64,000 nucleotides of DNA. It comes from Phycisphaerales bacterium. GTDB lineage: Bacteria; Planctomycetota; Phycisphaerae; Sedimentisphaerales; UBA12454. The stretch covers positions 98,412 through 162,411 of the forward strand of contig PLMU01000010.1 of NCBI GenBank assembly GCA_003142595.1, written 5' to 3'. Below the pieces are notes generated by a model that was not told where the DNA came from, did no database searches, and saw only the letters and a list, made by a program, of their open reading frames with translations. Of the stretch, positions 1 through 64,000 are shown piece by piece; the first letter of the stretch is position 1, and each line of letters starts with the position of its first letter. A program made the position numbers and the translations under genes.

Positions 1-1434
1 AATTCTCGCTTCCGATTTCGAATCTGCGTTTCCGATAGCATACAAATATATAATCGCTATGAGCATAATCACATTAGTAACGACTCCAAGCACCGGAATA
101 ATTCCGTGTTTGAAGAGATTGTAATCGGCACGTTTCCTGAATGCTATGATGGTCCACACGCAGGTCAGGCCGTAGAGCACAAATGTTCCGAAGTTCGATG
201 CCAGCGTAATGCCGGTAAGACCTACGACTGATTGCACGCCTATTGCGCCGATTATAGAGGTAACAATTACCAGCGTCCATAATGCAGTATGAGGTGTGCT
301 GTGTTTGCTTATGAAGCTGAGATATTTCGGCAGTTCGAGGTCTTCAGCCATACCGCAGGTTACTCGCACGGCAGTGTTCATACAGCTTAATGTTGTACCT
401 ATTATGGCGATTGCAACAGTGATCGCCATAGAAATCATCAGTGCGAAGCCCAGACCCGGTATGAGGCTGTTGCCGATAATTTTTACCAGGTCTCCGATAG
501 GAGCGCCCGATGCGGCGGCTGCAGCAATACCGGTTACAGCTTGAGTACCTGCTGTTCCAGTCAGTTTTTCGTTAATCATATATCCTGCGCCGAAGTATTC
601 GAGCAGGTATGCGAACAATCCTTGAATCACCAGCGATAAAATGATGGCTTTGGGAATTGTTGTTTTTGGTTCTTTTGTTTCAGCGGCAAGGGCAGTGCAG
701 CTTTCAAAACCGACCAGAATCAAAATCGCCAGGGTCGATTGAATCAGAACGCCGTTGAGCGAATGCGGCCGGATAACGTCCCAACCGCTGCTGAACGCCC
801 AGGTTGTCGCAACTTGAGGATTATAGATACGATACCAGACGGCCAGTACTGTGAAAACAACAAGCGTTACAAGTTGTATCACGTTAATCCAGATTGAAGT
901 TTTTGTTGAGCCGGTTACGCCGCGGTAAGCTATGAATCCCGTGATGAATGCGAACACAGTGCTGATTCCTACCAATGCCTCGGTCGATAACGTATTTCCG
1001 CCGAATGCCGAGTAAAGATAGCTAATAAGGTTTGCCATCATAGCCACCATGACTCCGGGATATACCCAGTAGAAAAGGTGTGCGGCCCATCCGGTAACTA
1101 TTTTTGCCATACGCGCTAAAGATGTTGGCGTTCCTCTTTTCAGACCATTGCTGTCAAGAAACGCTTTTTCGGCAAAGTAGGTAACGCTTGCAAAGCCCGC
1201 TTGCGGATATAATTTCGCCAGCTCCGAGTAGGAGATGGCAGTAAGAAAACATATAGCCAGTGCAACGACGATTCCCGCCCAGATATCGTTCGATACCGAA
1301 GCGCCGCTTGGCGATGTAGCCGCGGCTTGCAGCTGATAGGTAATCCACAAAAACGCTCCCGGAGCAATCAACGCCATAGCGTTTGCAGTTGCGCCGAACA
1401 GACCCATTGTTGCTTTTATTTTCGGTTCCATCAT
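1..1434 (-). CDS. APC-superfamily amino acid/polyamine permease (3' end runs off the window)
   Basis: My own translation of the minus strand from ATG at 1434 gives MMEPKIKATMGLFGATANAMALIAPGAFLWITYQ... It stays open to position 1 (478 codons), is multi-TM and glycine-rich, and has the typical APC layout. It is absent from the ORF track because no stop lies inside the window. Confidence 0.75.
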   Translation of the reverse strand, partial: MMEPKIKATMGLFGATANAMALIAPGAFLWITYQLQAAATSPSGASVSNDIWAGIVVALAICFLTAISYSELAKLYPQAGFASVTYFAEKAFLDSNGLKRGTPTSLARMAKIVTGWAAHLFYWVYPGVMVAMMANLISYLYSAFGGNTLSTEALVGISTVFAFITGFIAYRGVTGSTKTSIWINVIQLVTLVVFTVLAVWYRIYNPQVATTWAFSSGWDVIRPHSLNGVLIQSTLAILILVGFESCTALAAETKEPKTTIPKAIILSLVIQGLFAYLLEYFGAGYMINEKLTGTAGTQAVTGIAAAAASGAPIGDLVKIIGNSLIPGLGFALMISMAITVAIAIIGTTLSCMNTAVRVTCGMAEDLELPKYLSFISKHSTPHTALWTLVIVTSIIGAIGVQSVVGLTGITLASNFGTFVLYGLTCVWTIIAFRKRADYNLFKHGIIPVLGVVTNVIMLIAIIYLYAIGNADSKSEARI

Positions 1435-1519
1435 TTTGTTTTCAGTTGACACGGAGTATCTCCTTAATATTAAATTTTTTTGTTTAAAATTGTTTTTACC
1501 TGTTACTTTTTAAAAAATC

Positions 1520-2332
1520 TTAGAATGTTTTCGTTATATTTATACCCGTAAATAGATAGTCGCTTGACCTGGCATAAAGATCTGAACTTCTTATCGCGCC
1601 GTCAACCAGCGTTACGTAGTTAATGTTTGGTCTTACTGTCCATCCGCCAGGGAAACATATAGGCAGGCCAAGGGTGAATGCCAAATCATTCAGATGGGAC
1701 CCATTTACATTCCAATAATCCCTATTATATGTCCCATTAGCCCAGCCGAGAGATGCGCCCCATTGCAAGTTGCAATAACATTTATCGGTAAAAGTCATAA
1801 CTTTTTCATACGTATGTCCGATGCTGGCATTTACATAAGTTCCATTTTCATTACCGAGGCCGTGATATACTTTAATAGCCGGGCTAAACGGAACATCGAA
1901 GTTGAATCCCCAGTAAATCTCGGTCGTATCAGAATTATTTGCCAAAGAGCCTGGAAAGTGATAATGTATCGTTCCAATAGAATAGCCGACTTTACTCTCT
2001 TCACTGAATTTGTTGCTGTAATCGAGTGTCAGATCATATTCAGTAACTTTGCCGCTTCGGTCGCGATAATCTGTCATATCTGCATTCATCCATACATTGG
2101 CAGTCCATTTTCCGTATGTTGCGGTAACGCTCGGCTGAAAAGCAGCGCCATTAGTAATCACTTGTCCTCGCCAGACATACTTGGTGAAAAAATCGCTGCT
2201 GATGGCAAATCCAAGCTTGTCCGCGGCTTGGGCCGGGGCGGCTGAATTGGCGTCATAGGCCAAGACGGTTGAGCAAGTTATCAAAGAGCACATCACAACA
2301 GCAGTCCATTTTTTCATCATATTTCCTTTCAT
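1520..2332 (-). CDS. Secreted outer-membrane beta-barrel protein, TIGR02001 (Gcw_chp)-like porin
   Basis: Has a signal peptide (MKKWTAVVMCSLITCSTVLA). The SDFFTKYVWRGQVITNGAAFQPS...GKWTANVWMN block matches my recollection of the SDYvFRG...Q...G.W.sN signature of that family. Alternating beta-strand pattern with a C-terminal F. Confidence 0.55.
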   Translation of the reverse strand: MKGNMMKKWTAVVMCSLITCSTVLAYDANSAAPAQAADKLGFAISSDFFTKYVWRGQVITNGAAFQPSVTATYGKWTANVWMNADMTDYRDRSGKVTEYDLTLDYSNKFSEESKVGYSIGTIHYHFPGSLANNSDTTEIYWGFNFDVPFSPAIKVYHGLGNENGTYVNASIGHTYEKVMTFTDKCYCNLQWGASLGWANGTYNRDYWNVNGSHLNDLAFTLGLPICFPGGWTVRPNINYVTLVDGAIRSSDLYARSSDYLFTGINITKTF

Positions 2333-2383
2333 AAATATTTCTGGTTTTAATCAAAATACAAAAACCGTATATCTTAATATTAA

Positions 2384-2398
2384 GCAATTGCTGTGCCA
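2384..2398 (-). promoter_or_regulatory. Sigma-54 (-24/-12) promoter TGGCAC-N5-TTGC
   Basis: The reverse complement of 2384-2398 reads TGGCACAGCAATTGC, a perfect match to the TGGCAC-N5-TTGC core. It lies ~50 nt upstream of the porin ATG (2332) and directly downstream of a sigma-54 activator gene. Confidence 0.7.
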
Positions 2399-2537
2399 GA
2401 GTTTAAATAAAATTATATAATTATTTAAGTCCTTGTTTTGTATGGACTTGAGACGATATTGCGAAAATATATTTGTATTTGATATGTATACAAAAACGTA
2501 TAAGTGTTATTTTTGTAGTACATTATTGTATTTATGG

Positions 2538-4067
2538 CTATGAAAGCATTTTTGGGAAGATGCCGTATTTTTTGATTTTGTATCCGAGAATTCGCTCTGT
2601 CAAACCCAATTCTTTTGCCGCGTTTCTTTGCTGGCCGCTGAATTTTTTGAGAGAGTCGATAATAAGTTCTTTTTCCTTGTTTTCGATAATTTCCGTAAGC
2701 GACCGTCCCTGCGAGGTATCGCCTTTTTTAATCATTTGCAGCGATGGCGGCAAATGCTCAGAGCGTATGACATCTTCGTTGCATAGTAATACCGCCCGTT
2801 CGACGCAGTTTTCAAGTTCCCTAATATTGCCCGGCCAGTGGTAGCTTGTGAGCATTTCAATGGCGGGCGTTGATATCCTTGTAATTCGTTTGTTGTTTTC
2901 TTTTGAGAGCTTCTCGAGAAAGTAATCCGCCAGGAGCATTATATCGTCTTTGCGTTCCCGCAGCGGCGGAAGAAAAATCGGAAAAACGTTAATCCTGTAA
3001 TAAAGGTCTTCCCTGAAAAGCCTTTCCTTGATTTGTTCTTCGAGATTCTTATTGGTTGCGACGATAATTCTGACATTTGCTTTAATGGTTTCAGTGCCGC
3101 CGACGCGTTCAAATTCCCTGAATTGTATAATTCGAAGCAATTTGACCTGAAGATTTATCGAGAAGTCGCCAATTTCGTCGAGGAAAATCGTTCCGCCGTT
3201 AGCTCTTTCGAATCTGCCTATTTTTCTTTCCGTTGCGCCGGTAAAAGAACCTTTTTCGTGTCCGAACAGTTCGCTTTCCAGCAGCGTTTCCGGCAGGGCG
3301 GTGCAGTTTACCTTCACGAAAGGCTTTGTCGCTCTGCTGCTGTTATAATGTATAGCGTGGGCTACGAGATCTTTACCGGTCCCGCTTTCGCCTCGAATCA
3401 AAACGGTTGCGGTGCTGTCGGCCACCTGCTCGATAAGCCGGTAAACCTGTTTCATCGCGTTGCTTGTGCCGACCATATTATCGATATTGAAATGGCTTTT
3501 TAATTCCTGTCTGAGCCGCAGGTTTTCTTCTGAAAGCTGTCTGCGGTCGGATTCAACAAGCTTATTCAGTTTTACGGCCTGGGCGACCATAGTCGCTATG
3601 ATATTTAAGAGGTTCAGATTTGCATCGACATCATCGTTTTTCTGAACGTGCTTATCTACGCTCAACGCCCCGATAGTTTTGCCTTCAAGTTTAATCGGCA
3701 CACAGTAGAATGCGACCTGTTTGCCCTGTATTTCTTTTCTTGAGCGGGTCTTGTGCAGAAATCGGCTGTCTTTTGAGATGTCAGGAACAACGATTTCTTT
3801 GCCTGTCTGAACGACTGTGCCTGTGATACCTTCGCCAATTTTGTAACTGCCTAATTGTTTTGATTCCTCGCTCAGGCCGTGCGCCACTTTTATTTTTATC
3901 GTTTCGGTTTCCGCTTCCAGAAGGGTGATAGTGCCTCGCTGCAGTTTCAAATGCGTATCGAGCGATTTTAAAATTGCTTTAAATGTCTGTTCGAGGTCCA
4001 GCGACTCAGCGAAGACTTTTGCCATATCGCCCAATAACTGAACTTCTTTGGATAGGGTTATAGTCAT
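2538..4067 (-). CDS. Sigma-54-dependent transcriptional activator, GAF sensor + AAA+ + Fis-type HTH (NifA-like architecture)
   Basis: N-terminal GAF-like region, Walker [31 protein letters not shown] (GAFTGA-type loop), RVGG, and a C-terminal HTH ([24 protein letters not shown]). Confidence 0.9.
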
Positions 4068-4222
4068 ATTTCTTTATCCTATATAGTATACAAAATTGTA
4101 GGCAAATTACAATAAATTACAATATTGTTTTTATAGGCGATATGCAAGGAGTTTTTTTGAGAATTGCTAAAAGATTCTAATTGCCTGTTAAAACAGGAGT
4201 TATAATCTGAATTTATAAAACA

Positions 4223-5674
4223 TCAGATGCCTCTTAATAAGATGTTGCGGGTCTTGTGCAAATCTTCCTGTTTAGCCAAAACCAACAGGGTGTCGTGGGC
4301 CTGGAGTTTAGTATTACCTTTGGGGACAATGAACCTTTTTTCCCTGCGGATTAATAATATAAGCGTTTCGCGCGGCAATCCTATTTCAGAAATATCCTTG
4401 CCGACTATCGAAGACTCAGGCGGAATGTCGTATTCGCGTGATTGCGTATCAATATCCTCAGTTTTATCAAACTCCAGCGGATAGCGAGGTCTGTGCTTTA
4501 TGGGATAATAAACTTTTAACCATCGCGCCAGCGGCAGAAGCAATTTGCCCTGCAGCAATACGGATGTAAGAACGATGAAAAATACTATGTTGAAAATTTT
4601 ATTCGAACCCGGATAGCCGACCATTAAAGGGAATGTCGCCAATATAATCGGCACGGCGCCTCTCAATCCAGCCCAGGATGCCAGAATTTTTTCATTGAAA
4701 GTAAAACTGCTTCTAAACAGGCAAATAAAAACTGCAATCGGCCGGGCAATCAGCATAAGAAAAACTGAAATCATAAGTCCCGGCCCAATGATGCCTACCA
4801 GTTGCGAAGGAATAACAAGAAGGCCAAGAACAATGAACATTGCAATCTGTGCCAGCCAGGCAAGGCCGTTATGGAAACGTGTTAAACTGCGTTTATATGG
4901 GAAATCGCTATTGCCCAGCACTATGCCGAAAATATAAACCGCCAGAAATCCGTTTCCTCTTAAAATTTCGGTAAGACTGTAAACCAGCATTACTATCGTT
5001 ATACTTAAAACCGGATACAGGCCTTCATAATCGAGATGTATCCTGTTAAAAACTAAAGAGGAAATTTTTCCTATGCCCAGCCCCAATGCCGCGCCGCAGG
5101 ACATACTAATGACAAAGCTTAAAACCATTTGGCTGGCTTTTAAATCGGCACCCATAAACTGAATAAGAGTTACCGTTAAAAAGACAGCCATAGGGTCATT
5201 ACTTCCGCTTTCGAACTCAAGCAATTGCTTGAGATTTCCTTTAAGGCCGATATTTCGTGAGCGAAGCACAGTAAAAACCGCAGCAGCGTCGGTTGACGAA
5301 ACGATAGCTCCCAACAGCATACCTTCTTTAAGCGAAAAATGTAAAATTATACGGGCGAATAATCCTACGGCAATCGCGGTGATAAATACGCCGACAGACG
5401 ACAGCAGGATTCCCCTTGCCAGCACAGGACGCACGCTTACCCAGTCAGTTTCCATCGCGCCTGAGAAAAGAATGTAAACAAGAGCGATTGTGCCGAACAG
5501 TTTCGCAAGACCCGCGTTGTTAAAGTAGAGTCCTCCCGGCCCATCGGAGCCTGCCAGCATTCCAATCCCCAAAAACAGAATCAGCGCAGGAATACCGAAT
5601 TTTTCGGATAACTTACTCGAGAAAATACCCATCAGCAGTAACGTTGCGGCAATCAGAAGGTAATATGTTGCCAT
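4223..5674 (-). CDS. K+/H+ (cation/proton) antiporter, NhaP2/CvrA type with C-terminal TrkA-C domain
   Basis: ~12 TM segments. The N-terminus LSEKFGIPALILFLGIGMLAGSDGPGG and the ESGSNDPMAV motif fit the type. The C-terminal soluble domain (IVGKDISEIGLPRETLILLIRR...L.AHDTLLVL) is typical of TrkA-C. Confidence 0.85.
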   Translation of the reverse strand: MATYYLLIAATLLLMGIFSSKLSEKFGIPALILFLGIGMLAGSDGPGGLYFNNAGLAKLFGTIALVYILFSGAMETDWVSVRPVLARGILLSSVGVFITAIAVGLFARIILHFSLKEGMLLGAIVSSTDAAAVFTVLRSRNIGLKGNLKQLLEFESGSNDPMAVFLTVTLIQFMGADLKASQMVLSFVISMSCGAALGLGIGKISSLVFNRIHLDYEGLYPVLSITIVMLVYSLTEILRGNGFLAVYIFGIVLGNSDFPYKRSLTRFHNGLAWLAQIAMFIVLGLLVIPSQLVGIIGPGLMISVFLMLIARPIAVFICLFRSSFTFNEKILASWAGLRGAVPIILATFPLMVGYPGSNKIFNIVFFIVLTSVLLQGKLLLPLARWLKVYYPIKHRPRYPLEFDKTEDIDTQSREYDIPPESSIVGKDISEIGLPRETLILLIRREKRFIVPKGNTKLQAHDTLLVLAKQEDLHKTRNILLRGI

Positions 5675-5843
5675 CTTTGCAGAATCCTTTCTATGCGATT
5701 TCCCTATAATTTTAAGATTATCCTAAAGAGCCGTCAATAGAAACTATTGTTTGCTTTGATATATTCAGCAGGCACAAACAGAGTATTGGTAAAATCTACT
5801 TGCTAATCGCCTTTTTCTTACATATCCTTATATAGACAAAAAT

Positions 5844-6671
5844 ATGAAAATAACTATATCGACATTATGTGACGCCAAAAAGCAGGGACGGAAATTTTCC
5901 GCTGTTAGCTGTTATGATTATACAAGTGCGAAGCTTGTTGCCGCTGCCGGTGTGGAGGTTCTGTTTATAGGCGACTCTGCTGCACAGTTGATGCTCGGCT
6001 TCGACTCAACTTTGCCGGCAACGATGGACTTTATGGTTGCAATAACCGCGGCAGTTAAAAAGGCTGCTCCTGATAGGCTTATTGTCGCAGATTTACCTTA
6101 TGAATCCTTTCAGGCCGGCACAGAGCGGATAATAAAAGATTCGCAAAGATTTGTTAAAGAAGGCAATGCTGACATTGTAAAGATTGAGGCAAATGACATA
6201 CAGATTGAGACAATAAAAGCGATTGTAAATACAGGAATTGCTATAATGCCTCATTTGGGTATAAGGCCGCAGACACTTCAATACAAGGCAAGAGGTACGA
6301 CTGCTGATGATGCTGCGGAACTTATAAAATTTGCCGAGCGAATGTGCGAAGCTGGTGCGTCTATGCTTTTGCTGGAAGGCACCGCAAGAGAAGCGGCTAA
6401 AATTATTACAGAAAAATTACCAATACCGATTATTAGCTGCGGGTCAGGGCCGGACTGCGACGGGCAGGTGCTGGTTCTGCCGGATATATTAAACCTTAGC
6501 GATAGTCATAAGCCGAAATTTTCGAAAAGTTTCGCGGATATCGGCAAAGCGAGTATCGACGCGATATCATTATACGACAGGCAGATTAAGCAGGGAGTTT
6601 TCCCTGACGATTCGCACAGTTATCATATGAAGAACGGCGAATACGAAAAACTTAAAAATTTGATTAGATGA
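5844..6671 (+). CDS. panB: 3-methyl-2-oxobutanoate hydroxymethyltransferase
   Basis: CYDYTSAKLVAAAGVEVLFIGDSAAQLMLGFDSTLP..., KIE, and MPHLGIRPQ motifs are typical of PanB; length 275 aa. Confidence 0.9.
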   Translation: MKITISTLCDAKKQGRKFSAVSCYDYTSAKLVAAAGVEVLFIGDSAAQLMLGFDSTLPATMDFMVAITAAVKKAAPDRLIVADLPYESFQAGTERIIKDSQRFVKEGNADIVKIEANDIQIETIKAIVNTGIAIMPHLGIRPQTLQYKARGTTADDAAELIKFAERMCEAGASMLLLEGTAREAAKIITEKLPIPIISCGSGPDCDGQVLVLPDILNLSDSHKPKFSKSFADIGKASIDAISLYDRQIKQGVFPDDSHSYHMKNGEYEKLKNLIR

Positions 6672-6674
6672 ACT

Positions 6675-7775
6675 ATGCTGCAAAATGAAATGATAATGGA
6701 AAATATGGGGCAAACGGGAATTATCCGGCCGCTGATTATGACAGATGCCGAGACAGTTCAGGATTTCTGTTCGTCTTTGCGTCATTTGATGTTCGGTTTT
6801 GAAGCACAAGGCATAACTTCGGCAATGGTAGTCCCGCCGGCCAGCGGCATAGAATCATTTCTTTTTCCAGGCGCCGGCATAGTAGAGCATCCGGCCCTGC
6901 GATTTCCATTGTTTTATTTTCAGAACCGCAAACTGCTGATTTCGCGCATTGAAGAAATCAAGCCCACTCTGATTCATTGTTACGGCACGGCAAAAGCGCT
7001 GTCGGCAGGGCGGCTTGCGGAATATTTCGGAATCCCGGCGATTGTTACCATAAATTCCGGCCGAATCAGCACTGTTTCTAAAATGATTATCAATAAATAT
7101 TTTCAGCGGATTATCGTTCCTTCCGGCCGTATCGGCGAGATGCTGAAGCAAAAGGGCCTTGAGCCTGAAAAAATTTCGAAGGTAAATGTCGGCACCTTTA
7201 CAGATGAGAGCTGCGCCTGTTTCGCATGGCCGGACAGGATGACGAGCATAATAGTTCCCGGCTATTTCGATAACTTTTCTAATTACGAGCCGCTGCTGGG
7301 CGCTATCAGGCATTTGTCGGTTGACGGTTATGAATTTGTAGTTGTTTTTATGGGCTCCGGCCCCGCGGAAAAACAGATTCGCGAATTCATAAAGGCCACG
7401 GGTCTTGTTCAAACCGTAACTATCGCGCCGCAGATAAGGCCGCTGCGTGCTGTTTTCCGCGGCTGCGATATGCTGATTCATCCTCATTGCTTTGACAAAT
7501 TCGATTCAGCGGTTGTCGAAGCGGCAGGGGCGGGCCTTGTGATTGTCGCGGGCAAAGAAAATGTCGAGGAATTTCTGCAGGATGAGTCCACCGCTGTTTT
7601 GTTCGACAGCAGCGATGAGTTGAGCATTTATTCTTCGCTTCAAAAAATTCTCGATGATAAAGAATCGGCAAAATCAATCGCGTTGAATGCGCAAAATATC
7701 CTTCGCAGCGATTATTCCGTAAGCACAATGGTCGGCGATTTGCTGAAAATCTATTCAGAAACAGCCAAACTATAA
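6675..7775 (+). CDS. Glycosyltransferase (GT-B, family 1/4-like)
   Basis: C-terminal half has the GT1-like pattern (MLIHPHCFDKFDSAVVEAAGAGLVIVA...). The N-terminal boundary is uncertain. Confidence 0.6.
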   Translation: MLQNEMIMENMGQTGIIRPLIMTDAETVQDFCSSLRHLMFGFEAQGITSAMVVPPASGIESFLFPGAGIVEHPALRFPLFYFQNRKLLISRIEEIKPTLIHCYGTAKALSAGRLAEYFGIPAIVTINSGRISTVSKMIINKYFQRIIVPSGRIGEMLKQKGLEPEKISKVNVGTFTDESCACFAWPDRMTSIIVPGYFDNFSNYEPLLGAIRHLSVDGYEFVVVFMGSGPAEKQIREFIKATGLVQTVTIAPQIRPLRAVFRGCDMLIHPHCFDKFDSAVVEAAGAGLVIVAGKENVEEFLQDESTAVLFDSSDELSIYSSLQKILDDKESAKSIALNAQNILRSDYSVSTMVGDLLKIYSETAKL

Positions 7776-7916
7776 GAGAATAACCGATATAAATGTAGGA
7801 GAAATGCCTAATATAGGCGAGTAACGATATTTTAGGGTTGTTTTAGCATTCAGGCCAAGATATAATTAAGCTAAAGGTAATTTAAAAACCAGATAGGGGT
7901 TCAGGAAGAAAAGAAA

Positions 7917-10409
7917 GTGACACGCGAAAGTTCACATATTATCCTATCAGCAATTATTCTGATAGTTCTTGCTGCCGGAGTTGTCGCAGCGGTATCTCAA
8001 AGCGGTTGCGACTGCAACACAGCAAAGACTGTTTCCCCAGAGAATAAGCTTGTTAAGCCTCTTGAGATTATGAAAGGCTTTGAAGAGGGAAATGAAAAAG
8101 TCAAGGTCATCGTCAATCTGGTCAAACCCGAGCAGTTACTGGAAACCGTCAACTGGCGGTCGAAAAGTTCATTGGAAAATCTTCGCAGCGAAATAAAATC
8201 CAGGCAGGAGCGGACATTAGCGACTCTGGCGCCGAGCGAATATAAGCTGCGACACAAATTTGAAAATCAGGCGGGGTTTTCCGCGGAGGTTACGCTGGAT
8301 TGCCTGAGCAAATTAATGGACGACGCCAACGTCGTATCGATTGAGCCGGTTTACCAATTGCAGAAACATCTGGCGCAGGGCATACCTCTGATAAACGGTA
8401 TGGTATACCGTTCGACTTATAATGGGCAGGGCGTTTCAATCGCTATCTGCGATACCGGCGTTGATTATACTCATCCGATGCTCGGCGGCGGGGGCTTTCC
8501 AAACAGCAAGGTCATCGGCGGCTACGATTTCGGTGACAAAGATTCAGACCCGATGCCGACAGAAGCCCACGGCACCTGCTGCGCCGGTATTGCCGCAGGA
8601 AATCTCGGCACTGTAGGCGATTATATCGGCGGTGTTGCTTACGGCGCAAAAATTTATGCTCTGAAAGTCGAAAACAGCGCCGGCTATATTTACGATGATT
8701 CTATAATTGCCGCGTGGAACTGGTGCATTACCCACAAAAACGATAATTCAGCGTATCCGATTCTTGTCATCAGCAATAGTCTGGGAGCCAGCAGGTACTA
8801 CAGCGCCTGCGACAGTTCAGAAACTGCATTCGCAACCGCCGCAAACAACACTGTTGCAGCGGGAATTACGATTTTGGCATCATCGGGAAACGATGGATAC
8901 TGCGATTCGATAGCCACACCGGCCTGTCTGAGCAATATCATTTCAGTTGGAGCCGTTTATGACGCGGCTTTCGGAACATTTTATCCCTGTGTCGATGCGG
9001 CTTCGTGTGCAGCCAAACAATCGACGACTGGCTGCACCACCGGTTATTATGCCACCGACATATCAGCAGCGGACAAGGTAACATCTTATTCGAATACTGC
9101 CTCATTTTTGAATATGCTTGCTCCTTCTAATCAGGCTTACACTACCGACATTGTCGGTTCAGCGGGTTATTCAACCGGCGATTATTATTCGGAATTCGGC
9201 GGAACTTCGGCGGCAAGTCCTTACGCCGCTGGAGCCGTTGCCTGTCTGCAATCGGCGGCAAAGGAAATTACTGGAAATTATCTTTCACCCGCTCAGGTTA
9301 AATCTATCCTGATTTCAACAGGCAATAATATAACCGACACAAAGGTTTCAATTACAAAGCCTCGAATCAATCTGGGTAACGCCATTGAAACCCTGGAGCC
9401 GAATTCGAATCCCTGCACGGATGTTACGATAGGAACCGGAACTTCGAGTTGGAACTATCCGATGCATACAAAAAATGATGACAGCAGGACACAGGTCATA
9501 TATCTGGCTTCTGAAATTGGTACTTCCGGCATTATCAATAGCCTTTCACTTAATGTAACAACTATACCTGGCCAGATAATGCATAACTGGACGATTCGAA
9601 TAAAGTACACAACCCTGAGCGCCTATAGCACTTGCTCGCTTGATTCGACCGGCTGGACAACTGTTTATCAGGCCACTGAGCCTCGCGGCAGTACAGGATG
9701 GCGGACTTTTACGTTTTCAACGCCTTTTCTATACAGCGGTACTTCTAATTTGCTTATTGATTTCAGCTATAACAATAGTTCCAAAACATCTAATGGTGCG
9801 TGCGCATATTCGACGCCTGGAAACTACAGAAGCGTTTACGCCTATTCAAACAGTACTAACGGCGACCCGCTTAGCTGGTCAGGAACCACATTTCCATCAA
9901 CGACCTGCAGTACCAATGTGCCTAATATACGCTTAACGGTTTGCCAGCCACAGGAGCCGAACGCTCCGTTTTTACACGCCGAATCTGCTTTTACTTCGGG
10001 ACTGTGCAATACGATTTTCTGGGGCACGGTTACGGATGCCAATCAATATTATGCTCAATGTTCTGCCGACCCGAATTTTTCTGTTATCGACAGCAACAGC
10101 GGCTGGATTACCGATGCGAATTACCAGTTCTGCGGATTGGTTAGCGGCCAGACTTATTATTATAGAGTAAAAGCGAGAAGTCAGTATCTTGTGGAAAGCG
10201 GCTGGTCGAATGTCGTCTCGTCGCGGCAGTGCAATATACCCGGAGATTTTCAGCCGGACTGTGCTGTTGACTTAAACGATTTAATGATAATGGCCAACCA
10301 GTGGCTGCAATCTTCCGGCACACTTTCAGCGGATATCAATCAGGATGGGATAGTAAACTTTATCGATTTTGCCGAATTGGCAAATCACTGGCTACAGGGC
10401 ACTCAATAG
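7917..10409 (+). CDS. Secreted subtilisin-family (S8) serine peptidase with FN3-like region and C-terminal dockerin-like repeat
   Basis: GTG start after AGGAAG. Has an N-terminal TM/signal. Catalytic triad contexts: AICDTGVDYTHP (Asp), HGTCCAGIAAG (His), GGTSAASPYAAGAVA (Ser). C-terminus has DLNDLMIMANQW...DINQDGIVNFIDFAELANHW (dockerin/EF-hand-like). Confidence 0.85.
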   Translation: MTRESSHIILSAIILIVLAAGVVAAVSQSGCDCNTAKTVSPENKLVKPLEIMKGFEEGNEKVKVIVNLVKPEQLLETVNWRSKSSLENLRSEIKSRQERTLATLAPSEYKLRHKFENQAGFSAEVTLDCLSKLMDDANVVSIEPVYQLQKHLAQGIPLINGMVYRSTYNGQGVSIAICDTGVDYTHPMLGGGGFPNSKVIGGYDFGDKDSDPMPTEAHGTCCAGIAAGNLGTVGDYIGGVAYGAKIYALKVENSAGYIYDDSIIAAWNWCITHKNDNSAYPILVISNSLGASRYYSACDSSETAFATAANNTVAAGITILASSGNDGYCDSIATPACLSNIISVGAVYDAAFGTFYPCVDAASCAAKQSTTGCTTGYYATDISAADKVTSYSNTASFLNMLAPSNQAYTTDIVGSAGYSTGDYYSEFGGTSAASPYAAGAVACLQSAAKEITGNYLSPAQVKSILISTGNNITDTKVSITKPRINLGNAIETLEPNSNPCTDVTIGTGTSSWNYPMHTKNDDSRTQVIYLASEIGTSGIINSLSLNVTTIPGQIMHNWTIRIKYTTLSAYSTCSLDSTGWTTVYQATEPRGSTGWRTFTFSTPFLYSGTSNLLIDFSYNNSSKTSNGACAYSTPGNYRSVYAYSNSTNGDPLSWSGTTFPSTTCSTNVPNIRLTVCQPQEPNAPFLHAESAFTSGLCNTIFWGTVTDANQYYAQCSADPNFSVIDSNSGWITDANYQFCGLVSGQTYYYRVKARSQYLVESGWSNVVSSRQCNIPGDFQPDCAVDLNDLMIMANQWLQSSGTLSADINQDGIVNFIDFAELANHWLQGTQ

Positions 10410-10412
10410 TTG

Positions 10413-11285
10413 TTAAACGTTCAGGCCGTAATCTTTCAGCAGTTTGCGCAGCGTTTCTTTCTGCGAATCTTCCAGCGGCGTCATCGGCAGACGCATTTCC
10501 TCCGAAGACATACCGAGCATCGCCATCGCGGCTTTGATAGGTATCGGATTTGTAGCCATACTCAACATCGTTTTCGACAGTTTGAACAGTTTGTTATGCC
10601 ATTTCCTGGCCGAGACGAAATCTCCTTCGAGAATCAAATCGGTCATCTCTTTCACATCGCCCGGCACAATGTTTGCCATAACACTGATAACGCCTTTTCC
10701 GCCGACCGAACAAATCGGCAGCGTCAGCGAATCGTCGCCGGACAGAATTGTTATATCGCAGAGGTTGGCAATCTCGCTTGAAAAATCCAATTGACCTGTC
10801 GACTCTTTTACCGCGACGATATTTTCAATTTTCGAAAGCCTGGCTATAGTTTGCGGCGTCATTCCGGCTCCGCATCTGCCGGGAATATTATAGAGCACTA
10901 TCGGCAAATCGACTTCCTCTGCAATCGCCGAAAAGTGCTGGAAGAAACCTTCCTGTGTCGGTTTGTTGTAGTAGGGCGTTACCTGCAGAGAAGCGTCAGC
11001 TCCGACTTTTTTCGCAAATGCAGTAAGCTCAATCGCCTCGGCAGTGCTGTTTGAGCCGGTGCCTGCGATTACAGGTACTTTGCCGCCGACGGTTTTTACG
11101 ACGCGTTCGATAACCTGTTTATGTTCAGTATGACTGAGCGTTGGCGATTCGCCTGTTGTGCCGCAGGGGACTATGCCGTCGGTTCCGCTTTTAAGATGAA
11201 ACTGCACGAGCTCATCGAGCGTCCTAAAATCGACTTCGCCGTTATTAAACGGCGTTATTAAAGCTACCATTGCTCCGCTATACAT
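10413..11285 (-). CDS. dapA: 4-hydroxy-tetrahydrodipicolinate synthase
   Basis: ALITPF...GTDGIVPCGTTGESPTLSHTEH...YNKP...YNIPGR are classical DapA motifs; 290 aa. Confidence 0.92.
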   Translation of the reverse strand: MYSGAMVALITPFNNGEVDFRTLDELVQFHLKSGTDGIVPCGTTGESPTLSHTEHKQVIERVVKTVGGKVPVIAGTGSNSTAEAIELTAFAKKVGADASLQVTPYYNKPTQEGFFQHFSAIAEEVDLPIVLYNIPGRCGAGMTPQTIARLSKIENIVAVKESTGQLDFSSEIANLCDITILSGDDSLTLPICSVGGKGVISVMANIVPGDVKEMTDLILEGDFVSARKWHNKLFKLSKTMLSMATNPIPIKAAMAMLGMSSEEMRLPMTPLEDSQKETLRKLLKDYGLNV

Positions 11286-11303
11286 TTTTAACTCCTGTAT
11301 ATA

Positions 11304-12062
11304 CTATTTAATTGATTCCAAAATTTTACAATACGCCTTAACAGCGTTGGCCAATCCCATATCAATCGCATCTGAAATCAAGGCGTGTCCGATAGAGACT
11401 TCCATTACAGGCTTCACATTCTCGCAGAAAAACGCCAGATTATCAAGGTTTAAATCGTGCCCTGCGTTTACGCCAAGGCCGATCTCATCGGCTCTTTTTG
11501 CGGCAGCAGCGAATTTGGCGGTAAGAGCTTCGAGATTTTTTTTCTTTGCAAAAGCCCTTGCGAAAGGCTCGGTATAAAGTTCGATGCGGTCTGCTCCGAT
11601 TTGCTTTGCCTTTTCCACCGTTTCAATCACAGGGTCAACGAAAAGACTTACCCTTATTCCAAGGTTCTTTAGTTTGTCTATTATGGGCGTAAGTTTCCTT
11701 ATATTTTCTTTATTTAAATCCCAGCCGTGGTCGGAAGTTACCGCGCCGATTACATCCGGCACGAGAGTCGCCTGCGTCGGTTTGATATCAGGCATTATTT
11801 CCATATACCTGCCTTCGAGCGGATTGCCTTCGATGTTGAACTCAACTTTGGCGCCGTTAGGCGTACTGCGTATGACGATTGGTTTGAGTTCGTAAACATC
11901 GGAGTATCTTATATGCCGTTCATCCGGCCGGGGATGGACGGTTATTCCATACGCGCCAGCCGCGATGCAGGTTCTTGCCGCCTTTGTAACGCTCGGTATT
12001 CCCAGCGAGCGGGCATTGCGAACAAGGGCGATTTTATTAAGGTTTACGCTTAAATGTGTCAT
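11304..12062 (-). CDS. pdxJ: Pyridoxine 5'-phosphate synthase
   Basis: LSVNLNKIALVRNAR...GITVHPRPDERHI...IELYT...NAGHDLN are PdxJ signature blocks; 252 aa. Confidence 0.92.
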   Translation of the reverse strand: MTHLSVNLNKIALVRNARSLGIPSVTKAARTCIAAGAYGITVHPRPDERHIRYSDVYELKPIVIRSTPNGAKVEFNIEGNPLEGRYMEIMPDIKPTQATLVPDVIGAVTSDHGWDLNKENIRKLTPIIDKLKNLGIRVSLFVDPVIETVEKAKQIGADRIELYTEPFARAFAKKKNLEALTAKFAAAAKRADEIGLGVNAGHDLNLDNLAFFCENVKPVMEVSIGHALISDAIDMGLANAVKAYCKILESIK

Positions 12063-12257
12063 ATTTCGGATTATACTCGACCTGTTTTACTCATCAAGCG
12101 AAAAACCCACTTATACGAGGAGATCGACGTTTCGTCTTTCATAACGACTTCACCTGCCATATATTACGCTTTATCTGACTTAGATCACGCTTACTTTACC
12201 ACGGAGCAATTGCATCGGGAAAATCTTAAAAAATTTCAAATAATCATAAATTTTTGC

Positions 12258-12286
12258 TTGACATTATGGGGGGCGAATGGGACAAT
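12258..12286 (+). promoter_or_regulatory. Putative sigma-70 promoter (TTGACA-17 nt-GACAAT) giving a ~245-nt leader
   Basis: TTGACA at 12258-12263, a 17-nt spacer, and GACAAT at 12281-12286. It is the only good -35 in the 470-bp gap ahead of the PEP-CTERM gene. Confidence 0.35.
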
Positions 12287-12531
12287 CTGAGAAAGTCCGA
12301 GTAAGACCATAGGTTTGCTAGGAAATATAAATCCGCTCAAGGTTAGTCGAGGCTAAAAGGCGTATATCTGGACTTGGAAAAAAGAAGAAGCAAGGTGAGA
12401 GTGATGAGAAGTAAGGAAAGAAAACGTTGGTTTTGTACTCATAGTCAAAATGAGTATTTCGCTTTTATTTCCCTCAACATCAGCCCTCATTGCTTAAAAT
12501 CTATGTTGTTTAAATTTTTGGAGGGAAGAGT

Positions 12532-13317
12532 ATGAAAAAGTTAGTAACAATTTGTGCAGTAGCAGTAACTATTTTAGCAATTAGCAGTGCGGCGCAGGCC
12601 ATCATCTCAGGCATCGGTACCCCCACCAGCTCCTTCGCCAGTATCAATTTCGATGACACCACTTCGTTGAACCCTTCAGCAGTGCCCGGCATCACAAATT
12701 ATACTACCAGCGCGAGCACGTGGAACGGATCGGCCCTCACCATGCTAACGCAGACCGATGGCACCACGCTCGACCAAGCCAAGGGCGAACTCCGCGGGGA
12801 CATCTTCACTCCGACGAGCTATACCGTCAGTTTGAACAGCGTCACGCTCACCCAGTCAGCCGGAAACACCGGCTATGCCCACCTTAATCTCAGTTTCAAC
12901 ATCCAGTACCTGTTGGATAGTGGTGGGCTGGCCAGCCAGGCCACGCTCTTCCCGACCTTCGCCGTGAATGGCACCGTCCAGCCCGGAGGCATAGGCTCCA
13001 GCTTCGGCGGCAACATCCAATACTGGGGCATGGACTCCAGCTATAACCCATATTTGCTTGATACCGTGACTTACACCCCCGCCATCTGGACCACGCCTGG
13101 CCCCTTCAACAGCACCATCTCTGGCGTATCGGCCAACATCTTTACACCTCTGCTGCCGGGCACGGTGGGAGGGAATATTTCCACGCTTACCCTGATCGGC
13201 AACTTCAGCTTCATGGTGGACCCTGCCACGATAAGCCTCGAAACCATTCCCGAACCGGCAACAATGGCGTTGCTTGGTTTAGGCGTCTTGGGTTTGCTAA
13301 AAAAACGCAGGGCATAA
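12532..13317 (+). CDS. PEP-CTERM sorting-domain secreted protein
   Basis: Signal peptide MKKLVTICAVAVTILAISSAAQA. C-terminal IPEPATMALLGLGVLGLLKKRRA (PEP motif + TM + basic tail). GGAGG RBS ahead of the ATG. Much more C/G-ending codon use than its neighbours. Confidence 0.8.
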   Translation: MKKLVTICAVAVTILAISSAAQAIISGIGTPTSSFASINFDDTTSLNPSAVPGITNYTTSASTWNGSALTMLTQTDGTTLDQAKGELRGDIFTPTSYTVSLNSVTLTQSAGNTGYAHLNLSFNIQYLLDSGGLASQATLFPTFAVNGTVQPGGIGSSFGGNIQYWGMDSSYNPYLLDTVTYTPAIWTTPGPFNSTISGVSANIFTPLLPGTVGGNISTLTLIGNFSFMVDPATISLETIPEPATMALLGLGVLGLLKKRRA

Positions 13318-13353
13318 ACACAAAAATAAAACTTTAACGCAATTACAAATCAA

Positions 13354-13387
13354 AGGGCTGTGTTCAAAAAACACGGCCCTTTTTTTA
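13354..13387 (+). terminator. Rho-independent terminator
   Basis: AGGGCTGTGT / ACACGGCCCT stem (one G-U pair) with a short A-rich loop, followed by TTTTTTT. Confidence 0.7.
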
Positions 13388-13456
13388 TTATTTCATTTTC
13401 TTTAATCAGTGATTTATTGATAATCGCCAGATTTGATTTAAGAACGCTATCATGTT

Positions 13457-14170
13457 TTATGCGAGAGATTTTATAAATTGAACTGCCTGTTTAGTAAAAG
13501 CGCCGTCAACCCATCGCGTTGGGCTGCGTTGAATGCTTAGTTTCCCCCCAAAATTCCCAAAGATTTTTCGCATTTCAGGTGACAAAATCTTTAAAGGTTT
13601 GCCTGCTCGGTCCTGCCCCATCGTGCTGATTAAAACCGCTTTACTCAACATGTGGCTGTTACGAGAACCCTTGACCAAAACAAGATTATTTTTTTGTTGC
13701 TCGTATATGCTTCTATGACGCACATGGAAATTATCGCCAAATAATTCCTGTATTTGAACAGGCGTAAATCCACTCGCGTATCCAGCAGCAGAGATTTCAA
13801 AATACCCCATTAGATATAATGCTGGTTCAGACTTGTAATCCCATCCTTCCAAACCACAATAGAAAATCAAATAATCGCCTTGTTGCAAATGTCGCAAACC
13901 AGCTTTAGGCGAGGTCGGGTCCCCATATGTGAAAGTGACAAATTCCGGGTCAAAGTGTATGGATTGATTGGTTACTTTAGCCTTGCGGGTTTCTGGAAAA
14001 TAATCTACCAGCTTTTTGCCATGTTTGCCTGTTGTGTTGCCATAAGTGCGTTCATCTTTTCTAAGGCCGTCAGGTATCGGGATGTACTCAAATGTACCAT
14101 CCTGAAATAATGGCCCGTGTATGCCTCCTGAACCGGTATCAATTCCTATTCTGACCAATGCGACTTTCAT
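13457..14170 (-). CDS. Uncharacterised protein, second gene of the coupled pair; resembles Nmad3-type 'nucleotide modification associated' proteins (from memory, unverified)
   Basis: 237 aa with no signal peptide or TM. N-terminus MKVALVRIGIDTGSGGIHGPLFQDGTFEYIPIPD, then HFDPE, QQGDYLIFYCGLEGW, and PALYLMGYFEI. Its start lies 3 nt after the stop of the upstream gene. Confidence 0.55.
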   Translation of the reverse strand: MKVALVRIGIDTGSGGIHGPLFQDGTFEYIPIPDGLRKDERTYGNTTGKHGKKLVDYFPETRKAKVTNQSIHFDPEFVTFTYGDPTSPKAGLRHLQQGDYLIFYCGLEGWDYKSEPALYLMGYFEISAAGYASGFTPVQIQELFGDNFHVRHRSIYEQQKNNLVLVKGSRNSHMLSKAVLISTMGQDRAGKPLKILSPEMRKIFGNFGGKLSIQRSPTRWVDGAFTKQAVQFIKSLA

Positions 14171-14173
14171 AAT

Positions 14174-14911
14174 TTATCTTTCTTCCAGAATCGAATAGAG
14201 CAATAAATTGAGATCATATTTCCTTTGTCCGCGATGAAGTGGACACGAATGAAACAATTTCGGTTCATCCCACAGGAAGCTGTATTGCGTGTCCCCTATT
14301 AATAGTGCCGCCTTACGACCACTTACACCCTTTTCATAATTTATATCCTTATGCCAATTGTTTGGATTCTTTGGATTGGCGTGAACATGATTCTGAATAG
14401 GCGGTCGGTAGTTATGAGGATTAAAGACATTTTTGTTAATCAGCTTGCTCTTAGGTTTAAATATGTCTCCAAACTTATCTTTATGGGCTAATTTGGCCTT
14501 TTTTACGGCATCAGGCAAATTCTCGGAAAACCAAAGGTCGCAATAAGATTTGAAAGCAATTTTGACTTTCATGAGATAAATTAAAGCGTTTTTTCCTTTT
14601 CCTTCCTTTTTTCCAGTAAATCCTGCAATCCAAATATTATCGCACCACTTATCTATAGTCCGAAATGTACGCATATAATGTTTACACGTGCAAAGCGATA
14701 TAACATCGCCTTGAAAGTTAGGGGCACTTCCTTTTTGAACGAAATCGCCTTCATGATTTTTGACAGTATCAACGATGTAACTATACACAGTTGCCGGAGT
14801 TTTACCTATCTTTCGTCGCAAGTCCTTAAGCGAGAGTTTTAGGTTTTTTGCCAGGCGCCCAGTTTGAGGAAAGGGCTGGTGGGAAAAGTCGGATATACAA
14901 CTCATGGTCAA
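14174..14911 (-). CDS. Uncharacterised protein, first gene of the coupled pair; resembles Nmad2-type 'nucleotide modification associated' proteins (from memory, unverified)
   Basis: 245 aa. VYSYIVD...GSAPNFQGDVISLCTCKHYMR...IWIAGFTGKK...ALIYLMKVKI...FGDIFKPK...HVH...AALLIGDTQYSFLWDEP. A Cys-x-Cys-x-His cluster is present. AAAGGAA RBS ahead of the ATG. Confidence 0.55.
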   Translation of the reverse strand: MTMSCISDFSHQPFPQTGRLAKNLKLSLKDLRRKIGKTPATVYSYIVDTVKNHEGDFVQKGSAPNFQGDVISLCTCKHYMRTFRTIDKWCDNIWIAGFTGKKEGKGKNALIYLMKVKIAFKSYCDLWFSENLPDAVKKAKLAHKDKFGDIFKPKSKLINKNVFNPHNYRPPIQNHVHANPKNPNNWHKDINYEKGVSGRKAALLIGDTQYSFLWDEPKLFHSCPLHRGQRKYDLNLLLYSILEER

Positions 14912-14941
14912 ATTCCTTTTGATAAAAGGCGTCTAACAATG

Positions 14942-14973
14942 ATTATACAATCTGTATAAAACGCCAAATACAG
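14942..14973 (-). promoter_or_regulatory. Putative -10 element overlapped by nested palindromes (operator-like) upstream of the two-gene cassette
   Basis: Minus-strand TATAAT corresponds to plus 14942-14947. TTATACA-ATC-TGTATAA is a perfect 7-bp inverted repeat (14943-14959). CTGTAT-N10-ATACAG spans 14952-14973. No convincing -35 was found. Confidence 0.35.
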
Positions 14974-15153
14974 ACTGTTTCTGCCAGTATAACAAGTTCC
15001 TGTTGCAATTCCTCGTTGCTTCGCCAAAATTATATCTCTTTTTATTTTCAAACTCAACTGATTTTATATACTTAAATATATCCGCGAAAATCCACGTAAT
15101 CCGCGGTTAAAAAACCTTTTAATTGCCTCAAATTGCGGTTAATATATATAAAG

Positions 15154-15897
15154 ATGAATATTAAAGGCAGAACAGCGATAATCACCGGCGCAACCGGCAA
15201 ACTTACGAGCCAAATCGTTCTTTCGATGGCAAAGGCAGGCGCAAACTGCATCTGCATATATAACAGCAATACCGAAAAGGCGAAAAAACTTGCCGCTGAC
15301 TTGCGAAAGCTTAAAACAAAGATACTTTTCCTCCAGGCCGACCTTACGACAGAAGAAAACATCGAAAAAGTATTTGCTGAAATTGAAAAATTTGCGAAAC
15401 CACAAATTTTAATCAACGCCGCTTCGGTTTTTGAAAAAAAACCTATCGAAAATGTGACTTTCGAATATATCAGACAAACCTTCGATATAAATTTTGCCGC
15501 GTCGATGATAATTACACAAAAATTTGTCGAACTTGTCCGGCGAAAAGTAAAAGGCAAACAAAAACCTGTCGCAAAGATTATAAACATTACTGATATAACT
15601 GCTTTAAGGCCGCCGGCCGGATTCAGTATTTACTGTGCTTCCAAAGCGGCTCTTGTCAGTGCGACAAAATCATTGGCCAAAGAATTGGCTCCCGATTTTA
15701 CAGTTAATGCTGTTTCGCCGGGTATAATAAGTTGGCAAAAAGGTATAACTGCCGAACAGAAGGAAAAAATGCTTGCGCAGGTTCCCGCCGGCCGCGCAGG
15801 AGCGCCCGATGAGGTTGCCGACGCGGTGAAATTTCTTATCGAGAACGACTATGTCACAGGACAGGTAATCGACGTTGACGGGGGCCGCGGCTTATGA
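15154..15897 (+). CDS. Short-chain dehydrogenase/reductase (SDR) family oxidoreductase
   Basis: TGATGKLTS (Gly-rich NAD(P) motif), NAAS, and YCASKAAL (YxxxK active site). I chose ATG at 15154 (MNIKGRTAIITGA) rather than the upstream TTG listed in the ORF track. Confidence 0.85.
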   Translation: MNIKGRTAIITGATGKLTSQIVLSMAKAGANCICIYNSNTEKAKKLAADLRKLKTKILFLQADLTTEENIEKVFAEIEKFAKPQILINAASVFEKKPIENVTFEYIRQTFDINFAASMIITQKFVELVRRKVKGKQKPVAKIINITDITALRPPAGFSIYCASKAALVSATKSLAKELAPDFTVNAVSPGIISWQKGITAEQKEKMLAQVPAGRAGAPDEVADAVKFLIENDYVTGQVIDVDGGRGL

Positions 15898-16496
15898 CAC
15901 TAAATTCCGCTAACAGGATAACGATTTTGCGCATTCTACTGATTATTCCTTTTGTTATCTGTATGCTCAAGGACAACGACCCTTCGTGGGGCAAGACTTT
16001 GAGATATGTCGCTCTGGTGCTGTTTTTTGTTATGGCGTTCAGCGACGCTTACGACGGCTATGTCGCAAGAAAGAAAAAGCAGGTAACAAAACTCGGTTCT
16101 TTTCTGGACCCGATGGCAGACAAACTTTTAATGGCCTGTGCCTGCGTGCTGCTGTCAATTGAAAAAACCGATGTGCACGGCTTTCAGCTTCCGCCGACCG
16201 TTGTTGTTCTTATTATCGGTAAAGATATGTTTTTACTGCTCGGTTTTTTGATACTTTATTTCCTGACCCTTCAGGTAAAAATTTTTCCAGCTTACATAGG
16301 AAGAATCGCTACGGTTTTGCAGCTATCGATGGTTGCCGCGATTTTGATGGCCCCTGAAGTCTCGAAAGCCTTGCCCGGCTGGATATGGTTTGTAAAATTC
16401 CTTTGGTGGTCATCGGCCGCAACAGCAATTATTGCAACGCTTATTTACATTCGAGCCGGAACAAGATATATTGAACAGTTTGAGAATAACAAATAG
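15894..16496 (+). CDS. pgsA: CDP-alcohol phosphatidyltransferase (CDP-diacylglycerol--glycerol-3-phosphate 3-phosphatidyltransferase-like)
   Basis: DAYDGYVARKKKQVTKLGSFLDPMADKL matches D-G-x2-A-R-x8-G-x3-D-x3-D. Multi-TM. Its ATGA overlaps the SDR stop. Confidence 0.8.
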   Translation: MTLNSANRITILRILLIIPFVICMLKDNDPSWGKTLRYVALVLFFVMAFSDAYDGYVARKKKQVTKLGSFLDPMADKLLMACACVLLSIEKTDVHGFQLPPTVVVLIIGKDMFLLLGFLILYFLTLQVKIFPAYIGRIATVLQLSMVAAILMAPEVSKALPGWIWFVKFLWWSSAATAIIATLIYIRAGTRYIEQFENNK

Positions 16497-16506
16497 ACGG
16501 AAAATC

Positions 16507-17745
16507 ATGACAAAATTCAGCGAAATTCTGGAAATACTCGACGACCTCAAAAAAGGCAAAATGATTGTCCTTGTCGATGATGAAGACAGGGAGAATGAGG
16601 GTGATTTAGTATGCGCAGCCGAGATTGTTACGCCTGAAATCATAAATTTTATGGCGACGCACGGCAGGGGGTTAATTTGTCTGCCTTTGACAAGTGAAAA
16701 ATGCGATTCGCTGAATCTTCATCCGCAGACGAGCGAAAACACCGCCAGACTCGGCACTGCGTTTACCGTCAGTATCGACGCCGCGCAGAATATCACGACC
16801 GGTATTAGCGCAGCCGACCGCGCTCATACAATCAAAACTGTAATCGCCGATAATGTAAAGCCGTCCGACCTTGTTCGGCCCGGACATATCTTTCCGCTGC
16901 ACGCCCAGGCCGGCGGCGTTCTGACCCGCGCAGGCCAGACCGAAGGCGCAGTCGATTTAATGAGGCTTGCGGGAATGAAACCGGCAGGGGTTATCTGCGA
17001 AATTATGAACGAAGACGGCACAATGGCCCGCGTTCCGCAGCTTCTGGAATTCTGCGATAAGCATAATTTTAAAATCACTACCATCGCCAAGCTCATCGAG
17101 TATCGTCTGCAGCGAGAAAGCCAGGTAAAGCGAATACAATCCGTTTTTCTGCCGACCGATTACGGCGAGTTTCAACTTATCGCCTATAAATGCATTACCG
17201 ACGCCGAACCGCATCTTGCCCTGTGCAAAGGCGATATCGGCAAGCTCGACGAAAAAGGAAATCCCGTTGTTACAACCGAGCCTGTGCTCGTTCGCGTTCA
17301 TTCCGAATGTCTTACCGGCGATTTGTTCCATTCGCAAAGATGCGAGTGCGGCTATCAACTCGTTGCCGCGATGCAAATGATTGAAAAAGCCGGCCGCGGC
17401 GCGGTAATTTACCTGCGCCAGGAAGGCAGGGGCATCGGACTTGCAAACAAACTTCACGCTTACAAGCTCCAGGAGCAGGGACTTGACACCGTAGATGCCA
17501 ATCTTAAGCTCGGCTTCCGCGCCGACCGCCGCGATTACGGTATAGGAGCTCAGATAATTCGAGACCTGGGCCTTAAACAGATTAAAATTTTGACGAATAA
17601 CCCGAAGAAAATTTCACGCCTCGAAGTTTATGGAATCAAAATTGTCGAACAGGTGCCGTTAATCGCACCGGTCGGCCCGTATAATAAAAGTTATCTCAAG
17701 ACCAAAAAATATCGGCTCGGTCACAAACTTAATGAGGATTTATGA
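16507..17745 (+). CDS. ribBA: Bifunctional 3,4-dihydroxy-2-butanone-4-phosphate synthase / GTP cyclohydrolase II
   Basis: DDEDRENEGDLV, and TVSIDA (RibB half). VRVHSECLTGDLFHSQRCECG and GRGIGLANKL (RibA half). Start placed at ATG 16507 (MTKFSEILE). Confidence 0.92.
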   Translation: MTKFSEILEILDDLKKGKMIVLVDDEDRENEGDLVCAAEIVTPEIINFMATHGRGLICLPLTSEKCDSLNLHPQTSENTARLGTAFTVSIDAAQNITTGISAADRAHTIKTVIADNVKPSDLVRPGHIFPLHAQAGGVLTRAGQTEGAVDLMRLAGMKPAGVICEIMNEDGTMARVPQLLEFCDKHNFKITTIAKLIEYRLQRESQVKRIQSVFLPTDYGEFQLIAYKCITDAEPHLALCKGDIGKLDEKGNPVVTTEPVLVRVHSECLTGDLFHSQRCECGYQLVAAMQMIEKAGRGAVIYLRQEGRGIGLANKLHAYKLQEQGLDTVDANLKLGFRADRRDYGIGAQIIRDLGLKQIKILTNNPKKISRLEVYGIKIVEQVPLIAPVGPYNKSYLKTKKYRLGHKLNEDL

Positions 17746-18227
17746 TGCGATTTATAATTTCACTTTTAACTGTCATTTCAATATTGCCTTTTATCGGCTG
17801 CGAACAGATTCAGAACCAGCCTTCGGACGCTTATTCGGGAAAATTTCAGAGGACCTGCCTTTTCTCTCCGGAAAAGATTCAGTTTAATCAACTTACCGAA
17901 TCCACTAAGCCCGGCCAGATTACAGCTTATATTGACGTATTCGACCAGTTTGGCTCCCGTATCAAGGCCGCCGGCGTCTGGCGGTTTGAGCTTTTCGGAT
18001 ATGTTCCGCGTTCCGCCGACCCGATGGGCTCAAGAGTTAATCTCTGGTCCGACATCGAATTGACCGATCCTGTAATAAATAACAATGCCTGGCAGGAGTA
18101 TCTCCATTGCTACAAATTTGATTTGGATATCGATACCGACCTGGCCGGCAAAACTTATATCCTTCAGGCCGTCTGTTTCACCGCCGATGGCCGCCGTCTG
18201 TCCGATACATTTGAGTTGAAACATTAA
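17742..18227 (+). CDS. Hypothetical lipoprotein
   Basis: The lipobox-like LPFIGC follows a hydrophobic N-terminus. ATGA overlaps the ribBA stop. No recognisable domain. Confidence 0.5.
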   Translation: MMRFIISLLTVISILPFIGCEQIQNQPSDAYSGKFQRTCLFSPEKIQFNQLTESTKPGQITAYIDVFDQFGSRIKAAGVWRFELFGYVPRSADPMGSRVNLWSDIELTDPVINNNAWQEYLHCYKFDLDIDTDLAGKTYILQAVCFTADGRRLSDTFELKH

Positions 18228-18241
18228 TCGAAAGAAATGTT

Positions 18242-19048
18242 ATGCGGGGAGGAAAAATTATCGATTTTCATACTCACGCGTTCAGCGACGACTTGGCCCC
18301 AAAGGCGATGAAGGCCCTTACAGAGCAGCATCCTGAAATTCCGTATTTTCTCGACGGCACAGTTTCTTCGCTCTTAAAATCAATGGATGCAGCAGGCATA
18401 GAAAAGAGCGTTATCTGCTCAATTGCCACAAAGCCCAAGCAGTTCCAGCCGATTCTCGACTGGTCGCTTCAGATTCAATCCGACCGGATTGTTCCTTTCG
18501 CTTCCGTTCATCCTGCCGACCCCGAAAGAGACGAACATATAAAACAGGTCAAACAGGCAGGCTTTAAAGGCCTTAAGATGCATCCATATTATCAGGAGTT
18601 TTATCTCGATGATGATTCGATGTTCGGATATTACGAACAGGTTTGTAAATATGATTTGATTCTCGTTATGCACACCGGCTTTGATATCGCCTTTGAGCGA
18701 GTCAGAAGGGCTGACCCTGCAAGAATTGTAAACGTAATGAAAAGATTACCAGAGCTAAAATTGATTACTACACATCTCGGCGCTTGGCAGCAATGGGACG
18801 AGGTTGGAAGTCAGATAGTCGGCAAAAATATTTATATGGAGATTTCTTTTGCGCTGGATTATCTGCCGCCCGACAAGGCAAAACAGCTTTTCGAAAAACA
18901 TCCCGCCGATTTTTTGCTCTTCGGCACAGACAGTCCCTGGCGAGACCAGCAGGAATCGCTTAATTTGCTCAGGAAATTAAACCTCGATTCAGCAAGAATG
19001 GAAAAAATCCTCTACTCCAATGCCCAAAGACTTTTAGATGTCGTTTAG
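18242..19048 (+). CDS. Amidohydrolase-family (TIM-barrel metal-dependent hydrolase) protein
   Basis: IDFHTHAF at the N-terminus, HP...H mid-protein, and the FGTDSPW acid motif fit the Amidohydro_2-like pattern. Confidence 0.7.
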   Translation: MRGGKIIDFHTHAFSDDLAPKAMKALTEQHPEIPYFLDGTVSSLLKSMDAAGIEKSVICSIATKPKQFQPILDWSLQIQSDRIVPFASVHPADPERDEHIKQVKQAGFKGLKMHPYYQEFYLDDDSMFGYYEQVCKYDLILVMHTGFDIAFERVRRADPARIVNVMKRLPELKLITTHLGAWQQWDEVGSQIVGKNIYMEISFALDYLPPDKAKQLFEKHPADFLLFGTDSPWRDQQESLNLLRKLNLDSARMEKILYSNAQRLLDVV

Positions 19049-19082
19049 GTTTTATCTTATAAGTCCCTTTATTTTCAGGGAG

Positions 19083-20162
19083 TTACGTCTGTTTGGATAG
19101 ATTGAAAACTCTCACGGTATTTTTACCTGCCTGTTTGGCCGCATAGAGAGCTTCATCGCTATGGTGGGTTATTTCTTCAGGGCACATATCACCGTCATAT
19201 TGACCCACTCCGATACTGATTGACAGTTGAATTTTCTGTCTTTCCCATATTATTGGTGTTTCAGAAACTTCCGTGATCATTCTTTCAGCGACAATAACGG
19301 CTTCAGGTATTGTTGTATTTGGTAATATAATTGCGAATTCGTCGCCGCCGTATCGTGCAGCCACATCGATTTGACGGATGCACGCGGCTATTTTTCTGCT
19401 GACCCTTTTTATAGCCATATCGCCTGCCCGATGACCACACGAATCGTTGATTGATTTTAAGTTATCAATATCGACCATTATTATAGATATTTGTCCGCCG
19501 TAGCGCTGGCATCTGCGGAGTTCCTTTTCAAGCTGTTCATAGAACGTCCTATAATTTACCAGCCCCGTCAATCCATCTGTCTTGGCCAGGTTCTGAGTCT
19601 TTTCAAAAAGTTTTATATTGCCGATGGATGCGCCGATGAGATGTCTGAGCAGTTCGACAACAGAGATATCTTCATCGGTAAATTTATCCGCGTTGCATTT
19701 GTCGGCAAGATTAAGTACGCCTACTACTCTGTTATGGCAGACAAGCGGGGCGATAATACACGTTTGCGACTGGTAATTTTGGACGAACTTGCGGTTTTGT
19801 TTCTCTATGACAGGGGACTTATGGAATTCGATATTCTCGATAACGATAAGTTCTCTGCTGCGAACCGCCTTTATCATTGGCGATAAATTAGCCTGGTTCA
19901 GGGAGACTATGTTGTTGATAAGGTAGGGGTGGTTATGGCTTTCAAGGTGCAGCATATCGCTAACTTCATCAAGTATATATAGCGAGGCATAACAGGCGTT
20001 GATAAGTTTGGGAATCTCTTCAACGCATATTCTGCTGATTTGATGTAAATCCAGGCAATTTATCTGTTGCACCAACGGTGTGACAGCATCCAGGACACAG
20101 GTATGGTTTTTTGTCTGCCCCTGGCGAGGCGGGAAGCTGTTATTTTCTAAGTTGTTTTTCAT
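19083..20162 (-). CDS. GAF-domain diguanylate cyclase (GGDEF)
   Basis: N-terminal GAF-like region. DGLTGLVNYR, DIDNLKSINDSCGHRAGD, and RYGGDEFAIIL (GGDEF active site). Confidence 0.85.
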   Translation of the reverse strand: MKNNLENNSFPPRQGQTKNHTCVLDAVTPLVQQINCLDLHQISRICVEEIPKLINACYASLYILDEVSDMLHLESHNHPYLINNIVSLNQANLSPMIKAVRSRELIVIENIEFHKSPVIEKQNRKFVQNYQSQTCIIAPLVCHNRVVGVLNLADKCNADKFTDEDISVVELLRHLIGASIGNIKLFEKTQNLAKTDGLTGLVNYRTFYEQLEKELRRCQRYGGQISIIMVDIDNLKSINDSCGHRAGDMAIKRVSRKIAACIRQIDVAARYGGDEFAIILPNTTIPEAVIVAERMITEVSETPIIWERQKIQLSISIGVGQYDGDMCPEEITHHSDEALYAAKQAGKNTVRVFNLSKQT

Positions 20163-20386
20163 AAATACCTTAACATAAATTAGTTACAGCAAAAAAGTTA
20201 AAGCTGCTATTTCGGCAAATAATCATACATTCCTTTGGTTATCGCAAAGGTCCGAGAAAAAACACTGAATGGATGTTTTCTTTGCCCATAACTCCAAGGG
20301 CTACTAAAAGGATATGAAATCTTTCAGCCAAATCCAAACTGCGGCATAAAAAAATAAATAAAAAATTAAATTTTCAGGGAAAATTG

Positions 20387-20415
20387 TTGACGGTCCGAAA
20401 ATTATGCGTTATATT
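20387..20415 (+). promoter_or_regulatory. Putative sigma-70 promoter TTGACG-17 nt-TATATT
   Basis: TTGACG at 20387-20392, a 17-nt spacer, and TATATT at 20410-20415, ~90 nt upstream of the MerR-like gene. Confidence 0.45.
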
Positions 20416-20502
20416 TTATAAAACGTAAAAGTTAATTTTCGGGTCTCCCTAAGGGAGATTAAAGGACTAAAAAATCGGTCCTGTATCTGAAAGGTTTCAA
20501 CA

Positions 20503-20787
20503 ATGTTCGATGGTCTCAATTCAGATTCGCAAAAGAACGAAAAGAAAGGTTTTTCCACACCCGAAAAATTATATCGAATTGGCGAGGTTGTTCGCTGCAC
20601 TCCGTATTCCAGACAGACCATTCACAACTACACAATTATGGGTCTCATAAAAGAATCTTCCTGGACCGATGGCGGTCATAGATTATATGACGTAAGTGTT
20701 TTCGATAAACTTTCTCAAATCGCGGAACTTAGAAAAACTAAAACATTGGGTCAGATAAGAGATCAGCTCAGGAATATCAGTAATTAA
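20503..20787 (+). CDS. Small MerR-family HTH transcriptional regulator
   Basis: YRIGEVVRCTPYSRQTIHNYTIMGLI...GGHRLYD is the MerR-type winged HTH pattern; 94 aa. Confidence 0.7.
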   Translation: MFDGLNSDSQKNEKKGFSTPEKLYRIGEVVRCTPYSRQTIHNYTIMGLIKESSWTDGGHRLYDVSVFDKLSQIAELRKTKTLGQIRDQLRNISN

Positions 20788-20818
20788 ATTATAAGACTAA
20801 ATTTTCAGGGATGACGTT

Positions 20819-21292
20819 TTGATAGACAACAACAGACAAATGGATTTGCTATCGCTGATACGAGACAACATTGATGAGATACTCGTCAAAGTTATTCAGT
20901 TTACCTATGTCCACCATAGTTTCATTTCAAATAACATAAAAAATTGTCGAGTTGCAGGTTTTGTCCCCAGATACATTGATGTTGAAGATTTCGCAAAGGT
21001 TATTTCCGTTGCGCTGACGGAGCATCAGGATAGCAAACGTCTTGCTCTGTGCGACAGCCGAACCGTCAGTTTTCTGCCGGGTGGAAATTTTGCTTTAGAA
21101 TCTCAAATTGATACTCAGGCAGCAAGTCTGATTGAAAACGATTTTGATGCTTATGTGAAACTTCAGAAAGACAGACTGAAAGAAAACGTAATTAATAACA
21201 GGACTGCCTGCGCTCTGTTGGAGCACAAATTATACAACTCTGGGGAGCCGATGAATCAATCGAGAGATAATACGGTAAAAAACAAGGTATAA
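20819..21292 (+). CDS. Hypothetical protein, weakly FlgB-like (flagellar proximal rod)
   Basis: TTG start. FISNNIKNCRVAGFVPRYIDVEDF loosely resembles the FlgB/FlgC N-terminal SNIAN..TPGYK..d.F box. It sits just upstream of flhG-fliA. Confidence 0.3.
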   Translation: MIDNNRQMDLLSLIRDNIDEILVKVIQFTYVHHSFISNNIKNCRVAGFVPRYIDVEDFAKVISVALTEHQDSKRLALCDSRTVSFLPGGNFALESQIDTQAASLIENDFDAYVKLQKDRLKENVINNRTACALLEHKLYNSGEPMNQSRDNTVKNKV

Positions 21293-21343
21293 CTCTTTGC
21301 TAAATAAAGACTTAAATAATATTTAACCGGACTTATTTTTTTC

Positions 21344-22204
21344 ATGGAGGAACAGATGAGCCAGGGAAGCGTTCAGGAGCTGGCTGTGCTTGCCGCCAAT
21401 AGCGTCAAGAAAGCAATGATACTAACTATAGCCAGCGGTAAGGGTGGAGTAGGCAAGACAAATATCGCTGCGAATCTATCGATATGTCTTGCCGCGGCAG
21501 GAAAAAGAGTTGCAATTCTCGATGCGGATTTCGGTCTGGCAAATCTCGATATTGTTCTCGGCATCAACAGCAAATACAATCTGTCTCATTTTATAAAAGG
21601 CGTTAAAAAACTGGACGAGATTTCTCAGCCGGTCTGCGAAGGCGTCGATGTTTACTGCGGTTTCTCAGGTGTTGAGCACCTGGCTCATATCACAGATTTT
21701 ACCAGGGAAAGAATCGTAGCGGCGCTGGATACTCTCGCTGAAAACTACGACATCGTTGTAGTGGATACCGCCGCCGGTATCGGCAAAACCGTGCTGGCGT
21801 TTTGTATGGCATCTGACCACACTATTCTTGTAGGTACTCCCGATCCTGCGGCAATAACAGACGTTTATACGCTTTTAAAAGCGATGACAATCAACAAGTA
21901 TAAAGGCAGATCAAGTCTGCTGGTTAATATGGCACAGGATATCAACCAGGGCAAAAAGATATACAGGCAAATCGCCTCGGCGGCAGCTCAGTTTCTCGAT
22001 GTTACTCTGAATATGGCGGGAGTTATGTTAAGAGACGATTATGTTGTTACCTCTGTTCGCAAAAGAGAGCCTGTTGTTCTGGCTTATCCGAAAAGCCCGA
22101 CAGCCAAATCTCTTATGGGCGTTGCCGCAAGAATCAGCAGGGTGCCGTTGTCTGCTTCGGCGGATGAAGGATTTTTCAAAAAAGTTGTTAACTGGTTTTT
22201 TTAA
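21344..22204 (+). CDS. flhG: MinD/ParA-family ATPase, flagellar number regulator FlhG (YlxH)-like
   Basis: Deviant Walker A ASGKGGVGKT, DADFGLANLD, and VVDTAAG. C-terminal amphipathic GFFKKVVNWFF (membrane-targeting helix). Immediately precedes fliA. Confidence 0.8.
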   Translation: MEEQMSQGSVQELAVLAANSVKKAMILTIASGKGGVGKTNIAANLSICLAAAGKRVAILDADFGLANLDIVLGINSKYNLSHFIKGVKKLDEISQPVCEGVDVYCGFSGVEHLAHITDFTRERIVAALDTLAENYDIVVVDTAAGIGKTVLAFCMASDHTILVGTPDPAAITDVYTLLKAMTINKYKGRSSLLVNMAQDINQGKKIYRQIASAAAQFLDVTLNMAGVMLRDDYVVTSVRKREPVVLAYPKSPTAKSLMGVAARISRVPLSASADEGFFKKVVNWFF

Positions 22205-22251
22205 TAAACCGTCATTTGTTGTTAACTGGTTTTTCTAATAAACCATCGTTT
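22184..22251. repeat. 34-bp tandem duplication (2 copies, 3 mismatches) spanning the flhG stop codon
   Basis: gttgttaactggtttttttaataaaccgtcattt (22184-22217) is followed directly by gttgttaactggtttttctaataaaccatcgttt (22218-22251). Confidence 0.85.
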
Positions 22252-22385
22252 TTAAAGGACCGATATATAAAGATAGCCGTTAAAGCCGTTATATCCTGCT
22301 TAAACGATACTTTTTTAAAGGATTGGTTTGTGATTCAGCGGCTTATGGGACTTTGCAGTGATTTGAAATTTTTGGAGGACTTACA

Positions 22386-23174
22386 ATGCCTGCAGTAAAA
22401 AAAGCGACAGTGGAAGTGAATATAGATGCGATATGGGTAAAGTTCTTTAAAGAACGGTCTGAAACACTGCGTAATAAGATAATGGAATACTATCTGCCGC
22501 TGGTCAAATACACGGCGGAACGCATATATGTCAAATTGCCGGACAAAGTTGAAGTCGACGACCTTACCAGCGCCGGAATATTCGGCCTGATGGACGCGAT
22601 TGACGCTTTCGACCCGAAACGGGGAGTAAAGTTCGCAACTTATTGCACGCCGCGTATCAGAGGCTCCATTCTCGATGAGCTGCGGAGTATGGACTGGGTT
22701 CCGCGTCTTGTCAGGGCAAGAGCGCATCAGCTAGGTAATGCTACAAGAACGCTTGAATCGCATCTCGGCAGAGTTCCTACCGAACAGGAAATCGCCGGCG
22801 AACTTGATATGGATATGGAAAATTTTCATCGCCTTCAGCATGACGCCAGCGCTATCGGTCTTGTTTCGCTCAGCAATAATCTCGATTTCGACGGCGATAA
22901 CGATATTTGCGAAATTGATGTAATCGAGGATAAAAAAAGCGAAGACCCGATGACCGAAGCTCAGAAACGCGACCTCAAAAGCCTTCTGACCAAAGGCCTT
23001 AGCAGGGCGGAAAGACTTATTCTTGTCCTTTATTACTACGAGGAAATGACGATGAAGGAAATCGGCGCAACTCTCGATTTGTCCGAGTCGAGAGTATCGC
23101 AGATGCATTCTTCCATAGTCGCCAGACTCAAAGCCCAGATGGAAACGCGAAAAAAGGAATTTTCGCCGAAATAA
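22386..23174 (+). CDS. fliA: Flagellar sigma factor FliA/WhiG (sigma-28)
   Basis: Region 2 (DLTSAGIFGLMDAIDAFDP..G.KFATYCTPRIRGSILDELR), region 3, and region 4 (MTMKEIGATLDLSESRVSQMHS); 262 aa. Confidence 0.88.
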   Translation: MPAVKKATVEVNIDAIWVKFFKERSETLRNKIMEYYLPLVKYTAERIYVKLPDKVEVDDLTSAGIFGLMDAIDAFDPKRGVKFATYCTPRIRGSILDELRSMDWVPRLVRARAHQLGNATRTLESHLGRVPTEQEIAGELDMDMENFHRLQHDASAIGLVSLSNNLDFDGDNDICEIDVIEDKKSEDPMTEAQKRDLKSLLTKGLSRAERLILVLYYYEEMTMKEIGATLDLSESRVSQMHSSIVARLKAQMETRKKEFSPK

Positions 23175-23269
23175 GGCATTGGGCTTAGGGGTTGGAAAAA
23201 AATCTTTATCTTTTCCTTTGGTTTTAGTATCATAATATACTGAAACTCTGTCTATATCTGGAAAATAAT

Positions 23270-24115
23270 ATGCGTTTTACGAAAATGCACGGCTTGGGTA
23301 ACGATTACGTCTATGTAAACTGCTTTGAAGAGAAAGTAATCTCGCCCGAAAAACTCGCTATTACAATAAGCGACCGCCATCGCGGCGTTGGCGCAGATGG
23401 TCTGATTTTAATTTCGCCTTCAGATATAGCCGATGTGAAAATGAGAATTTTTAACGCCGACGGCTCCGAAGCGCAGATGTGCGGAAACGGTATCCGCTGT
23501 GTCGCAAAATACGCTTACGAGCATAATCTTGCCAAAGGCAAAAAACCTTCTATGAGCGTCGAGACCGGCAGGGGCGTGCTTACGCTTGGCCTTGAGATTG
23601 ACAAAAAAGACAAAGTTCAAAATGTCTGCGTCAATATGGGCCAGCCCGTTCTCGAACCGGCCAAAATTCCTGTTGCCCTCGAAGGCGACAGCATAATTGA
23701 AGCGGCTATCGATGTTCGCAATCAGCGAATGCTGATGACTTGCGTTTCGATGGGAAATCCGCACGCGGTATTTTTTACCGACGACCTTTCGGCGATTGAA
23801 CTTGAAAAAGTCGGGCCGGTAATTGAAAACCACGAGCTTTTTCAGCAGAGAATCAACGCCCATTTTGTCAAAGTCGATTCACCGAACGAATTTACAATGA
23901 TAACCTGGGAACGCGGCAGCGGCATAACTCTTGCCTGCGGCACCGGCGCCTGCGCTTGTTGCGTCGCCGCTGTTCTTACCGACAGATGCAAAAGAGAAGT
24001 TACCGCCCATCTGCCCGGCGGCGATTTGCGAATTAACTGGTCGCAAAAAGACAATTGCGTTTATATGACCGGTCCAGCGACGGAAGTTTTCACGGGCGTC
24101 TGGCCGGAAAAATAG
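23270..24115 (+). CDS. dapF: Diaminopimelate epimerase
   Basis: FTKMHGLGNDYVYV, the NADGSEAQMCGNGIRC (Cys1) motif, and the ERGSGITLACGTGACA (Cys2) motif. Confidence 0.92.
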   Translation: MRFTKMHGLGNDYVYVNCFEEKVISPEKLAITISDRHRGVGADGLILISPSDIADVKMRIFNADGSEAQMCGNGIRCVAKYAYEHNLAKGKKPSMSVETGRGVLTLGLEIDKKDKVQNVCVNMGQPVLEPAKIPVALEGDSIIEAAIDVRNQRMLMTCVSMGNPHAVFFTDDLSAIELEKVGPVIENHELFQQRINAHFVKVDSPNEFTMITWERGSGITLACGTGACACCVAAVLTDRCKREVTAHLPGGDLRINWSQKDNCVYMTGPATEVFTGVWPEK

Positions 24116-24121
24116 TCAGTA

Positions 24122-25045
24122 ATGACAATCGAAGAAGAAATTAAGCAAAAGGCTTTTTCGCTGGGTTTTGACCTGGTGGGCCTCACTTCAGCCGATGATA
24201 TTGATTCGCTGCAAATCCAAAAATTCAAAAACTGGCTCGACGCAGGCTGTAATGGCCGGATGGATTTTTTGGCCGCCAATATCGAAAAGCGTTTCAGCCC
24301 CGTTTCAATTCTTCCTGACGCCAAATCCGTAATTTGTGTTGCACTTAATTATAAATTGCCGCAGCATCCGGAAAAAGATTATCTTAAAATCGCTTCTTAT
24401 GCACTGTATCCGGACTATCATAAATTCATTAAGGAAAAACTATTTATTCTTGCTGATTTTTTGAAAAGTAAGAATGAAAATTCAAAATTAAAAATTTGTG
24501 TCGATTCTTCGCCTATCGCGGAAAAGGCTCTTGCCCTGCGGGCAGGACTTGGATTCATAGGGAAAAATCGTTTGCTTATAAATCCGAAATTCGGTTCTTT
24601 TTTATTGCTTGGCGAAATTATTACCAATCTTCCGCTGAAACCGGATAATTCTTTCAATGGGTTTTCCTGTGGAGATTGCCGAAAGTGTATCGAGGCCTGC
24701 CCGACCGCGGCTTTATCTGTCGATGGTTTTGATGCCCGCAGATGTATAAGCTATCTTACGATTGAGCACAAAGGAAGAATTTCTACAGAATTGAAAAGCA
24801 AAATGGACTCTCATCTTTTCGGCTGTGAAAAATGTCTGCTCGCTTGTCCGTATAATGAAAAATCGCCGGCGTGTGAAAAGCAAAATTACGATTTTACCCC
24901 TAAGGGGGTTGAACTTGGGCCTGATGCTGTGCTTGGCTGGTCAAAAACTGATTTTGAAACCTTCGCTGCAAATTCGGCAATGAAACGTACCGGTCTTCGT
25001 CGAATAAAACGCAATGCCCTTATCTGCAAAAAAAATCAGCAATAA
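24122..25045 (+). CDS. queG: tRNA epoxyqueuosine(34) reductase
   Basis: N-terminal QueG-type domain (GFDLVGLTSAD...W...G..G.M.FL). Two 4Fe-4S motifs, CGDCRKCIEACP and CEKCLLACP. HEAT-like C-terminus. Confidence 0.88.
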   Translation: MTIEEEIKQKAFSLGFDLVGLTSADDIDSLQIQKFKNWLDAGCNGRMDFLAANIEKRFSPVSILPDAKSVICVALNYKLPQHPEKDYLKIASYALYPDYHKFIKEKLFILADFLKSKNENSKLKICVDSSPIAEKALALRAGLGFIGKNRLLINPKFGSFLLLGEIITNLPLKPDNSFNGFSCGDCRKCIEACPTAALSVDGFDARRCISYLTIEHKGRISTELKSKMDSHLFGCEKCLLACPYNEKSPACEKQNYDFTPKGVELGPDAVLGWSKTDFETFAANSAMKRTGLRRIKRNALICKKNQQ

Positions 25046-25048
25046 TTT

Positions 25049-25387
25049 TTACTGCCCTAATACTTCTAACGCGTCCATAACTTCCATAACGTGCATATAT
25101 GCAGGTCCGCCGCCCATTACTACCGCAACCGATACCGCTTCGAGTATTTGTGCTTTAGTTGAGCCGGTTTCGAGGCATTTTTTTGTGTGTGCCATAATGC
25201 AGGGATGGCAATTAGCCGCAACGGCTATGCTTAGCGCGATTAGTTCTTTTTCGCGAAGACTTATAGCGCCATCGGTCATAACCTTAGAGAATAGTCCCCC
25301 GAATCCTGCCACCATTGCCGGAGCGTCTTTTTTCATTTTTTCCATTTTCCCGCTGACTTCTGTGTAAAATTCTTTTGCTCTTGACAT
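25049..25387 (-). CDS. Carboxymuconolactone decarboxylase / AhpD-like family protein
   Basis: LREKELIALSIAVAANCHPCIMAHTKK has the CxxC in the AhpD-like helix context; 112 aa. Confidence 0.75.
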   Translation of the reverse strand: MSRAKEFYTEVSGKMEKMKKDAPAMVAGFGGLFSKVMTDGAISLREKELIALSIAVAANCHPCIMAHTKKCLETGSTKAQILEAVSVAVVMGGGPAYMHVMEVMDALEVLGQ

Positions 25388-25402
25388 AGTAACCTCCCAT
25401 TA

Positions 25403-25894
25403 TCACATTCTTGCTAACATATCTCTAATATAACGTTCGAGAACTTTTTTCGGTATATCCTGCAATTGCGGCTCGGGTTGTTTTGACTTTAATATATTGC
25501 CGAGAATAGTCCTGGCAGTTGCCTTATAGGCCGCAATTTTTCCCGCAATACTATTAGCCTCGTCGAGCGAGCCGTCGGCCATTAATCTCAGGTACTTGAT
25601 TACCAGTGCCATAAGCTCTGTTTCACTGGTTTTCCCCGGGGTCGCTTCCGCAGGCTCTTCTGTCACGTGCAGAAGATTTTCGGTAATATTAAATGTCTCT
25701 TTCATCATCTGATTATATTGTTTCTCTTCGCTTTCGTCTATCGGCGACAGTTTCAATTCTTCTTCCTCTTCGGTTTCAGGCATTGGTATATAGCAGCGAT
25801 GATTGCAAAATGGGCATTTGCCCCATTTGCCGCCCGCGTTGTCGGGTGCGATAATTTTCTTTTTGCAGCTCTCACAGTGTAATGTTATTGGCAT
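25403..25894 (-). CDS. Hypothetical protein with N-terminal zinc ribbon
   Basis: CESCKKK...CPFCNHRC (a four-Cys ribbon), an acidic linker, and a helical C-terminus. No family recognised. Confidence 0.5.
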   Translation of the reverse strand: MPITLHCESCKKKIIAPDNAGGKWGKCPFCNHRCYIPMPETEEEEELKLSPIDESEEKQYNQMMKETFNITENLLHVTEEPAEATPGKTSETELMALVIKYLRLMADGSLDEANSIAGKIAAYKATARTILGNILKSKQPEPQLQDIPKKVLERYIRDMLARM

Positions 25895-25909
25895 TTATTG
25901 TCTCCTTCT

Positions 25910-26254
25910 TTAATGAGGATATTGTGCGACAACTTCTGTTGTGATTCCGCCTCGCGGAGTAAATTTTGCAGTTACCTTCATACGTTTCGGACTGCAAACC
26001 GCCGCAAGCTCGTCGAGTATCTGGTTTGTCAGGGCCTCGTAAAAAATCCCTTTGTTCCTGAAGTTTTGCATATAAAGTTTTAAACTTTTCAGCTCGATAC
26101 AGCTTTTATCGGGGCAGTAATCGATAATAATTTCGCCGAAGTCCGGCTGGCCTGTCTTGGGACAAAGGCTGGTGAATTCCGGACAGTGAATGGTAATCGT
26201 ATATTCACGGCCTGACCGCGGATTATCGAAAAGTTCAATTTTTGGCTCGCTCAT
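25910..26254 (-). CDS. queF: NADPH-dependent 7-cyano-7-deazaguanine (preQ0) reductase, type I
   Basis: [42 protein letters not shown] is the QueF motif with the catalytic Cys; 114 aa. Confidence 0.9.
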
Positions 26255-26334
26255 TGGGTTACCTTTATGTATATTATTTAGCGGTAATACTATAATATAA
26301 TTTTGCGATTTTGCAAGTGGAGTAATCCTGATTT

Positions 26335-27033
26335 ATGGCAAAAAAAGTTAAAAAGGCCGTTATTTTGCTCAGCGGAGGACTTGATTCGGCTACAACTCTG
26401 GCAATTGCCAGGGAGTTTAAATTTGCTTGTTTCGCCCTTACGTTCCGCTATGGCCAAAAGCACAGCGTCGAGGTCAAATCCGCCTATGCTGTCGCAAAGG
26501 CTTTGGGAGCGGCAGGGCACAAAATAATTGACATTGCCCCCGGCGCCTTTAGCGGCTCGGCCCTGACGGATTCATTGATTAAAGTTCCGCTCGACAGGAA
26601 AATCGACTCTTCGAAAATTCCGATAACTTACGTCCCGGCCAGAAATACGATTTTTTTAAGTTATGCTCTTGCCTTTGCCGAGTCCATTGGAGCATTCGAT
26701 ATTTTCATTGGCGTAAACGCCACCGACTACAGCGGGTATCCGGATTGCAGACCTGAGTATATCAAAGCCTTTGAAAAAATGGCGAATCTCGCCACTGCCG
26801 CTGCCGTTCAGAAAAAAGGCAAATTTAAAATCAATACTCCGATTATAAAAATGTCCAAGGCTCAGATTATTAAAATCGGCATCTGGCTTGGCGTTGATTA
26901 TTCCCTGACTCATAGCTGTTATAATCCCGCCAAAACCGGCAGACCTTGCGGCAGATGTGATTCCTGCCGCCTGCGGCTCAAAGGTTTCGCCCAGGCCGGA
27001 TTTGAAGACCCGCTCAATTATGCAAAACGCTGA
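26335..27033 (+). CDS. queC: 7-cyano-7-deazaguanine synthase
   Basis: AVILLSGGLDSAT (PP-loop), YGQKH, VPARN, and the C-terminal Zn site CYNP...CGRCDSC. Confidence 0.92.
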   Translation: MAKKVKKAVILLSGGLDSATTLAIAREFKFACFALTFRYGQKHSVEVKSAYAVAKALGAAGHKIIDIAPGAFSGSALTDSLIKVPLDRKIDSSKIPITYVPARNTIFLSYALAFAESIGAFDIFIGVNATDYSGYPDCRPEYIKAFEKMANLATAAAVQKKGKFKINTPIIKMSKAQIIKIGIWLGVDYSLTHSCYNPAKTGRPCGRCDSCRLRLKGFAQAGFEDPLNYAKR

Positions 27034-27691
27034 AATAAAAATTTCTGAAATTTTTTATTCAATCCAGGGCGAAGGCCTTCTCGCTGGCAGACCCAGTGTG
27101 TTTATCAGACTCGCCGGCTGTCCGCTACGATGCAAATTCTGCGATACTAATTACGCTCTCGATTCATCGGCCGGTAAAAAGATGACAATCGCTGAAATAA
27201 AAGAGCAGGTAAAAAAATATAAGCCCAAATATATTGTCATCACCGGCGGCGAGCCGATGATTAGTCCTGATTTGCCTCTGCTTTGCAAATCATTGAAAAA
27301 TTTTCACATTACAATTGAAACATCTGGAATAAAATTTCTCCCGCGCCTCAAATGCAATCTTATGAGTATTGGCCCCAAACTTTCCAATGCGTATTTGAAA
27401 AAATCAGACAAAAAAAGATACCTGAAAATCGACCATCTGAAAAAACTGATAAAAGAATATGATTATCAGTTAAAATTCGTTGTCGAAAAGGCAAAAGATA
27501 TCGCCGAAGTTAAGCAAATTATCGAGGAAATTAAAACTGTTGACTGCTCAAAGGTTTTATTAATGCCTCAGGCCAAAAATCTTTCCCAGTATCTGAACAG
27601 AAGTCCGCTCGTAGCCAGACTTTGCAAAGAAAATGGTTTTACATTCAGCCCCCGTTTGCAGCTTGTTTTCGGTGAAATAAAGCCTGTATAA
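27020..27691 (+). CDS. queE: 7-carboxy-7-deazaguanine synthase (radical SAM)
   Basis: ISEIFYSIQGEG...FIRLAGCPLRCKFCDT (CxxxCxxC-type cluster). Start set at ATG 27020, a 14-nt overlap with queC. Confidence 0.85.
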   Translation: MQNAEIKISEIFYSIQGEGLLAGRPSVFIRLAGCPLRCKFCDTNYALDSSAGKKMTIAEIKEQVKKYKPKYIVITGGEPMISPDLPLLCKSLKNFHITIETSGIKFLPRLKCNLMSIGPKLSNAYLKKSDKKRYLKIDHLKKLIKEYDYQLKFVVEKAKDIAEVKQIIEEIKTVDCSKVLLMPQAKNLSQYLNRSPLVARLCKENGFTFSPRLQLVFGEIKPV

Positions 27692-27812
27692 ATTTTATTC
27701 AGGACGCAGCTTGAAATATTCTTGATTTTTCTCCTGCGGCGCCGTAGCCTGTTTTCAGGTATTAAACAACCGGGGCCTGATTTAATCAGAAAGTACATAT
27801 AAAGGTTTTATT

Positions 27813-29387
27813 ATGTTTGATTCTTCAAAGCACAGATATAGATTTAGAATAATCATACCGGGTTATCCGGCCTTTAATATTTATTCGCACATTGCCGTAA
27901 AGACGACGGCACTGGGGCCCGTTTGCGTTGCCAGCGCCGCTAACAAGATGGCGAAATGGGATGTTGAGGTTATAGACGAAAACAATCTCGGCAAATTCGG
28001 CCCTGTATCCGAAACCGGCGGAGCCGACCACGAATTTTTGCAGCAGCAGAGGCCTGCCGATATAATTGGTTTGTATGGCGGCCTTACCAGTACCATACCG
28101 AGGCTTTATCAGATAGCGCAGTTCTACAAAAAAAAGGGAATCATCACGATTGCAGGCGGTCAGCATTTCGTCGAAGATAACACATCCGACGCTCTTTCTT
28201 CCGGCATCGACTACGTTGTTTTCGGAGAGGCCGAGGAAACAATTACCGAACTGTTGGATGCGATACAAAACGGCACCGACGCGAACGATATAAAAGGAAT
28301 TGCGTTTCTCAGGAACGGCAAAATTGTTTTCACTGAAAAAAGAGAGCAGCTGACCAACTTTGACAAACTGCCTTTGCCCGATTTTTCTCTGGTTCGCTAC
28401 GCGACTATGAAAATTTATCCTGTCGAAAGAATACGCGGCTGCGGTATGGATTGTGAGTTCTGCACAGTCAAGGGCAAGCCGAGACATGCCGAGCCGGAAA
28501 GGCTGCTCGAGCACATCAGTTCTCTTGTTGAGACGAGAAACGCCAAACATTTTTTCGTAGTTGACGACCTTTTCAGTCAGCAGCGTGACGAAACGCTAAG
28601 GCTCTGCAATATGCTTGCCGCTTACCAGAAACGCATAGGCCGAAGGCTGGACATAACCGTTCAGATAAGGCTGGACAAAGCTCGCGATACCGAGTTGCTT
28701 TCCGCGATGTGGCAGGCAGGCGTTCAAACTGTTGCCATTGGTTTTGAATCGCCCATCGATACAGAATTAAAAGCGATGAATAAGCATATGAGTTCTGCCG
28801 ATATGGTTTCCTGGGCAAGAACATTTCACAAATTCGGATTTTTGGTCCACGGTATGTTTATCTTTGGTTATCCGCTCAAGGACACCACTGGTCTCGATAT
28901 CCCCGTTGAGCAGCGTGTCAAATATTACAAGGATTTTATTAGTGAAGCCCAAATCGACACAGTCCAGGTTATGCTTCCTGTTCCTCTTCCCGGCACCGAA
29001 TTGAGTCAAAGATTGGCCAGGCAGAACCGTATTTATCCGCTCGATGATATCGGCTGGCAATATTATGACGGCAATTTTCCGTTATTTGAGCCCGACGAGC
29101 CGATGACTGCCGAACAGATGCATCTCTGCGCTAAAAAAATTATGGGCAGGTTATATCGCTTCAAATATATGTTTCTCATAGTCCTGCATACCTTTTCATT
29201 TCCCGCCATAATTTTCTTTTTACATAACTTTCAGCTTGGCTGGCAAAAGTGGTATCGTCCGTGGCGCAACAGTCTGATTCGTTTTGGCGGCTGGATGATT
29301 TTGAAGAAATGGAACACAGCGTTTAGGCAGAACAAATTTTCGCAGAAATTGCAGTCTGCTCATCAGCACCTGCTGCATGCCCGGTAG
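27813..29387 (+). CDS. B12-binding-domain radical SAM protein with hydrophobic C-terminal tail
   Basis: The N-terminal Rossmann-like B12-binding region (GLYGGLTS...TIAGGQH) is followed by RIRGCGMDCEFCTV (CxxxCxxC) and a C-terminal TM-like segment. Confidence 0.8.
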   Translation: MFDSSKHRYRFRIIIPGYPAFNIYSHIAVKTTALGPVCVASAANKMAKWDVEVIDENNLGKFGPVSETGGADHEFLQQQRPADIIGLYGGLTSTIPRLYQIAQFYKKKGIITIAGGQHFVEDNTSDALSSGIDYVVFGEAEETITELLDAIQNGTDANDIKGIAFLRNGKIVFTEKREQLTNFDKLPLPDFSLVRYATMKIYPVERIRGCGMDCEFCTVKGKPRHAEPERLLEHISSLVETRNAKHFFVVDDLFSQQRDETLRLCNMLAAYQKRIGRRLDITVQIRLDKARDTELLSAMWQAGVQTVAIGFESPIDTELKAMNKHMSSADMVSWARTFHKFGFLVHGMFIFGYPLKDTTGLDIPVEQRVKYYKDFISEAQIDTVQVMLPVPLPGTELSQRLARQNRIYPLDDIGWQYYDGNFPLFEPDEPMTAEQMHLCAKKIMGRLYRFKYMFLIVLHTFSFPAIIFFLHNFQLGWQKWYRPWRNSLIRFGGWMILKKWNTAFRQNKFSQKLQSAHQHLLHAR

Positions 29388-29461
29388 CGTCGAATCCGTT
29401 TTTTATCGGTAAAATACCCTTGATTCTCCCGCTCTTTCAGGTAACATAGCGTTTCAGCTTT

Positions 29462-29545
29462 GCCCAGGTGGCGGAATTGGCAGACGCGCCAGCTTGAGGG
29501 GCTGGTGGGCTTCGGCTCATGGAGGTTCAAGTCCTCTCCTGGGCA
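29462..29545 (+). tRNA. tRNA-Leu (anticodon GAG)
   Basis: Hand fold: acceptor GCCCAGG/CCTGGGC, anticodon stem CCAGC/GCTGG with loop TTGAGGG, a long variable arm, T-arm GGAGGTTCAAGTCCTC, and discriminator A. Confidence 0.88.
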
Positions 29546-29577
29546 TTTTTTCCTTTTAACAATAAACCTGTCATAAA

Positions 29578-30195
29578 GTGCAAAAAAAAAATAAAAAACC
29601 TGTAATCGGCCTTCTCGGCGCCATAGCCTCCGGCAAAAGCACTGTCGCAAAAGAGCTCCAAACGCGAGGCTGTGCCGTGATAGATGCCGACACTATCGCC
29701 AAAGACTTCCTTAAGCTCGAAGAAATCAAACGGCAAATCCGTTCCCGCTTTGGCGATGCTGTTTTCGACGATTCCGGCGCCGTAAACAGGGCAAAACTTG
29801 CCGATGTGGTTTTTGACGACCCAAAGGCCGTCCAGGCTATTAACGCTATTATCCATCCGCCCGTTATGTATAAAGTCCTGGAGCTGATGGAGCAGTATCA
29901 GGACGACCCCGGCGTCAAAGCCGTAGTGCTCGACGTGCCGTTATTGCTCGAAGTCGGATGGGAAAAAAGGTGTGATAAACTGATTTTTGTCCGCTGCGAT
30001 GAGCAAAAAAGATGGCGAAGAATAGAAAAAAGGGGCTTTTTTGACAAAAATCAGCTAAAAAAACGAGAAATTTTCCAAATTTCTCTGGACAAAAAAGAAA
30101 AAATATCTCATTATATACTTAACAATAATGATGACCTTTCAGAGCTGACAAGACAGATCGGCGAGATTTTTCCCGCTTTAATCAATAAAGAGTAG
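29578..30195 (+). CDS. coaE: Dephospho-CoA kinase
   Basis: VIGLLGAIASGKSTVA (P-loop), DADTIA, and VVLDVPLL; GTG start; 205 aa. Confidence 0.88.
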   Translation: MQKKNKKPVIGLLGAIASGKSTVAKELQTRGCAVIDADTIAKDFLKLEEIKRQIRSRFGDAVFDDSGAVNRAKLADVVFDDPKAVQAINAIIHPPVMYKVLELMEQYQDDPGVKAVVLDVPLLLEVGWEKRCDKLIFVRCDEQKRWRRIEKRGFFDKNQLKKREIFQISLDKKEKISHYILNNNDDLSELTRQIGEIFPALINKE

Positions 30196-30389
30196 GCTTT
30201 TAAAATTGTTTCGTTTTGTACATCGGCGGGATTGTATAAAATCACATTTGATTTTTACATAATAATGGCAAATCAATCAGTTTGTTCCAAAAATTATGAT
30301 TTTGCCTGCAAGAGTTTTTCTATAATTTGAACGTAGAGAGAAAAAATAATTAAAATTTTCAATTATTAACTAATAACAAGGGAGTTAAG

Positions 30390-31976
30390 ATGGCAAAAGT
30401 GTTCGCAAAAACTGACGATAAAGCGCCGAAAAAACGAAAATATACGCGTAAGGAAGAAGAGACTGCTCAGCCGGTAGAATCACAGCAGACTCAGCCCCCG
30501 GTAGCACAGGCCCAGCCGCCTCAGGCTCCGGTAGTAGTCGTTCAGCCGCCGCCGGTTGCTCAGCAGCCTCCGGTCGTAAAACCGCCAGTCGCCAACGGCA
30601 CTAGCAATGGCCAGACTCATCCTCCTGTCCCGGCGCCAAACCTTTCCAAAGCCGAGCAGGACAAGAAGAACGAATACGAGTCCACTCACGCCAAATATGA
30701 GCGAATCAAACGCGGAAATCTGCACATCACAGACCTGCAAAAAATGACCGTTTCCGAGCTCCACGAAGTCTGCAAAAAAGAAGGCGTCATCGAATATACC
30801 GGTATGAAAAAACAGGAGTTGATTTTCAAAGTCCTCAAGGAAAGAGTCCAGCAGGACGGCCTTATGTATGGCGAAGGCGTTCTCGAAGTCCTGCCAGACG
30901 GCTACGGCTTTTTGCGAAACCCGGATTACAATTATCTTTCCAGCCCCGACGACATTTACGTTTCGCCTTCCCAGATAAAGCGTTTCGGTATCCGCACCGG
31001 CACCGTCGTCAGCGGCCAGATTCGCCCGCCCAAGGAATCCGAAAAATATTTCGCGCTTCTCCGCGTCGAGGCGATAAATTACGAAGAGCCCGACAAACTT
31101 GCCGAAAAAGTCAATTTCAGCGACCTTACTCCTCTCCATCCTGAGAAAAGAATAATACTCGAAACCCGCACCGACGAACTCAATATGAGAATCATCGATA
31201 TGATTACCCCCGTCGGCAAAGGCCAGCGAGGCCTTATCGTCGCTCCGCCCCGAACCGGCAAAACAATACTCCTGCAGAAAATCGCAAATTCCATAAGCAC
31301 CAATCACCCCGAGGTCAAGCTGATTGTGCTTCTTATAGATGAGCGTCCTGAGGAAGTTACCGAAATGGAGCGCAAAGTCGCCCGCGACGTCGAAGTCATA
31401 AGCTCAACATTTGACGAACCCGCTTCAAGACACTGCCAGGTCGCCGAAATGGTTATCGAAAAAGCAAAACGACTCGTCGAATACGGCGTGGACGTTGTAA
31501 TTCTGCTCGACTCAATCACAAGGCTCGCAAGGGCATATAATACCGAAGTTCCTCATTCCGGCAAAATCCTCACCGGCGGCGTTGACGCAAATGCGATGCA
31601 GATGCCCAAAAAATTCTTCGGCGCTGCCCGTAACATCGAAGAGGGCGGCTCGCTTACAATTTTCGCAACGGCTCTGGTTGACACCGGCTCGAAAATGGAC
31701 GAAGTTATTTTCGAAGAGTTCAAAGCCACCGGCAATATGGAATTGCACCTTGATAGAAAACTTGTCGAGCGAAGAATTTGGCCCGCAATTGACATCAGCA
31801 AATCCGGCACACGAAGAGAGGAATTGCTTCTCGACGCAAAAGAGCTCGAGCTTGTTTACAGACTAAGAAGAGTTTTAAGCGAATTGAATCCCGTTGAGGC
31901 CGTCGAACTGCTCAAGAGCAGATTAGCAAAATGTAGAACAAATGCGGAATTCTTGATGACAATGAAATTGGATTAA
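30390..31976 (+). CDS. rho: Transcription termination factor Rho with ~100-aa Pro/Gln-rich N-terminal extension
   Basis: Rho_N ([22 protein letters not shown]), the cold-shock-like RNA-binding domain ([14 protein letters not shown]), Walker A PPRTGKT, and [10 protein letters not shown]. The extension is [40 protein letters not shown]. Confidence 0.95.
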
Positions 31977-32006
31977 AATCCAATTTCATATTTTCCAAAT
32001 TCCAAA

Positions 32007-32036
32007 AGCCCCCAGGTTTACCCTGGGGGTTTTTTA
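32007..32036 (+). terminator. Rho-independent terminator after rho
   Basis: CCCCCAGG / CCTGGGGG stem followed by TTTTTT. Confidence 0.75.
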
Positions 32037-32174
32037 ATTGCCTTAAAAAAATTGATTTTTCAAGATAGGCTTGATATTCTACCTGTGGCAGAGCTATTGG
32101 AAATGAGGCTTAGTGGTAGATGAGCAGGAATATACAAGGTTTATGAGAAATGTCAGGTTTTAAGGAGCTTAAAA

Positions 32175-32927
32175 ATGAAAAAGTATTCAATCTTATTAAA
32201 TCTGGTAGCAGCAGTCTTGTTATCTATGGCCGGATTGAGCAATGCTGCCCCGCCAAAAGTTATCAAAATGATTCCCCAGAACGGCAAACAGGATGTTGAC
32301 CCCGCAATAGAACAAATCCGCATAGAATTCGACCAGGATATGAACAGCGATGGATTCTCAATCTGTGGCGGCGGTCCGAACTTTCCGGAACTTCTCGGCA
32401 AACCGCGCTGGCTGGATAAAAGAACGCTCGTGGCAGACGTTAAACTTAAACCAAATTATGAATACCAAATGAGTATTAATTGCCAAAGTTATCAGAATTG
32501 TAAAAGTGTCAATGGCGAACCGGCGGAAATTTACCAGGTTAATTTCAAAACCGCCTCGACCGCACTTCAGGAACCAAACGAAATCGGCAATAAAGTAAAA
32601 ATACTTTCTATTTCACCTGACATTAACACTCCGCTTCAAGTTGGGAATTCCTATGAAATTGCAGTGGAAGTGGAATATTCATTAAAACAGGACAATGGCG
32701 TAATAACCTTAGTCTTGCAAAGAGGTGATGTGAACCCATCTGTTTCATCTACTCTCGGTAATGTCACCGAACCAATAAAGAAAGGAAATGGAAAGCTTAC
32801 TCTCAAAGCAAAAATTATTGTCCCGAACACAAATTCAATCCAGGTTTTCACTCCCTTATCTACCATTGGAGAGTCACAAACTAAGATAGTCGATACGCGA
32901 GTTTTTAAAGTTGTCGGAAATAAATAG
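32175..32927 (+). CDS. Secreted hypothetical protein with N-terminal SbsA-type Ig-like domain
   Basis: Signal peptide ending SNAAPP. KVIKMIPQNGKQDVDPAIEQIRIEFDQDMN is typical of Big_5/SbsA-Ig N-termini. Confidence 0.5.
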   Translation: MKKYSILLNLVAAVLLSMAGLSNAAPPKVIKMIPQNGKQDVDPAIEQIRIEFDQDMNSDGFSICGGGPNFPELLGKPRWLDKRTLVADVKLKPNYEYQMSINCQSYQNCKSVNGEPAEIYQVNFKTASTALQEPNEIGNKVKILSISPDINTPLQVGNSYEIAVEVEYSLKQDNGVITLVLQRGDVNPSVSSTLGNVTEPIKKGNGKLTLKAKIIVPNTNSIQVFTPLSTIGESQTKIVDTRVFKVVGNK

Positions 32928-32955
32928 GGGACAGATTGGTTCATATTGATATTTC

Positions 32956-32988
32956 AAAAACCCCGGTCGTAACCCCCGGGGTTTTTTT
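32956..32988 (+). terminator. Rho-independent terminator
   Basis: AAAAACCCCGG / CCGGGGTTTTT stem with a T-run. Confidence 0.7.
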
Positions 32989-33021
32989 ATTGGTTTTATT
33001 TATCATTCACAACGCATTTAG

Positions 33022-33105
33022 CCCCCTTGCCTGCCAGGGGGTTCGTCTCCGGCCTTGCCGGAGGTATTGTCATTCCCGCGAAGTTTGCCCGCCTTCGGTG
33101 GGAAT
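33022..33105. repeat. Cluster of three GC-rich hairpins, the third carrying a REP-like ATTCCCGCG...GGGAAT element
   Basis: Hairpins at 33022-33041 (CCCCC/GGGGG), 33047-33063 (CTCCGGC/GCCGGAG) and 33072-33105 (ATTCCC/GGGAAT). The 14-mer GTCATTCCCGCGAA (33069-33082) recurs inverted at 46143-46156. Confidence 0.5.
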
Positions 33106-33144
33106 CTCGTTTTTTCAATTTTCAATCCCTGCCCTGTGGGATGT

Positions 33145-33273
33145 TTACCCCGTGAGCCATATCACAACGGCATAGGACTTTTTGTGGACATCGACGCCGA
33201 CATACAGGCGGTCATCTTTTGTGAGGGTAATCTTGTTGAACCAATTCTGCTTGCTTGATACAATCTTTGCCAT
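33145..33273 (-). pseudogene. N-terminal remnant (42 codons) of an IS110-family (DEDD) transposase
   Basis: My translation is MAKIVSSKQNWFNKITLTKDDRLYVGVDVHKKSYAVVIWLTG*. The YVGVDVHKKSYAV block matches the conserved first strand/Asp of IS110-type transposases. The ORF stops where the GC-rich hairpin cluster begins. Confidence 0.45.
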
Positions 33274-33433
33274 AGGTCATTCCTTTCAATTATGGTTATA
33301 ACTTTCAATTAACGCTTTAAATTATAACCGTTGAAAGAATGACCTGCATATTATCTAACCACGAAATAACGATAGATAAATTCGTTTAAGGATTGTATAA
33401 TCGCTGTTGATTATAATTCGAATTGGATAAGAT

Positions 33434-33595
33434 ATGAGCAGGTTTTGTATTTTTGTTGGGATGACAGTCTTTGGCTGGATTGGATGGTGGATAGGAGCCA
33501 GATTTGGATTTACGACCGGCTTTGTGGTCAGCACTATAGCCAGTATGATCGGAGTCTATGCAGGCTGGCGCATCTACAACGATTACTTAAGTTAA
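33434..33595 (+). CDS. Possible small two-TM membrane protein (53 aa)
   Basis: My translation is MSRFCIFVGMTVFGWIGWWIGARFGFTTGFVVSTIASMIGVYAGWRIYNDYLS. Gly/aromatic-rich TM hairpin; weak RBS. It is not the frame listed in the ORF track. Confidence 0.3.
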   Translation: MSRFCIFVGMTVFGWIGWWIGARFGFTTGFVVSTIASMIGVYAGWRIYNDYLS

Positions 33596-33711
33596 AAAGT
33601 GAGAAAGGTAAGAAAGGGACGGTATAAAAAAAATACTTTGCCGGACAGGAGAGGGACGTTATAATCTGAAAGTTATTAAAAATCAAAACCATATAAACGA
33701 AAGGAAAATGT

Positions 33712-33813
33712 ATGGGCCATAGCCGCGACACAAGGAAAGAAACTAAAAAGAAAGCTCAAAGAACACCAGAAGAGAAACGGCTTGCCAAAAAAGCCAAAAA
33801 AGCAGGTCTATAA
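33712..33813 (+). CDS. Possible 33-aa lysine-rich peptide
   Basis: AAAGGA RBS, then MGHSRDTRKETKKKAQRTPEEKRLAKKAKKAGL. Too short to judge. Confidence 0.2.
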   Translation: MGHSRDTRKETKKKAQRTPEEKRLAKKAKKAGL

Positions 33814-33882
33814 TTTAATTTAACTTACGGCCAGAACATTTCCGTCTGTCGAGTTCAGAAGTTTACAGAAAAACGGCGGGTG

Positions 33883-34050
33883 CTAAATTCCGGAATGAGC
33901 GTGATTCATAGTTTTGTATTTTTGGTCCTTAGGCATCTGGTCGCGATGTATATAGCAGTAAGGCTCATGGTTGTAGATACTTAAGGTATGCTCACAGTTG
34001 GGAAATGTACATTTTCTATTTTCCGCCGAGGTTTTCAGCATTTTTGCCAT
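33883..34050 (-). CDS. Small Cys/His-rich (zinc-binding?) protein, 55 aa
   Basis: A strong AGGAG lies 5 nt upstream of ATG at 34050. MAKMLKTSAENRKCTFPNCEHTLSIYNHEPYCYIHRD has a CxxC...CxxH pattern. The upstream extension in the ORF track is probably not translated. Confidence 0.45.
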   Translation of the reverse strand: MAKMLKTSAENRKCTFPNCEHTLSIYNHEPYCYIHRDQMPKDQKYKTMNHAHSGI

Positions 34051-34173
34051 TGTAACTCCTAACATCACCAAACAAAAGAGCTGTAAAGGGCAGGTGGGGT
34101 CCTCTGCGGCCATTAAAGATTATCCAATAAGTCGATTATACCACAATATTGAGGCTTGTCAAACAATATCAAA

Positions 34174-35817
34174 CTATTTTGGGGAGGCGGGAGATAATGG
34201 GCCGGTGACGAAATCGGCGTCAATCGCGCCTTTATCAACCATTTTCTTCAAAAGTGCAACTATGTCGGAATATGAAACGCCCAGGCCGATGGGCTTCTTT
34301 TCCTTTACTTCCCTGACTGCTATCTCGCCAAGATTTCTTATTATGTCTGCGACCCTGAGCGAACATTTGAACGGGCCCATCAGCTCGTTTGTAATCGGAT
34401 GTTTTCGCATAATCGAGACACCATTGCCGTCCGGCAGAGAATTAATAATAATCTGCGCATCGTCCGATTCGACATAAATATTTTTTCTGCAGTTAAGCGG
34501 TGCGCCGAGCAGGACAATGCCGGGCTGGCCGGTCCTTGAGACGTAAATGGTTTTAGGGCCGGTCTGGATGACCTGGTCAATATAAAAATCATTCGCGACG
34601 AGAGAATGAATGATGGAAGTATCGTCATATTTTTGCAGAAATTTGTAGGCGTTATAGCGGACGTCGAAATTATCGTCGCGGACGAGTCTTGTCATCAGTG
34701 AGATAACATCGCTTTTAGGGGCGTAATTGCCGATGGCCTGGATAGCGGCGATGCGGAAAGTCGAGGTTTTGTCCTGCGCGAAATCCCTGAGCGGTTTGAG
34801 GGTGGAGTTGTCGCCGATAACAAGCAGACATTTAGCGGCGGCGAATCTTGTCGAGTCGTCTTTTGAGTTAAGAAGGGGCTGAAGTTTATCGATGGCGTTT
34901 TTGCCGATGGCTTCGAGGCCGGTTTGATATTTCGATTTGTCGGAAGCGGTTTTAAGATTTTCAACGAGCCAGTCAATATGTTTTTTTTCATTGGCGGCGG
35001 TGTCGGTGATATAAAGCGACCTTACAAGCTCAATGAATCTTTCTTTCTTGTCTTTGTAATCGGCGGGGACAGAGAGATAAATAATCTGCGACGAGGCAGC
35101 GGAAGCGATGTCTTTGCCGAAACGCTGATTAATGTGGTTTCTGATAATGGCAGCGATTTCGAAATCGGGTTTTAAAATAGAAAGGGTAAACTGGTAGTTT
35201 TCCATAACTCTTCCGCCTCCGAGGACGATGCCTTTGCGAGGGTCGGCATTAGGGTCTGAAAGTTTGTCGATGTAAACCGGGCCTGCGGCAATTGCGAGAG
35301 TTTTCGAGGCTTGGAGGGCTTCTTCGATTTGAGCGACGAATTTGAGGTCGGTAGTATAAAGTCTGCCGTTGAGCAGAGAGGTGGTCTGTGTGCCGGGCAG
35401 CGCTCTTACGGTAACATCGAAAGACTGATGCTTCGAAGCGCCGGGCGTGATGTCGCCTTCGACAACGACGACAGCGGTGTCGAGACTGCTAATCATCGCA
35501 TCAGCGCTCACGATGTCTCTGGGGCCGAGCTGTGTAAGGATGTATTGCCGCAAATAATCCCTTATTAGGGGCGGACATTCGGATGAGCCTGTGTTCGACA
35601 GGCCGACGACAAGGCCAATGCCTTTAACGGGAATGGGAGAAAAAGCCATAAACTCCGCAAGGTCGCCGATGGTTTTGTCGAGCTGCGGCTGAGAAGCAGT
35701 TTCGGTTTTTGGGACCTTCTTTTTGGCGAAGCTGTCGGACTGCGGGAAGCACAGGAGAATGGCAAAAATTAGAAAAACTGAAAAGATTAGTTTTTTTTGG
35801 GTGTTTTGATTTTCCAT
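34174..35817 (-). CDS. FlgI (flagellar P-ring)-homologous protein with a ~130-aa HEAT-repeat insertion
   Basis: Signal peptide present. IGDLAEF...VKGIGLVVGLSNTGS, DTAVVVVEGDITPGASKHQSFDVTVRALPGTQTTSLLNGRLYTTDLK, and LKPDFEIAAIIRNHINQRFG align by eye to E. coli FlgI blocks. The C-terminus AQIIINS...LRVADIIRNLG...DIVALLKKMVDKGAIDADF also matches FlgI. The middle LLNSKDDSTRFAAAKCLLVIGD...DKTSTFRIAAIQAIGNYA...DDNFDVRYNAYKFL is HEAT/PBS-lyase-like. 547 aa versus ~365 for E. coli FlgI. Confidence 0.7.
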   Translation of the reverse strand: MENQNTQKKLIFSVFLIFAILLCFPQSDSFAKKKVPKTETASQPQLDKTIGDLAEFMAFSPIPVKGIGLVVGLSNTGSSECPPLIRDYLRQYILTQLGPRDIVSADAMISSLDTAVVVVEGDITPGASKHQSFDVTVRALPGTQTTSLLNGRLYTTDLKFVAQIEEALQASKTLAIAAGPVYIDKLSDPNADPRKGIVLGGGRVMENYQFTLSILKPDFEIAAIIRNHINQRFGKDIASAASSQIIYLSVPADYKDKKERFIELVRSLYITDTAANEKKHIDWLVENLKTASDKSKYQTGLEAIGKNAIDKLQPLLNSKDDSTRFAAAKCLLVIGDNSTLKPLRDFAQDKTSTFRIAAIQAIGNYAPKSDVISLMTRLVRDDNFDVRYNAYKFLQKYDDTSIIHSLVANDFYIDQVIQTGPKTIYVSRTGQPGIVLLGAPLNCRKNIYVESDDAQIIINSLPDGNGVSIMRKHPITNELMGPFKCSLRVADIIRNLGEIAVREVKEKKPIGLGVSYSDIVALLKKMVDKGAIDADFVTGPLSPASPK

Positions 35818-35939
35818 AATCTTATCCCGTAAATAAGAAGTATTGCGTTTTCTGAAATGATATTGCCGAAAGGCGGTATAGTCAAGAAATTAAAAAGCCG
35901 GAAGGAGAAAACAAATAAGAGCTTTTTGCATTGATTTGT

Positions 35940-37766
35940 TTAATTAATTATGGAGTTTTCGACTTTCACGGGTTCGATTAACGGCTTTGAAGCTTTGTAT
36001 AAATCCAGATGGCTTTTAATCGCCCCAAATATCTGTTTGTTATTTTTATTAACCAGATTCAGGGCTTTTTGCGCGGTTATGACAGCCTCGTCAAATCTGC
36101 CCGCTGAAGCGAAAGCGGCGGCGAGAGTATCAAGTATTCCGGGGTCGGCGAAGCCTGTTGCACGGCAGGCCCGCTGAGCAAGGCGGATTGCCTCGGAGGA
36201 GTTGCGATAATTAGGGTCGGGGCAGGTTGCGAAAATCCAGGCCAGATTATTCATTGTTACGGAATTGTCCGGTTCCATCTGAAGGGCTTTTTGAAAATAA
36301 TCAATCGCCTGTTTTAAATCGCCTCGGTTAGTTGAAACGCAGCCGAGGTTAATTATCGCATTAGCATAATTAGGCTTAATTTGAAGGGCTTTGTTAAAAT
36401 GTTCGGCCGCGAGAACGAGTTTACCCTGTTTATACAAGTCCTGACCGAGACAATTGTGCGCAATGAAATTATTATTTGTTACCTCGAGGGTGTGCGAGAA
36501 GAGGGTAGAGCTGTTATTCCAATACATTGTCTGTTTATATGCGGATATTCCGAGAGCTGTCAAGGCGGTCAGCATCAATACAGCGAGGACGATTTTTCGT
36601 TGAGGCTTTGCCGAAAGCAATTTGGCAAGAAGTTGGGGCAGAGACCAGGCAATCATTATGAACAGGCCTATATAAGGTATGTATGTGTAACGGTCGGCAT
36701 AAGACTGGGAGCCAACCTGAACGAGGCCAATGACAGGTATGAGAGTTCCAATAAACCAGAACCAGCCTGTCGGAAGGCAGCCGTAGTTTTTTCTCAGACG
36801 AAATACAACGGCTGAAATCGTAAACAGCAATAACGCACAAAGAGCAATCTGCCAAATCGGAAAACGGTGGGCATCAAAAGGATAAAATACGGCAAGATTT
36901 GATGGACGAAACAATTTGCCGATATACCTGGCATAAGAAAGGAAGACGTTGGCGACTCTATATTTGTAAGGAAGGGCATTGATATTTGATACCACGCCGC
37001 CACTTTTCATAACTAAAAAGGTGATAATGCTTGAGATGACCGAAAGAGCGAAGAAAGGAATTTTTTCCACCGTGAGGTGTCCTGCGGAGATTAGTAACTG
37101 AAAGGAAACGGAGCGTTTGCCGGTTTTATGTTCGGGGTTTTTATTCGCAAAACGATTCAGCGGCCAATAATCGAGAAGCAGAAGTACAAACGGTAAAGTA
37201 ACGAGCATGGGTTTAGTCATAAGACCCATCGCAAAGGCTGCAAGAGCAGCCGAATATCGAAATGCAGACGGGCGTTCGAGGCAGCGGAGCCAGGCGGCCA
37301 GTGTGAGCAGCCAGAAAAATGTGCTTAAAACGTCCTTGCGTTCGGCAATCCAGGCAACCGACTCTACGTGCATCGGATGAAGTGCAAATGCCGCGGCGAC
37401 AAATGCGCTTGGCCACAGTGCGCCTGTCATTTTTTTAAGAACCGCAAAGAGCAGTAAGGTATTTACGAGGTGCAAAAAGACATTTACAAGATGCATCCAG
37501 CCGGGACTGGGGCCGAACAATTGACAATCAAGCATAAGCGAAAGCCAGGTCAAAGGGTGCCAATGGGCCGAGAGGTTGGTGGTAAAAGCCCAGTAGACAG
37601 CGTCAGCGGTCAGGCCGTTTAGAACGTGGGGATTTTCATATACGTAAAAATTATCATCAAAATTAATAAAGCTGAAATTGCGGACCTGCCAAAAGACGAC
37701 GATAGTGCTCAACGCAAGGGCAAGATAAATGAGAATGACAAGAGATTTCCTGGCTGATTCCGGCAT
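35940..37766 (-). CDS. Polytopic membrane protein (GT-C/TMTC-like glycosyltransferase fold) with C-terminal TPR repeats
   Basis: The N-terminus FINFDDNFYVYENPHV plus ~10 TM segments resembles PMT/TMTC-type transferases. The C-terminus has 4-5 TPR units (AEHFNKALQIKPNYANAIINLG..., AIDYFQKALQMEPDN...). Confidence 0.65.
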   Translation of the reverse strand: MPESARKSLVILIYLALALSTIVVFWQVRNFSFINFDDNFYVYENPHVLNGLTADAVYWAFTTNLSAHWHPLTWLSLMLDCQLFGPSPGWMHLVNVFLHLVNTLLLFAVLKKMTGALWPSAFVAAAFALHPMHVESVAWIAERKDVLSTFFWLLTLAAWLRCLERPSAFRYSAALAAFAMGLMTKPMLVTLPFVLLLLDYWPLNRFANKNPEHKTGKRSVSFQLLISAGHLTVEKIPFFALSVISSIITFLVMKSGGVVSNINALPYKYRVANVFLSYARYIGKLFRPSNLAVFYPFDAHRFPIWQIALCALLLFTISAVVFRLRKNYGCLPTGWFWFIGTLIPVIGLVQVGSQSYADRYTYIPYIGLFIMIAWSLPQLLAKLLSAKPQRKIVLAVLMLTALTALGISAYKQTMYWNNSSTLFSHTLEVTNNNFIAHNCLGQDLYKQGKLVLAAEHFNKALQIKPNYANAIINLGCVSTNRGDLKQAIDYFQKALQMEPDNSVTMNNLAWIFATCPDPNYRNSSEAIRLAQRACRATGFADPGILDTLAAAFASAGRFDEAVITAQKALNLVNKNNKQIFGAIKSHLDLYKASKPLIEPVKVENSIIN

Positions 37767-37806
37767 AGTTTACAATGTATTGGATAGAAAATCCGCAGTC
37801 AAGCAA

Positions 37807-38298
37807 TTAACGGGCGACTTTGGGAGCGGATTTGCCGAGGCGGTCGAGGTAGCCGCGTAGAATGCCCAGATGTTTTTTTTCCTCTTCGATAATGGCCTTG
37901 AGTACGGGGACGTCCGAGTGGACGGCGGGAGTCATATTAGAATAAAAAGCGACAGAATCGGCTTCCATCTGCATCGCCATCTGCAGGGCTTTGGCAGTAT
38001 CGCCGCTGAGCGCGACCTGACGAACTTCGTCGGCGGTAGGTAGGATTAATTTGTAAAATTTGCCGGCAGTTGCGGTAATCTGGTCTTCGGTAAGTTTCGG
38101 GCCGCACTGCTCAAGGGGCAGAGAATGGAGCATTTTCTCGAAAGTCCATAGGTGATGCTTTTCCTGCTCGGCAAGCATAGTCGCGACGGCGGCTATCTGT
38201 GCGTTGCCTGCGCCGGCGGCCATCGACTCGTAAAAGGTTATTCCGAGCCGTTCCATCTGCATCGCAATCTGCAAAGCATAATCCGCTGAATGTGGCAT
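37807..38298 (-). CDS. Ferritin-like / rubrerythrin-family four-helix-bundle protein
   Basis: Duplicated A.QMErlG..FY...E..H half-sites (ALQIAMQMERLGITFY...EQEKHH; ALQMAMQMEADSVAFY...EEEKKH). Confidence 0.65.
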   Translation of the reverse strand: MPHSADYALQIAMQMERLGITFYESMAAGAGNAQIAAVATMLAEQEKHHLWTFEKMLHSLPLEQCGPKLTEDQITATAGKFYKLILPTADEVRQVALSGDTAKALQMAMQMEADSVAFYSNMTPAVHSDVPVLKAIIEEEKKHLGILRGYLDRLGKSAPKVAR

Positions 38299-38453
38299 AA
38301 TTTCAACTCCTAAGTATCGGGAGAATTATAACTTTGAATGAATAAAGAGCAATAGAGGAAAAACCTTGAAATCTTTACGTAATTATGCAAATTTTAATTG
38401 AATCGCAGCAGGATAAAAATTATTATAAAGACGAAAGGAGTCAGGCAGGGACG

Positions 38454-39440
38454 ATGAAAGGGATTTTGGCTGATACGATAGTGGTTGGGATTGACGAGGC
38501 GGGACTGGGGCCGATCCTTGGGCCGCTGGTAGTCTCGGCGGCGACTTTCAGTGTGCCGGAGGGGAATTCCGATAAATCGCTGGCTGATATGTGGCAGCTT
38601 CTCGGCGAGAGCATCGCATCAAACAAAAAACATCTGGCGGGCAGACTGCTCATTTGCGACAGCAAAAAGGCGTATAATCCGACAATCGGCACCGGACATC
38701 TGGAAAAAACTGTATTGTCCTGCCTGAAGTGCCTGGGGAAAAGCGCGTTTACGGTGGCGGAGCTTGTCGATTCGCTCGGGCCCGAATGCAAAGTAAAAAT
38801 TCTCGAAAGCCCATGGTTTAAAAATATCGCCCAGCAAAAAATAAATTTTAACGCTGATGAGATTTCCATCTCGGCCGGGGCGCTGGAGAGAAATCTTGAA
38901 AAAAACGGGATGGCGCTAATCGGGCTCAAGAGCTTTTGCCTCGACGCGGGATATTTTAATGAGCTGATTGGAAAAATCAGAAATAAATCGAGCGTTGTAT
39001 TTCAGATTGTCTGCAGACTTATCAATGAGACAATTAACGGCACGCAGCACCGCAATTATCATTTCAAAATCGACCGCCAGGGCGGCAGGATGCGATATGC
39101 TCAGCCGCTGATGACGATGTTCGGCGGAATGGACCTGAAAGTGCTGGAGGAAAACGATAATATAAGCAGCTACCAGCTTAGCACATCGTATAAGATGGTT
39201 AAACTGGATTTCGCGGTTGGAGCGGACGATATTTATCTGCCGACGAGCCTTGCCTCGATGACCAGCAAGTATCTGCGCGAACAGTTAATGGCGGCTCTTA
39301 ACGGATATTTTCTGGAGAGGTGCAGCCAACTGAAACCGACGGCAGGCTATTGGACCGATGGCAAAAGATTTTTGAATGACTTAAAAACAATCGCCCCGCA
39401 AATTCAATACGACCCACGACAGCTTATTAGATGCAGATAA
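38454..39440 (+). CDS. Divergent, elongated RNase HII-family protein
   Basis: VGIDEAGLGPILGPLVV (DEAGRGP box), ICDSKKAY (DSK box), and GADDIYLPTSLASMTSKYLRE (AD...AASI.AK..R box). TAGYWTDGKRFL resembles the archaeal-type GSGYPSD. Start set at ATG 38454, 13 nt after AAAGGAG. Confidence 0.5.
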   Translation: MKGILADTIVVGIDEAGLGPILGPLVVSAATFSVPEGNSDKSLADMWQLLGESIASNKKHLAGRLLICDSKKAYNPTIGTGHLEKTVLSCLKCLGKSAFTVAELVDSLGPECKVKILESPWFKNIAQQKINFNADEISISAGALERNLEKNGMALIGLKSFCLDAGYFNELIGKIRNKSSVVFQIVCRLINETINGTQHRNYHFKIDRQGGRMRYAQPLMTMFGGMDLKVLEENDNISSYQLSTSYKMVKLDFAVGADDIYLPTSLASMTSKYLREQLMAALNGYFLERCSQLKPTAGYWTDGKRFLNDLKTIAPQIQYDPRQLIRCR

Positions 39441-39476
39441 TTTATAGCCACCAAGGCACAAAGAATTTAAGCAGCT

Positions 39477-39872
39477 TTATCCGGGCGATTTTTCAGACAT
39501 TTTTTCGGCCATATCGCCGGCGATTGGGAGCTTAAACATTTCGCCCTGAAAGGCCTTGACCATAAGCAGAATCCAAAGAACCAAACCCACTAAACCTATA
39601 AGAGGATAAAGCAAAGTAAAAACAGGAACCAGAACGTATAAGTGTATCGCGACTAATATTCCTGAAAAAATTCCTAACGCAATCTGCAAAACAGTTAACG
39701 CTCCGAAAACAACCAAAGACTGGGCGGCATGAAAACGGACGAATTTATTTTCTTTCTCGATGAGAAAGAAAATAAGGCCTGTAATCCAACCTAATACATA
39801 GCAGAGCAATCCGGCGACGTTGGGCTGCATACCTGTCGAAGACTTTCCTAAATCCTTTGGTTCCATAGACAC
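39477..39872 (-). CDS. DUF4870-family membrane protein
   Basis: AGLLCYVLGWITGLIFFLIEKENKFVRFHAAQSLVVFG is the characteristic block; 3-4 TM segments. Confidence 0.65.
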   Translation of the reverse strand: MSMEPKDLGKSSTGMQPNVAGLLCYVLGWITGLIFFLIEKENKFVRFHAAQSLVVFGALTVLQIALGIFSGILVAIHLYVLVPVFTLLYPLIGLVGLVLWILLMVKAFQGEMFKLPIAGDMAEKMSEKSPG

Positions 39873-39948
39873 TCCTTTCCAATTTAATGTCTATACCGAT
39901 GGTTAGACAGTATTATTATACCACTGCCGCACGAAAGCAAAAGCGATT

Positions 39949-40581
39949 TTAAATTTTTCTCATCAGGCCGACGACGATGCCGGCGATGGTGCAGTTTTGT
40001 GTGTAAATCGGCTCGTAAGAGGGATTTGAGGGCTCAAGGCGGACTCTGTCGGCCTCTCTGTAAAACCTTTTTACGGTTGCACTGTCGCTGTCAACAATAG
40101 CGGCGACGATCTTGCCATTCGGTGCGGTCTGGACTTTTTTGCAGACGACGTAATCGCCGTCGAAAATGCCGTCGCCAGTCATACTATCGCCCTGGACTTT
40201 TAAAGCAAATGTGTCTTCGTTCGAACCAAATTCGGATTGCAAAGAGATATGCTCAATATTTTCAATCGCTTCAATCGGCGGACCTGCAGCGATTCTTCCG
40301 AGCAGGGGAATACTGTCCTGCTCGTCAGTGTCAATTTGCGATTCAAGCAACTTTTGCGCTTTGGGGGTAAGACTCAAAGAGCGAGCCTTGCCAGGGTGCG
40401 CTGAAAGCAGACCTTTTTCTTTTAGACCCGCGACGTGCTCGAATGCCGTCGGCCGGCTTGTGCCCAGCGATTGAGCCAACTCCTGAAGCGTTATCGAATA
40501 GCAGCGGTTCCTTCTGTAGCTGTCTATCAGCTTCAAGACCTGCAACTGGCGGGGCGTTAGATTCTGATTTATCGATGTCAA
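39949..40581 (-). CDS. lexA: LexA repressor (S24 peptidase)
   Basis: N-terminal wHTH (LTPRQLQVLKLI...ITLQELAQSLGTSRPTAFEHVAGLKEKGLL), cleavage-site region GRIAAG, and the catalytic GDSM...VAAIV...ATVKRF (Ser/Lys dyad contexts). Confidence 0.9.
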   Translation of the reverse strand: MTSINQNLTPRQLQVLKLIDSYRRNRCYSITLQELAQSLGTSRPTAFEHVAGLKEKGLLSAHPGKARSLSLTPKAQKLLESQIDTDEQDSIPLLGRIAAGPPIEAIENIEHISLQSEFGSNEDTFALKVQGDSMTGDGIFDGDYVVCKKVQTAPNGKIVAAIVDSDSATVKRFYREADRVRLEPSNPSYEPIYTQNCTIAGIVVGLMRKI

Positions 40582-40840
40582 TTTCGTTCTCCAAATCTGC
40601 GGTTAATTGTGCGCCATTAATGGCGAGATTTATTTTTTCAATTGTGGAATTTTGCAGCAGTTCCTCATTTATCACGACATCAAGCATTTTGGCGATGGCT
40701 TTTAAGAGCGAACCAATCGGCCGGCGAGGAACTTTTGATTCTGTTTTGTCGGGCCAATAATCCTCAATAAAATCTCCGCCTGGACCGAATCTGCAAACAG
40801 GAAAATTTTTGTCATTATTAAATCTTTTGTTTTTGTCCAT
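40343..40840 (-). CDS. Questionable ORF: ~86 unique codons upstream of lexA, then 239 nt out-of-frame overlap with lexA
   Basis: An ATG sits at 40840. The unique N-terminal part (MDKNKRFNNDKNFPVCRFGPGGDFIEDYWPDKTESKVPRRPIGSLLKAIAKMLDVVINEELLQ...) looks protein-like. The overlapping part is Ala/Gly/Arg/Ser-rich, as expected for an off-frame read. Confidence 0.25.
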   Translation of the reverse strand: MDKNKRFNNDKNFPVCRFGPGGDFIEDYWPDKTESKVPRRPIGSLLKAIAKMLDVVINEELLQNSTIEKINLAINGAQLTADLENEIDIDKSESNAPPVAGLEADRQLQKEPLLFDNASGVGSIAGHKPADGIRARRGSKRKRSAFSAPWQGSLFESYPQSAKVA

Positions 40841-41422
40841 TTTTCACTTCCTTTTTTTTAGCAAGAGTCATATCGACAGAGGGGTCCGAAGAACCCTAAC
40901 AAAAACCGAACAAAATTAAGAAATTTTAAAAAAATTTTAAAATCGCAATTCTGTGCCAGCCAAATCGGGTTATATGGGACCAAAGAACTGAAAATTTAAG
41001 ATTTAAGATTGAAGATTTAAAAGAGGGAGAAATTCTAAAGTGAGTTTATTATCAAATGCTGAATAAAAATTATTTATTTTAAAACATATAAGAACAAAGA
41101 AACGTACTGTTAATAGAAGCAAGAGATGAGAAGCAAAGAGAACCGGAAACGGGACTCAAAGCTTCCCATCCTTACTTCTCTTTTTATGCGCATTTTGTGC
41201 GCAAAACAAAAAAGCAGAGGAAGAAATTGTCAATATTTTATCATTCGACCAGATGTCTGATTGATATCAAACCCCCATTAGTGGTGCTGTAAAGAGGGGT
41301 TATGGGAACTACTTGACTTTGGGGGTGTTTCATACCTATTGTTATTGTCTTTTGTTTTAATTCCACTCCTAAGGCAGGACGGGAAAATCTTTTATAACTT
41401 ATTCAAGGGATTGTGTCTTTAA

Positions 41423-43204
41423 ATGAAATTGGACCATAGCCAAATCAGCCGAATACAACAGGCTAATGATATCATTGATGTAATCTCAGAACATGTCAAA
41501 CTGACCCGCAAGGGCAGGGAAATGGTGGGTCTCTGTCCGTTCCACGATGACCACAAGCCGAGTATGAATGTCAATCCGGACAAGCAAATCTTCAAGTGCT
41601 TCGCGTGCAGCGCAGGCGGAGATGTAATCAAATTCATCCAGATGCGCGAGGGACTGACCTTTATGCGGGCAATAGAAAGACTTGCCGAGCGGGCAGGGAT
41701 AAAACTTACACTGCCGAAAAGAACCCCCGGCGAGCAATCAGATGCCGACCCGACTGATATAGAAAAAGTCAACCGCTGGGCGTTGAAATACTGGCAGAAA
41801 AATCTGCTCGATAAGACAATCGGAGAAAAATGCAGAGAGTATGTCAAACAGCGGCAGATGACGGAACAAACGGCCCAGGAATATTCGCTGGGGTTCGCTA
41901 CTGAAAAATGGGATGATTTTTTAAACGCAGCGAAAAAGAAAATACCTGAAAAATTGCTGCTTGCGGCTGGACTGATTGTTACCAACGAGCAGAATCATCT
42001 TTACGACAAGTTTCGCAACCGTCTTATGTTTCCGATAATCGACGCATCATCGAGAGTTGTCGGATTCGGCGGAAGGACGCTTGGCGACGACCCGGCGAAA
42101 TATATGAATTCGCCGACGACTTTAATTTTCGATAAGAGCAACTGCGTTTACGGTCTTGATAAAGCGAGGCACGAAATCGTATCGAGTGGGACGGTGGCGG
42201 TTGTGGAAGGTTATACAGATGTGATTATGACTCACCAGGCGGGCTGCAAAAATGTCGTCGCGACGCTTGGAACGAGTTTTACGTCGGGGCACGCGAGGCT
42301 GCTGAGACGATACGCGAAAAATATAGTTTTGATTTTCGACAGCGATACGGCCGGCGCAGCGGCGGCGGAAAGAGCGCTGGAAATTTGCCTTGCTGAGAGA
42401 ATAGATATTAAACTTGCTTCTGTGCCGCAGGGAAAAGACCCGTGCGATTTTGTGCTGGCAAAGGGCGGCGAAGAGTTTAAGAAAATAATTAATACGGCGA
42501 CGGATGTAATGAAATATCGCTGGGACAGGATGACGGAAAAATTCGGCAGCAGCGATAATATGACCGACAGGCGGGCGGCAACGGAAGAATTTCTGCGGAC
42601 TGTGGCCACGGCTTCCAGGGGCGGAACGCTGGACACTATAACTTTTGGGTTAATAATAAATAGATTAAGCAAAATATTACAAATACCGTCTGAAGATATC
42701 AGAAAAGAACTGACCCGCCGGGGCGGACAATCGGGACAAGCGGTGATAAATACAATTGAAAACGCGAAAGTCTCGAGTGTTGAACTTGAAGGGTTCGGAG
42801 AAAAGGCACAGGCTGAAATAATCGAGGTTCTGCTTAACGAGCCGCGGCTGTTTGAATCGGCGGCAAAGAGAATCAAGGCAGAAGATTTCGATGTGCCGAT
42901 TTTAAAGGATATCTGGACTCTCATCGAACAAACATTGGCCGGCGGTGTAGAATTTTCGTTGACTAATCTGCTTGCAAAGACTGAATCCGAGCAGGTTTCC
43001 GGGCTCTTGGTCAAATTGAGCGATAACGGACAGGACGGCGATACGCTTAGGAACCGTCTTAAAGGTGCGATAAACGCGATGGAGGAGTATAAACAAAAAA
43101 AGAGTCGAAACAATAAAAAAACAGGTGACGATGAAATTCTGCGTAAGATTTCAGCGGTAAAATCAAAGCCGGACAGAAGAAATCCGGGATTGATGCCAAT
43201 ATAA
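41423..43204 (+). CDS. dnaG: DNA primase
   Basis: Zinc finger CPFHDDHKPSMNVNPDKQIFKCFACSAGGDVIKF, the RNA-polymerase core, and TOPRIM (VVEGYTDVI...IFDSDTAG). Confidence 0.93.
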   Translation: MKLDHSQISRIQQANDIIDVISEHVKLTRKGREMVGLCPFHDDHKPSMNVNPDKQIFKCFACSAGGDVIKFIQMREGLTFMRAIERLAERAGIKLTLPKRTPGEQSDADPTDIEKVNRWALKYWQKNLLDKTIGEKCREYVKQRQMTEQTAQEYSLGFATEKWDDFLNAAKKKIPEKLLLAAGLIVTNEQNHLYDKFRNRLMFPIIDASSRVVGFGGRTLGDDPAKYMNSPTTLIFDKSNCVYGLDKARHEIVSSGTVAVVEGYTDVIMTHQAGCKNVVATLGTSFTSGHARLLRRYAKNIVLIFDSDTAGAAAAERALEICLAERIDIKLASVPQGKDPCDFVLAKGGEEFKKIINTATDVMKYRWDRMTEKFGSSDNMTDRRAATEEFLRTVATASRGGTLDTITFGLIINRLSKILQIPSEDIRKELTRRGGQSGQAVINTIENAKVSSVELEGFGEKAQAEIIEVLLNEPRLFESAAKRIKAEDFDVPILKDIWTLIEQTLAGGVEFSLTNLLAKTESEQVSGLLVKLSDNGQDGDTLRNRLKGAINAMEEYKQKKSRNNKKTGDDEILRKISAVKSKPDRRNPGLMPI

Positions 43205-43238
43205 AAATTAATAATCATTAAATCTCAGGAAAAAAATA

Positions 43239-45086
43239 GTGGCAAAGAAAAAAACGGAAGGCAAAGTAAAAAAGAGTCAAAAACCTTTGGAAAAAGCGGT
43301 TGAAAAGAAACCTGAAGCGGCGACGGTCGCGCAGGACGTGAAAAATCAGCCGCCGCAGCAAGGGCAGGAGCAACCGGCGGGCGAGCAGCCTAAAAAGCCT
43401 GAATCACTTGAAGATAAAATCAAGCTTATCATCGAAAAGGCCAAGAAGAAAGGTTACATAACCTACGAAGAGATGAATAACGAGCTGCCTGATGAGTCGA
43501 TATCCGCGGCAAGACTCGAAAGTCTGATTATGACTCTGGATGAAATGGGGATAAGCCTGCTCGATGAGTCCGAGATGGAAAAACAGGCCGACGATGAAGA
43601 CGGATTCGAGGTTGACGACGAGGCCCTTGTCGATGAGGAAATTGAAGCAGAAGAGAGCGAAGATGCACTGCTTGAGACCGAACTGGTAGAGGGCAGCGTC
43701 GGAAGGATTGATGACCCTGTGAGGATGTATCTTACGCAGATGGGCGAGATACCGCTGCTTACGCGCGACCAGGAAATATCGCTGGCCCGCAAAATAGAGC
43801 TGACACGAATGGCGTTTCGGCGAAAGGTCCTGGAAAGCGATTACAGCGCAAGAGCCGCGATAGATATTCTGCAGCAGGTAAGCGATGGGTCGCTGCCGTT
43901 CGACAGGACGATGAAGATGAGCACGGCGGAAAATCTTATTCGTTCCGTTGTCAGGACGAGACTGCCGGAAAATATAAGAACTGCCAATAAACTGCTCGAT
44001 AAGAATAGAAAACTATTCGCACAGTTTATTGGGACGCAGGACGAGACAGAAAAGAAAAAAGCAGCAAAACAGCTGAAGCGCAACCGCATCAAAATCGCAA
44101 GTCTTCTCGAGGAATTGAGCCTGCGGACAAGCAGGATACAGCCGATGATGAAAAAACTGGAAGGCATTTTGTCCAAGATACACCAGCTCCTCCAGTATAT
44201 ATCCTCAGGGCCGAACGCAGAGATTATCGAGGAAGATATCGACGCGATGAAGCAGGAATTCAATGGAATGCAGGATATGGTTCTGGAGACGCCGGAGCAG
44301 CTTGAAAAACGGCTCAAAGCGGTGCGTGCGGTTTTTGCGCAGTACGAGCTTGCCAAGAGACTGCTTTCGAGTGGCAATTTAAGACTTGTTGTGTCAATCG
44401 CCAAAAAGTACCGCAACAGAGGCCTGAGTTTTCTGGATATTATCCAGGAAGGCAATACTGGCCTGATGCGCGCGGTCGATAAATACGAATACCGCAGAGG
44501 ATATAAGTTCAGCACATACGCAACGTGGTGGATTCGACAGGCTATCACCAGAGCAATCGCAGACCACGCGCGAACAATCAGAATTCCTGTTCATATGATT
44601 GAGACGATGAGCAGGCTGCGGACTGTCAGCAAAGAGCTTCTGCAAAAGCTGGGAAGAGAGCCAACAATAGAGGAAATCGCAACCGAAACAGCTTTGACCG
44701 TTTCAGAGGCCAGACGTGTTCTGAAAATTTCGAAGCATCCGATAAGTCTCGACAGGCCGATAGGCGAAAGCGAAGACAGCTATTTCGGCGATTTTATCGA
44801 AGACGAATCGGCTGAGTCGCCGGTGCAGTCGGCAGCGCATGAAATGCTGAAAGAGAGAATCGATGAAATATTAAAGACGCTGACCTATCGCGAACGTGAG
44901 ATTATCAAACTGCGTTACGGCCTGGGCGACGGATATACATATACGCTCGAAGAGGTCGGCAGAATATTTAAAGTAACACGCGAGCGAGTCCGGCAGGTCG
45001 AAGCAAAGGCGATACGAAAACTTCAGCACCCTGTAAGAAGCAGAAGACTGGAAGGTTTTGTCGACCAGAATAGCGCTACAGTATAA
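43239..45086 (+). CDS. rpoD: Primary RNA polymerase sigma factor (sigma-70)
   Basis: GTG start, acidic region 1, and [21 protein letters not shown]. Region 2 is [57 protein letters not shown]. Region 4 is [28 protein letters not shown]. Confidence 0.95.
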
Positions 45087-45095
45087 AAAAAGAGA

Positions 45096-46031
45096 TTATT
45101 CTGCTAACGGCTCGTAGAATTTTTCCGGTTTATCGCCGAGCGTGTTAATGAGTGTGCCGATTTTTTCGATTTCACATTCTATTTTGTCACCGGCCTTTAG
45201 ATAATTTCCGGTTGCCATCGCCACACCTTCTGGAGTTCCTGTAGCGATAATATCGCCCGGCTGCAATGTCATCATATAACTTAAAAAAGATACGATTTCG
45301 TAAACGTTAAAAATCATATCGGAAGTGTTTGCGTTTTGGCGGGTTTCGCCGTTGACCTTCAGGGTCATTTGCAAATCCTGCGGATTTTCGATTTCATCGA
45401 CTGTAACGATGCAGGGGCCAAGCGGCAGGAAACCATCTGCCCATTTACCGTTGAGCCAATCGTAAAATTCATCCCACGGTCTTTTTTCTCTGGCCTCTTT
45501 AAAAGTTACACTGCGGGCGGAAACATCGTTTGCGATTGTGTAGCCTGCGATATAATTTTTGGCCGTTTGGGGGCTGACGCATTTTGCCTCTTTGCCGATA
45601 ACAATAGCAAGTTCGATTTCATAATCGATTTCTCTGCTGTATGCCGGCCAGGGGATTACGCAGTTGGGGTGATTAATCACGGTGTTTGGTTTGATAAACG
45701 GCCGGGGGACGGTTGTTTTTCGCGGCGAAGCGGTCAGGCCGAGTTTCAGGCCCGCTTCGATAATATGTTTTGCGTAATTGCCGGCAAGGGCGAGAATTTT
45801 GCCGGGCTCTGGAATCGGAGCCAAAATCTCGACTCCGGCAGGGTTAAGAAAAATAGTGCTTTTATTGGCAATAGTTTTAATTTTTTCTAGGTAATCCGGA
45901 ACTTCGGTAAAAATCTGTTTGATGCTTAACGGCTTATTCGGCTGCTGCAGCGAGGTTAAGTTCACAATCCCGTTTTTGGTTAAGACACCGCAGGAAATAT
46001 AAGCGTTTTTTCTAAATGTGACCAGTTTCAT
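45096..46031 (-). CDS. Fumarylacetoacetate hydrolase (FAH) family protein
   Basis: IDYEIELAIVIG, GYTIANDVSAR, and GDIIATGTPEGV motifs. Confidence 0.85.
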   Translation of the reverse strand: MKLVTFRKNAYISCGVLTKNGIVNLTSLQQPNKPLSIKQIFTEVPDYLEKIKTIANKSTIFLNPAGVEILAPIPEPGKILALAGNYAKHIIEAGLKLGLTASPRKTTVPRPFIKPNTVINHPNCVIPWPAYSREIDYEIELAIVIGKEAKCVSPQTAKNYIAGYTIANDVSARSVTFKEAREKRPWDEFYDWLNGKWADGFLPLGPCIVTVDEIENPQDLQMTLKVNGETRQNANTSDMIFNVYEIVSFLSYMMTLQPGDIIATGTPEGVAMATGNYLKAGDKIECEIEKIGTLINTLGDKPEKFYEPLAE

Positions 46032-46133
46032 CTAAAATTCGCCTTAAATTAACGATTTTTTCTTGCTTTTATGGGACTTTGACTACATTATACTTATATA
46101 TATCTATAAATCAAAGGATTGAAAGTTTTATAG

Positions 46134-46157
46134 ATTCCCGCTTTCGCGGGAATGACA
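46134..46157. repeat. REP-like perfect palindrome ATTCCCGC-TTTC-GCGGGAAT (+GAC)
   Basis: 8-bp stem with a 4-nt loop. It shares the 14-mer TTCGCGGGAATGAC with 33069-33082 in inverted orientation. When translated it yields the SRFRGNDRE string at the 5' end of the track ORF 46079. Confidence 0.6.
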
Positions 46158-46168
46158 GGGAATCAGTT

Positions 46169-46879
46169 ATGGCAATAAAGGAGTTGATAACAAGGACGGG
46201 CCGATGGCTTTCTGGCAGAAGAGATAGCCTGTATGAGCCATTGAGGAAAAGCCCGCTACGCGAAGAAACGAACGGCGAACTGGCACGAAAAAATGGTTCA
46301 CCTGCCGATCGCACAGAAGCGCTGCAAATGATTCAGAGTTCATTCGAGCAGCTTGTCGAAAAACTGGGCGGGATAAATGACAACATCGGGCGGCAGATAA
46401 AACAGCACGAGGAACTTATAAAGCGGATTGACGAGATACCGCAGCTTCTGCAGCATTTTCCGGAAAGTATGAAAAACCAGAGAATTGTAGTTGATTCGCT
46501 GGTTGAGCAATTGAAAACGCAATCGCTGAAGAATCAGCAGTTTACGCAGGCGGTAGAAAAAATTCCTGTCGCAACCGAGAAACAGACCAACGCGATTTCA
46601 GATATGTCTGTTCAGCTTGCCGCATCTGCATCGGTCGATGCTCAGCTTACGGAGAATTTCAGGAAATTTAACAGCATAATTGATATATTAAAAGATAATG
46701 TCGAAGAGCAGGGCGACAGCATAAATCAGTTGAACAGGTCATTTTCCGCCAGCGACAGATATATGAAATATATTCTGAATACGCAGCATAAGCGGTTTAT
46801 GTGGGTTTTTGTCCTGGCTTTGAGTGTTAGCGTCTTTGCGATTATGGCAATGCTTGTTGTAATCTTACTGCTGAAATAA
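46169..46879 (+). CDS. Hypothetical coiled-coil protein with C-terminal membrane anchor
   Basis: Start moved to ATG 46169 (MAIKELITR), downstream of the REP-like element. Long heptad-like region, with a C-terminal TM (FMWVFVLALSVSVFAIMAMLVVILLL). Confidence 0.5.
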   Translation: MAIKELITRTGRWLSGRRDSLYEPLRKSPLREETNGELARKNGSPADRTEALQMIQSSFEQLVEKLGGINDNIGRQIKQHEELIKRIDEIPQLLQHFPESMKNQRIVVDSLVEQLKTQSLKNQQFTQAVEKIPVATEKQTNAISDMSVQLAASASVDAQLTENFRKFNSIIDILKDNVEEQGDSINQLNRSFSASDRYMKYILNTQHKRFMWVFVLALSVSVFAIMAMLVVILLLK

Positions 46880-46950
46880 TTTTTTAAATTTTTCTATTGC
46901 ATTCATTTTTTGGCGATGGTATTTTTTGTTTGTTCTTTTGAAATGAAATA

Positions 46951-47108
46951 TTGATTGCAGAATAGGGAACACGGTGAAAAGCCGTGACGGTCGCGCCGCT
47001 GTAAGCGTTTGTACCTGATTAATCAGGAGACCGAAAGAAGTTGTACCACTGTCCAAAGTGGACGGGAAGGGTTCTTTCGGTGGACGCAAGTCAGAAAACC
47101 TGCCTGTA
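46951..47108 (+). promoter_or_regulatory. Cobalamin (B12) riboswitch aptamer
   Basis: AATAGGGAACACGGTGAAAAGCCGTGACGGTCGCGCCGCTGTAAGCG, the B12-box region CCACTGTCCAAAGTGGACGGGAAGG, and the 3' AGTCAGAAAACCTGCC all track the conserved blocks of the E. coli btuB leader and the Rfam RF00174 consensus as I remember them. Confidence 0.88.
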
Positions 47109-47189
47109 ATCTAATTATTGTTGAGAGTTCTCGCGTAAGGAACACCGACAAACGCACTCTGTATGGGTGTTTTTGCTTTGGATATTGAA

Positions 47190-47225
47190 GCCGCCGTTCC
47201 CGCAAAAGGAACGGCGGTTTTTTTT
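47190..47225 (+). terminator. Intrinsic terminator = likely expression platform of the B12 riboswitch
   Basis: CCGCCGTTCC (47191-47200) pairs with GGAACGGCGG (47208-47217) around a 7-nt loop, followed by T8. It lies between the aptamer and the first plausible start codon. Confidence 0.75.
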
Positions 47226-47336
47226 ATTGGCTCTTTAATTATTTTTGCAATTCCACAAAAGCAAAATGCTTTTGGTCTGCCGGTTTGCGGCCGCCTACGG
47301 GCGGCCGCAGCGAGACCCTTGTGTGAAAATTTAGAA

Positions 47337-48077
47337 ATGGAGAAGAAGATGAAGTTTAAAAATTTGGTAGCTTTGATTATTGTTTTTGGGATTGCAGGCG
47401 TGGTCAATGCAGGTATTGCAAATTTTGACGACTTAAGTTTGAGTGCAAATTCCTATTGGAACGGTTCAGCCGGTACAGGTGGTTTTACCAGCGGCTCGGC
47501 TGTGTTTAATAATAACTATGATTCTATCTATCACAGTTGGGACGGCTGGGCGTATTCAAATAAGTCGGACACAACAACGCCGGGATATGCAAATCAATAC
47601 AGCGCCATCACAGGTTCGGCTCAAAGCGGTTCAAACTATGGTGTTGCTTATGTCGGCTGGAATGCACCACCTTCGATAACATTAAACAGCGCCTGCATTG
47701 TGGACGGTATTTATGTAACCAATACCACTTATGCTTATCTTGCAATGAAAGATGGCCAAGGCCCTGCTAATAAATTTAGTGACCAGGACTGGTTCAAGTT
47801 AAGCATTACAGGCAAAGATGAATCAGGTACATCAACCGGTACTATTAATTTCTTTCTTGCTGATGCCGGCCATATAGTCAATACGTGGGAATACGTCGAT
47901 CTCCGTACGCTGGGAGCGATTAAGAGCCTTGAGTTTAGTCTCAGTTCGAGCGATAACGACCCGGTTTTTGGAATGAACACGCCGGCGTATTTTGCGATGG
48001 ATACGGTTGTGCCTGAGCCGGCTACGGTGATTTTGTTAAGTTTCGGCGGATTATTGCTTCGCAGGAGAAGGAAATAA
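47337..48077 (+). CDS. PEP-CTERM-anchored secreted protein, body resembling the DUF4465 family
   Basis: MEKKMKFKNLVALIIVFGIAGVVNA signal peptide. FDDLSLSANSYWNGS...FNNNYDS...W.GWAYSN..D......NQYSAITG....GSNYGVAY...YVTNTTYAYLAMKDG...KF...DWFKLSITG...TG.INFFLAD...IV..WEYVDL matches my recollection of DUF4465. C-terminal VPEPATVILLSFGGLLLRRRRK. The start could instead be ATG 47349. Confidence 0.7.
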   Translation: MEKKMKFKNLVALIIVFGIAGVVNAGIANFDDLSLSANSYWNGSAGTGGFTSGSAVFNNNYDSIYHSWDGWAYSNKSDTTTPGYANQYSAITGSAQSGSNYGVAYVGWNAPPSITLNSACIVDGIYVTNTTYAYLAMKDGQGPANKFSDQDWFKLSITGKDESGTSTGTINFFLADAGHIVNTWEYVDLRTLGAIKSLEFSLSSSDNDPVFGMNTPAYFAMDTVVPEPATVILLSFGGLLLRRRRK

Positions 48078-48078
48078 A

Positions 48079-48981
48079 TTGCGAAATGGAATAATTATTT
48101 TATTGCCGCTGTTTATTGCTGCTTTATCTTTTGGCGGTCCTTATGCGCCGCCTGTAGGTCAGAGTGGCTCAACAGCAGTTTATATGAATGACTCCAGTAT
48201 TGTTGCCTGGGCGACAAGTGCTGTTATCGAGCGAGGGTTTATTGATATCAGCAAACCTGAATTGGGATATGTCAGTTTTGGCGATGTCTCAAATTGTCTC
48301 GGGCATGCTCAAGGGGACATTTATAACGTGGTAAGTCTCGGCGATGGGGGAATCGCCACGCTTGGTTTTCCCAAGCCTATTAAAAATGGACCCGGCTATG
48401 ATTTTGTAGTTTTTGAAAACAGCTATGGCGATACTTTTTTGGAGCTTGCCTTTGTCGAGGTCAGCAGCGACGGCAATAATTTCTTTCGTTTCAATGCAGT
48501 TTCACTGACAGACCCTAATATACAGGTCGGCACTTACGGTGAGGTGGATGCGACCAATATCAATAATCTTGCTGGTAAGTATAGACGTGGTTACGGCACA
48601 CCGTTTGACCTGCAGGAACTTGCCGGTATTGAAGGACTAGATATTAATTCGGTTAAGTATGTGAGGATAATAGATGTAGTCGGCTGCATTCAGTCGGCTG
48701 ATTTTAATAATGACGGATTGGTAAATTTTTCCGATTATGCCATCCTTGCAGCGGCGTATTTGAGCCGAACAAATGGGCCTCGATGGAATGCACGGTGCGA
48801 TATTGCCGCCCCTTATGGGGTTATTGATATGGCTGATATCAAAGAGTTTGTGTCTCGATGGCTTACTGAATGGTCAAGTATGGACTCTGCCGGCCATAAG
48901 ATAAATGACCCATGGCCGACCCCTTTCGATACGGGCGGGTTTGATTTAGATGCGGTAGGTGTAATTCATCAGCAGCCATAG
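48079..48981 (+). CDS. Secreted hypothetical protein with dockerin-like calcium-binding repeat
   Basis: TTG start 1 nt after the upstream stop, with AGGAGAAGG upstream. Signal peptide present. DFNNDGLVNFSDYAILAAAY and DIAAPYGVIDMADIKEF form a dockerin-type pair. Confidence 0.6.
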   Translation: MRNGIIILLPLFIAALSFGGPYAPPVGQSGSTAVYMNDSSIVAWATSAVIERGFIDISKPELGYVSFGDVSNCLGHAQGDIYNVVSLGDGGIATLGFPKPIKNGPGYDFVVFENSYGDTFLELAFVEVSSDGNNFFRFNAVSLTDPNIQVGTYGEVDATNINNLAGKYRRGYGTPFDLQELAGIEGLDINSVKYVRIIDVVGCIQSADFNNDGLVNFSDYAILAAAYLSRTNGPRWNARCDIAAPYGVIDMADIKEFVSRWLTEWSSMDSAGHKINDPWPTPFDTGGFDLDAVGVIHQQP

Positions 48982-48995
48982 ATTATGAGTAATTT

Positions 48996-49781
48996 ATGAT
49001 TATGTCAAAAAAAGCATTTACACTTGTAGAACTGCTGGTTGTTATGGCGGTAATAGCTTTGCTTTTGGGTATATTGATACCTGCTTTGGGCGCAGCACGT
49101 TCGCAAGGTAAAACGATTGTCTGCAAAAACAACCTTCGACAGCTTGTACTGGCGAATAGCGGTTATGCAGTAGAAAACGACGGCTGTTATGTTTTGGCGG
49201 CGTCGGATATTTGGACCACGAACAATCAGCGATGGCATGGAGTACGTGAGGATAATTACAGTCCATTTGATTGGCACAAAAGTCCTCTTGTTTCTTATTT
49301 TTCCGGCGGGGGTGTCAAAGAATGTCCTCAAATGGTTAATTTCAGAAAAGGCGAACCTTCGGATTTTGACTATGAAGATGGCTGCGGCGGATATGGTTAT
49401 AATATGACCTATATAGGCTCAAGAATATGGGAGCGCAATGCTGCCGAAAATTGCAAAAGGCCGACTAAAAATACTGAAATAGCTGTATCGGGGCAGACAG
49501 TAATGTTTGCTGATTGTGCAATGGCAAGAAAAGATGGCGGCAGTATATATTTTATTGAATACTCGTTTGCAGAACCGCCGTTTAATGGATTGGATTATGC
49601 CTGGCCTTCAATACATTTCAGACATAGAGGCAAAGCAAATGTTGGATGGGCGGATGGACATATAAGTTCGGAAAAAATGACGAAATTCAGCATGTTGATT
49701 GACAACTCCAGAATAAATTCGGCAGATGTGATGTTGGGTTGGTTTGGACCTATAGATAACAGTTTGTTCGATTTAAAATAA
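48996..49781 (+). CDS. Prepilin-type N-terminal cleavage/methylation domain protein with H-X9-DG motif (PVC-type pseudopilin-like)
   Basis: KKAFTLVELLVVMAVIALLLGILIPAL (class III signal) and HRGKANVGWADGH (H-X9-DG). Confidence 0.8.
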   Translation: MIMSKKAFTLVELLVVMAVIALLLGILIPALGAARSQGKTIVCKNNLRQLVLANSGYAVENDGCYVLAASDIWTTNNQRWHGVREDNYSPFDWHKSPLVSYFSGGGVKECPQMVNFRKGEPSDFDYEDGCGGYGYNMTYIGSRIWERNAAENCKRPTKNTEIAVSGQTVMFADCAMARKDGGSIYFIEYSFAEPPFNGLDYAWPSIHFRHRGKANVGWADGHISSEKMTKFSMLIDNSRINSADVMLGWFGPIDNSLFDLK

Positions 49782-49832
49782 AACAGTCTAAATCTTCTTT
49801 ATTTTTCGATACTGCCTTTTATAATTACTTAT

Positions 49833-50588
49833 GTGAAGACTTTTTTACAGGCAACAGGAAGTTATCTTAAAAACTTGCAGCAGCTTTTCTGGCAGAATTA
49901 CTGCCGTTGCTGTAATGTGGTTATCGCTGAGGACGATAAATATTTCTGCTCCGACTGCTGGTCGCAGCTTGGTTATTGCTTCGTTGATAGTTTCTGCCGG
50001 CGATGCGGCAGAGAAATCAGTGCGTTCGGACAGCTGCCCGACGGCTGCGCTCACTGCCAAAATGAAAATTTTCATTTCGATTCAATCGCCTGTGCGGGGA
50101 TATATAAAGAGCCTTTGAGCAATCTGATTGTAAAATTCAAACTTGCCGACCGGACATATCTTTTGCCTGCGCTGGAGGATTTTGCGAGGAGCGCTGTTTA
50201 CAAAGCTGATTTTTTCAATTCGGTCGATTTTGTCGTGCCTATGCCGCTGCACTGGCGAAGAAGATTTCAGCGAGGTTTTAATCAGTCGGCATTTATCGCA
50301 AAAAGTATAAAAATTCCTAATGCCGGTTTCAATACAGACCTTGTTAAAATTCGTCATACTCAGGACCAAACGGCAGTTACATTTGCGGAAAGGAAAAAGA
50401 ATCTGCAAGGGGCGTTTGCGGTCAGAAATGGACATAATTTCGAAGGCAAAAATGTCTGTCTTATCGATGATGTAAAGACAACTGGTGCGACACTTAACGA
50501 ATGCGCGAAGGTATTAAAAGAAGCCGGAGCCCAAAAGGTTTTTGCGTTTGTATTGGCAGTTGCAGGGCAAAAAGATAAAGATAATTAG
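49833..50588 (+). CDS. comF: ComF-family protein (phosphoribosyltransferase-like)
   Basis: N-terminal double CxxC zinc finger (CRCCN...CSDCW; CRRCG...CAHC) and the C-terminal PRTase motif VCLIDDVKTTGATL. Confidence 0.8.
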   Translation: MKTFLQATGSYLKNLQQLFWQNYCRCCNVVIAEDDKYFCSDCWSQLGYCFVDSFCRRCGREISAFGQLPDGCAHCQNENFHFDSIACAGIYKEPLSNLIVKFKLADRTYLLPALEDFARSAVYKADFFNSVDFVVPMPLHWRRRFQRGFNQSAFIAKSIKIPNAGFNTDLVKIRHTQDQTAVTFAERKKNLQGAFAVRNGHNFEGKNVCLIDDVKTTGATLNECAKVLKEAGAQKVFAFVLAVAGQKDKDN

Positions 50589-50774
50589 CAATCGATGCGA
50601 ATAAGGGTTGAACTATCAATCGAAACCAATCGTAAGTTGCTTAATTAAAACAAGTTAAGGCAAAGGGGTTTGTCAGGGGATTTTGGCGAGCGTCTTTGTA
50701 GCATAAATACTTAATTTATAGGCAGTTATAGCCGATATAAGATATAAGAGTAATTGCGCTAAGAGTCTATATAT

Positions 50775-53225
50775 ATGGATGGAATGTTGAGTAAAAAAAC
50801 TAAAAATCTGATAATTTTAGCTATTTTAGGAGCGGTAAATATCTGTTTTGCCGAGCCGAACGCCGCACCTCCGCCCGCCGCAGCCGAGCCCAATGTGGCC
50901 AAACAGGATCAGTATCAGTCATCTCTGGCGGCAAAGTCATTTTACGATATTGGTTATGAACTTTACAACAGCAAGGATGCCGGTTTTCCTCAGGCCAAGC
51001 AGGCGATAATTTTTCTCAATACCGCTCTTAATCTCGACAGCAGGGCGAGTTATGTTTTGCCTGATATTATTAATATAGCATGGAAATATCCTGAAGAAAA
51101 TTTTTCAAATGCCGTAAAAATCTCTCTTGATGAGTATGTGGACCGCCCAAGCGACCTTGAAATTACGTCAAGAGCGGTTCAATATCTTCTCGAAAGGCTC
51201 AGCAGCAGGGAAGATAGAGAGCAGCTTTTGCAGACGATGCTGAATAGATATGAGGATAAAAACCTGTTTTTCGCGTCGGACCTTGCGGCTCAAATAGGTT
51301 TTCTAAAAGCTGAAACTGTCGATACAGCCGAAGCTCAAAAATATCTTATACGGGCTTATCTCGACAATAAATATAACAGTCTTGCATTCGACAAACTTGC
51401 CGAACTTGCCGAGGCAGACAGCAATAGCGGGCTGCCGGTCATAAATTATCTGGAAAATTACCGTTATGAGGTAAGGGTTAATCCGCTCAATTTTAAGGCG
51501 GTTATAGATTTTGCCAGGTTAGCCGAGTCGCTTGGTATGTATGAAGCTGCAGCGGCGGGTTATAAATACTGCGAGCAGTTGCATAAATATCTGAATCCCC
51601 GCAAACTGATGCCTGCGGAACTGTACCGGCCGTGGATGCTGAGCAGTTTTAATGCGCGGGATTACGGAATGTGCCAGCAGATTTTAGAGCGGGTCCGTGG
51701 TTACGACGTGTTTGATGTGATGGTTGAGGCAATCGCTGCCGCTTCGGCAAAGCAGAGCGGCGACGAAAAAAATTATCAGGTTATTCGTGACGGAATCAAA
51801 AGACGAGCAACAAAGATTCTTTCAGGCGAACTTAAGGCATCAGCGGGAGAGTATGATGATTATGCGTGGTTCTTCTGCTTCGCAAACGATATTAATGATG
51901 TTAATTCGCAGGATGCGCTTACCTGGGCGACAAAGGCTTATGATGCCGATAGTAATTCGAACAGCGCAGCTTCGTTTTTTGCCTATGCTCTGATAAAAAA
52001 TAACCAGATTGACCTGGCCAAACCTGTGCTCGAAAAAGTCGGCACAAGCACTCAGGCTTCGGCAATCGCAAAAGCGGAAATTATAGCAGGAAAAGACGCC
52101 AATACTGCAGTCAGAGATATTCTCAAATCAGCAGTGTCGGCTGACCCCGGCACATTCGAGGCACAAAGAGCAAAGGCTATGCTCAAAAAACTTGGTTCGG
52201 AATATGTGCCCGTCGTCGACCCTGATATACTTCTAACGGTGTTAAAGAATGATTTCGGCCCGACGATATTTAGCGAATTTGTTCCGCCGGAAAAAATGAT
52301 AACGGCAGAACTTCATACAGGAGGTTCCGCTATTTCATACGGAAACGAGACAAAAGCCGAGCTTGCGGTAGTAAATAATTATTCCGAGCCGATGATAGTC
52401 TGTCCGGACGCCTTATTTAAAGGCAATATTCGCGTTGATGCCCGCATAAGCGGAGATTTGTCCGAACAAATTGACAATCTTATCGTCAAGACGGTTCGGC
52501 CGTCGCACGAAATAAGGCATGGAGATGCATTATTTATTCCCCTGCAGATTGTAACCGGTAAATTAAAGAGCATTATGGAAAGTCATCCGCAGGCGGAATT
52601 GAATCTTGAAGTTACGGTGTATTTGGACCCGCGAGTCGATCCGAACGGACAGATACAAAACTTTTATGGATTAAAACCTGCAAAGGCGATTTTAAAACTG
52701 AGAAAGCTTGACCTGAATACACAGTATTTGCAGCAGAGACTTGATGCGCTCAAAAAAGGTCATCCGGGACAGAAAATCAAGTCGGCTCAGCTTTTTGCCG
52801 GGCTTCTTGCCGAACAGCAGAGCTTTGCTCAGATAGGAACTAAATACAGGTTTATATATGCCGAACCGGAATTGCTTAGTTCCGCTCTTGCCAGATGTCT
52901 TGCTGAAGATAATTGGGTTCTGAAAGTGCAAACTATAGCCGCGCTGCTGAAACTGAAACTTGATTATAGGCTTACAGATGCTGTTTCTACGGAACTGCAT
53001 AATAAATATTGGCCTGTCAGGCTGATGGCTGTTTTCATTCTTGCACAAAATCAGGGTAAAGATTTTCTGCCGGTCTTGAAATGGACTGCAAGTAATGATG
53101 GCGACCCGGTGGTGAGGGATATGGCCGCGGCACTGGCAGCAGAGATGACAAATGACGAAAAAACCGCAGCCGGCAATCCCGCGGCTCCTGCAGTAAAGCC
53201 TCAAAAACCGCCCCAGCAAAAATAA
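50775..53225 (+). CDS. Large secreted repeat protein (TPR-like N-terminal part, HEAT-like C-terminus)
   Basis: Signal peptide, helical-repeat composition, and a C-terminal KYWPVRLMAVFILAQNQG...DGDPVVRDMAAALAAE HEAT unit followed by a Pro/Ala tail. Confidence 0.5.
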   Translation: MDGMLSKKTKNLIILAILGAVNICFAEPNAAPPPAAAEPNVAKQDQYQSSLAAKSFYDIGYELYNSKDAGFPQAKQAIIFLNTALNLDSRASYVLPDIINIAWKYPEENFSNAVKISLDEYVDRPSDLEITSRAVQYLLERLSSREDREQLLQTMLNRYEDKNLFFASDLAAQIGFLKAETVDTAEAQKYLIRAYLDNKYNSLAFDKLAELAEADSNSGLPVINYLENYRYEVRVNPLNFKAVIDFARLAESLGMYEAAAAGYKYCEQLHKYLNPRKLMPAELYRPWMLSSFNARDYGMCQQILERVRGYDVFDVMVEAIAAASAKQSGDEKNYQVIRDGIKRRATKILSGELKASAGEYDDYAWFFCFANDINDVNSQDALTWATKAYDADSNSNSAASFFAYALIKNNQIDLAKPVLEKVGTSTQASAIAKAEIIAGKDANTAVRDILKSAVSADPGTFEAQRAKAMLKKLGSEYVPVVDPDILLTVLKNDFGPTIFSEFVPPEKMITAELHTGGSAISYGNETKAELAVVNNYSEPMIVCPDALFKGNIRVDARISGDLSEQIDNLIVKTVRPSHEIRHGDALFIPLQIVTGKLKSIMESHPQAELNLEVTVYLDPRVDPNGQIQNFYGLKPAKAILKLRKLDLNTQYLQQRLDALKKGHPGQKIKSAQLFAGLLAEQQSFAQIGTKYRFIYAEPELLSSALARCLAEDNWVLKVQTIAALLKLKLDYRLTDAVSTELHNKYWPVRLMAVFILAQNQGKDFLPVLKWTASNDGDPVVRDMAAALAAEMTNDEKTAAGNPAAPAVKPQKPPQQK

Positions 53226-53453
53226 ATTTTAAAAAATAAATCAGGCATTTTGGCATCCAGTATACATCTCAATATAAAATGTTTATTTTAAGCCTTTGTA
53301 TTAAAAGAGGTTATAAGCGGCGGATTTTTAATTTTAGTCTGTTAATTTAATAATAATTTTGTTGTCAAACCGAGTTTACTTTTGTATGATTTCCGCCTCT
53401 AACTTAGTAAAATGTAAATCTTTACGGTTTCAATAGTTTTGAAAGGGTTTTTT

Positions 53454-53627
53454 ATGCCGGCAAAAGTTAATGAAGAAAAGTGCACAGGCTGTGAAGCATG
53501 CGTAGATGCCTGCCCGGCTGAAGCGATAAAGATGGTCGATGGCAAGGCAGTTGTTGATGCCGACACTTGCGTGGACTGCGGTGTTTGTGTTGACGAGTGT
53601 CCTGTCGAAGCTATAGAGATGGTATAG
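53454..53627 (+). CDS. 2x[4Fe-4S] ferredoxin
   Basis: CTGCEACVDACP and CVDCGVCVDECP. Start set at ATG 53454 (MPAKVNEEK). Confidence 0.85.
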   Translation: MPAKVNEEKCTGCEACVDACPAEAIKMVDGKAVVDADTCVDCGVCVDECPVEAIEMV

Positions 53628-53680
53628 TCGTTTCGCCATAATGGCAGGAAAAAAATTAAGAAAGGAATAATTTGATTTTT

Positions 53681-53755
53681 GGCCCCATCGTCTAGGCCGG
53701 TCCAGGACACCGGGTTTTCAACCCGGCGACAGGGGTTCAAATCCCCTTGGGGCTA
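53681..53755 (+). tRNA. tRNA-Glu (anticodon UUC)
   Basis: Hand fold: acceptor GGCCCCA/TGGGGCT, anticodon stem CCGGG/CCCGG with loop TTTTCAA, T-arm GGGGTTCAAATCCCC, and discriminator A. Confidence 0.88.
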
Positions 53756-54155
53756 TTTTTTGCCGAAGTCAAAAAATAGAGCATTTGAGCAGGTGAACAG
53801 GAGAGCAGTTGAAAAGAAATACACGCTCAAATGCGGTCAACTGTTCAAAATTCCTTGTATTTACTTAGGCCAGAATCGATCAAAGAATGCATCGCAAAAA
53901 CTTTTCGCGAGTATTTGAAGGATTTTTTCAGGTATATTTTCAAGCCAGTTTATGATTTTCACAAAAGACCTTTTTTTTGCCATGTTTTATAGCTCCAAAA
54001 AAATAAATTTATTCCTTTGAAGTTATAGGATATACAAACAGGGGAGGTGTGTGCAAAACGTAAGAGAACGTAATTGCCATTTACGTTTACGTTCGTGGAA
54101 TGTGATTATAAATGCTTATTTTACCAGAACTAAGGTTGTGTGTTTGAAAAAGTGT

Positions 54156-54983
54156 TTATTTATTTTTTTTGTTGCGTGGTTTATATGTTTGAATTTTTTT
54201 ATCAAACCATTTTCTAAGATACAGATTTTCCTGTGTCTGGGGGTCTTTCTTTGGTGTTATACTGTCTTTTTCCTGCCAAGCTTGGAGGGTGGTACGTGGA
54301 ACTTTATGGCCGTTTACTATTTCTTTACTACCGATAAGGTTCCTTGGGCGTACATACTTCTTTTTTCTCTTTTCCCCCGCCTCGCCACCGTTTTGCTCTG
54401 TATCGGTCGAATCAGCAGTATCCACTTTTTGCTCTCTTTCAAGAGCATACTGAACCTTGTCGAGTATTTCGATAACTTCTGAAATTTCACCAACAAACCA
54501 GCTTTTATTAATACTCTTATAATTCTTACTGAAGTATTCAAAATTTCCAGCTAACAATGTATCTTTAGTCCAGGGATAAACCTGAAAAGCCTCATAGAGG
54601 GAGTAATGGCATTTCTCAATTTCAGACAAAAGGCTTTTAATTTCCGCCCGTTGCCCATCTACTGCTTTTGTGTAAACAGGGTCTTTGCTTCTATATATCA
54701 GTTCTGCTTGTCTCAACTGCTCATCTTCTATCCATTTGCGGCGTTCATCGGTTGTATATAAAGGGTCTCTATGCAGGAGTATGCTGCCACGTCCTATACA
54801 TTGTTCGCCCCTGTTAAGTAAACGTTTGTGAACAACATCACAAGCTTTATGGAAAGCTTCAAGCGATAACGCTTTGTCCATCATCTTAATAGGGTCATTC
54901 AGCAGTTTAATCACTTTCTGATAAAGCCCTTTGAGTTTTTCTACCTCTCTGATTTTTATGGTCATACTTTGTTGACTATCCAT
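54156..54983 (-). CDS. Hypothetical protein (islet cargo) with possible C-terminal excisionase/MerR-like HTH and basic tail
   Basis: 275 aa and helical. The C-terminus LIGSKEIVNGHKVPRTTLQAWQEKD resembles HTH_17/AlpA-type helices, and a Lys-rich tail follows. No family recognised. Confidence 0.45.
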   Translation of the reverse strand: MDSQQSMTIKIREVEKLKGLYQKVIKLLNDPIKMMDKALSLEAFHKACDVVHKRLLNRGEQCIGRGSILLHRDPLYTTDERRKWIEDEQLRQAELIYRSKDPVYTKAVDGQRAEIKSLLSEIEKCHYSLYEAFQVYPWTKDTLLAGNFEYFSKNYKSINKSWFVGEISEVIEILDKVQYALEREQKVDTADSTDTEQNGGEAGEKRKKKYVRPRNLIGSKEIVNGHKVPRTTLQAWQEKDSITPKKDPQTQENLYLRKWFDKKIQTYKPRNKKNK

Positions 54984-55375
54984 AGTTCACACAAAAAAAG
55001 CCGGCTTTTGGTAGTGGTGCTATTTAACTCTCGTTAAGCTGTGCGGTCCTTACGGATTCGCAACACCACAGCCGAAAACCAACTGGTGATTCATCGTATT
55101 GTCAACGAGATTTAACATTGCAGAAAATATCGACAGTTCAGCTATTTGTCAATCAATGGGATTGGAAATTTAATGAATTTTGTATATGCCAATGCGTCCC
55201 CATTGTGTCCCATATTGGCAATTTATCCCCAGAGTAGCCTCATTGAATTAGAACAGACTGCAAATTTCTTGTGGGATTCAGTGATTGCCTTGTCTTGACG
55301 TACCTTTTCACCCATTTTCATCTTTCATATCTGCTATTGCAGACTGTGCTTGTCCTGTGCTACAATCTCTTCGAT

Positions 55376-55837
55376 ATGAGAATAGGTTTGAAAATTGCAG
55401 CATGGGTATACGGAGTTCAGGCGTTCTTTGTCGTACCTTGGTTCCTGGGAGCTATTTATAGACATGAAATGTCGCTTTGGGCTGGGGAGCAGTATGCATC
55501 AGAATTGCACCGGCATGGTCAAGGTGATGCCCTGTTAGGACTTTATCTCTATGTAATATTCTATGCGATATTTGTAGTGGTTCCATATGCAACCTTGAGT
55601 CTGCGGTTTCCATTACGCACACCGGAGTTAAAGCGTTCATTTCGTATTGGACGGATAATTCTTTCAGTCTGGTTTGCCGGAACGCTCTTGCTGTTTCTGA
55701 ATCCTCTTTTTGAGTTTATCCGGCAGCAGGAAGATGTCTTGAACGGATGGCTTTTGATTTTATGGGGAGGAGCAACGGTTTTCTGCTTTTGCATATGGAG
55801 GGATTTAGAGAAAACACGTATCAAAAATAAAGAATGA
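55376..55837 (+). CDS. Hypothetical four-TM membrane protein (islet cargo)
   Basis: Start set at ATG 55376 (MRIGLKIAAWVYG...). Four hydrophobic segments. Confidence 0.4.
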   Translation: MRIGLKIAAWVYGVQAFFVVPWFLGAIYRHEMSLWAGEQYASELHRHGQGDALLGLYLYVIFYAIFVVVPYATLSLRFPLRTPELKRSFRIGRIILSVWFAGTLLLFLNPLFEFIRQQEDVLNGWLLILWGGATVFCFCIWRDLEKTRIKNKE

Positions 55838-55891
55838 AAAAATAGATTGCATTTTTTAAAATCAAGATTTATTTTTTAAGGAGTAAATGAT

Positions 55892-56152
55892 TTGACAACT
55901 TTTATAGAAAAATACTTTAAGGTATTGATGATTTTATTGCTTTTAATCCTATGCCTTTTATTGTACGCCAGACAGAGTATCGGCAGGTATATGCTATGTC
56001 CAATAGGAGACAGAGACAGTACTGTTCGTGATGTTTTTGTGCTTGATACTAAAACAGGGCAATTATGGTATCGGCATTTCGAGGGTAGTGTAGATTTGGG
56101 AACTTGCCAAAGCCCAATTCATAACTATACTAAAACGCCTAATAAGCAATAA
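55892..56152 (+). CDS. Hypothetical small membrane-anchored protein (islet cargo)
   Basis: AAGGAG lies 7 nt upstream of a TTG start. There is an N-terminal TM (VLMILLLLILCLLLYA). Confidence 0.35.
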   Translation: MTTFIEKYFKVLMILLLLILCLLLYARQSIGRYMLCPIGDRDSTVRDVFVLDTKTGQLWYRHFEGSVDLGTCQSPIHNYTKTPNKQ

Positions 56153-56419
56153 CGATTTTCGCCGATAATCTTCCCACACTGATAAAAAAGGCTGGACACA
56201 TCCAGTATTTTGAAATTTAGTATGGCGTCTTTTCAGGTAGCTATGGGAGTCCCAGGCAAACAGGGGTGGGGGGTGTGGTAAAGATTCTGGCGGCGGCAAA
56301 GCATTCTTTTTTTTAATCATTCTTTTAGTTTTTAATGAGTTCAAATATTTTAGATTTTGTTTGTTCAGGCAGGTTCGGCCAAGCAGTTATTATCTGCTCC
56401 CCTTGGGGCTATGAAAATA

Positions 56420-56453
56420 AAGCAGGCGTCTAAGATTAGACGCCTGCTTTTTG
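56420..56453. terminator. Bidirectional hairpin terminator
   Basis: AAGCAGGCGTC / GACGCCTGCTT stem with an 8-nt loop. T-runs are present on both strands. It lies between the islet and the convergent HD-GYP gene. Confidence 0.65.
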
Positions 56454-56473
56454 TTTAATGGGGCGATTATCTG

Positions 56474-57664
56474 CTAAACAAGAGTAACAGCGGATTTTTC
56501 GGCTTCTATGAGATTGTGAACTTTCAGAAAAGCATCGTATCCGGCATCAAAGGCATCGACGATTACAGGGTCAAATTGTCTGCCGCGTTCTTCCTTAATC
56601 ATCAGGCGTGCCACTTCCGAGCGAAACGCCGGCTTATAAACTCTCGAGCTTGTCAGTGCATCGTAAACATCGGCAAGCGCGACTATCCTTGCCGCCAACG
56701 GGATTTCCTGTCCCTTTAAGCCGTCCGGATAACCTGTGCCGTCAAATCTTTCGTGATGATAACGTGCGACATCGGCTGCCATTTGCAGAAAACTTGAGCT
56801 GGTTGCTGATTTTATTGTGCTGCCCAGCGCTTCGGCGCCGATGAGGGAGTGCTGTTTCATTATGTCGAATTCCTCGTCCGTCAGCGAGCCGGGCTTGAGC
56901 AGAATACTGTCGGGGATTCCGACTTTTCCGATGTCGTGCAGCGGGCTTGAACGATAAAGGTCTTCGATGAAAACATTGTCAATAAAGTCCGAATAGGAGC
57001 TGTTTTTCTTCAACTCTTCGGCGAGTATATGACTATAACTGCGTATTCTTTCGAGATGTTCGCCGGTTTCAGGGTCTCTGGATTCCGCCAGCGAGGCAAG
57101 AACAAATACCGCTATATCGCGTGTTTCGGCAATCTGAAGGGTTCTTTCCTGAACGAGATTGTCGAACCGATTTAAGAGCTCCCACTTTTCTGTCAGCGAG
57201 CAGGCCATCTGACGGATTTCCATATTGTCGAACGGCTTTTTAAGAATTAAAAATCTCTCGGTTTCGCCGAGCCTCTTGATAATTTCCTGCCAGGAGTAGT
57301 CCGAGTATGCGGTGCAGATTACAACCTGAAGATCAGGCTGAACCTTCCATAGTCTTTCGATTGTTTCCAGTCCGTCCCAATCGGAGTCCATCCTCATATC
57401 GACAAAAGCCATGGCATAAGGTATTCCCTGCCGGTTGGCTTCGGTGAGTTTTTCAAGCCCTTCGTGACCGTTGAATGCGCAATCGACATCGAACGAAATG
57501 GCAGAACTGCCGCCGGTGTTCTGACCGAAGACTGCTGCGCGAGCACGTTCGAGAGGAACGTTTTGTGTAACCTCTGAAAGAATCTGTTTGAAATCTTCAT
57601 GAATTGATTCTTTGTCATCGATTACAAGAATTCTTCGATTTTCAAATTCAGTTATATTTTTCAT
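56474..57664 (-). CDS. Response regulator with HD-GYP domain (c-di-GMP phosphodiesterase)
   Basis: REC (ILVIDD...FVDMRMD...K) followed by HDIGKV...HHERFDGTGYP. Confidence 0.88.
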   Translation of the reverse strand: MKNITEFENRRILVIDDKESIHEDFKQILSEVTQNVPLERARAAVFGQNTGGSSAISFDVDCAFNGHEGLEKLTEANRQGIPYAMAFVDMRMDSDWDGLETIERLWKVQPDLQVVICTAYSDYSWQEIIKRLGETERFLILKKPFDNMEIRQMACSLTEKWELLNRFDNLVQERTLQIAETRDIAVFVLASLAESRDPETGEHLERIRSYSHILAEELKKNSSYSDFIDNVFIEDLYRSSPLHDIGKVGIPDSILLKPGSLTDEEFDIMKQHSLIGAEALGSTIKSATSSSFLQMAADVARYHHERFDGTGYPDGLKGQEIPLAARIVALADVYDALTSSRVYKPAFRSEVARLMIKEERGRQFDPVIVDAFDAGYDAFLKVHNLIEAEKSAVTLV

Positions 57665-58961
57665 TTTTCACCTCTATTTTTTTTAGCGGAATTTCCAAAG
57701 TAAATGTTGTGCCTTGGCCTGGGCCGGGACTGTTTACAGTTATATTGCCCTGCATATCCTTTGCGGCTTTCTGGCATCCGTGCAATCCGAACCCGTGCCC
57801 GGAGGATTTTGTTGTAAAGCCTTTGCTGAATATTTTATTTAAATCTTCCGGCCTGATGCCGATACCATTGTCAGAGATTTCTATTTTCACTTTATTGTTA
57901 TCAGCTTTTGTGACTCGGATTTTGAGTTGTTTGGGCTCATTAGTGCTTTCCGTAAGGGCGTGTTCGGCGTTGTCAATCAGGCTTACAAGAACCTGTATGG
58001 TTCGGTGTTTGTCGATGAAGATATTGCCGAAATCTTCGTATTCGCGGATAACTTCTATTTTGTTTCGCTCCAGACCAGCGTTATTTATTGCAATTGCGTT
58101 TTCGATAAGCTCCGGCAGAGACACGCAATCCTGCTGTTTTCCGGTGCCCGCGTAAAACTGCTGCATTTGTATAATTTCCTTGATGTGGTCGACATTTTTT
58201 ATCAGCGAGCTTAAGTTTTCGAGAATTTCGTTTTTCTGCTGCACAAGATGATTGCCTGCTTCGAAAATATATGTCGGGATAAATTTACCCTGCGGGTCAT
58301 TTATCAGGAAATCGGCGAGGTTGTCGCTGTGTTCTTTTAGAATATCCGCCAATTTCAGCAGGTTCGGGATTTCCGATTTGGCCAGTTTTTCGATGATAAT
58401 ATTTGCCGATACGTTAACGCTGTTTAAGGCGTTGCCGACATTGTGAAGAACATTTGACGCGACTTCCGCCATCCCGGCACTGTGTGCCGCTTCCATTAGT
58501 TTTTTATAAGTCAACTCGAGCTGCAGATTAAGTTTTTCAAGTTTAGCCTTGGCGTCTTCTGCGTTTTGCCTGGCGATTCTCATTTCGTTTTCGTAGCTGA
58601 TTATTCTTGCCCCGGCCGCCATTTTACCGCGAAGGACATTTTTATCGAAAGGTTTGCTTATAAAATCGTCGGCTCCGTTGTCCAGAGCCGTTACCATATC
58701 ATCGATTTCATTTTTGGATGTCAGGAATATTGTGTAGATATAATTTTTATCGGATTGAGAGCGCACTTTTTTGCACAGTTCAATGCCGTCTATACCGGGC
58801 ATTATCCAGTCGATAAGGATAATTTCCGGCCGGCTGGTCTGGATTACGTTCCAGGCCTGGTAGCCATCCTCTGCCGCAATTACCTCATACCCCCAGTTTT
58901 GGAGGTGGTTTTGCAGGACAATCCTTGAGGCGTTGTCGTCTTCTGCTATTAGTACTTTCAT
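57648..58961 (-). CDS. Hybrid histidine kinase with N-terminal receiver domain
   Basis: REC (KVLIAEDD...ILIDWIMPGIDG...K), a coiled-coil linker, H-box GMAEVASNVLHNVGNALNS, and HATPase_c (DNGIGI...GFGLH...G). A 17-nt overlap links it to the downstream HD-GYP gene. Confidence 0.85.
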   Translation of the reverse strand: MKVLIAEDDNASRIVLQNHLQNWGYEVIAAEDGYQAWNVIQTSRPEIILIDWIMPGIDGIELCKKVRSQSDKNYIYTIFLTSKNEIDDMVTALDNGADDFISKPFDKNVLRGKMAAGARIISYENEMRIARQNAEDAKAKLEKLNLQLELTYKKLMEAAHSAGMAEVASNVLHNVGNALNSVNVSANIIIEKLAKSEIPNLLKLADILKEHSDNLADFLINDPQGKFIPTYIFEAGNHLVQQKNEILENLSSLIKNVDHIKEIIQMQQFYAGTGKQQDCVSLPELIENAIAINNAGLERNKIEVIREYEDFGNIFIDKHRTIQVLVSLIDNAEHALTESTNEPKQLKIRVTKADNNKVKIEISDNGIGIRPEDLNKIFSKGFTTKSSGHGFGLHGCQKAAKDMQGNITVNSPGPGQGTTFTLEIPLKKIEVKNEKYN

Positions 58962-59273
58962 TTTAGTTAGGAAATTTAACTTTTTACCCTATAAGGTCTT
59001 TCGTCTTTTTTATCGACACGATAGGCAGGGGACTTGTTTTCAAAGCCGTATTTCGCAATTCAGGCGGAAAAACACATTTTTTTAGCGTAATTAAGCGGTT
59101 TTATCGGAGCAAGAAGCTCTTTTTTTGCTTTATGAGTTGTTTTGGGACTCGATTTTTATAAAAACTATTAAAATTAAATAAGGGCGACGTTTTTAAATCT
59201 CTATAAATTCAAGAATTTACGCAAAAAGTCCGAAAATATAGGTAGTTTAATTCTCTTTTTATGGGAAAAATCT

Positions 59274-60158
59274 ATGTCCGCACCTAACGAAAAAAGTTCT
59301 TTTAACGGGCCGATTTTCAGCAGAAAAAAATCACTTTTGACAATGCAGCAATACGCCGCAGATCAGGGCGTATCAGCGGGGGTTGTGCAGGAATGCGCAA
59401 AACTCGGAGTGGTGCAGGTCAGAAAACATAAAGACAAAACATTCGTAGTGGATTTGCCGCTGGATGCCTACAAAAATCTGAGTCAGTTGACAAATGACCA
59501 GAAGTCTGAACCGATAGACACTTCGGCCCCGGCTCAAAAAATTACCGGCCTGATTAACAAAATTTTACAGCCCCCGCGAAATGCAAATCCTTTGTCTGCC
59601 AAAACAGACCGGCAGGATAATATTTCCGCGGTGCCGGATTTAAATCTTTTTGCGCAGGAAGAAAACATCGCCGCCGCAGGCAGAATTGGAGAATCGGATA
59701 CCGAATTCAGTTATTTCAAAACACCAGCTTCCAGAAAGGTTATGGATGCGGTAAAGGTTACGTCCGCATGGAAGATTGTGTCGGTGGTTGTAACTATTGC
59801 GATGCTGGTAAGTATCGTCGCATATTCAAAGGTAAGTGCGGATAGAAGGCTTCAGCAGCAAAAGCTCCAGCAGGCCTATGAAGATATACAAAGAATTATG
59901 AAAGAATATAAGGATACCGCCCAAAAGGCGAAAATGTATGAAGTTGATATGACAAACTGGCAGTCTGAGGCGGTGAAAAATCAGAGTGCCGTTGCGGATA
60001 TGCAGAGAGAGCTTATACTGACAAAAGACAAACTCTTCCAGGCCCAAAAAGACCTCTCGGCGACACAGCAGTATAATGTGAACACATTAAAACAGCTTAA
60101 CGACCAGATAAACGATATTACTTCGCGAATCGGCCAGGGCGGCACAGGCGGAAAATAA
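59274..60158 (+). CDS. Hypothetical bitopic protein: N-terminal HTH-like segment, single TM, long Gln-rich coiled coil
   Basis: MQQYAADQGVSAGVVQECAKLGVVQV, TM WKIVSVVVTIAMLVSIVAY, and then heptad-rich RLQQQKLQQAYEDIQRIMKEYKD... Confidence 0.5.
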   Translation: MSAPNEKSSFNGPIFSRKKSLLTMQQYAADQGVSAGVVQECAKLGVVQVRKHKDKTFVVDLPLDAYKNLSQLTNDQKSEPIDTSAPAQKITGLINKILQPPRNANPLSAKTDRQDNISAVPDLNLFAQEENIAAAGRIGESDTEFSYFKTPASRKVMDAVKVTSAWKIVSVVVTIAMLVSIVAYSKVSADRRLQQQKLQQAYEDIQRIMKEYKDTAQKAKMYEVDMTNWQSEAVKNQSAVADMQRELILTKDKLFQAQKDLSATQQYNVNTLKQLNDQINDITSRIGQGGTGGK

Positions 60159-60202
60159 CCGTAGGCGGCTTTCATATCGAAAAAGTATGCTTTGAAAATA
60201 AA

Positions 60203-60232
60203 AGGTCGGTAAAAATTACCGGCCTTTTTTAT
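60203..60232 (+). terminator. Rho-independent terminator
   Basis: AGGTCGGTAA / TTACCGGCCT stem (one G-U pair), a 3-nt loop, and a T-run. Confidence 0.65.
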
Positions 60233-60303
60233 TTTTTTATTGTTGATATTGAATAAAATCGTATGTTAAATTGTAAACTTATGTTATTTTTTATAATCGG
60301 ATT

Positions 60304-61743
60304 ATGACGTTAGAACAATTAGTAAAACTTGTTGAGACAAAACCGCTGGTCTGGCGGCCAAAGGTATGCAGCGACTCCCGGAACATCCGGCAGGGCGATA
60401 TCTTCGTGGCTGTTAAGGGCACTCGCATTGACGGTCATAACTTTATCGGCCAGGCCGCTGTATCGGGAGCCAGGTATATCGTTACGCAGCAACTCACGCA
60501 GGTCGCCTCGGCGGAGGTTATCCAGACTGAAGATACGACAAAGGCTCTGGGCCTTCTTTCTCAGGCATATTATAACTATCCCAACAGTAAACTTGTGAAT
60601 CTTGCCGTTACCGGCACCAATGGGAAAACGACAACGACCTATCTGGTTCGTTCAATTATCGTTAATGCCGGCAAAAAGTGCGGCCTTATAGGCACAATAA
60701 CAATCGATTTGGGCAGCGGAGAGGATAATATCGAATCCTCGATGACTACGCCTGACGCTCTTGAACTGGCCGCCCTTGCCGAGAAAATGGCAGGCGCAGG
60801 CTCTCAATATATGGTTATGGAGGCCAGCTCCCACGCTATCGAGCAGAACCGCTTGGCTGGGATTGATTTCAATGTTGCGGCGTTTACGAATTTCACCGGC
60901 GACCATCTTGATTATCACAAGACAATGGAGGCATATCTTGCGGCAAAGTTGAGATTATTCGAGAGTCTCTCGGCCGACGCGACAGCGATAATAAATAAAG
61001 ACGACCCTGTTTTCCAGCAAGTCGCTGTGGTAACAAAGGCCAACAGAATCTTCTATTCGCTCGAAACGGATGCCGATTTGACCGTCAAAGTTATCTCAAT
61101 GGACATTAACGGCACAGTTTTCGATATTTTATTCAAAGGCGAAAAAGCCCGCGTCAAATCTCCTCTTATTGGCAAACATAATCTCAGCAATCACCTGGCC
61201 GCGGCAGGTTTGGCCATTGGCGCAGGATTCGACCTTAAAACAATCGCCGCAGGTCTTTCAAAGCTTGCCGTTGTCCCCGGAAGGCTACATAAAGTGCCTT
61301 CAAAAAAGGACTTTACGGTTCTTGTCGATTATGCTCATACCGACGATGCCTTGAAAAATGTCCTTTCGACTTTAAAGCCCCTGTGCAAAGGACAGCTGAT
61401 TGCGATTTTCGGCTGCGGCGGCGACCGCGACAAAACTAAAAGACCGCGAATGGCTCAGGCTGTCCAGCAGTTTGCGGATAAAATTTATGTTACAAGCGAC
61501 AACCCAAGGACGGAAAAACCAGCCGCGATTATCGAGGACATCCTCGAAGGTTTTCCAAATCGCCTGGCTGATAATATTTTCATCCAGCCGGACAGAAAAA
61601 TTGCGATTGAAGAAGCGATAAAAAATGCTAAATCCGGCGATATAGTTCTTATCGCAGGCAAAGGCCACGAAAATTATCAGATTATCGGCGCAGAAAAGCA
61701 GCATTTCAGCGATATAGAGACGGCCGCAGAATTTTTAAAGTGA
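60304..61743 (+). CDS. murE: UDP-N-acetylmuramoyl-L-alanyl-D-glutamate--2,6-diaminopimelate ligase
   Basis: DSR.I..GDIFVA.KG...DGH.F, VTGTNGKTTT, EASSH, DYAHTDDAL, and the DNPR motif (TSDNPRTE), consistent with a meso-DAP-type MurE. Confidence 0.93.
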   Translation: MTLEQLVKLVETKPLVWRPKVCSDSRNIRQGDIFVAVKGTRIDGHNFIGQAAVSGARYIVTQQLTQVASAEVIQTEDTTKALGLLSQAYYNYPNSKLVNLAVTGTNGKTTTTYLVRSIIVNAGKKCGLIGTITIDLGSGEDNIESSMTTPDALELAALAEKMAGAGSQYMVMEASSHAIEQNRLAGIDFNVAAFTNFTGDHLDYHKTMEAYLAAKLRLFESLSADATAIINKDDPVFQQVAVVTKANRIFYSLETDADLTVKVISMDINGTVFDILFKGEKARVKSPLIGKHNLSNHLAAAGLAIGAGFDLKTIAAGLSKLAVVPGRLHKVPSKKDFTVLVDYAHTDDALKNVLSTLKPLCKGQLIAIFGCGGDRDKTKRPRMAQAVQQFADKIYVTSDNPRTEKPAAIIEDILEGFPNRLADNIFIQPDRKIAIEEAIKNAKSGDIVLIAGKGHENYQIIGAEKQHFSDIETAAEFLK

Positions 61744-63092
61744 CACCTCTAAATATTATAAAACTTGCTGAAATTATCAAATCCAAAAACATTCCCGCTA
61801 ATAAAATCTCCGTAAGCAGCACAAGTATAGACTCCCGCAAGAAATCCCCCGGCTGCGTTTTCTTTGCGATTAAAGGGGCAAACCACGACGGCCACGATTA
61901 TGTCAGCCAAGCCTTTGAAAATGGTGCATCTTGCGCAGTCGTGCAAAAAAAAATCGATTCAGATAAACCGGTATTGCTCGTCGATGATACAATTCAGGCT
62001 CTTGGCCGGCTTGCGCAGTATGTAAGGAACAATTCATCGTATAAAGTTGTCGCGATTACCGGCTCTGCAGGAAAAACAACCACAAAAAACATAATCAATC
62101 ACATATTAAAAAGTCATTTTAAATGTTTTTCATCGCCCAAAAGCTACAACAACAATATTGGTGTCCCTTTAACAATATTAGAAGCTCCGCCCGACAGCCA
62201 AATTCTGATTTCGGAGCTCGGCAGCAATCACATCGGAGAAATTCGTCCGCTGGCAGAGATAATTGGGCCCGATATCGCCGTCATTATCACGGTTTGCCCT
62301 GCTCATCTGGAAGGTTTCGGCGACCTCGACGCGATAATAAAGGAAAAAGTCTCTATCACAGCCGGTTTAAAAACCGGCGGGAAATTTTTTATTAACGGCT
62401 CGATAAAAAAACTTGTCGATTATTGCCGAAACCAGAAAATTAAATTTGAAGCCTTTGAAATGCCGCAAAATATTAAACTGTCCGGCGACAAAAGCACTTT
62501 TGTTATCGATAATATCGCGGTGACTTTGCCGCTCGTTGGCAGGGCGAATGTTGAAAATACCGCCGCTGCCTGGGCGGTCTGTAAAAGTCTCGGCCTTTCC
62601 GCTGCCCAGTTCGCGAAGGCTGTTGCATCGATAAAACCTGTCGATATGAGGCTTGAGCCTTTGAGGATTGGCCGCTGCCTTGTGCTTGCCGATTGTTACA
62701 ACGCAAATCCCGGCTCTATGGAAAATGCCCTGGAAACTTTGGCTTTGCTGGCGGCCGGGGAAAAGCAGAGGGCAGTTTTTATCTTCGGCCGGATGGGTGA
62801 GCTCGGCAGCCAAAGCGAAAAACTTCATGCTCAGCTCGGCAAAGCAATCGCTCATTACAAAATCCCCGTAGCACTGACAATAAAAGGTGATTGTTCGATA
62901 ACCGCGCAAACAGCCCAAAAAAGTGCCGATCACAAAATTTCTGCAAACATATTTGAAAATACTCAGCAACTTTGTGATAATCTGCATAAATTTATTAAAC
63001 CTGACGATATAATACTGGTCAAAGCTTCACGAAGTGAGCGTTTTGAGGCGGTTATTGACAGGTTAAAGACGCTTTTATCGGACAATAGCTAA
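61740..63092 (+). CDS. murF: UDP-N-acetylmuramoyl-tripeptide--D-alanyl-D-alanine ligase
   Basis: GTG start overlapping the murE stop. DSRK...FFAIKGANHDGHDY, ITGSAGKTTTK, NNNIGVPLT, and DCYNANP. Confidence 0.92.
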   Translation: MTPLNIIKLAEIIKSKNIPANKISVSSTSIDSRKKSPGCVFFAIKGANHDGHDYVSQAFENGASCAVVQKKIDSDKPVLLVDDTIQALGRLAQYVRNNSSYKVVAITGSAGKTTTKNIINHILKSHFKCFSSPKSYNNNIGVPLTILEAPPDSQILISELGSNHIGEIRPLAEIIGPDIAVIITVCPAHLEGFGDLDAIIKEKVSITAGLKTGGKFFINGSIKKLVDYCRNQKIKFEAFEMPQNIKLSGDKSTFVIDNIAVTLPLVGRANVENTAAAWAVCKSLGLSAAQFAKAVASIKPVDMRLEPLRIGRCLVLADCYNANPGSMENALETLALLAAGEKQRAVFIFGRMGELGSQSEKLHAQLGKAIAHYKIPVALTIKGDCSITAQTAQKSADHKISANIFENTQQLCDNLHKFIKPDDIILVKASRSERFEAVIDRLKTLLSDNS

Positions 63093-63097
63093 AAAAT

Positions 63098-64000
63098 ATG
63101 ATATATCATTTGCTTTCATTGTTGGAAGATTTCACTACCCGTTCGCTGGGTTTTTATGCCTGGCAGGATGTATTGTTTCGCTGCATAATGGCCGCTCTTA
63201 CGAGTCTGGCCGTTGCATGGTTTACCGGCCCTAAAATTATTCGCTGGCTGATGCGAAAAAAAATCGGCGATCGCCCGGAATTTCATAACGACAAATTAAA
63301 TGCTCTCAATAAGGAAAAAGAAAATACTCCCACGATGGGCGGCCTTATTATTCTCATTGCCGTTATGGCGGGAACTCTTCTTTGGGCAAAGCTCAACAAT
63401 CCGTTTATTCAAAAGGCGATAATCCTGATGATATGGTTCGGTGCAATCGGCGCTGTTGACGACTGGCTGAAATTGACCAGCAAAATTCGCCAGCGCAGCC
63501 GCAACGGTCTTAAGCCCTGGGAAAAACTTGCCTTTCAGTTTGGCGGCGCCGTTCTTATCGCGACTTTTTTATATTTTGATGTTCAGAATATCCCCGATGC
63601 CATGCGTTTCTGGCTTCCATTTTACAAATACGGCATACCCATTACCGGCTGGCTTTTCGTTATTATCGCGGTTCTTTATATCTCAGCGACCAGCAATGCC
63701 GTTAACTTTACCGATGGAATGGACGGCCTTGCCGCAGGCTGCGTTGCCATTGCCAGTGTGACGCTTGCGATTCTCTGTTATATGGCTTCCGAGTCGATGA
63801 CGAGAACATCGACGATGACCTGGGCCGGCTATCTTCTTTTGCCGCACATCCCGCAGTCAGGCGAACTCAGCATTTTCTATTCGTCTATTCTCGGCGCGAT
63901 GATGGGTTTTCTGTGGTTCAATTGTCATCCTGCCCAGACATTTATGGGCGATGTCGGTTCGCTGCCGCTGGGCGCCGCGATGGGCTATGGCGCATTGGTT
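63098..64000 (+). CDS. mraY: Phospho-N-acetylmuramoyl-pentapeptide transferase (3' end runs off the window)
   Basis: My translation from ATG 63098 is MIYHLLSLLEDF...TPTMGGLIIL...NAVNFTDGMDGLAAG...FMGDVGSLPLGAAMG. It stays open to the window end (301 codons). Confidence 0.9.
   Translation, partial: MIYHLLSLLEDFTTRSLGFYAWQDVLFRCIMAALTSLAVAWFTGPKIIRWLMRKKIGDRPEFHNDKLNALNKEKENTPTMGGLIILIAVMAGTLLWAKLNNPFIQKAIILMIWFGAIGAVDDWLKLTSKIRQRSRNGLKPWEKLAFQFGGAVLIATFLYFDVQNIPDAMRFWLPFYKYGIPITGWLFVIIAVLYISATSNAVNFTDGMDGLAAGCVAIASVTLAILCYMASESMTRTSTMTWAGYLLLPHIPQSGELSIFYSSILGAMMGFLWFNCHPAQTFMGDVGSLPLGAAMGYGALV

Follow-up and report, generated by a model that had tools for sequence, protein, structure and literature searches.

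Within the 64,000-nt stretch of planctomycete DNA analysed here (the window), two neighbouring minus-strand genes, A and B, form an operon which we read, with a probability of about 40%, as a self-contained, laterally exchanged two-gene conflict module acting on a nucleic-acid base or a modified nucleotide. Gene B encodes a full-length member of the Nmad3 family, and gene A, located immediately upstream, encodes a protein with an Nmad2-like N-terminal core. In the loci surveyed, Nmad3 genes almost universally adjoin a partner gene, which can be swapped for another or fused to Nmad3, and no third conserved gene accompanies them. A PUA-like pocket with its ligand, catalysis and zinc binding are proposed below as putative properties of the two proteins, and we hypothesize that the module serves in defence.

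The layout of the locus is given in Table 1. An earlier note on this DNA had described two minus-strand ORFs of 245 and 237 aa lying 3 nt apart; the coordinates, the spacing and the length of B hold, but A comprises 243 aa. The mechanical ORF for A runs from a TTG at 14911 (14174..14911, 245 aa), whereas both the homologues and the gene calls in databases place the start at an ATG, position 14905, which is preceded by AAGGAA at 8-13 nt. Both A and B are real genes and not chance ORFs, since they have 193 and 1849 database homologues, respectively (the exact 243-aa product of A, P0001, is among the former), and since the cassette of 1840 bp is 100% identical across six independent assemblies. 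An apparent loss of Nmad3 in two assemblies was rejected, as the ORF is intact there and had been omitted by gene calling. A purine-rich stretch (GGAAGAAAG) lies within the 3' end of A; with the 3-nt spacing, this arrangement would allow translational coupling. The -35/-10 pair found upstream of A by a consensus scan matches 10 of 12 consensus positions; because the total of such sites in the region is not above shuffle expectation, it is regarded as a candidate promoter only. B and the PEP-CTERM gene converge, and a terminator scan revealed, between their 3' ends, a hairpin that is a candidate for closing the two-gene operon.

Table 1. Features of the A/B locus (positions in the window)
Feature	Position	Strand	Description
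Gene A	14174..14905	minus	243 aa from ATG; basic; Nmad2-like N-terminal core
Gene B	13457..14170	minus	237 aa; basic; full-length Nmad3
A-B spacer	14171..14173	minus	3 nt (ATT) between the A stop TAA and the B ATG
Upstream region of A	14906..15132	minus	common to the divergently transcribed SDR gene
Candidate sigma-70-like promoter	15057..15029	minus	TTGAGT (-35), 17 nt, TATAAT (-10)
Candidate bidirectional intrinsic terminator	13352..13382	.	13-bp-stem hairpin with A-runs and T-runs on its flanks

Both products are basic (pI 9.7 for A and 9.4 for B) and, as the note had stated, devoid of transmembrane segments, the maximum Kyte-Doolittle 19-residue mean being 0.89 for A and 0.87 for B. All the motifs quoted in it were recovered from the translations, namely VYSYIV...GSAPNFQGDVISLCTCKHYMR, IWIAGFTG, ALIYLMKVKI, HVH and RGQRK for A, and VALVRIGIDTGSGGIHGPLFQDGTFEYIPIP, GDYLIFYCG and ALYLMGYFEI for B. 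The adjacent PEP-CTERM gene is indeed GC-rich (55.2%), but the cassette, put at about 35% GC, measures 40.6% (A, 38.9%; B, 42.6%). With a window mean of 44.6%, the cassette ranks at the 9.6th percentile among segments of its size, and hence base composition by itself argues only weakly for a foreign origin.

The assignment of B to Nmad3, which the note had proposed, is borne out by the Pfam profile PF18754, against which the protein scores 113.4 bits (curated gathering cut-off 27; E = 1.7e-32), residues 2-223 aligning to positions 1-229 of 247. The best 120 of its 1849 homologues are 66-95% identical to it, and precomputed PF18754 matches exist for 120 of the 120 homologues listed. Across phyla, B is 55-73% identical, which is unusually conserved for a defence gene and was counted against a role in defence. 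Its invariant polar residues are R7, D11, D34, D39, H72, D74, E76, D84, K89, R93, D99, E125, N147, H149, Q214, R215 and R219. The protein has four extra loops of high conservation in which Gly, Asp and His abound, and in the AF2 model (pLDDT 76.3) the conserved loops (residues 11-16, 31-41, 69-79 and 81-89) fall below 50. The top Foldseek matches of this model are all PUA-like and marginal (E = 1.7e-3 to 0.1; TM 0.28-0.48); they comprise the N-terminal domain of TgMcrB (probability 0.98 with m5C DNA and 0.97 without it), ZmASCH, the EVE proteins PH1033, MJECL36 and Rpa0253, and YTH domains. The model thus points, marginally, to a PUA-like fold (ASCH/EVE/YTH) for B, while a sequence-profile search of the PDB with the B family gave nothing significant. 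The note had suggested testing both proteins for a PUA/EVE/ASCH-like fold; B gives marginal matches to it, and the model of A has no significant match.

For A, the Nmad2 identity proposed in the note stands in part. The protein exceeds the curated gathering cut-off of PF18753 (34.8 bits against 26.1; E = 1.5e-8), but it covers only profile positions 12-96 of 200; positions from about 100 to 200, which include the 'LISRHFYYFG' block and the C-terminal cysteines, are unmatched, whereas canonical members span positions 2-198. Its architecture consists of a family-specific extension (residues 1-38), the Nmad2-like core (approximately 57-149) and a distinct C-terminal half. In agreement with this, hhalign relates the A family to canonical short Nmad2 proteins at 97.3% (E = 1.6e-11) over the N-terminal ~110 columns only, and the C-terminal halves show no similarity (probability 0.3%), A having an H-x-H where canonical Nmad2 has its C-terminal cysteines. 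The core motifs APN-x-x-G...L-x-x-CK, W-I-x-G-x-x-G, L-[IV]-Y-x-M-x-V and GD-[IN]-[IF] are all found in A. The CxCKH cluster and the HxH to which the note had drawn attention are present, and their Cys and His residues are invariant across the A family, whose invariant residues include C72, C74, K75, H76, H173, H175, G146 and D147. The invariant C74-K75 pair corresponds in alignments to C27-K28, likewise invariant in canonical Nmad2, and to the CK in the Nmad2 protein of the DS-4 system discussed below. C72, C74 and H76 would make up a probable zinc site with H173 and H175. The AF2 model of A (pLDDT 89.4) gave no significant Foldseek match in the PDB (best E = 1.6; ZmASCH, E = 2.4) or in BFVD (best E = 0.13), and searching the PDB with sequence profiles of the A family and of canonical Nmad2 likewise yielded nothing significant.

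We then surveyed 80 Nmad3 loci from species-representative genomes belonging to at least 12 phyla, including one archaeon. The distribution of the family is extremely patchy, with 162 matches among 185,579 species representatives. The two genes also adjoin in other genomes, a point that the note had wanted checked, and a partner lies directly next to Nmad3 in 74 of the 80 loci. Compilation of these data revealed that (i) the upstream partner is an A-type Nmad2 in 20 loci, a short Nmad2 in 26, and a member of one of three Pfam-less classes in 9, 7 and 6 loci, (ii) the partner follows Nmad3 on the same strand in five loci, as a short Nmad2, and is convergent in one, as an A-type gene, and (iii) Nmad3 has no detectable partner in 5 of the 80 loci, one of these being at a contig end. 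In homologous loci, the commonest junction is a 4-nt overlap (22 of 50). There are hence five interchangeable partner classes, three of them without a Pfam family. In the Nmad3 tree the partner classes are interleaved, and near-identical Nmad3 proteins occur with different partner classes; Nmad3 is the constant part of the module and the partner is swappable. Among the partner classes c1, c2, c3 and Nmad2, homology was undetectable by hhalign using shallow alignments; a '[DN]P...G...C' pattern common to them was noticed by eye only. Natural fusions join Nmad3 to Nmad2 (Nmad3-Nmad2, six representative clusters), Nmad3 to a class c1 partner, and a class c3 partner to Nmad3, and their occurrence in both orders argues that Nmad3 and its partner work as one unit. 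No third conserved gene recurs near the Nmad3 loci, the 150 nearest flanking proteins being spread over 131 Pfam families. Conversely, metagenome loci of the A type have Nmad3 next door in 52 of 80 cases, most of the other contigs ending too early to tell, and A-type genes are also found alone.

The divergence of the cassette was measured against two related planctomycete genomes that carry it at the same locus; in a more distant relative it lies at another locus. For B, dS is 0.060 as against 0.24-1.69 for the flanking genes (4 to 28 times lower), and its dN/dS of 0.21-0.31 denotes purifying selection, while A shows dN/dS values of 0.70 and 0.45 as against 0.05-0.15 for the flanking housekeeping genes. 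B has been recently exchanged laterally and A evolves fast. With regard to the view of the cassette as acquired accessory DNA, the synonymous divergence fits exchange, whereas the argument drawn from GC content was overstated.

In the window, the cassette is surrounded by housekeeping genes, its neighbours encoding DHDPS, PdxJ, a PEP-CTERM protein, an SDR, a CDP-alcohol phosphatidyltransferase and RibBA. PADLOC-DB v2 yielded zero families at E <= 1 for either protein, an NCBIfam scan gave no match, and in PHROGs B matches a single family of unknown function. Profile searches detected no nuclease, NTPase, glycosylase, TIR or other known effector domain in A or B, and neither the two proteins nor their conserved neighbours contain the nuclease or NTPase domain of type IV restriction. 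The idea of residence in defence islands did not survive, as only about 4-6 of the 150 nearest neighbours (80 loci) match defence models and no family recurs; the sporadic single matches near the loci were a type I S subunit, a TIR protein, PDC-S18, mad5 and WYL. Among the same 150 neighbours there are no recurrent integrases or transposases. Since no repeats flank the cassette and an Rfam scan found no RNA family, a transposon-like or riboswitch-controlled element was rejected. Similarly, a phage origin is not supported for the A/B subfamily, given that neither A nor B had a tblastn match in 50,697 phage genomes and that the B profile retrieved no relatives from IMG/VR. Some loci adjoin ParDE, ParE or DUF2442/DUF2283 pairs, and nucleoside- or SAM-enzyme genes are occasional neighbours (Ppnp; SAM synthetase in 3 loci). 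On a haloarchaeal plasmid, a distant fused Nmad3-like gene adjoins QueC-like and PfkB-kinase genes.

Nmad2 and Nmad3 were reportedly defined computationally by the Aravind group as 'nucleotide modification associated domains' and named in a paper of 2013, and our literature searches on the two families found no biochemical study. The families owe their name to neighbouring genes of nucleotide metabolism, kinase and thymidylate-synthase genes among them, and the cassette has none of these beside it. A precedent is E. coli DS-4 ('NTTI', from the DefensePredictor study), an experimentally validated anti-phage system of five genes encoding a thymidylate synthase, a dNMP kinase, a 5-hmdU DNA kinase, a TIR protein and the Nmad2 protein WP_047174762.1 (PMC13092281). 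The latter is homologous to the core of A (hhalign 92%, E = 6e-7; BLASTP 41% over 66 aa). However, DS-4 has no Nmad3, and its four other families are neither near the cassette nor recurrent among the 150 neighbours, where PADLOC gave a single TIR match. B shares with PUA-like readers (TgMcrB N-terminal domain, EVE, YTH, ASCH) a 'GD-x-x-x-F-Y-x-G' and hydrophobic-strand pattern, but the structural match is marginal, there is no match at the sequence level, and B is larger and carries four additional invariant loops; it also differs from type IV restriction proteins in being neither fused to nor adjoining a recognisable nuclease or GTPase. A further parallel is Brig3-BapA, an overlapping two-gene defence operon from environmental DNA, in which BapA, an ASCH-fold enzyme predicted to flip the hypermodified base out of phage DNA, has been shown to remove glucose by hydrolysis from glucosyl-5hmC DNA (PMC13160076). 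PUA-like/ASCH proteins can thus be enzymes in defence. Both Brig3-BapA and A/B are two-gene operons, but the partner of BapA is an AAG-like DNA glycosylase of known fold, and a glycosylase fold is undetectable in A and B. The nucleotide-sensing Metis system was also counted as a precedent.

The earlier note had held A and B to be mutually related, diverged paralogues. At the sequence level such paralogy was rejected, BLASTP giving E = 2.6 and hhalign a probability of 0.4% (0.3% for canonical Nmad2 against Nmad3), and a 'paralogous pair' is thereby unsupported. What persists of the shared architecture, undetectable by sequence, is a parallel-looking order of secondary-structure elements in the two models, i.e., N-terminal strand, hairpin, short helix, 'GD/W-x-G' strand, long hydrophobic strand, two helices, C-terminal sheet and helix. 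A and B might accordingly have diverged on one architecture, their complex then being a heterodimer in which two PUA-like barrels are related by pseudo-symmetry. Both families have in common an invariant short motif, (F/Y)GD-x(2,3)-PK, and the sub-threshold Foldseek matches of A include, besides ZmASCH, an ATP sulfurylase and a CRBN complex, which, taken as whole entries, contain PUA-like domains. Set against the negative sequence comparisons and the model of A that has no significant structural match, these similarities leave common descent of the two proteins improbable in our view. We also weighed an addiction module of the toxin-antitoxin type, overlapping with abortive infection, in which B would be a conserved toxin damaging or modifying nucleic acids and the upstream partner a swappable antitoxin or inhibitor. 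The likeness to type II systems extends to the tight bicistron (abutting here, with 4-nt overlaps elsewhere), the variable upstream gene, the swapping of several unrelated partner families onto one conserved downstream protein, the solitary copies scattered among housekeeping genes with no mobility genes, the recent lateral transfer with an upstream gene under relaxed or diversifying selection, and the ParDE, ParE or DUF2442/DUF2283 neighbours of some loci. Yet A and B are both large (about 240 aa), a Pfam scan found no DNA-binding antitoxin domain, and the genes are commonly found in the reverse order or stably fused, in either order. Moreover, the partner shows enzyme-like conservation, its invariant Cys/His and GD motifs resembling an enzyme or zinc module more than a labile antitoxin, and A-type 'antitoxin' genes occur alone, while Nmad3 is so rarely found on its own. 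An addiction module seems to us unlikely.

A and B could also be thought of as a non-defensive enzyme working on the DNA, tRNA or nucleotide pool of its own cell, in which it would write, remove or salvage a modified base; YqfB, an ASCH enzyme deacetylating N4-acetylcytidine, would offer an analogue. The strong conservation of B (dN/dS included), the Pfam family names, the housekeeping context of the window, the occasional Ppnp and SAM synthetase neighbours together with the haloarchaeal QueC-like/PfkB-kinase context, and the lack of any link to known defence systems in PADLOC and neighbour scans would all accord with it. The patchy distribution of Nmad3, the pairing of near-identical Nmad3 proteins with different partner classes, the low dS of B next to a fast-evolving A and the lack of a conserved metabolic neighbour speak against such an enzyme, to which we give little credence.

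Under the preferred reading, that of a conflict module, A and B would be two subunits of one functional unit encoded by a self-contained two-gene operon. The McrB N-terminal domain and EVE, YTH and ASCH proteins use the PUA-like fold to accommodate a base or nucleotide that is flipped out and usually modified, and B, the conserved core, is predicted from its model to be a PUA-like beta-barrel that would do the same, with its four conserved loops perhaps forming a catalytic or ligand-binding site. A, as the fast-evolving exchangeable partner, may supply target specificity or regulation. The target of the pair would be a non-canonical nucleic-acid base or a modified nucleotide, most likely derived from an invader, and the pair would then be a small conflict or defence module spreading by lateral transfer. 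The occurrence of A-type genes alone and the position of the cassette among housekeeping genes were counted against the conflict reading, as were the negative PADLOC, effector-domain and flanking-repeat scans, the scarcity of defence genes and lack of recurrent mobility genes among the neighbours, the marginal fold assignment of B and the lack of a structural match for A.

More tentatively, and with considerable doubt, Nmad3 and its swappable partner may represent a new and widespread class of two-subunit conflict systems, in which a PUA-like core would either flip out and attack a non-canonical base (by cleavage, excision or de-modification) or sense a modified nucleotide, and in which at least five partner families, partly zinc-binding and including three that Pfam lacks, would determine specificity or restrain the core. 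If the Nmad3 core were indeed a PUA-like modified-base enzyme, this would mean a new catalytic activity for a fold best known as a passive reader, and Nmad3 might then serve as a tool to detect or edit modified bases. The Nmad3 core and its partner make up a minimal portable unit of ~1.5 kb, small enough to clone, and the survey yields three new partner families as well as natural fusion proteins suited to structural work. A distant version of the module is found in a cultured host, Cupriavidus necator H16, on the megaplasmid pHG1, where this relative lies between ParDE, a restriction endonuclease, an AAA ATPase and a helicase.

Both minus-strand ORFs lie where the earlier note had placed them, and every peptide motif that it quoted is present. 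The length of 245 aa that it gave to A holds for the mechanical ORF and not for the start, which homologues and public gene calls set at the ATG listed in the table. A and B are real genes, since they have many relatives (193 and 1849, respectively, in a collection of 5.8 billion proteins) and the 1840-bp cassette is 100% identical across six independent assemblies. Their products are basic (pI 9.67 and 9.44) and soluble, with no hydrophobic segment in either. The B ORF is intact and left uncalled in three loci (L163, L168 and L169; assemblies GCA_003142275.1 and GCA_936421645.1 in GenBank and one Logan assembly), in which a 73-aa ORF lying within it on the opposite strand was called in its place; the annotation missed the gene, which has not been lost.

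Coordinates of the features discussed (window positions unless a compared locus, L, is named)
Feature	Position	Strand	Remark
ORF A, mechanical	14174..14911	-	245 aa from TTG
A, preferred start	ATG at 14905	-	243 aa
B	13457..14170	-	237-aa ORF
A-B spacer	between the two ORFs	-	ATT
Hairpin	13352-13382		between convergent ends of B and PEP-CTERM gene; consensus match only
Sigma-70-like site	15057..15029		upstream of A; consensus match only
PEP-CTERM gene	12532-13317	+	beside the cassette
73-aa ORF	13880-14110	+	window counterpart of the ORF called in place of B
161-aa ORF	17742-18227		uncharacterised
Uncalled B ORFs	L163 10736-11449; L168 4297-5010; L169 4497-5207		= window 13457-14170
c1, example	L004 8218-8709
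c2, example	L005 4874-5500
c3, example	L078 9411-10010
Solo A-type Nmad2	L172 8001-8687; L171 8001-8681
pHG1 c1/Nmad3-like pair	L081 5498-6022, 5962-6654
pHOS300 fusion gene	L082 6001-7293		430 aa

Profile searches bore out the family names that the earlier note had suggested, both proteins passing the Pfam cut-offs: B matches PF18754 (Nmad3) at 113.4 bits (cut-off 27) over the whole profile, and A matches PF18753 (Nmad2) at 34.8 bits (cut-off 26.1), limited to profile positions 12-96 of 200. Neither protein had a match in the NCBIfam and PADLOC scans. Profile-profile comparisons show homology between residues ~44-163 of A and both canonical short Nmad2 (97%, E = 1.6e-11) and the Nmad2 of the E. 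coli system DS-4 (92%, E = 6e-7), whereas no resemblance to canonical Nmad2 was detected in the C-terminal half of A (probability 0.3%). As judged from sequence, this combination marks A as a divergent Nmad2 subfamily and a partial member of the family, distinguished by a conserved N-terminal extension of 38 residues, a CxCKH motif, and an invariant HxH where canonical Nmad2 has C-terminal cysteines; by the same measure, B is an ordinary Nmad3 member. The proposal that A and B are diverged paralogues found no support at this level, where kinship between them went undetected (BLASTP E = 2.6; hhalign probability 0.4%), their likeness being limited to a short invariant (F/Y)GD-x(2,3)-PK motif and, in the models, a comparable succession of predicted secondary-structure elements.

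A B-profile scan of 185,579 species, each represented by a single genome, yielded 162 relatives; the 80 best were retained. These are 53-97% identical to B and come from Acidobacteriota, Planctomycetota, Chloroflexota, Desulfobacterota-type lineages, Verrucomicrobiota/Lentisphaerae, Gemmatimonadota, Nitrospirota, Bacteroidota, Dormibacterota, Alpha- and Gammaproteobacteria, and the archaeon Methanothrix. In 74 of the best 80 loci a partner gene directly adjoins Nmad3. The upstream partner is an A-type (long) Nmad2 in 20 loci and a short canonical Nmad2 in 26, while in 22 of the 80 genomes Nmad2 is replaced directly upstream by one of three other classes, namely c1 ('LIYKRTHxGDP..CMG', more fully 'LIYKRTHxGDP..G.FG..CMG'; 9 loci), c2 ('EMRSDPxWEFGSFGCTxCH'; 7 loci) and c3 ('LHYFYHSP'; 6 loci). 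Downstream partners are a short Nmad2 on the same strand (5 loci) and a convergent A-type Nmad2 (1 locus). The c1, c2 and c3 proteins (160-220 aa) belong to no Pfam family, and hhalign detected no homology of theirs to Nmad2 or to one another; a '[DN]P...G...C' pattern past an N-terminal strand, common to c1, c2 and Nmad2, is visible by eye only. Conversely, Nmad3 adjoins 52 of 80 metagenomic A-type loci; among the others, 18 contigs end too early and about 9 have room yet carry none. Solo A-type Nmad2 genes also occur on long contigs (L172 and L171), one inside an arginine-biosynthesis cluster of a Dehalococcoidia MAG, amid small DUF2442/DUF2283 genes, and the other adjoining an M48-peptidase/HTH_3 pair and a ParE toxin. 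No third recurrent gene was found at the Nmad3 loci: the 150 nearest flanking proteins spread over 131 Pfam families, with only sporadic defence-model matches and no defence-island enrichment. Relatives of this subfamily were absent from 50,697 phage genomes and from IMG/VR.

HMMER, run exhaustively over 1.84 billion representative proteins, gave 1051 Nmad3 clusters. The longer matches include single polypeptides of the fused types Nmad3-Nmad2 (P0338, P0359, P0365, P0389, P0390 and P0335), Nmad3-c1 (P0348) and c3-Nmad3 (P0316). The occurrence of fusions and gene pairs alike in either order speaks for Nmad3 and its partner working as a single physical unit. In a neighbour-joining tree built from Nmad3, drawn without support values, the partner classes interleave and c1 occupies three separate places. 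Near-identical Nmad3 sequences accompany a short Nmad2 in L047 (labelled Kuenenia) and a long A-type Nmad2 in L050 and L054, which looks like a recent partner swap.

Two related planctomycetes (L015 and L169) have the cassette in the same position as the window, between an SDR gene and pdxJ. Flanking genes differ from those of the window by dS 0.52-1.69 in L015 and 0.24-0.53 in L169 (dN/dS 0.07-0.26 and 0.05-0.18, respectively; 0.05-0.15 for six named housekeeping genes, the top values coming from the uncharacterised 161-aa ORF), while B has a dS of only 0.060 against each (dN/dS 0.21 and 0.31). The exchange of B between these lineages is therefore far more recent than their divergence. A evolves quickly (dS 0.16 and dN/dS 0.70 against L015; 0.28 and 0.45 against L169), its changes clustering at residues 21-40, 111-180 and 211-243, and hardly varies in its APNFQGD...LCTCKH block. 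A Sedimentisphaerales genome has the cassette at an unrelated locus. The earlier note had proposed acquired accessory DNA from a composition of about 35% GC; the measured value is 40.6%, mildly AT-rich against the window mean of 44.6% (9.6th percentile), and it is the synonymous divergence and the differing loci, not base composition, that mark the cassette as mobile accessory DNA. The neighbouring PEP-CTERM gene is atypical in composition (55.2% GC, GC3 68.7%), is missing from the otherwise syntenic L015 and has, against L169, a dS of 0.062, far below that of the flanks (0.24-0.53), and a dN/dS of 0.81; it looks like a second gene here that is independently exchanged or fast-evolving.

The model of A is confident (pLDDT 89.4, pTM 0.88); neither the PDB (best E = 1.6) nor the viral models searched (best E = 0.13) offered a significant structural neighbour for it. 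The B model is moderate (pLDDT 76.3, pTM 0.77; <50 in its most conserved loops), and its best PDB matches all fall within a single fold group, that of the PUA-like barrels, whose members are readers or processors of modified bases: the Thermococcus McrB N-terminal domain, free (E = 1.7e-3, probability 0.98) or with m5C DNA (E = 6e-3, probability 0.97), ZmASCH, the EVE proteins PH1033, MJECL36 and Rpa0253, and YTH domains. With marginal TM scores of 0.28-0.48, a PUA-like fold of B is likely, not established. The Nmad3 homologue P0244 has an additional 180-residue C-terminal region (residues ~240-419) without a Pfam match, in which 'GDYVASFVV...ICVGLYHV' resembles a second PUA/EVE-like strand pair.

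The module thus consists of two subunits, Nmad3 as the constant core and a partner that can be exchanged, with no further conserved component; it is laterally mobile, and its partner evolves in an arms-race-like manner. The PUA-like barrel of B, with its invariant Asp/His/Gly loops, would hold a modified nucleotide or a flipped-out non-canonical base, on which it may also act as a catalyst, and A, its Cys/His cluster presumably binding zinc, would set specificity or control B. We therefore favour a small conflict or defence module targeting a nucleic-acid base (probability about 0.4). Two precedents make this plausible: DS-4, a validated anti-phage system of five genes encoding Nmad2, thymidylate synthase, dNMP kinase, 5-hmdU DNA kinase and a TIR protein (PMC13092281), and BapA, an ASCH-fold enzyme that strips glucose off glucosyl-5hmC DNA and is encoded in an overlapping two-gene defence operon (PMC13160076). 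Substantial evidence stands against it: the absence of the module from PADLOC, of island enrichment and of any recognisable effector domain in A or B, the unusual conservation of B, and the marginal fold assignment. A toxin-antitoxin-like addiction pair, which the gene layout and partner swapping fit well, is unlikely, as the protein sizes, the fusions and the enzyme-like partner fit it poorly; we hold a non-defensive base-modifying or salvage enzyme to be equally improbable.

The module is not DS-4, and a type IV restriction system was ruled out by the lack of a nuclease or NTPase. The locus belongs to a computationally defined, functionally uncharacterised kind, Nmad2/Nmad3, and no biochemistry of either family was found in the literature. 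The observation as a whole is confirmed and its interpretation stands in part, the names and the synteny surviving and the paralogy and the GC value not. What the analysis contributes is an architecture of core plus swappable partner, three partner classes outside Pfam, natural fusions, a candidate PUA-like fold for Nmad3 and evidence of recent exchange, in a cassette of just ~1.5 kb that is directly testable.

Distant relatives were seen on two plasmids. Megaplasmid pHG1 of Cupriavidus necator H16, a cultured model organism and hence a possible experimental entry point, encodes an Nmad3-like protein (31.5% identity) with a c1 partner directly upstream, an ORF missing from PLSDB's incomplete gene table; the pair is flanked by ParDE, a restriction endonuclease, an AAA ATPase and a DEAD/DEAH helicase. 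On Halorientalis plasmid pHOS300, an Nmad3-like N-terminal domain lies within a fusion protein whose annotated neighbours are a 7-cyano-7-deazaguanine synthase (QueC-like), a PfkB kinase and an ATP-binding protein, and which may be linked to deazaguanine chemistry or a Qat-like defence system.

Follow-up and report, generated by a model that had tools for sequence, protein, structure and literature searches.

The locus described here raises the question of what a cobalamin riboswitch controls when the genes behind it encode surface-anchored or secreted proteins and no B12 uptake or synthesis gene is close by. It lies in a 64,000-nucleotide stretch of a Phycisphaerales genome (the window), in which three genes are packed tightly downstream of the riboswitch on the plus strand (47337/47349-48077, 48079-48981, and 48996-49781), leaving gaps of only 1 and 14 nt between them. 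An earlier note, made from the sequence alone, had listed these gaps, the aptamer, the terminator, and the three genes, all of which we recovered, and had proposed a B12-riboswitch-controlled, surface-directed corrinoid-capture operon, a proposal that our results support. We consider it probable that the operon represents the Btu relay for scavenging corrinoids at the surface, in the form that it takes in PVC bacteria (Planctomycetota/Verrucomicrobiota), with genes 1 to 3 acting in capture, hand-off, and the link to the importer. It would be switched on under B12 scarcity.

The reported absence of btu and cob genes near the operon held across the window, with none among 37 window open reading frames (ORFs) scanned with Pfam. 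Our own hidden Markov models (HMMs) for the TonB-dependent transporter (TBDT), BtuG, and BtuF, derived from the loci surveyed, also found no match in window ORFs of at least 60 aa, and the Pfam scans likewise showed none of these three. Cobamide use by the organism is indicated by QueG and a B12-binding radical SAM enzyme, both encoded in the window. The window covers only 64 kb of this genome, and these genomes may carry a TonB-dependent BtuB at an unlinked site.

The aptamer matched the Rfam cobalamin riboswitch (RF00174) at 46900-47121 on the plus strand over all model positions (1-189/189), with 78.8 bits by cmscan against a gathering score of 31.5 (E 9.7e-18); the interval first assigned to it, 46951-47108, is the core of this match. 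Its sequence is almost invariant across four relatives. Between aptamer and terminator, a short hairpin (GUUC-UCGCGUAAG-GAAC, 47127-47143, plus strand) was invariant in 4/4 aligned relatives and present in the minimum free energy (MFE) fold, and may be a P13/L13 kissing-loop element. Alternatively, the GGAAC of this hairpin could base-pair with the terminator's 5' arm and so act as a putative anti-terminator, a pairing that is imperfect (8/11 positions, by eye). The intrinsic terminator of the expression platform (47187-47229, plus strand), which the earlier note had placed at 47190-47225 and called strong, has a 14-bp stem (47187-47221) with 8 G-C pairs followed by T8. It is conserved in four relatives, with a compensatory C>T/G>A change in L002, and the fold of 47100-47350 had a z of -5.05. 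Further downstream, the leader carries an insertion of about 75 nt, longer in L001, with a G+C-rich hairpin (GCGGCCGCC-loop-GGCGGCCGC, 47278-47312, plus strand) that was found only in the window and in this 92% relative, being missing in L081 and L002. Transcription attenuation, as suggested before, is a plausible mode of regulation: the cobalamin-bound aptamer would favor the terminator and stop transcription, while the ligand-free form would allow read-through and expression of the operon.

The ORF assigned to gene 1 was confirmed, while its start at 47337 was not retained, the ATG at 47349 being favored by a conserved ribosome-binding site (RBS; GGAGAAG) and by alignment to relatives. The protein (47349-48077, plus strand) has a Sec signal peptide, a jelly-roll body of the BtuJ (DUF4465) family (PF14717, E 1.2e-50, 172.7 bits against a gathering score of 25, profile positions 3-176/176), and, as had been recognized, a PEP-CTERM tail (VPEPATVILLSFGGLLLRRRRK, nt 48009-48074). 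The tail scored 22.7 against a cut-off of 16 with TIGR02595 and 18.9, below the gathering score of 20.7, with Pfam PF07589. No cysteine lipobox is present at the N terminus (MKFKNLVALIIVFGIAGVVNA|G), and the C-terminal tail would serve as the anchor instead. No exosortase (EpsH) was recognized among the 37 window ORFs scanned. A second PEP-CTERM protein is encoded in the window at 12532-13317.

The earlier note had taken the apparatus to resemble the surface B12-binding lipoproteins of Bacteroides in role, without a relationship in sequence, which does not hold for gene 1. By sequence it is a homologue of the surface binders BtuJ1 and BtuJ2 of B. thetaiotaomicron and of D5EK51 of Coraliomargarita akajimensis (PDB 9FCT, 9I2L, and 9HMU), with E 1.9e-24 to BtuJ1 (9FCT) and E 2.5e-27 to the B12-bound Coraliomargarita protein (9HMU). 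It carries both motifs of the family, namely the HI-loop (G/M)NTPAY with its B12-binding tyrosine, defined for DUF4465 proteins in PMC13398666, and the DE-helix tyrosine. The NTPAYF motif is encoded at nt 47976-47993, GMNTPAYF aligning to MNTPSYF of 9FCT, and Y128, N210, T211, and P212 are invariant in the family alignment A3. Signal peptide and B12-riboswitch control are shared as well. The differences lie in the anchor, a PEP-CTERM/exosortase-type tail in place of the lipoprotein lipobox of Bacteroides or the type IX secretion system (T9SS) tail of other FCB bacteria, in two shortened loops (A3), and in an operon without btuB and btuG. B12 binding has been demonstrated for eight DUF4465 proteins, three of them from PVC bacteria and one of these from the class Phycisphaerae (PMC13398666); the PVC members were published in 2026, with the crystal structure 9HMU. 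Regulation and the steps assigned to gene 1 draw on sequence, homology, and the literature: the protein would be exported by Sec, anchored or processed via PEP-CTERM, and bind corrinoid through the DE-helix tyrosine and the HI-loop NTPAY. The statement of the earlier note that DUF4465 genes are found repeatedly under B12 control is correct, as both that paper and the loci surveyed here show.

Gene 2 (48079-48981, plus strand) encodes a secreted protein of a large family without a Pfam model, whose core is predicted to be a jelly-roll (AF2 pLDDT 85). Family profiles were built from phmmer/hmmsearch alignments, and the search for gene 2 gave 7,992 matches, with 3,068, 2,011, and 1,306 representatives (50%-identity clusters) at E<=1e-3, 1e-10, and 1e-30, respectively. 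The core matched no Pfam or NCBIfam family. The dockerin-like calcium-binding pair described in the earlier note is there, as two F-hand-like repeats at aa 203-268 (48685-48882, plus strand) that align to dockerin 2Y3N (E 2.6e-4) and score 19.3 bits with Dockerin_1 (PF00404), under the gathering score of 22.9. According to alignment A1, this module is an insertion in the Sedimentisphaerales-type members, whereas others carry it C-terminally or have T9SS or PEP-CTERM tags in its place.

The context of gene 2 points to corrinoids. A same-strand RF00174 match was found upstream in 27/37 Rfam-scanned loci (12/19 + 15/18) from four phyla, and a riboswitch profile searched with nhmmer in 60/80, three of these being weak and without Rfam confirmation. 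About 25% of the loci lacked a riboswitch over a distance of 4 kb, in part because the operon starts beyond the fetched flank. DUF4465 is encoded immediately upstream of gene 2 in 36/81 loci, and fusions of the two arose independently in both orders, gene 1-gene 2 in Planctomycetes (29/84 loci) and gene 2-gene 1 in Bacteroidales. In FCB-group bacteria, gene 2 sits within btuB/btuG/btuF operons ordered riboswitch, DUF4465 or a family that we call C4, gene 2, TBDT, DUF5074 (BtuG), and BtuF, an adjacency that mirrors BtuJ2 (BT1957) and BtuH2 (BT1956) in B. thetaiotaomicron (PMC13616437). C4 (428 aa) had no Pfam or PDB match beyond its T9SS tail, and DUF6580, considered as a BtuM-like transporter, had no PDB sequence match and no NCBIfam name. 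The supposed restriction of the apparatus to PVC bacteria therefore fails for DUF4465 and gene 2, which also occur in Bacteroidota and Chlorobiota, and stands only for the prepilin-like protein of gene 3 and for the PEP-CTERM type of tag.

The closest known parallel is the BtuH domain (BtuH1, BtuH2, and the H-domain of BtuG1; 7BIZ, 8BLW). Like it, gene 2 is about 230-270 aa, is encoded beside BtuJ in riboswitch-controlled btu loci adjoining btuB, btuG, or btuJ, and can stand by itself, accompany PKD domains (as in BtuH2), or be joined in one protein with a different B12 binder; further fusions carry DUF4430-like repeats of the transcobalamin C-terminal type. In a Foldseek search with the gene 2 model, ranks 1, 6, and 23 were BtuH-domain proteins (8BLW_B, which is BtuG1, and 7BIZ), weak matches (E about 1e-3, TM 0.26-0.29) that generic CBM32-type jelly-rolls equal. 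The list also held the CBM32 of AlyQ, the only structural neighbor reported for BtuH (PMC8941943; PMC10404256), so that both resemble this protein, with weak fold scores for gene 2. In contrast to BtuH, gene 2 is far more widely spread (FCB, PVC, and Chlorobiota; environmental rather than gut), and no sequence similarity links the two: the A1 profile and phmmer with a Bacteroidales member, run against the full set of PDB sequences, in which 7BIZ and 8BLW are present, gave nothing at E<=10 outside T9SS tails, which rules out sequence membership in BtuH (BT1488, BT1490, BT1956). A remote DUF4465 paralogue was likewise rejected, hhalign of A1 against A3 pairing only T9SS tails, as were BtuK (propeller) and BtuL (receptor L-domain), whose published descriptions are unlike the jelly-roll model of about 230 aa.

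It is rather doubtful, yet the best surviving alternative, that gene 2 binds no corrinoid and is a calcium-dependent, lectin-like anchor or scaffold (CBM32-like) tethering BtuJ to surface glycan, exopolysaccharide (EPS), or a transporter. The majority of its Foldseek matches are carbohydrate-binding CBM32 or F5/8-C domains, the acidic motifs invariant in the family (SLGDGG, DFxVFEN, and GGFDLD) fit calcium sites, its members carry varied "choice of anchor" decorations, among them dockerin-like ones, and BtuL shows that a btu operon can include a non-binding member (PMC13616437). However, the best PDB fold matches, weak as they are, are the B12-binding domains of BtuH; the fusion partners are several domains of corrinoid-binder type (DUF4465, DUF4430-like), not enzymes or glycan machinery; and fusion proteins that already have a PEP-CTERM or T9SS anchor keep gene 2 nonetheless. 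As an obligatory partner of gene 1, gene 2 would be a secreted, probably calcium-binding jelly-roll in physical contact with BtuJ, and we infer that it most likely serves as a second module, resembling BtuH, that would bind corrinoids or hand them off.

Gene 3 (48996-49781, plus strand; 261 aa) is the H-X9-DG prepilin-like protein that the earlier note had described, with a prepilin-type N-terminal helix (N_methyl, 26.4 bits; TIGR02532, 25.6 against 16.3) and a C-terminal H-X9-DG motif (TIGR04294, 20.1 bits against a cut-off of 19). The latter reads H210-RGKANVGWA-D220-G221, with H210-x9-D220-G221 invariant in alignment A2. No match to DUF1559 (PF07596) was found at E<=0.01. It shares the methylation motif, H-X9-DG, and restriction to PVC bacteria with the H-X9-DG/DUF1559 paralogues (TIGR04294, PF07596) of Planctomycetes, Verrucomicrobia, and Lentisphaerae, a large family with 68 paralogues in Planctopirus limnophila (PMC10632474), where DUF1559 proteins are the most numerous group of paralogues reported, and differs from the bulk of that family by its fixed context under a B12 riboswitch. 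We found no paper that connects B12 riboswitches with H-X9-DG/DUF1559 proteins, with PEP-CTERM, or with Planctomycetes.

Gene 3 follows gene 2 in 10/11 PVC genome loci and in 0/69 FCB/Chlorobiota loci. Where metagenome or sampled loci had 2.3 kb or more of upstream sequence, riboswitch, gene 2, and gene 3 occurred together in 44/44, and gene 1 as well in 43. The riboswitch was Rfam-confirmed in 10/10 and 5/5 of those checked, and the gap between genes 2 and 3 had a median of 13.5 nt. Gene 3 belongs to a PVC-only prepilin-like subfamily dedicated to the B12-riboswitch operon. It is very unlikely that the operon, instead of being a dedicated uptake route, sequesters or stores B12 outside the cell, as a competitive reservoir of the kind proposed for vesicle-borne BtuJ, with gene 3 as an unrelated neighbor, as the description of BtuJ1 as an extracellular reservoir (10.1101/2025.07.01.662609; PMC12751083) and the lack of a transporter in the window might suggest, since the 44/44 linkage, the gaps of about 13 nt, and the in-frame joins involving gene 3 at some loci make a chance neighbor improbable, and certain gene 3 loci run directly into btuFDC.

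Downstream, a ComF-like gene (double zinc ribbon and PRTase; 49833-50588, plus strand; TIGR00201 E 7e-34, below its cut-off) starts 52 nt past gene 3, no terminator-like site being called in between, and is possibly cotranscribed with the operon. Its family follows gene 3 in 31 loci; 56 loci of the set have at least 1 kb of sequence past gene 3. However, plain synteny among related Phycisphaerae could explain the linkage, because an unrelated FAA hydrolase upstream of the operon is conserved likewise (20 loci versus 31 for ComF).

Where gene 3 stands is suggestive of its role. It takes the operon position of the BtuB-BtuG core of Bacteroidota, after the surface binders and before btuF/btuCD, although it is prepilin-type and has no homology to the TonB-dependent barrel or the beta-propeller lid. 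No TBDT or BtuG was found in gene 3 loci by HMM search (0/84), a count that may miss divergent PVC receptors, since the TBDT model was built from FCB sequences and missed the TonB-dependent receptor of L078 (the one case checked), which Pfam found. L078 is also the sole PVC locus without gene 3, having this receptor instead. From this pattern and the operon position, we infer that gene 3 may be a functional equivalent of BtuB-BtuG.

A second alternative, which we judge unlikely, makes gene 3 a cargo-specific type II secretion (T2SS) pseudopilin that exports BtuJ and gene 2 over the outer membrane, as the PVC counterpart of T9SS tails, with import through an unlinked TonB-dependent BtuB. In its favor, the sorting systems of genes 1 and 2 switch strictly by phylum (Por_Secre_tail in FCB, PEP-CTERM or no tail in PVC), gene 3 occurs only where T9SS tails are absent, and its homologues carry a GspH-like type II secretion annotation in public sources, with N-terminal likeness to GspG, GspH, and ComG pilins. 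However, that likeness is limited to the N-terminal 25-60 residues at 17-29 bits, against cut-offs of 49-400, far too low for a full-length assignment to GspG/GspH or to the competence pilins ComGC-GF; in none of 84 loci does gene 3 have a linked gene for a T2SS ATPase, platform, or secretin; gene 3 of L115 leads straight into the import genes btuF, btuD, and btuC (Peripla_BP_2, ABC_tran, FecCD); and gene 3 and TBDT look mutually exclusive, the TBDT case being the single locus L078.

In the corrinoid-scavenging relay that we prefer, gene 3 would be processed by the prepilin peptidase, fill the slot of BtuB and BtuG, and link the surface binders to the periplasm and BtuFCD, as a pseudopilus or an inner-membrane-anchored, envelope-spanning component. 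The AF2 model of gene 3 (pLDDT 56) was too poor for a fold search and thus gives the conduit role no structural backing. In its boldest form, which we hold as quite unlikely, gene 3 would form or tip a pseudopilus carrying corrinoid or loaded BtuJ/gene 2 across the PVC outer membrane to BtuFCD without a TonB-dependent transporter, and gene 2 would be a new, phylum-spanning corrinoid-binding domain, distant kin of BtuH.

The new matter lies in genes 2 and 3, as B12 binding by the family of gene 1 is already published. The published neighborhood analysis of DUF4465 was blind to gene 2 because it relied on Pfam domains. Few proteins accompany BtuJ as consistently as gene 2 does, in four phyla and often fused to it, and naming and testing this family would extend the Btu relay by one component. 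The context of gene 3 gives a testable functional setting for one H-X9-DG prepilin-like subfamily and, if the pseudopilus reading were true, this would be the first function for any H-X9-DG/DUF1559 member and a new route of vitamin uptake in Gram-negative bacteria. The locus offers a simple experimental handle, in that the riboswitch can drive a reporter, the three secreted proteins are small, and growth can be followed under B12 limitation, and it bears on how non-model phyla acquire B12, a keystone shared micronutrient.

A search with Rfam matched the full length of the cobalamin riboswitch model RF00174 to the forward strand at 46900-47121 (78.8 bits, with a gathering score of 31.5), and its conserved core is the stretch 46951-47108 where the earlier note had placed the aptamer. 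The terminator claimed behind it was also found, as a 14-bp, G+C-rich stem at 47187-47221 with a T run after it. In an alignment with four relatives (73 to 92% protein identity), the aptamer, the terminator, and a short hairpin between them (GUUC-UCGCGUAAG-GAAC, 47127-47143) were almost invariant, and L002, one of these relatives, had C>T and G>A substitutions that compensate each other in the terminator stem. The region 47100-47350 folded much better than shuffled sequence (z = -5.05). Upon B12 binding, the L5-L13 kissing interaction would stabilize the hairpin at 47127-47143 and bar its GGAAC from pairing with GUUCC of the terminator 5' arm; because of this sequestration, the terminator would form and the operon would be off, while without B12 read-through would lead to its expression. 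Between the terminator and the ribosome binding site (RBS) there is a leader insertion of ca. 75 nt (ca. 47240-47315) carrying a perfect 9-bp GC hairpin (GCGGCCGCC / GGCGGCCGC; 47278-47312), with no T run after it. This insertion was present only in the window and, in a longer version, in the 92% relative L001, being absent in the relatives L081 and L002, and might represent a small repeat, a mobile element, or an RNA stabilizer.

Three ORFs follow on the same strand, gene 1 (47349-48077), gene 2 (48079-48981), and gene 3 (48996-49781), packed with the gaps of 1 and 14 nt already reported; the conserved RBS GGAGAAG sets the start of gene 1 at 47349, not 47337. Pfam and NCBIfam bore out all the domain calls made for the three proteins, although the dockerin-like pair of gene 2 was sub-threshold. 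The absence of cobalamin uptake or biosynthesis (btu/cob) genes nearby held as well, since none appeared among the 37 window ORFs scanned with Pfam, and locus-derived HMMs retrieved no homologues of the TonB-dependent receptor, BtuG, or BtuF among the window ORFs. The nearest relatives are Sedimentisphaerales MAGs (Phycisphaerae, Planctomycetota, PVC group). The window encodes two probable cobamide-dependent enzymes, the epoxyqueuosine reductase QueG (24122-25045) and a radical SAM protein with a B12-binding domain (27813-29387), and the organism is therefore a cobamide user. Both surface-sorting devices are generally used in this genome, as seen from a subtilase whose C-terminal dockerin is bona fide (29.4 bits, 7917-10409) and from a second PEP-CTERM protein (12532-13317). 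Adjoining Nmad3 and Nmad2 genes were found on the reverse strand at 13457-14911; genes with this nucleotide-modification-associated domain are typical of defense or nucleotide-modification islands. Also on the reverse strand, a protein encoded at 34174-35817 joins HEAT repeats to a region similar to the flagellar P-ring protein FlgI; its neighbor is a TPR/PMT_2 protein.

Gene 1 is a DUF4465 protein (Pfam, E value of 1.2e-50) with a PEP-CTERM tail. DUF4465 corresponds to the BtuJ family. In Bacteroides thetaiotaomicron its members BtuJ1 and BtuJ2 are exposed at the surface, bind B12 with high affinity, and are under riboswitch control (PMC12751083; 10.1101/2025.07.01.662609). A 2026 study demonstrated B12 binding by eight divergent members, three of them from the PVC side: Coraliomargarita (crystal structure 9HMU), Haloferula, and the Phycisphaerae species Mucisphaera calidilacus (PMC13398666). 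The earlier note had considered the system analogous in role but not in sequence to the Bacteroides proteins, which proved wrong: gene 1 matched 9HMU (E value of 2.5e-27) and BtuJ1 (9FCT, 1.9e-24) and retains the HI-loop motif GMNTPAYF together with the DE-helix tyrosine, and is therefore a homologue, not a mere analogue, of BtuJ, with its binding motifs intact. The difference lies in the anchor, as the Bacteroides proteins are lipoproteins, whereas gene 1 has a PEP-CTERM tail; across the alignment, all PVC members carried PEP-CTERM tails and all FCB-group members T9SS tails.

Gene 2 belongs to a family matched by no Pfam or NCBIfam model and without sequence relatives in the PDB. Nonetheless, a word-indexed search gave 7,992 homologues among the 8,000 candidates scored, and the family profile gave 3,068, 2,011, and 1,306 matches at E values of ≤1e-3, ≤1e-10, and ≤1e-30, respectively, against 1.84 billion cluster representatives. 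The alignment of the family defined a conserved core of ca. 230 amino acids with the motifs SLGDGG, DFAVFEN, LELAFVEVSSDG, AGKY..GYGTPFDL, and INDPWPTPF..GGFDLDAVG. In the Sedimentisphaerales-type proteins the dockerin-like module is an insertion; other members have it at the C terminus, or a T9SS or PEP-CTERM tail instead, a choice of anchor typical of surface proteins.

At least 560 genomes matched, and 80 loci were fetched from species representatives in Bacteroidota, Chlorobiota, Verrucomicrobiota, and Planctomycetota. Rfam located RF00174 upstream on the same strand in 27 of the 37 loci scanned (12/19 and 15/18). With an nhmmer profile trained on the confirmed matches, the riboswitch was found in 60 of the 80 loci, always upstream and on the plus strand (three weak matches lacked Rfam confirmation), a rate that is probably higher in reality because some operons begin outside the 4-kb flank (e.g., L016). 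In 36 of 81 loci, the gene immediately before gene 2 encoded a DUF4465 protein. Its place behind the riboswitch was taken in 15 FCB/Chlorobiota loci (L003, L010, L013, L017, L020, L031, L037, L038, L040, L041, L050, L063, and L076 among them) by a T9SS-tagged protein of 428 amino acids, C4 (e.g., L038:2697-3983), unmatched in Pfam, NCBIfam, and the PDB except for the T9SS tail, which protein we consider a candidate further corrinoid binder. The FCB gene order was riboswitch, DUF4465 or C4, gene 2, TonB-dependent receptor, DUF5074 (BtuG family), and Peripla_BP_2 (BtuF). Both domains also occurred in one ORF, as a gene 1-gene 2 fusion with a PEP-CTERM tail in Planctomycetes (L007, and 29 of 84 loci anchored on gene 3) and as a gene 2-gene 1 fusion with a T9SS tail in three Bacteroidales. 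Such independent fusions, in either order, argue strongly that both domains work jointly. In other members, the fusion partner was a pair of DUF4465 copies, PKD domains, or repeats with a partial match to DUF4430, a transcobalamin C-terminal-type domain; four FCB proteins (P0304, P0316, P0339, and P0244) carried one to five such repeats of ca. 130 amino acids, which suggests yet another corrinoid-binding partner.

The AlphaFold model of gene 2 is of good confidence (pLDDT 85, pTM 0.78) and mostly beta. Foldseek retrieved only weak matches in the PDB, none below an E value of 1e-3. The first was chain B of 8BLW (BtuG1), which bears a BtuH-homologous B12-binding domain of ca. 250 residues (PMC10404256); BtuH2 (7BIZ) ranked 6 and 23, and the rest were CBM32 or F5/8-C jelly-rolls, including the AlyQ CBM32, which was the sole structural neighbor, and a modest one, that Putnam et al. 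reported for the BtuH domain (PMC8941943). The context is also similar: like the gene 2 family, BtuH can stand by itself, be combined with PKD domains, or be joined to a further binder, and in B. thetaiotaomicron the BtuH2 gene (BT1956) adjoins that of BtuJ2 (BT1957). Fold and context therefore favor gene 2 as a putative BtuH-like second corrinoid-binding or hand-off module. No sequence-level similarity to BtuH was found, and a non-binding, Ca-dependent scaffold is a serious rival to the BtuH-like module. A kinship of gene 2 with DUF4465 was discarded, as hhalign shows no relation.

Gene 3 has a prepilin N-methyl motif and an H-X9-DG motif (Pfam and NCBIfam). Behind gene 2, a homologue of it was present in 10 of the 11 loci from PVC genomes and in 0 of the 69 from FCB/Chlorobiota. 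Four homologues sampled on long contigs (52 to 60% identity) all lay downstream of DUF4465 and gene 2, with RF00174 upstream. We then considered 84 loci anchored on gene 3, 80 from metagenomes retrieved through the gene 3 alignment plus four sampled ones (L084-L087). All 44 with at least 2.3 kb upstream had the order riboswitch-gene 2-gene 3, 43 of them including DUF4465. The riboswitch was verified in all 10 loci submitted to Rfam. Median gaps were 19 nt between genes 1 and 2 and 13.5 nt between genes 2 and 3. None of the 84 had HMM matches to the TonB-dependent receptor or BtuG; a BtuF-like gene came after gene 3 in five, and in one of these loci (L115) the order Peripla_BP_2, ABC_tran, FecCD makes up a complete BtuFDC-type importer. 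The one PVC locus lacking gene 3, that of an Akkermansia MAG (L078:3709-7974), has a TonB-dependent receptor (Plug and CarboxypepD_reg) ca. 750 nt downstream of gene 2; here the riboswitch precedes gene 2 without DUF4465, and no other PVC locus of this kind was seen. Gene 3 is PVC-specific and locked to the riboswitch/BtuJ/gene 2 operon, and its linkage, the lack of HMM matches to the receptor and BtuG, and the continuation into btuFDC thus place it in the operon position of BtuB/BtuG in FCB loci.

In the main rival explanation, gene 3 would be a type II secretion pseudopilin devoted to this cargo, replacing the T9SS tails that the same proteins have in FCB bacteria, and a BtuB encoded outside the locus would serve for uptake. 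The exchange of sorting signals between phyla agrees with this idea; however, gene 3 running directly into btuFDC and its alternation with the TonB-dependent receptor fit better a conduit to the periplasm. The AlphaFold model is poor (pLDDT 56, N-terminal pilin helix only) and therefore allows no structural inference, and the resemblance to GspG, GspH, and ComG pilins does not extend beyond the N-terminal helix. We found no paper that connects B12 with proteins of the H-X9-DG or DUF1559 type; in Planctopirus limnophila, DUF1559 proteins, of unknown function, make up the most numerous set of paralogues (PMC10632474).

In two cases (L005:3794-6727 and the protein P0274), a PEP-CTERM-tagged gene 2 and the gene 3 prepilin form an uninterrupted single ORF, that of L005 also including a DUF4465 part that has a separate signal peptide and PEP-CTERM. 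This topology would allow a prepilin peptidase cut at the cytoplasmic face because the PEP-CTERM helix runs out-to-in, followed by a short basic linker and the in-to-out pilin helix; the joins could be real polyproteins or assembly or gene-calling artifacts. Downstream of gene 3, 18 PVC loci had a same-strand PP-loop ATP pyrophosphatase-like gene (PF01902), preceded in L154 by a radical SAM gene. In five of them (L130, L154, L157, L160, and L161; e.g., L154:3795-5101) the next gene was a DUF6580 membrane protein, with no PDB or NCBIfam match, which could be an inner-membrane corrinoid transporter. In the window, a ComF-like gene (double zinc ribbon and PRTase, 49833-50588) starts 52 nt past gene 3, with no terminator-like site called between them; this family followed gene 3 in 31 loci (56 have at least 1 kb downstream), which may point to common machinery of the pilus/competence type or just to conserved synteny. 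A Pirellulales MAG carries behind the riboswitch, between genes 2 and 3, a gene for a PQQ/BamB-like beta-propeller of 514 amino acids (L004:4860-6404), possibly a BtuG/BtuK-like propeller binder.

The three genes are strictly coupled genetically under the riboswitch. After read-through in the absence of B12, the PEP-CTERM-anchored BtuJ would capture the corrinoid, gene 2 would act in contact with it, and gene 3 would link this capture with the periplasm and with BtuFCD. The riboswitch and BtuJ are known parts, and two elements are undescribed: the gene 2 family, an overlooked, phylum-spanning partner with no model in Pfam, and a dedicated prepilin-like component that takes the place of BtuBG in PVC loci. 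The arrangement as a whole represents a new version of the Btu surface-capture relay, with a mechanism that we infer from genomic context only, and the results for genes 2 and 3 would be surprising and directly testable for specialists in B12 uptake or planctomycetes.
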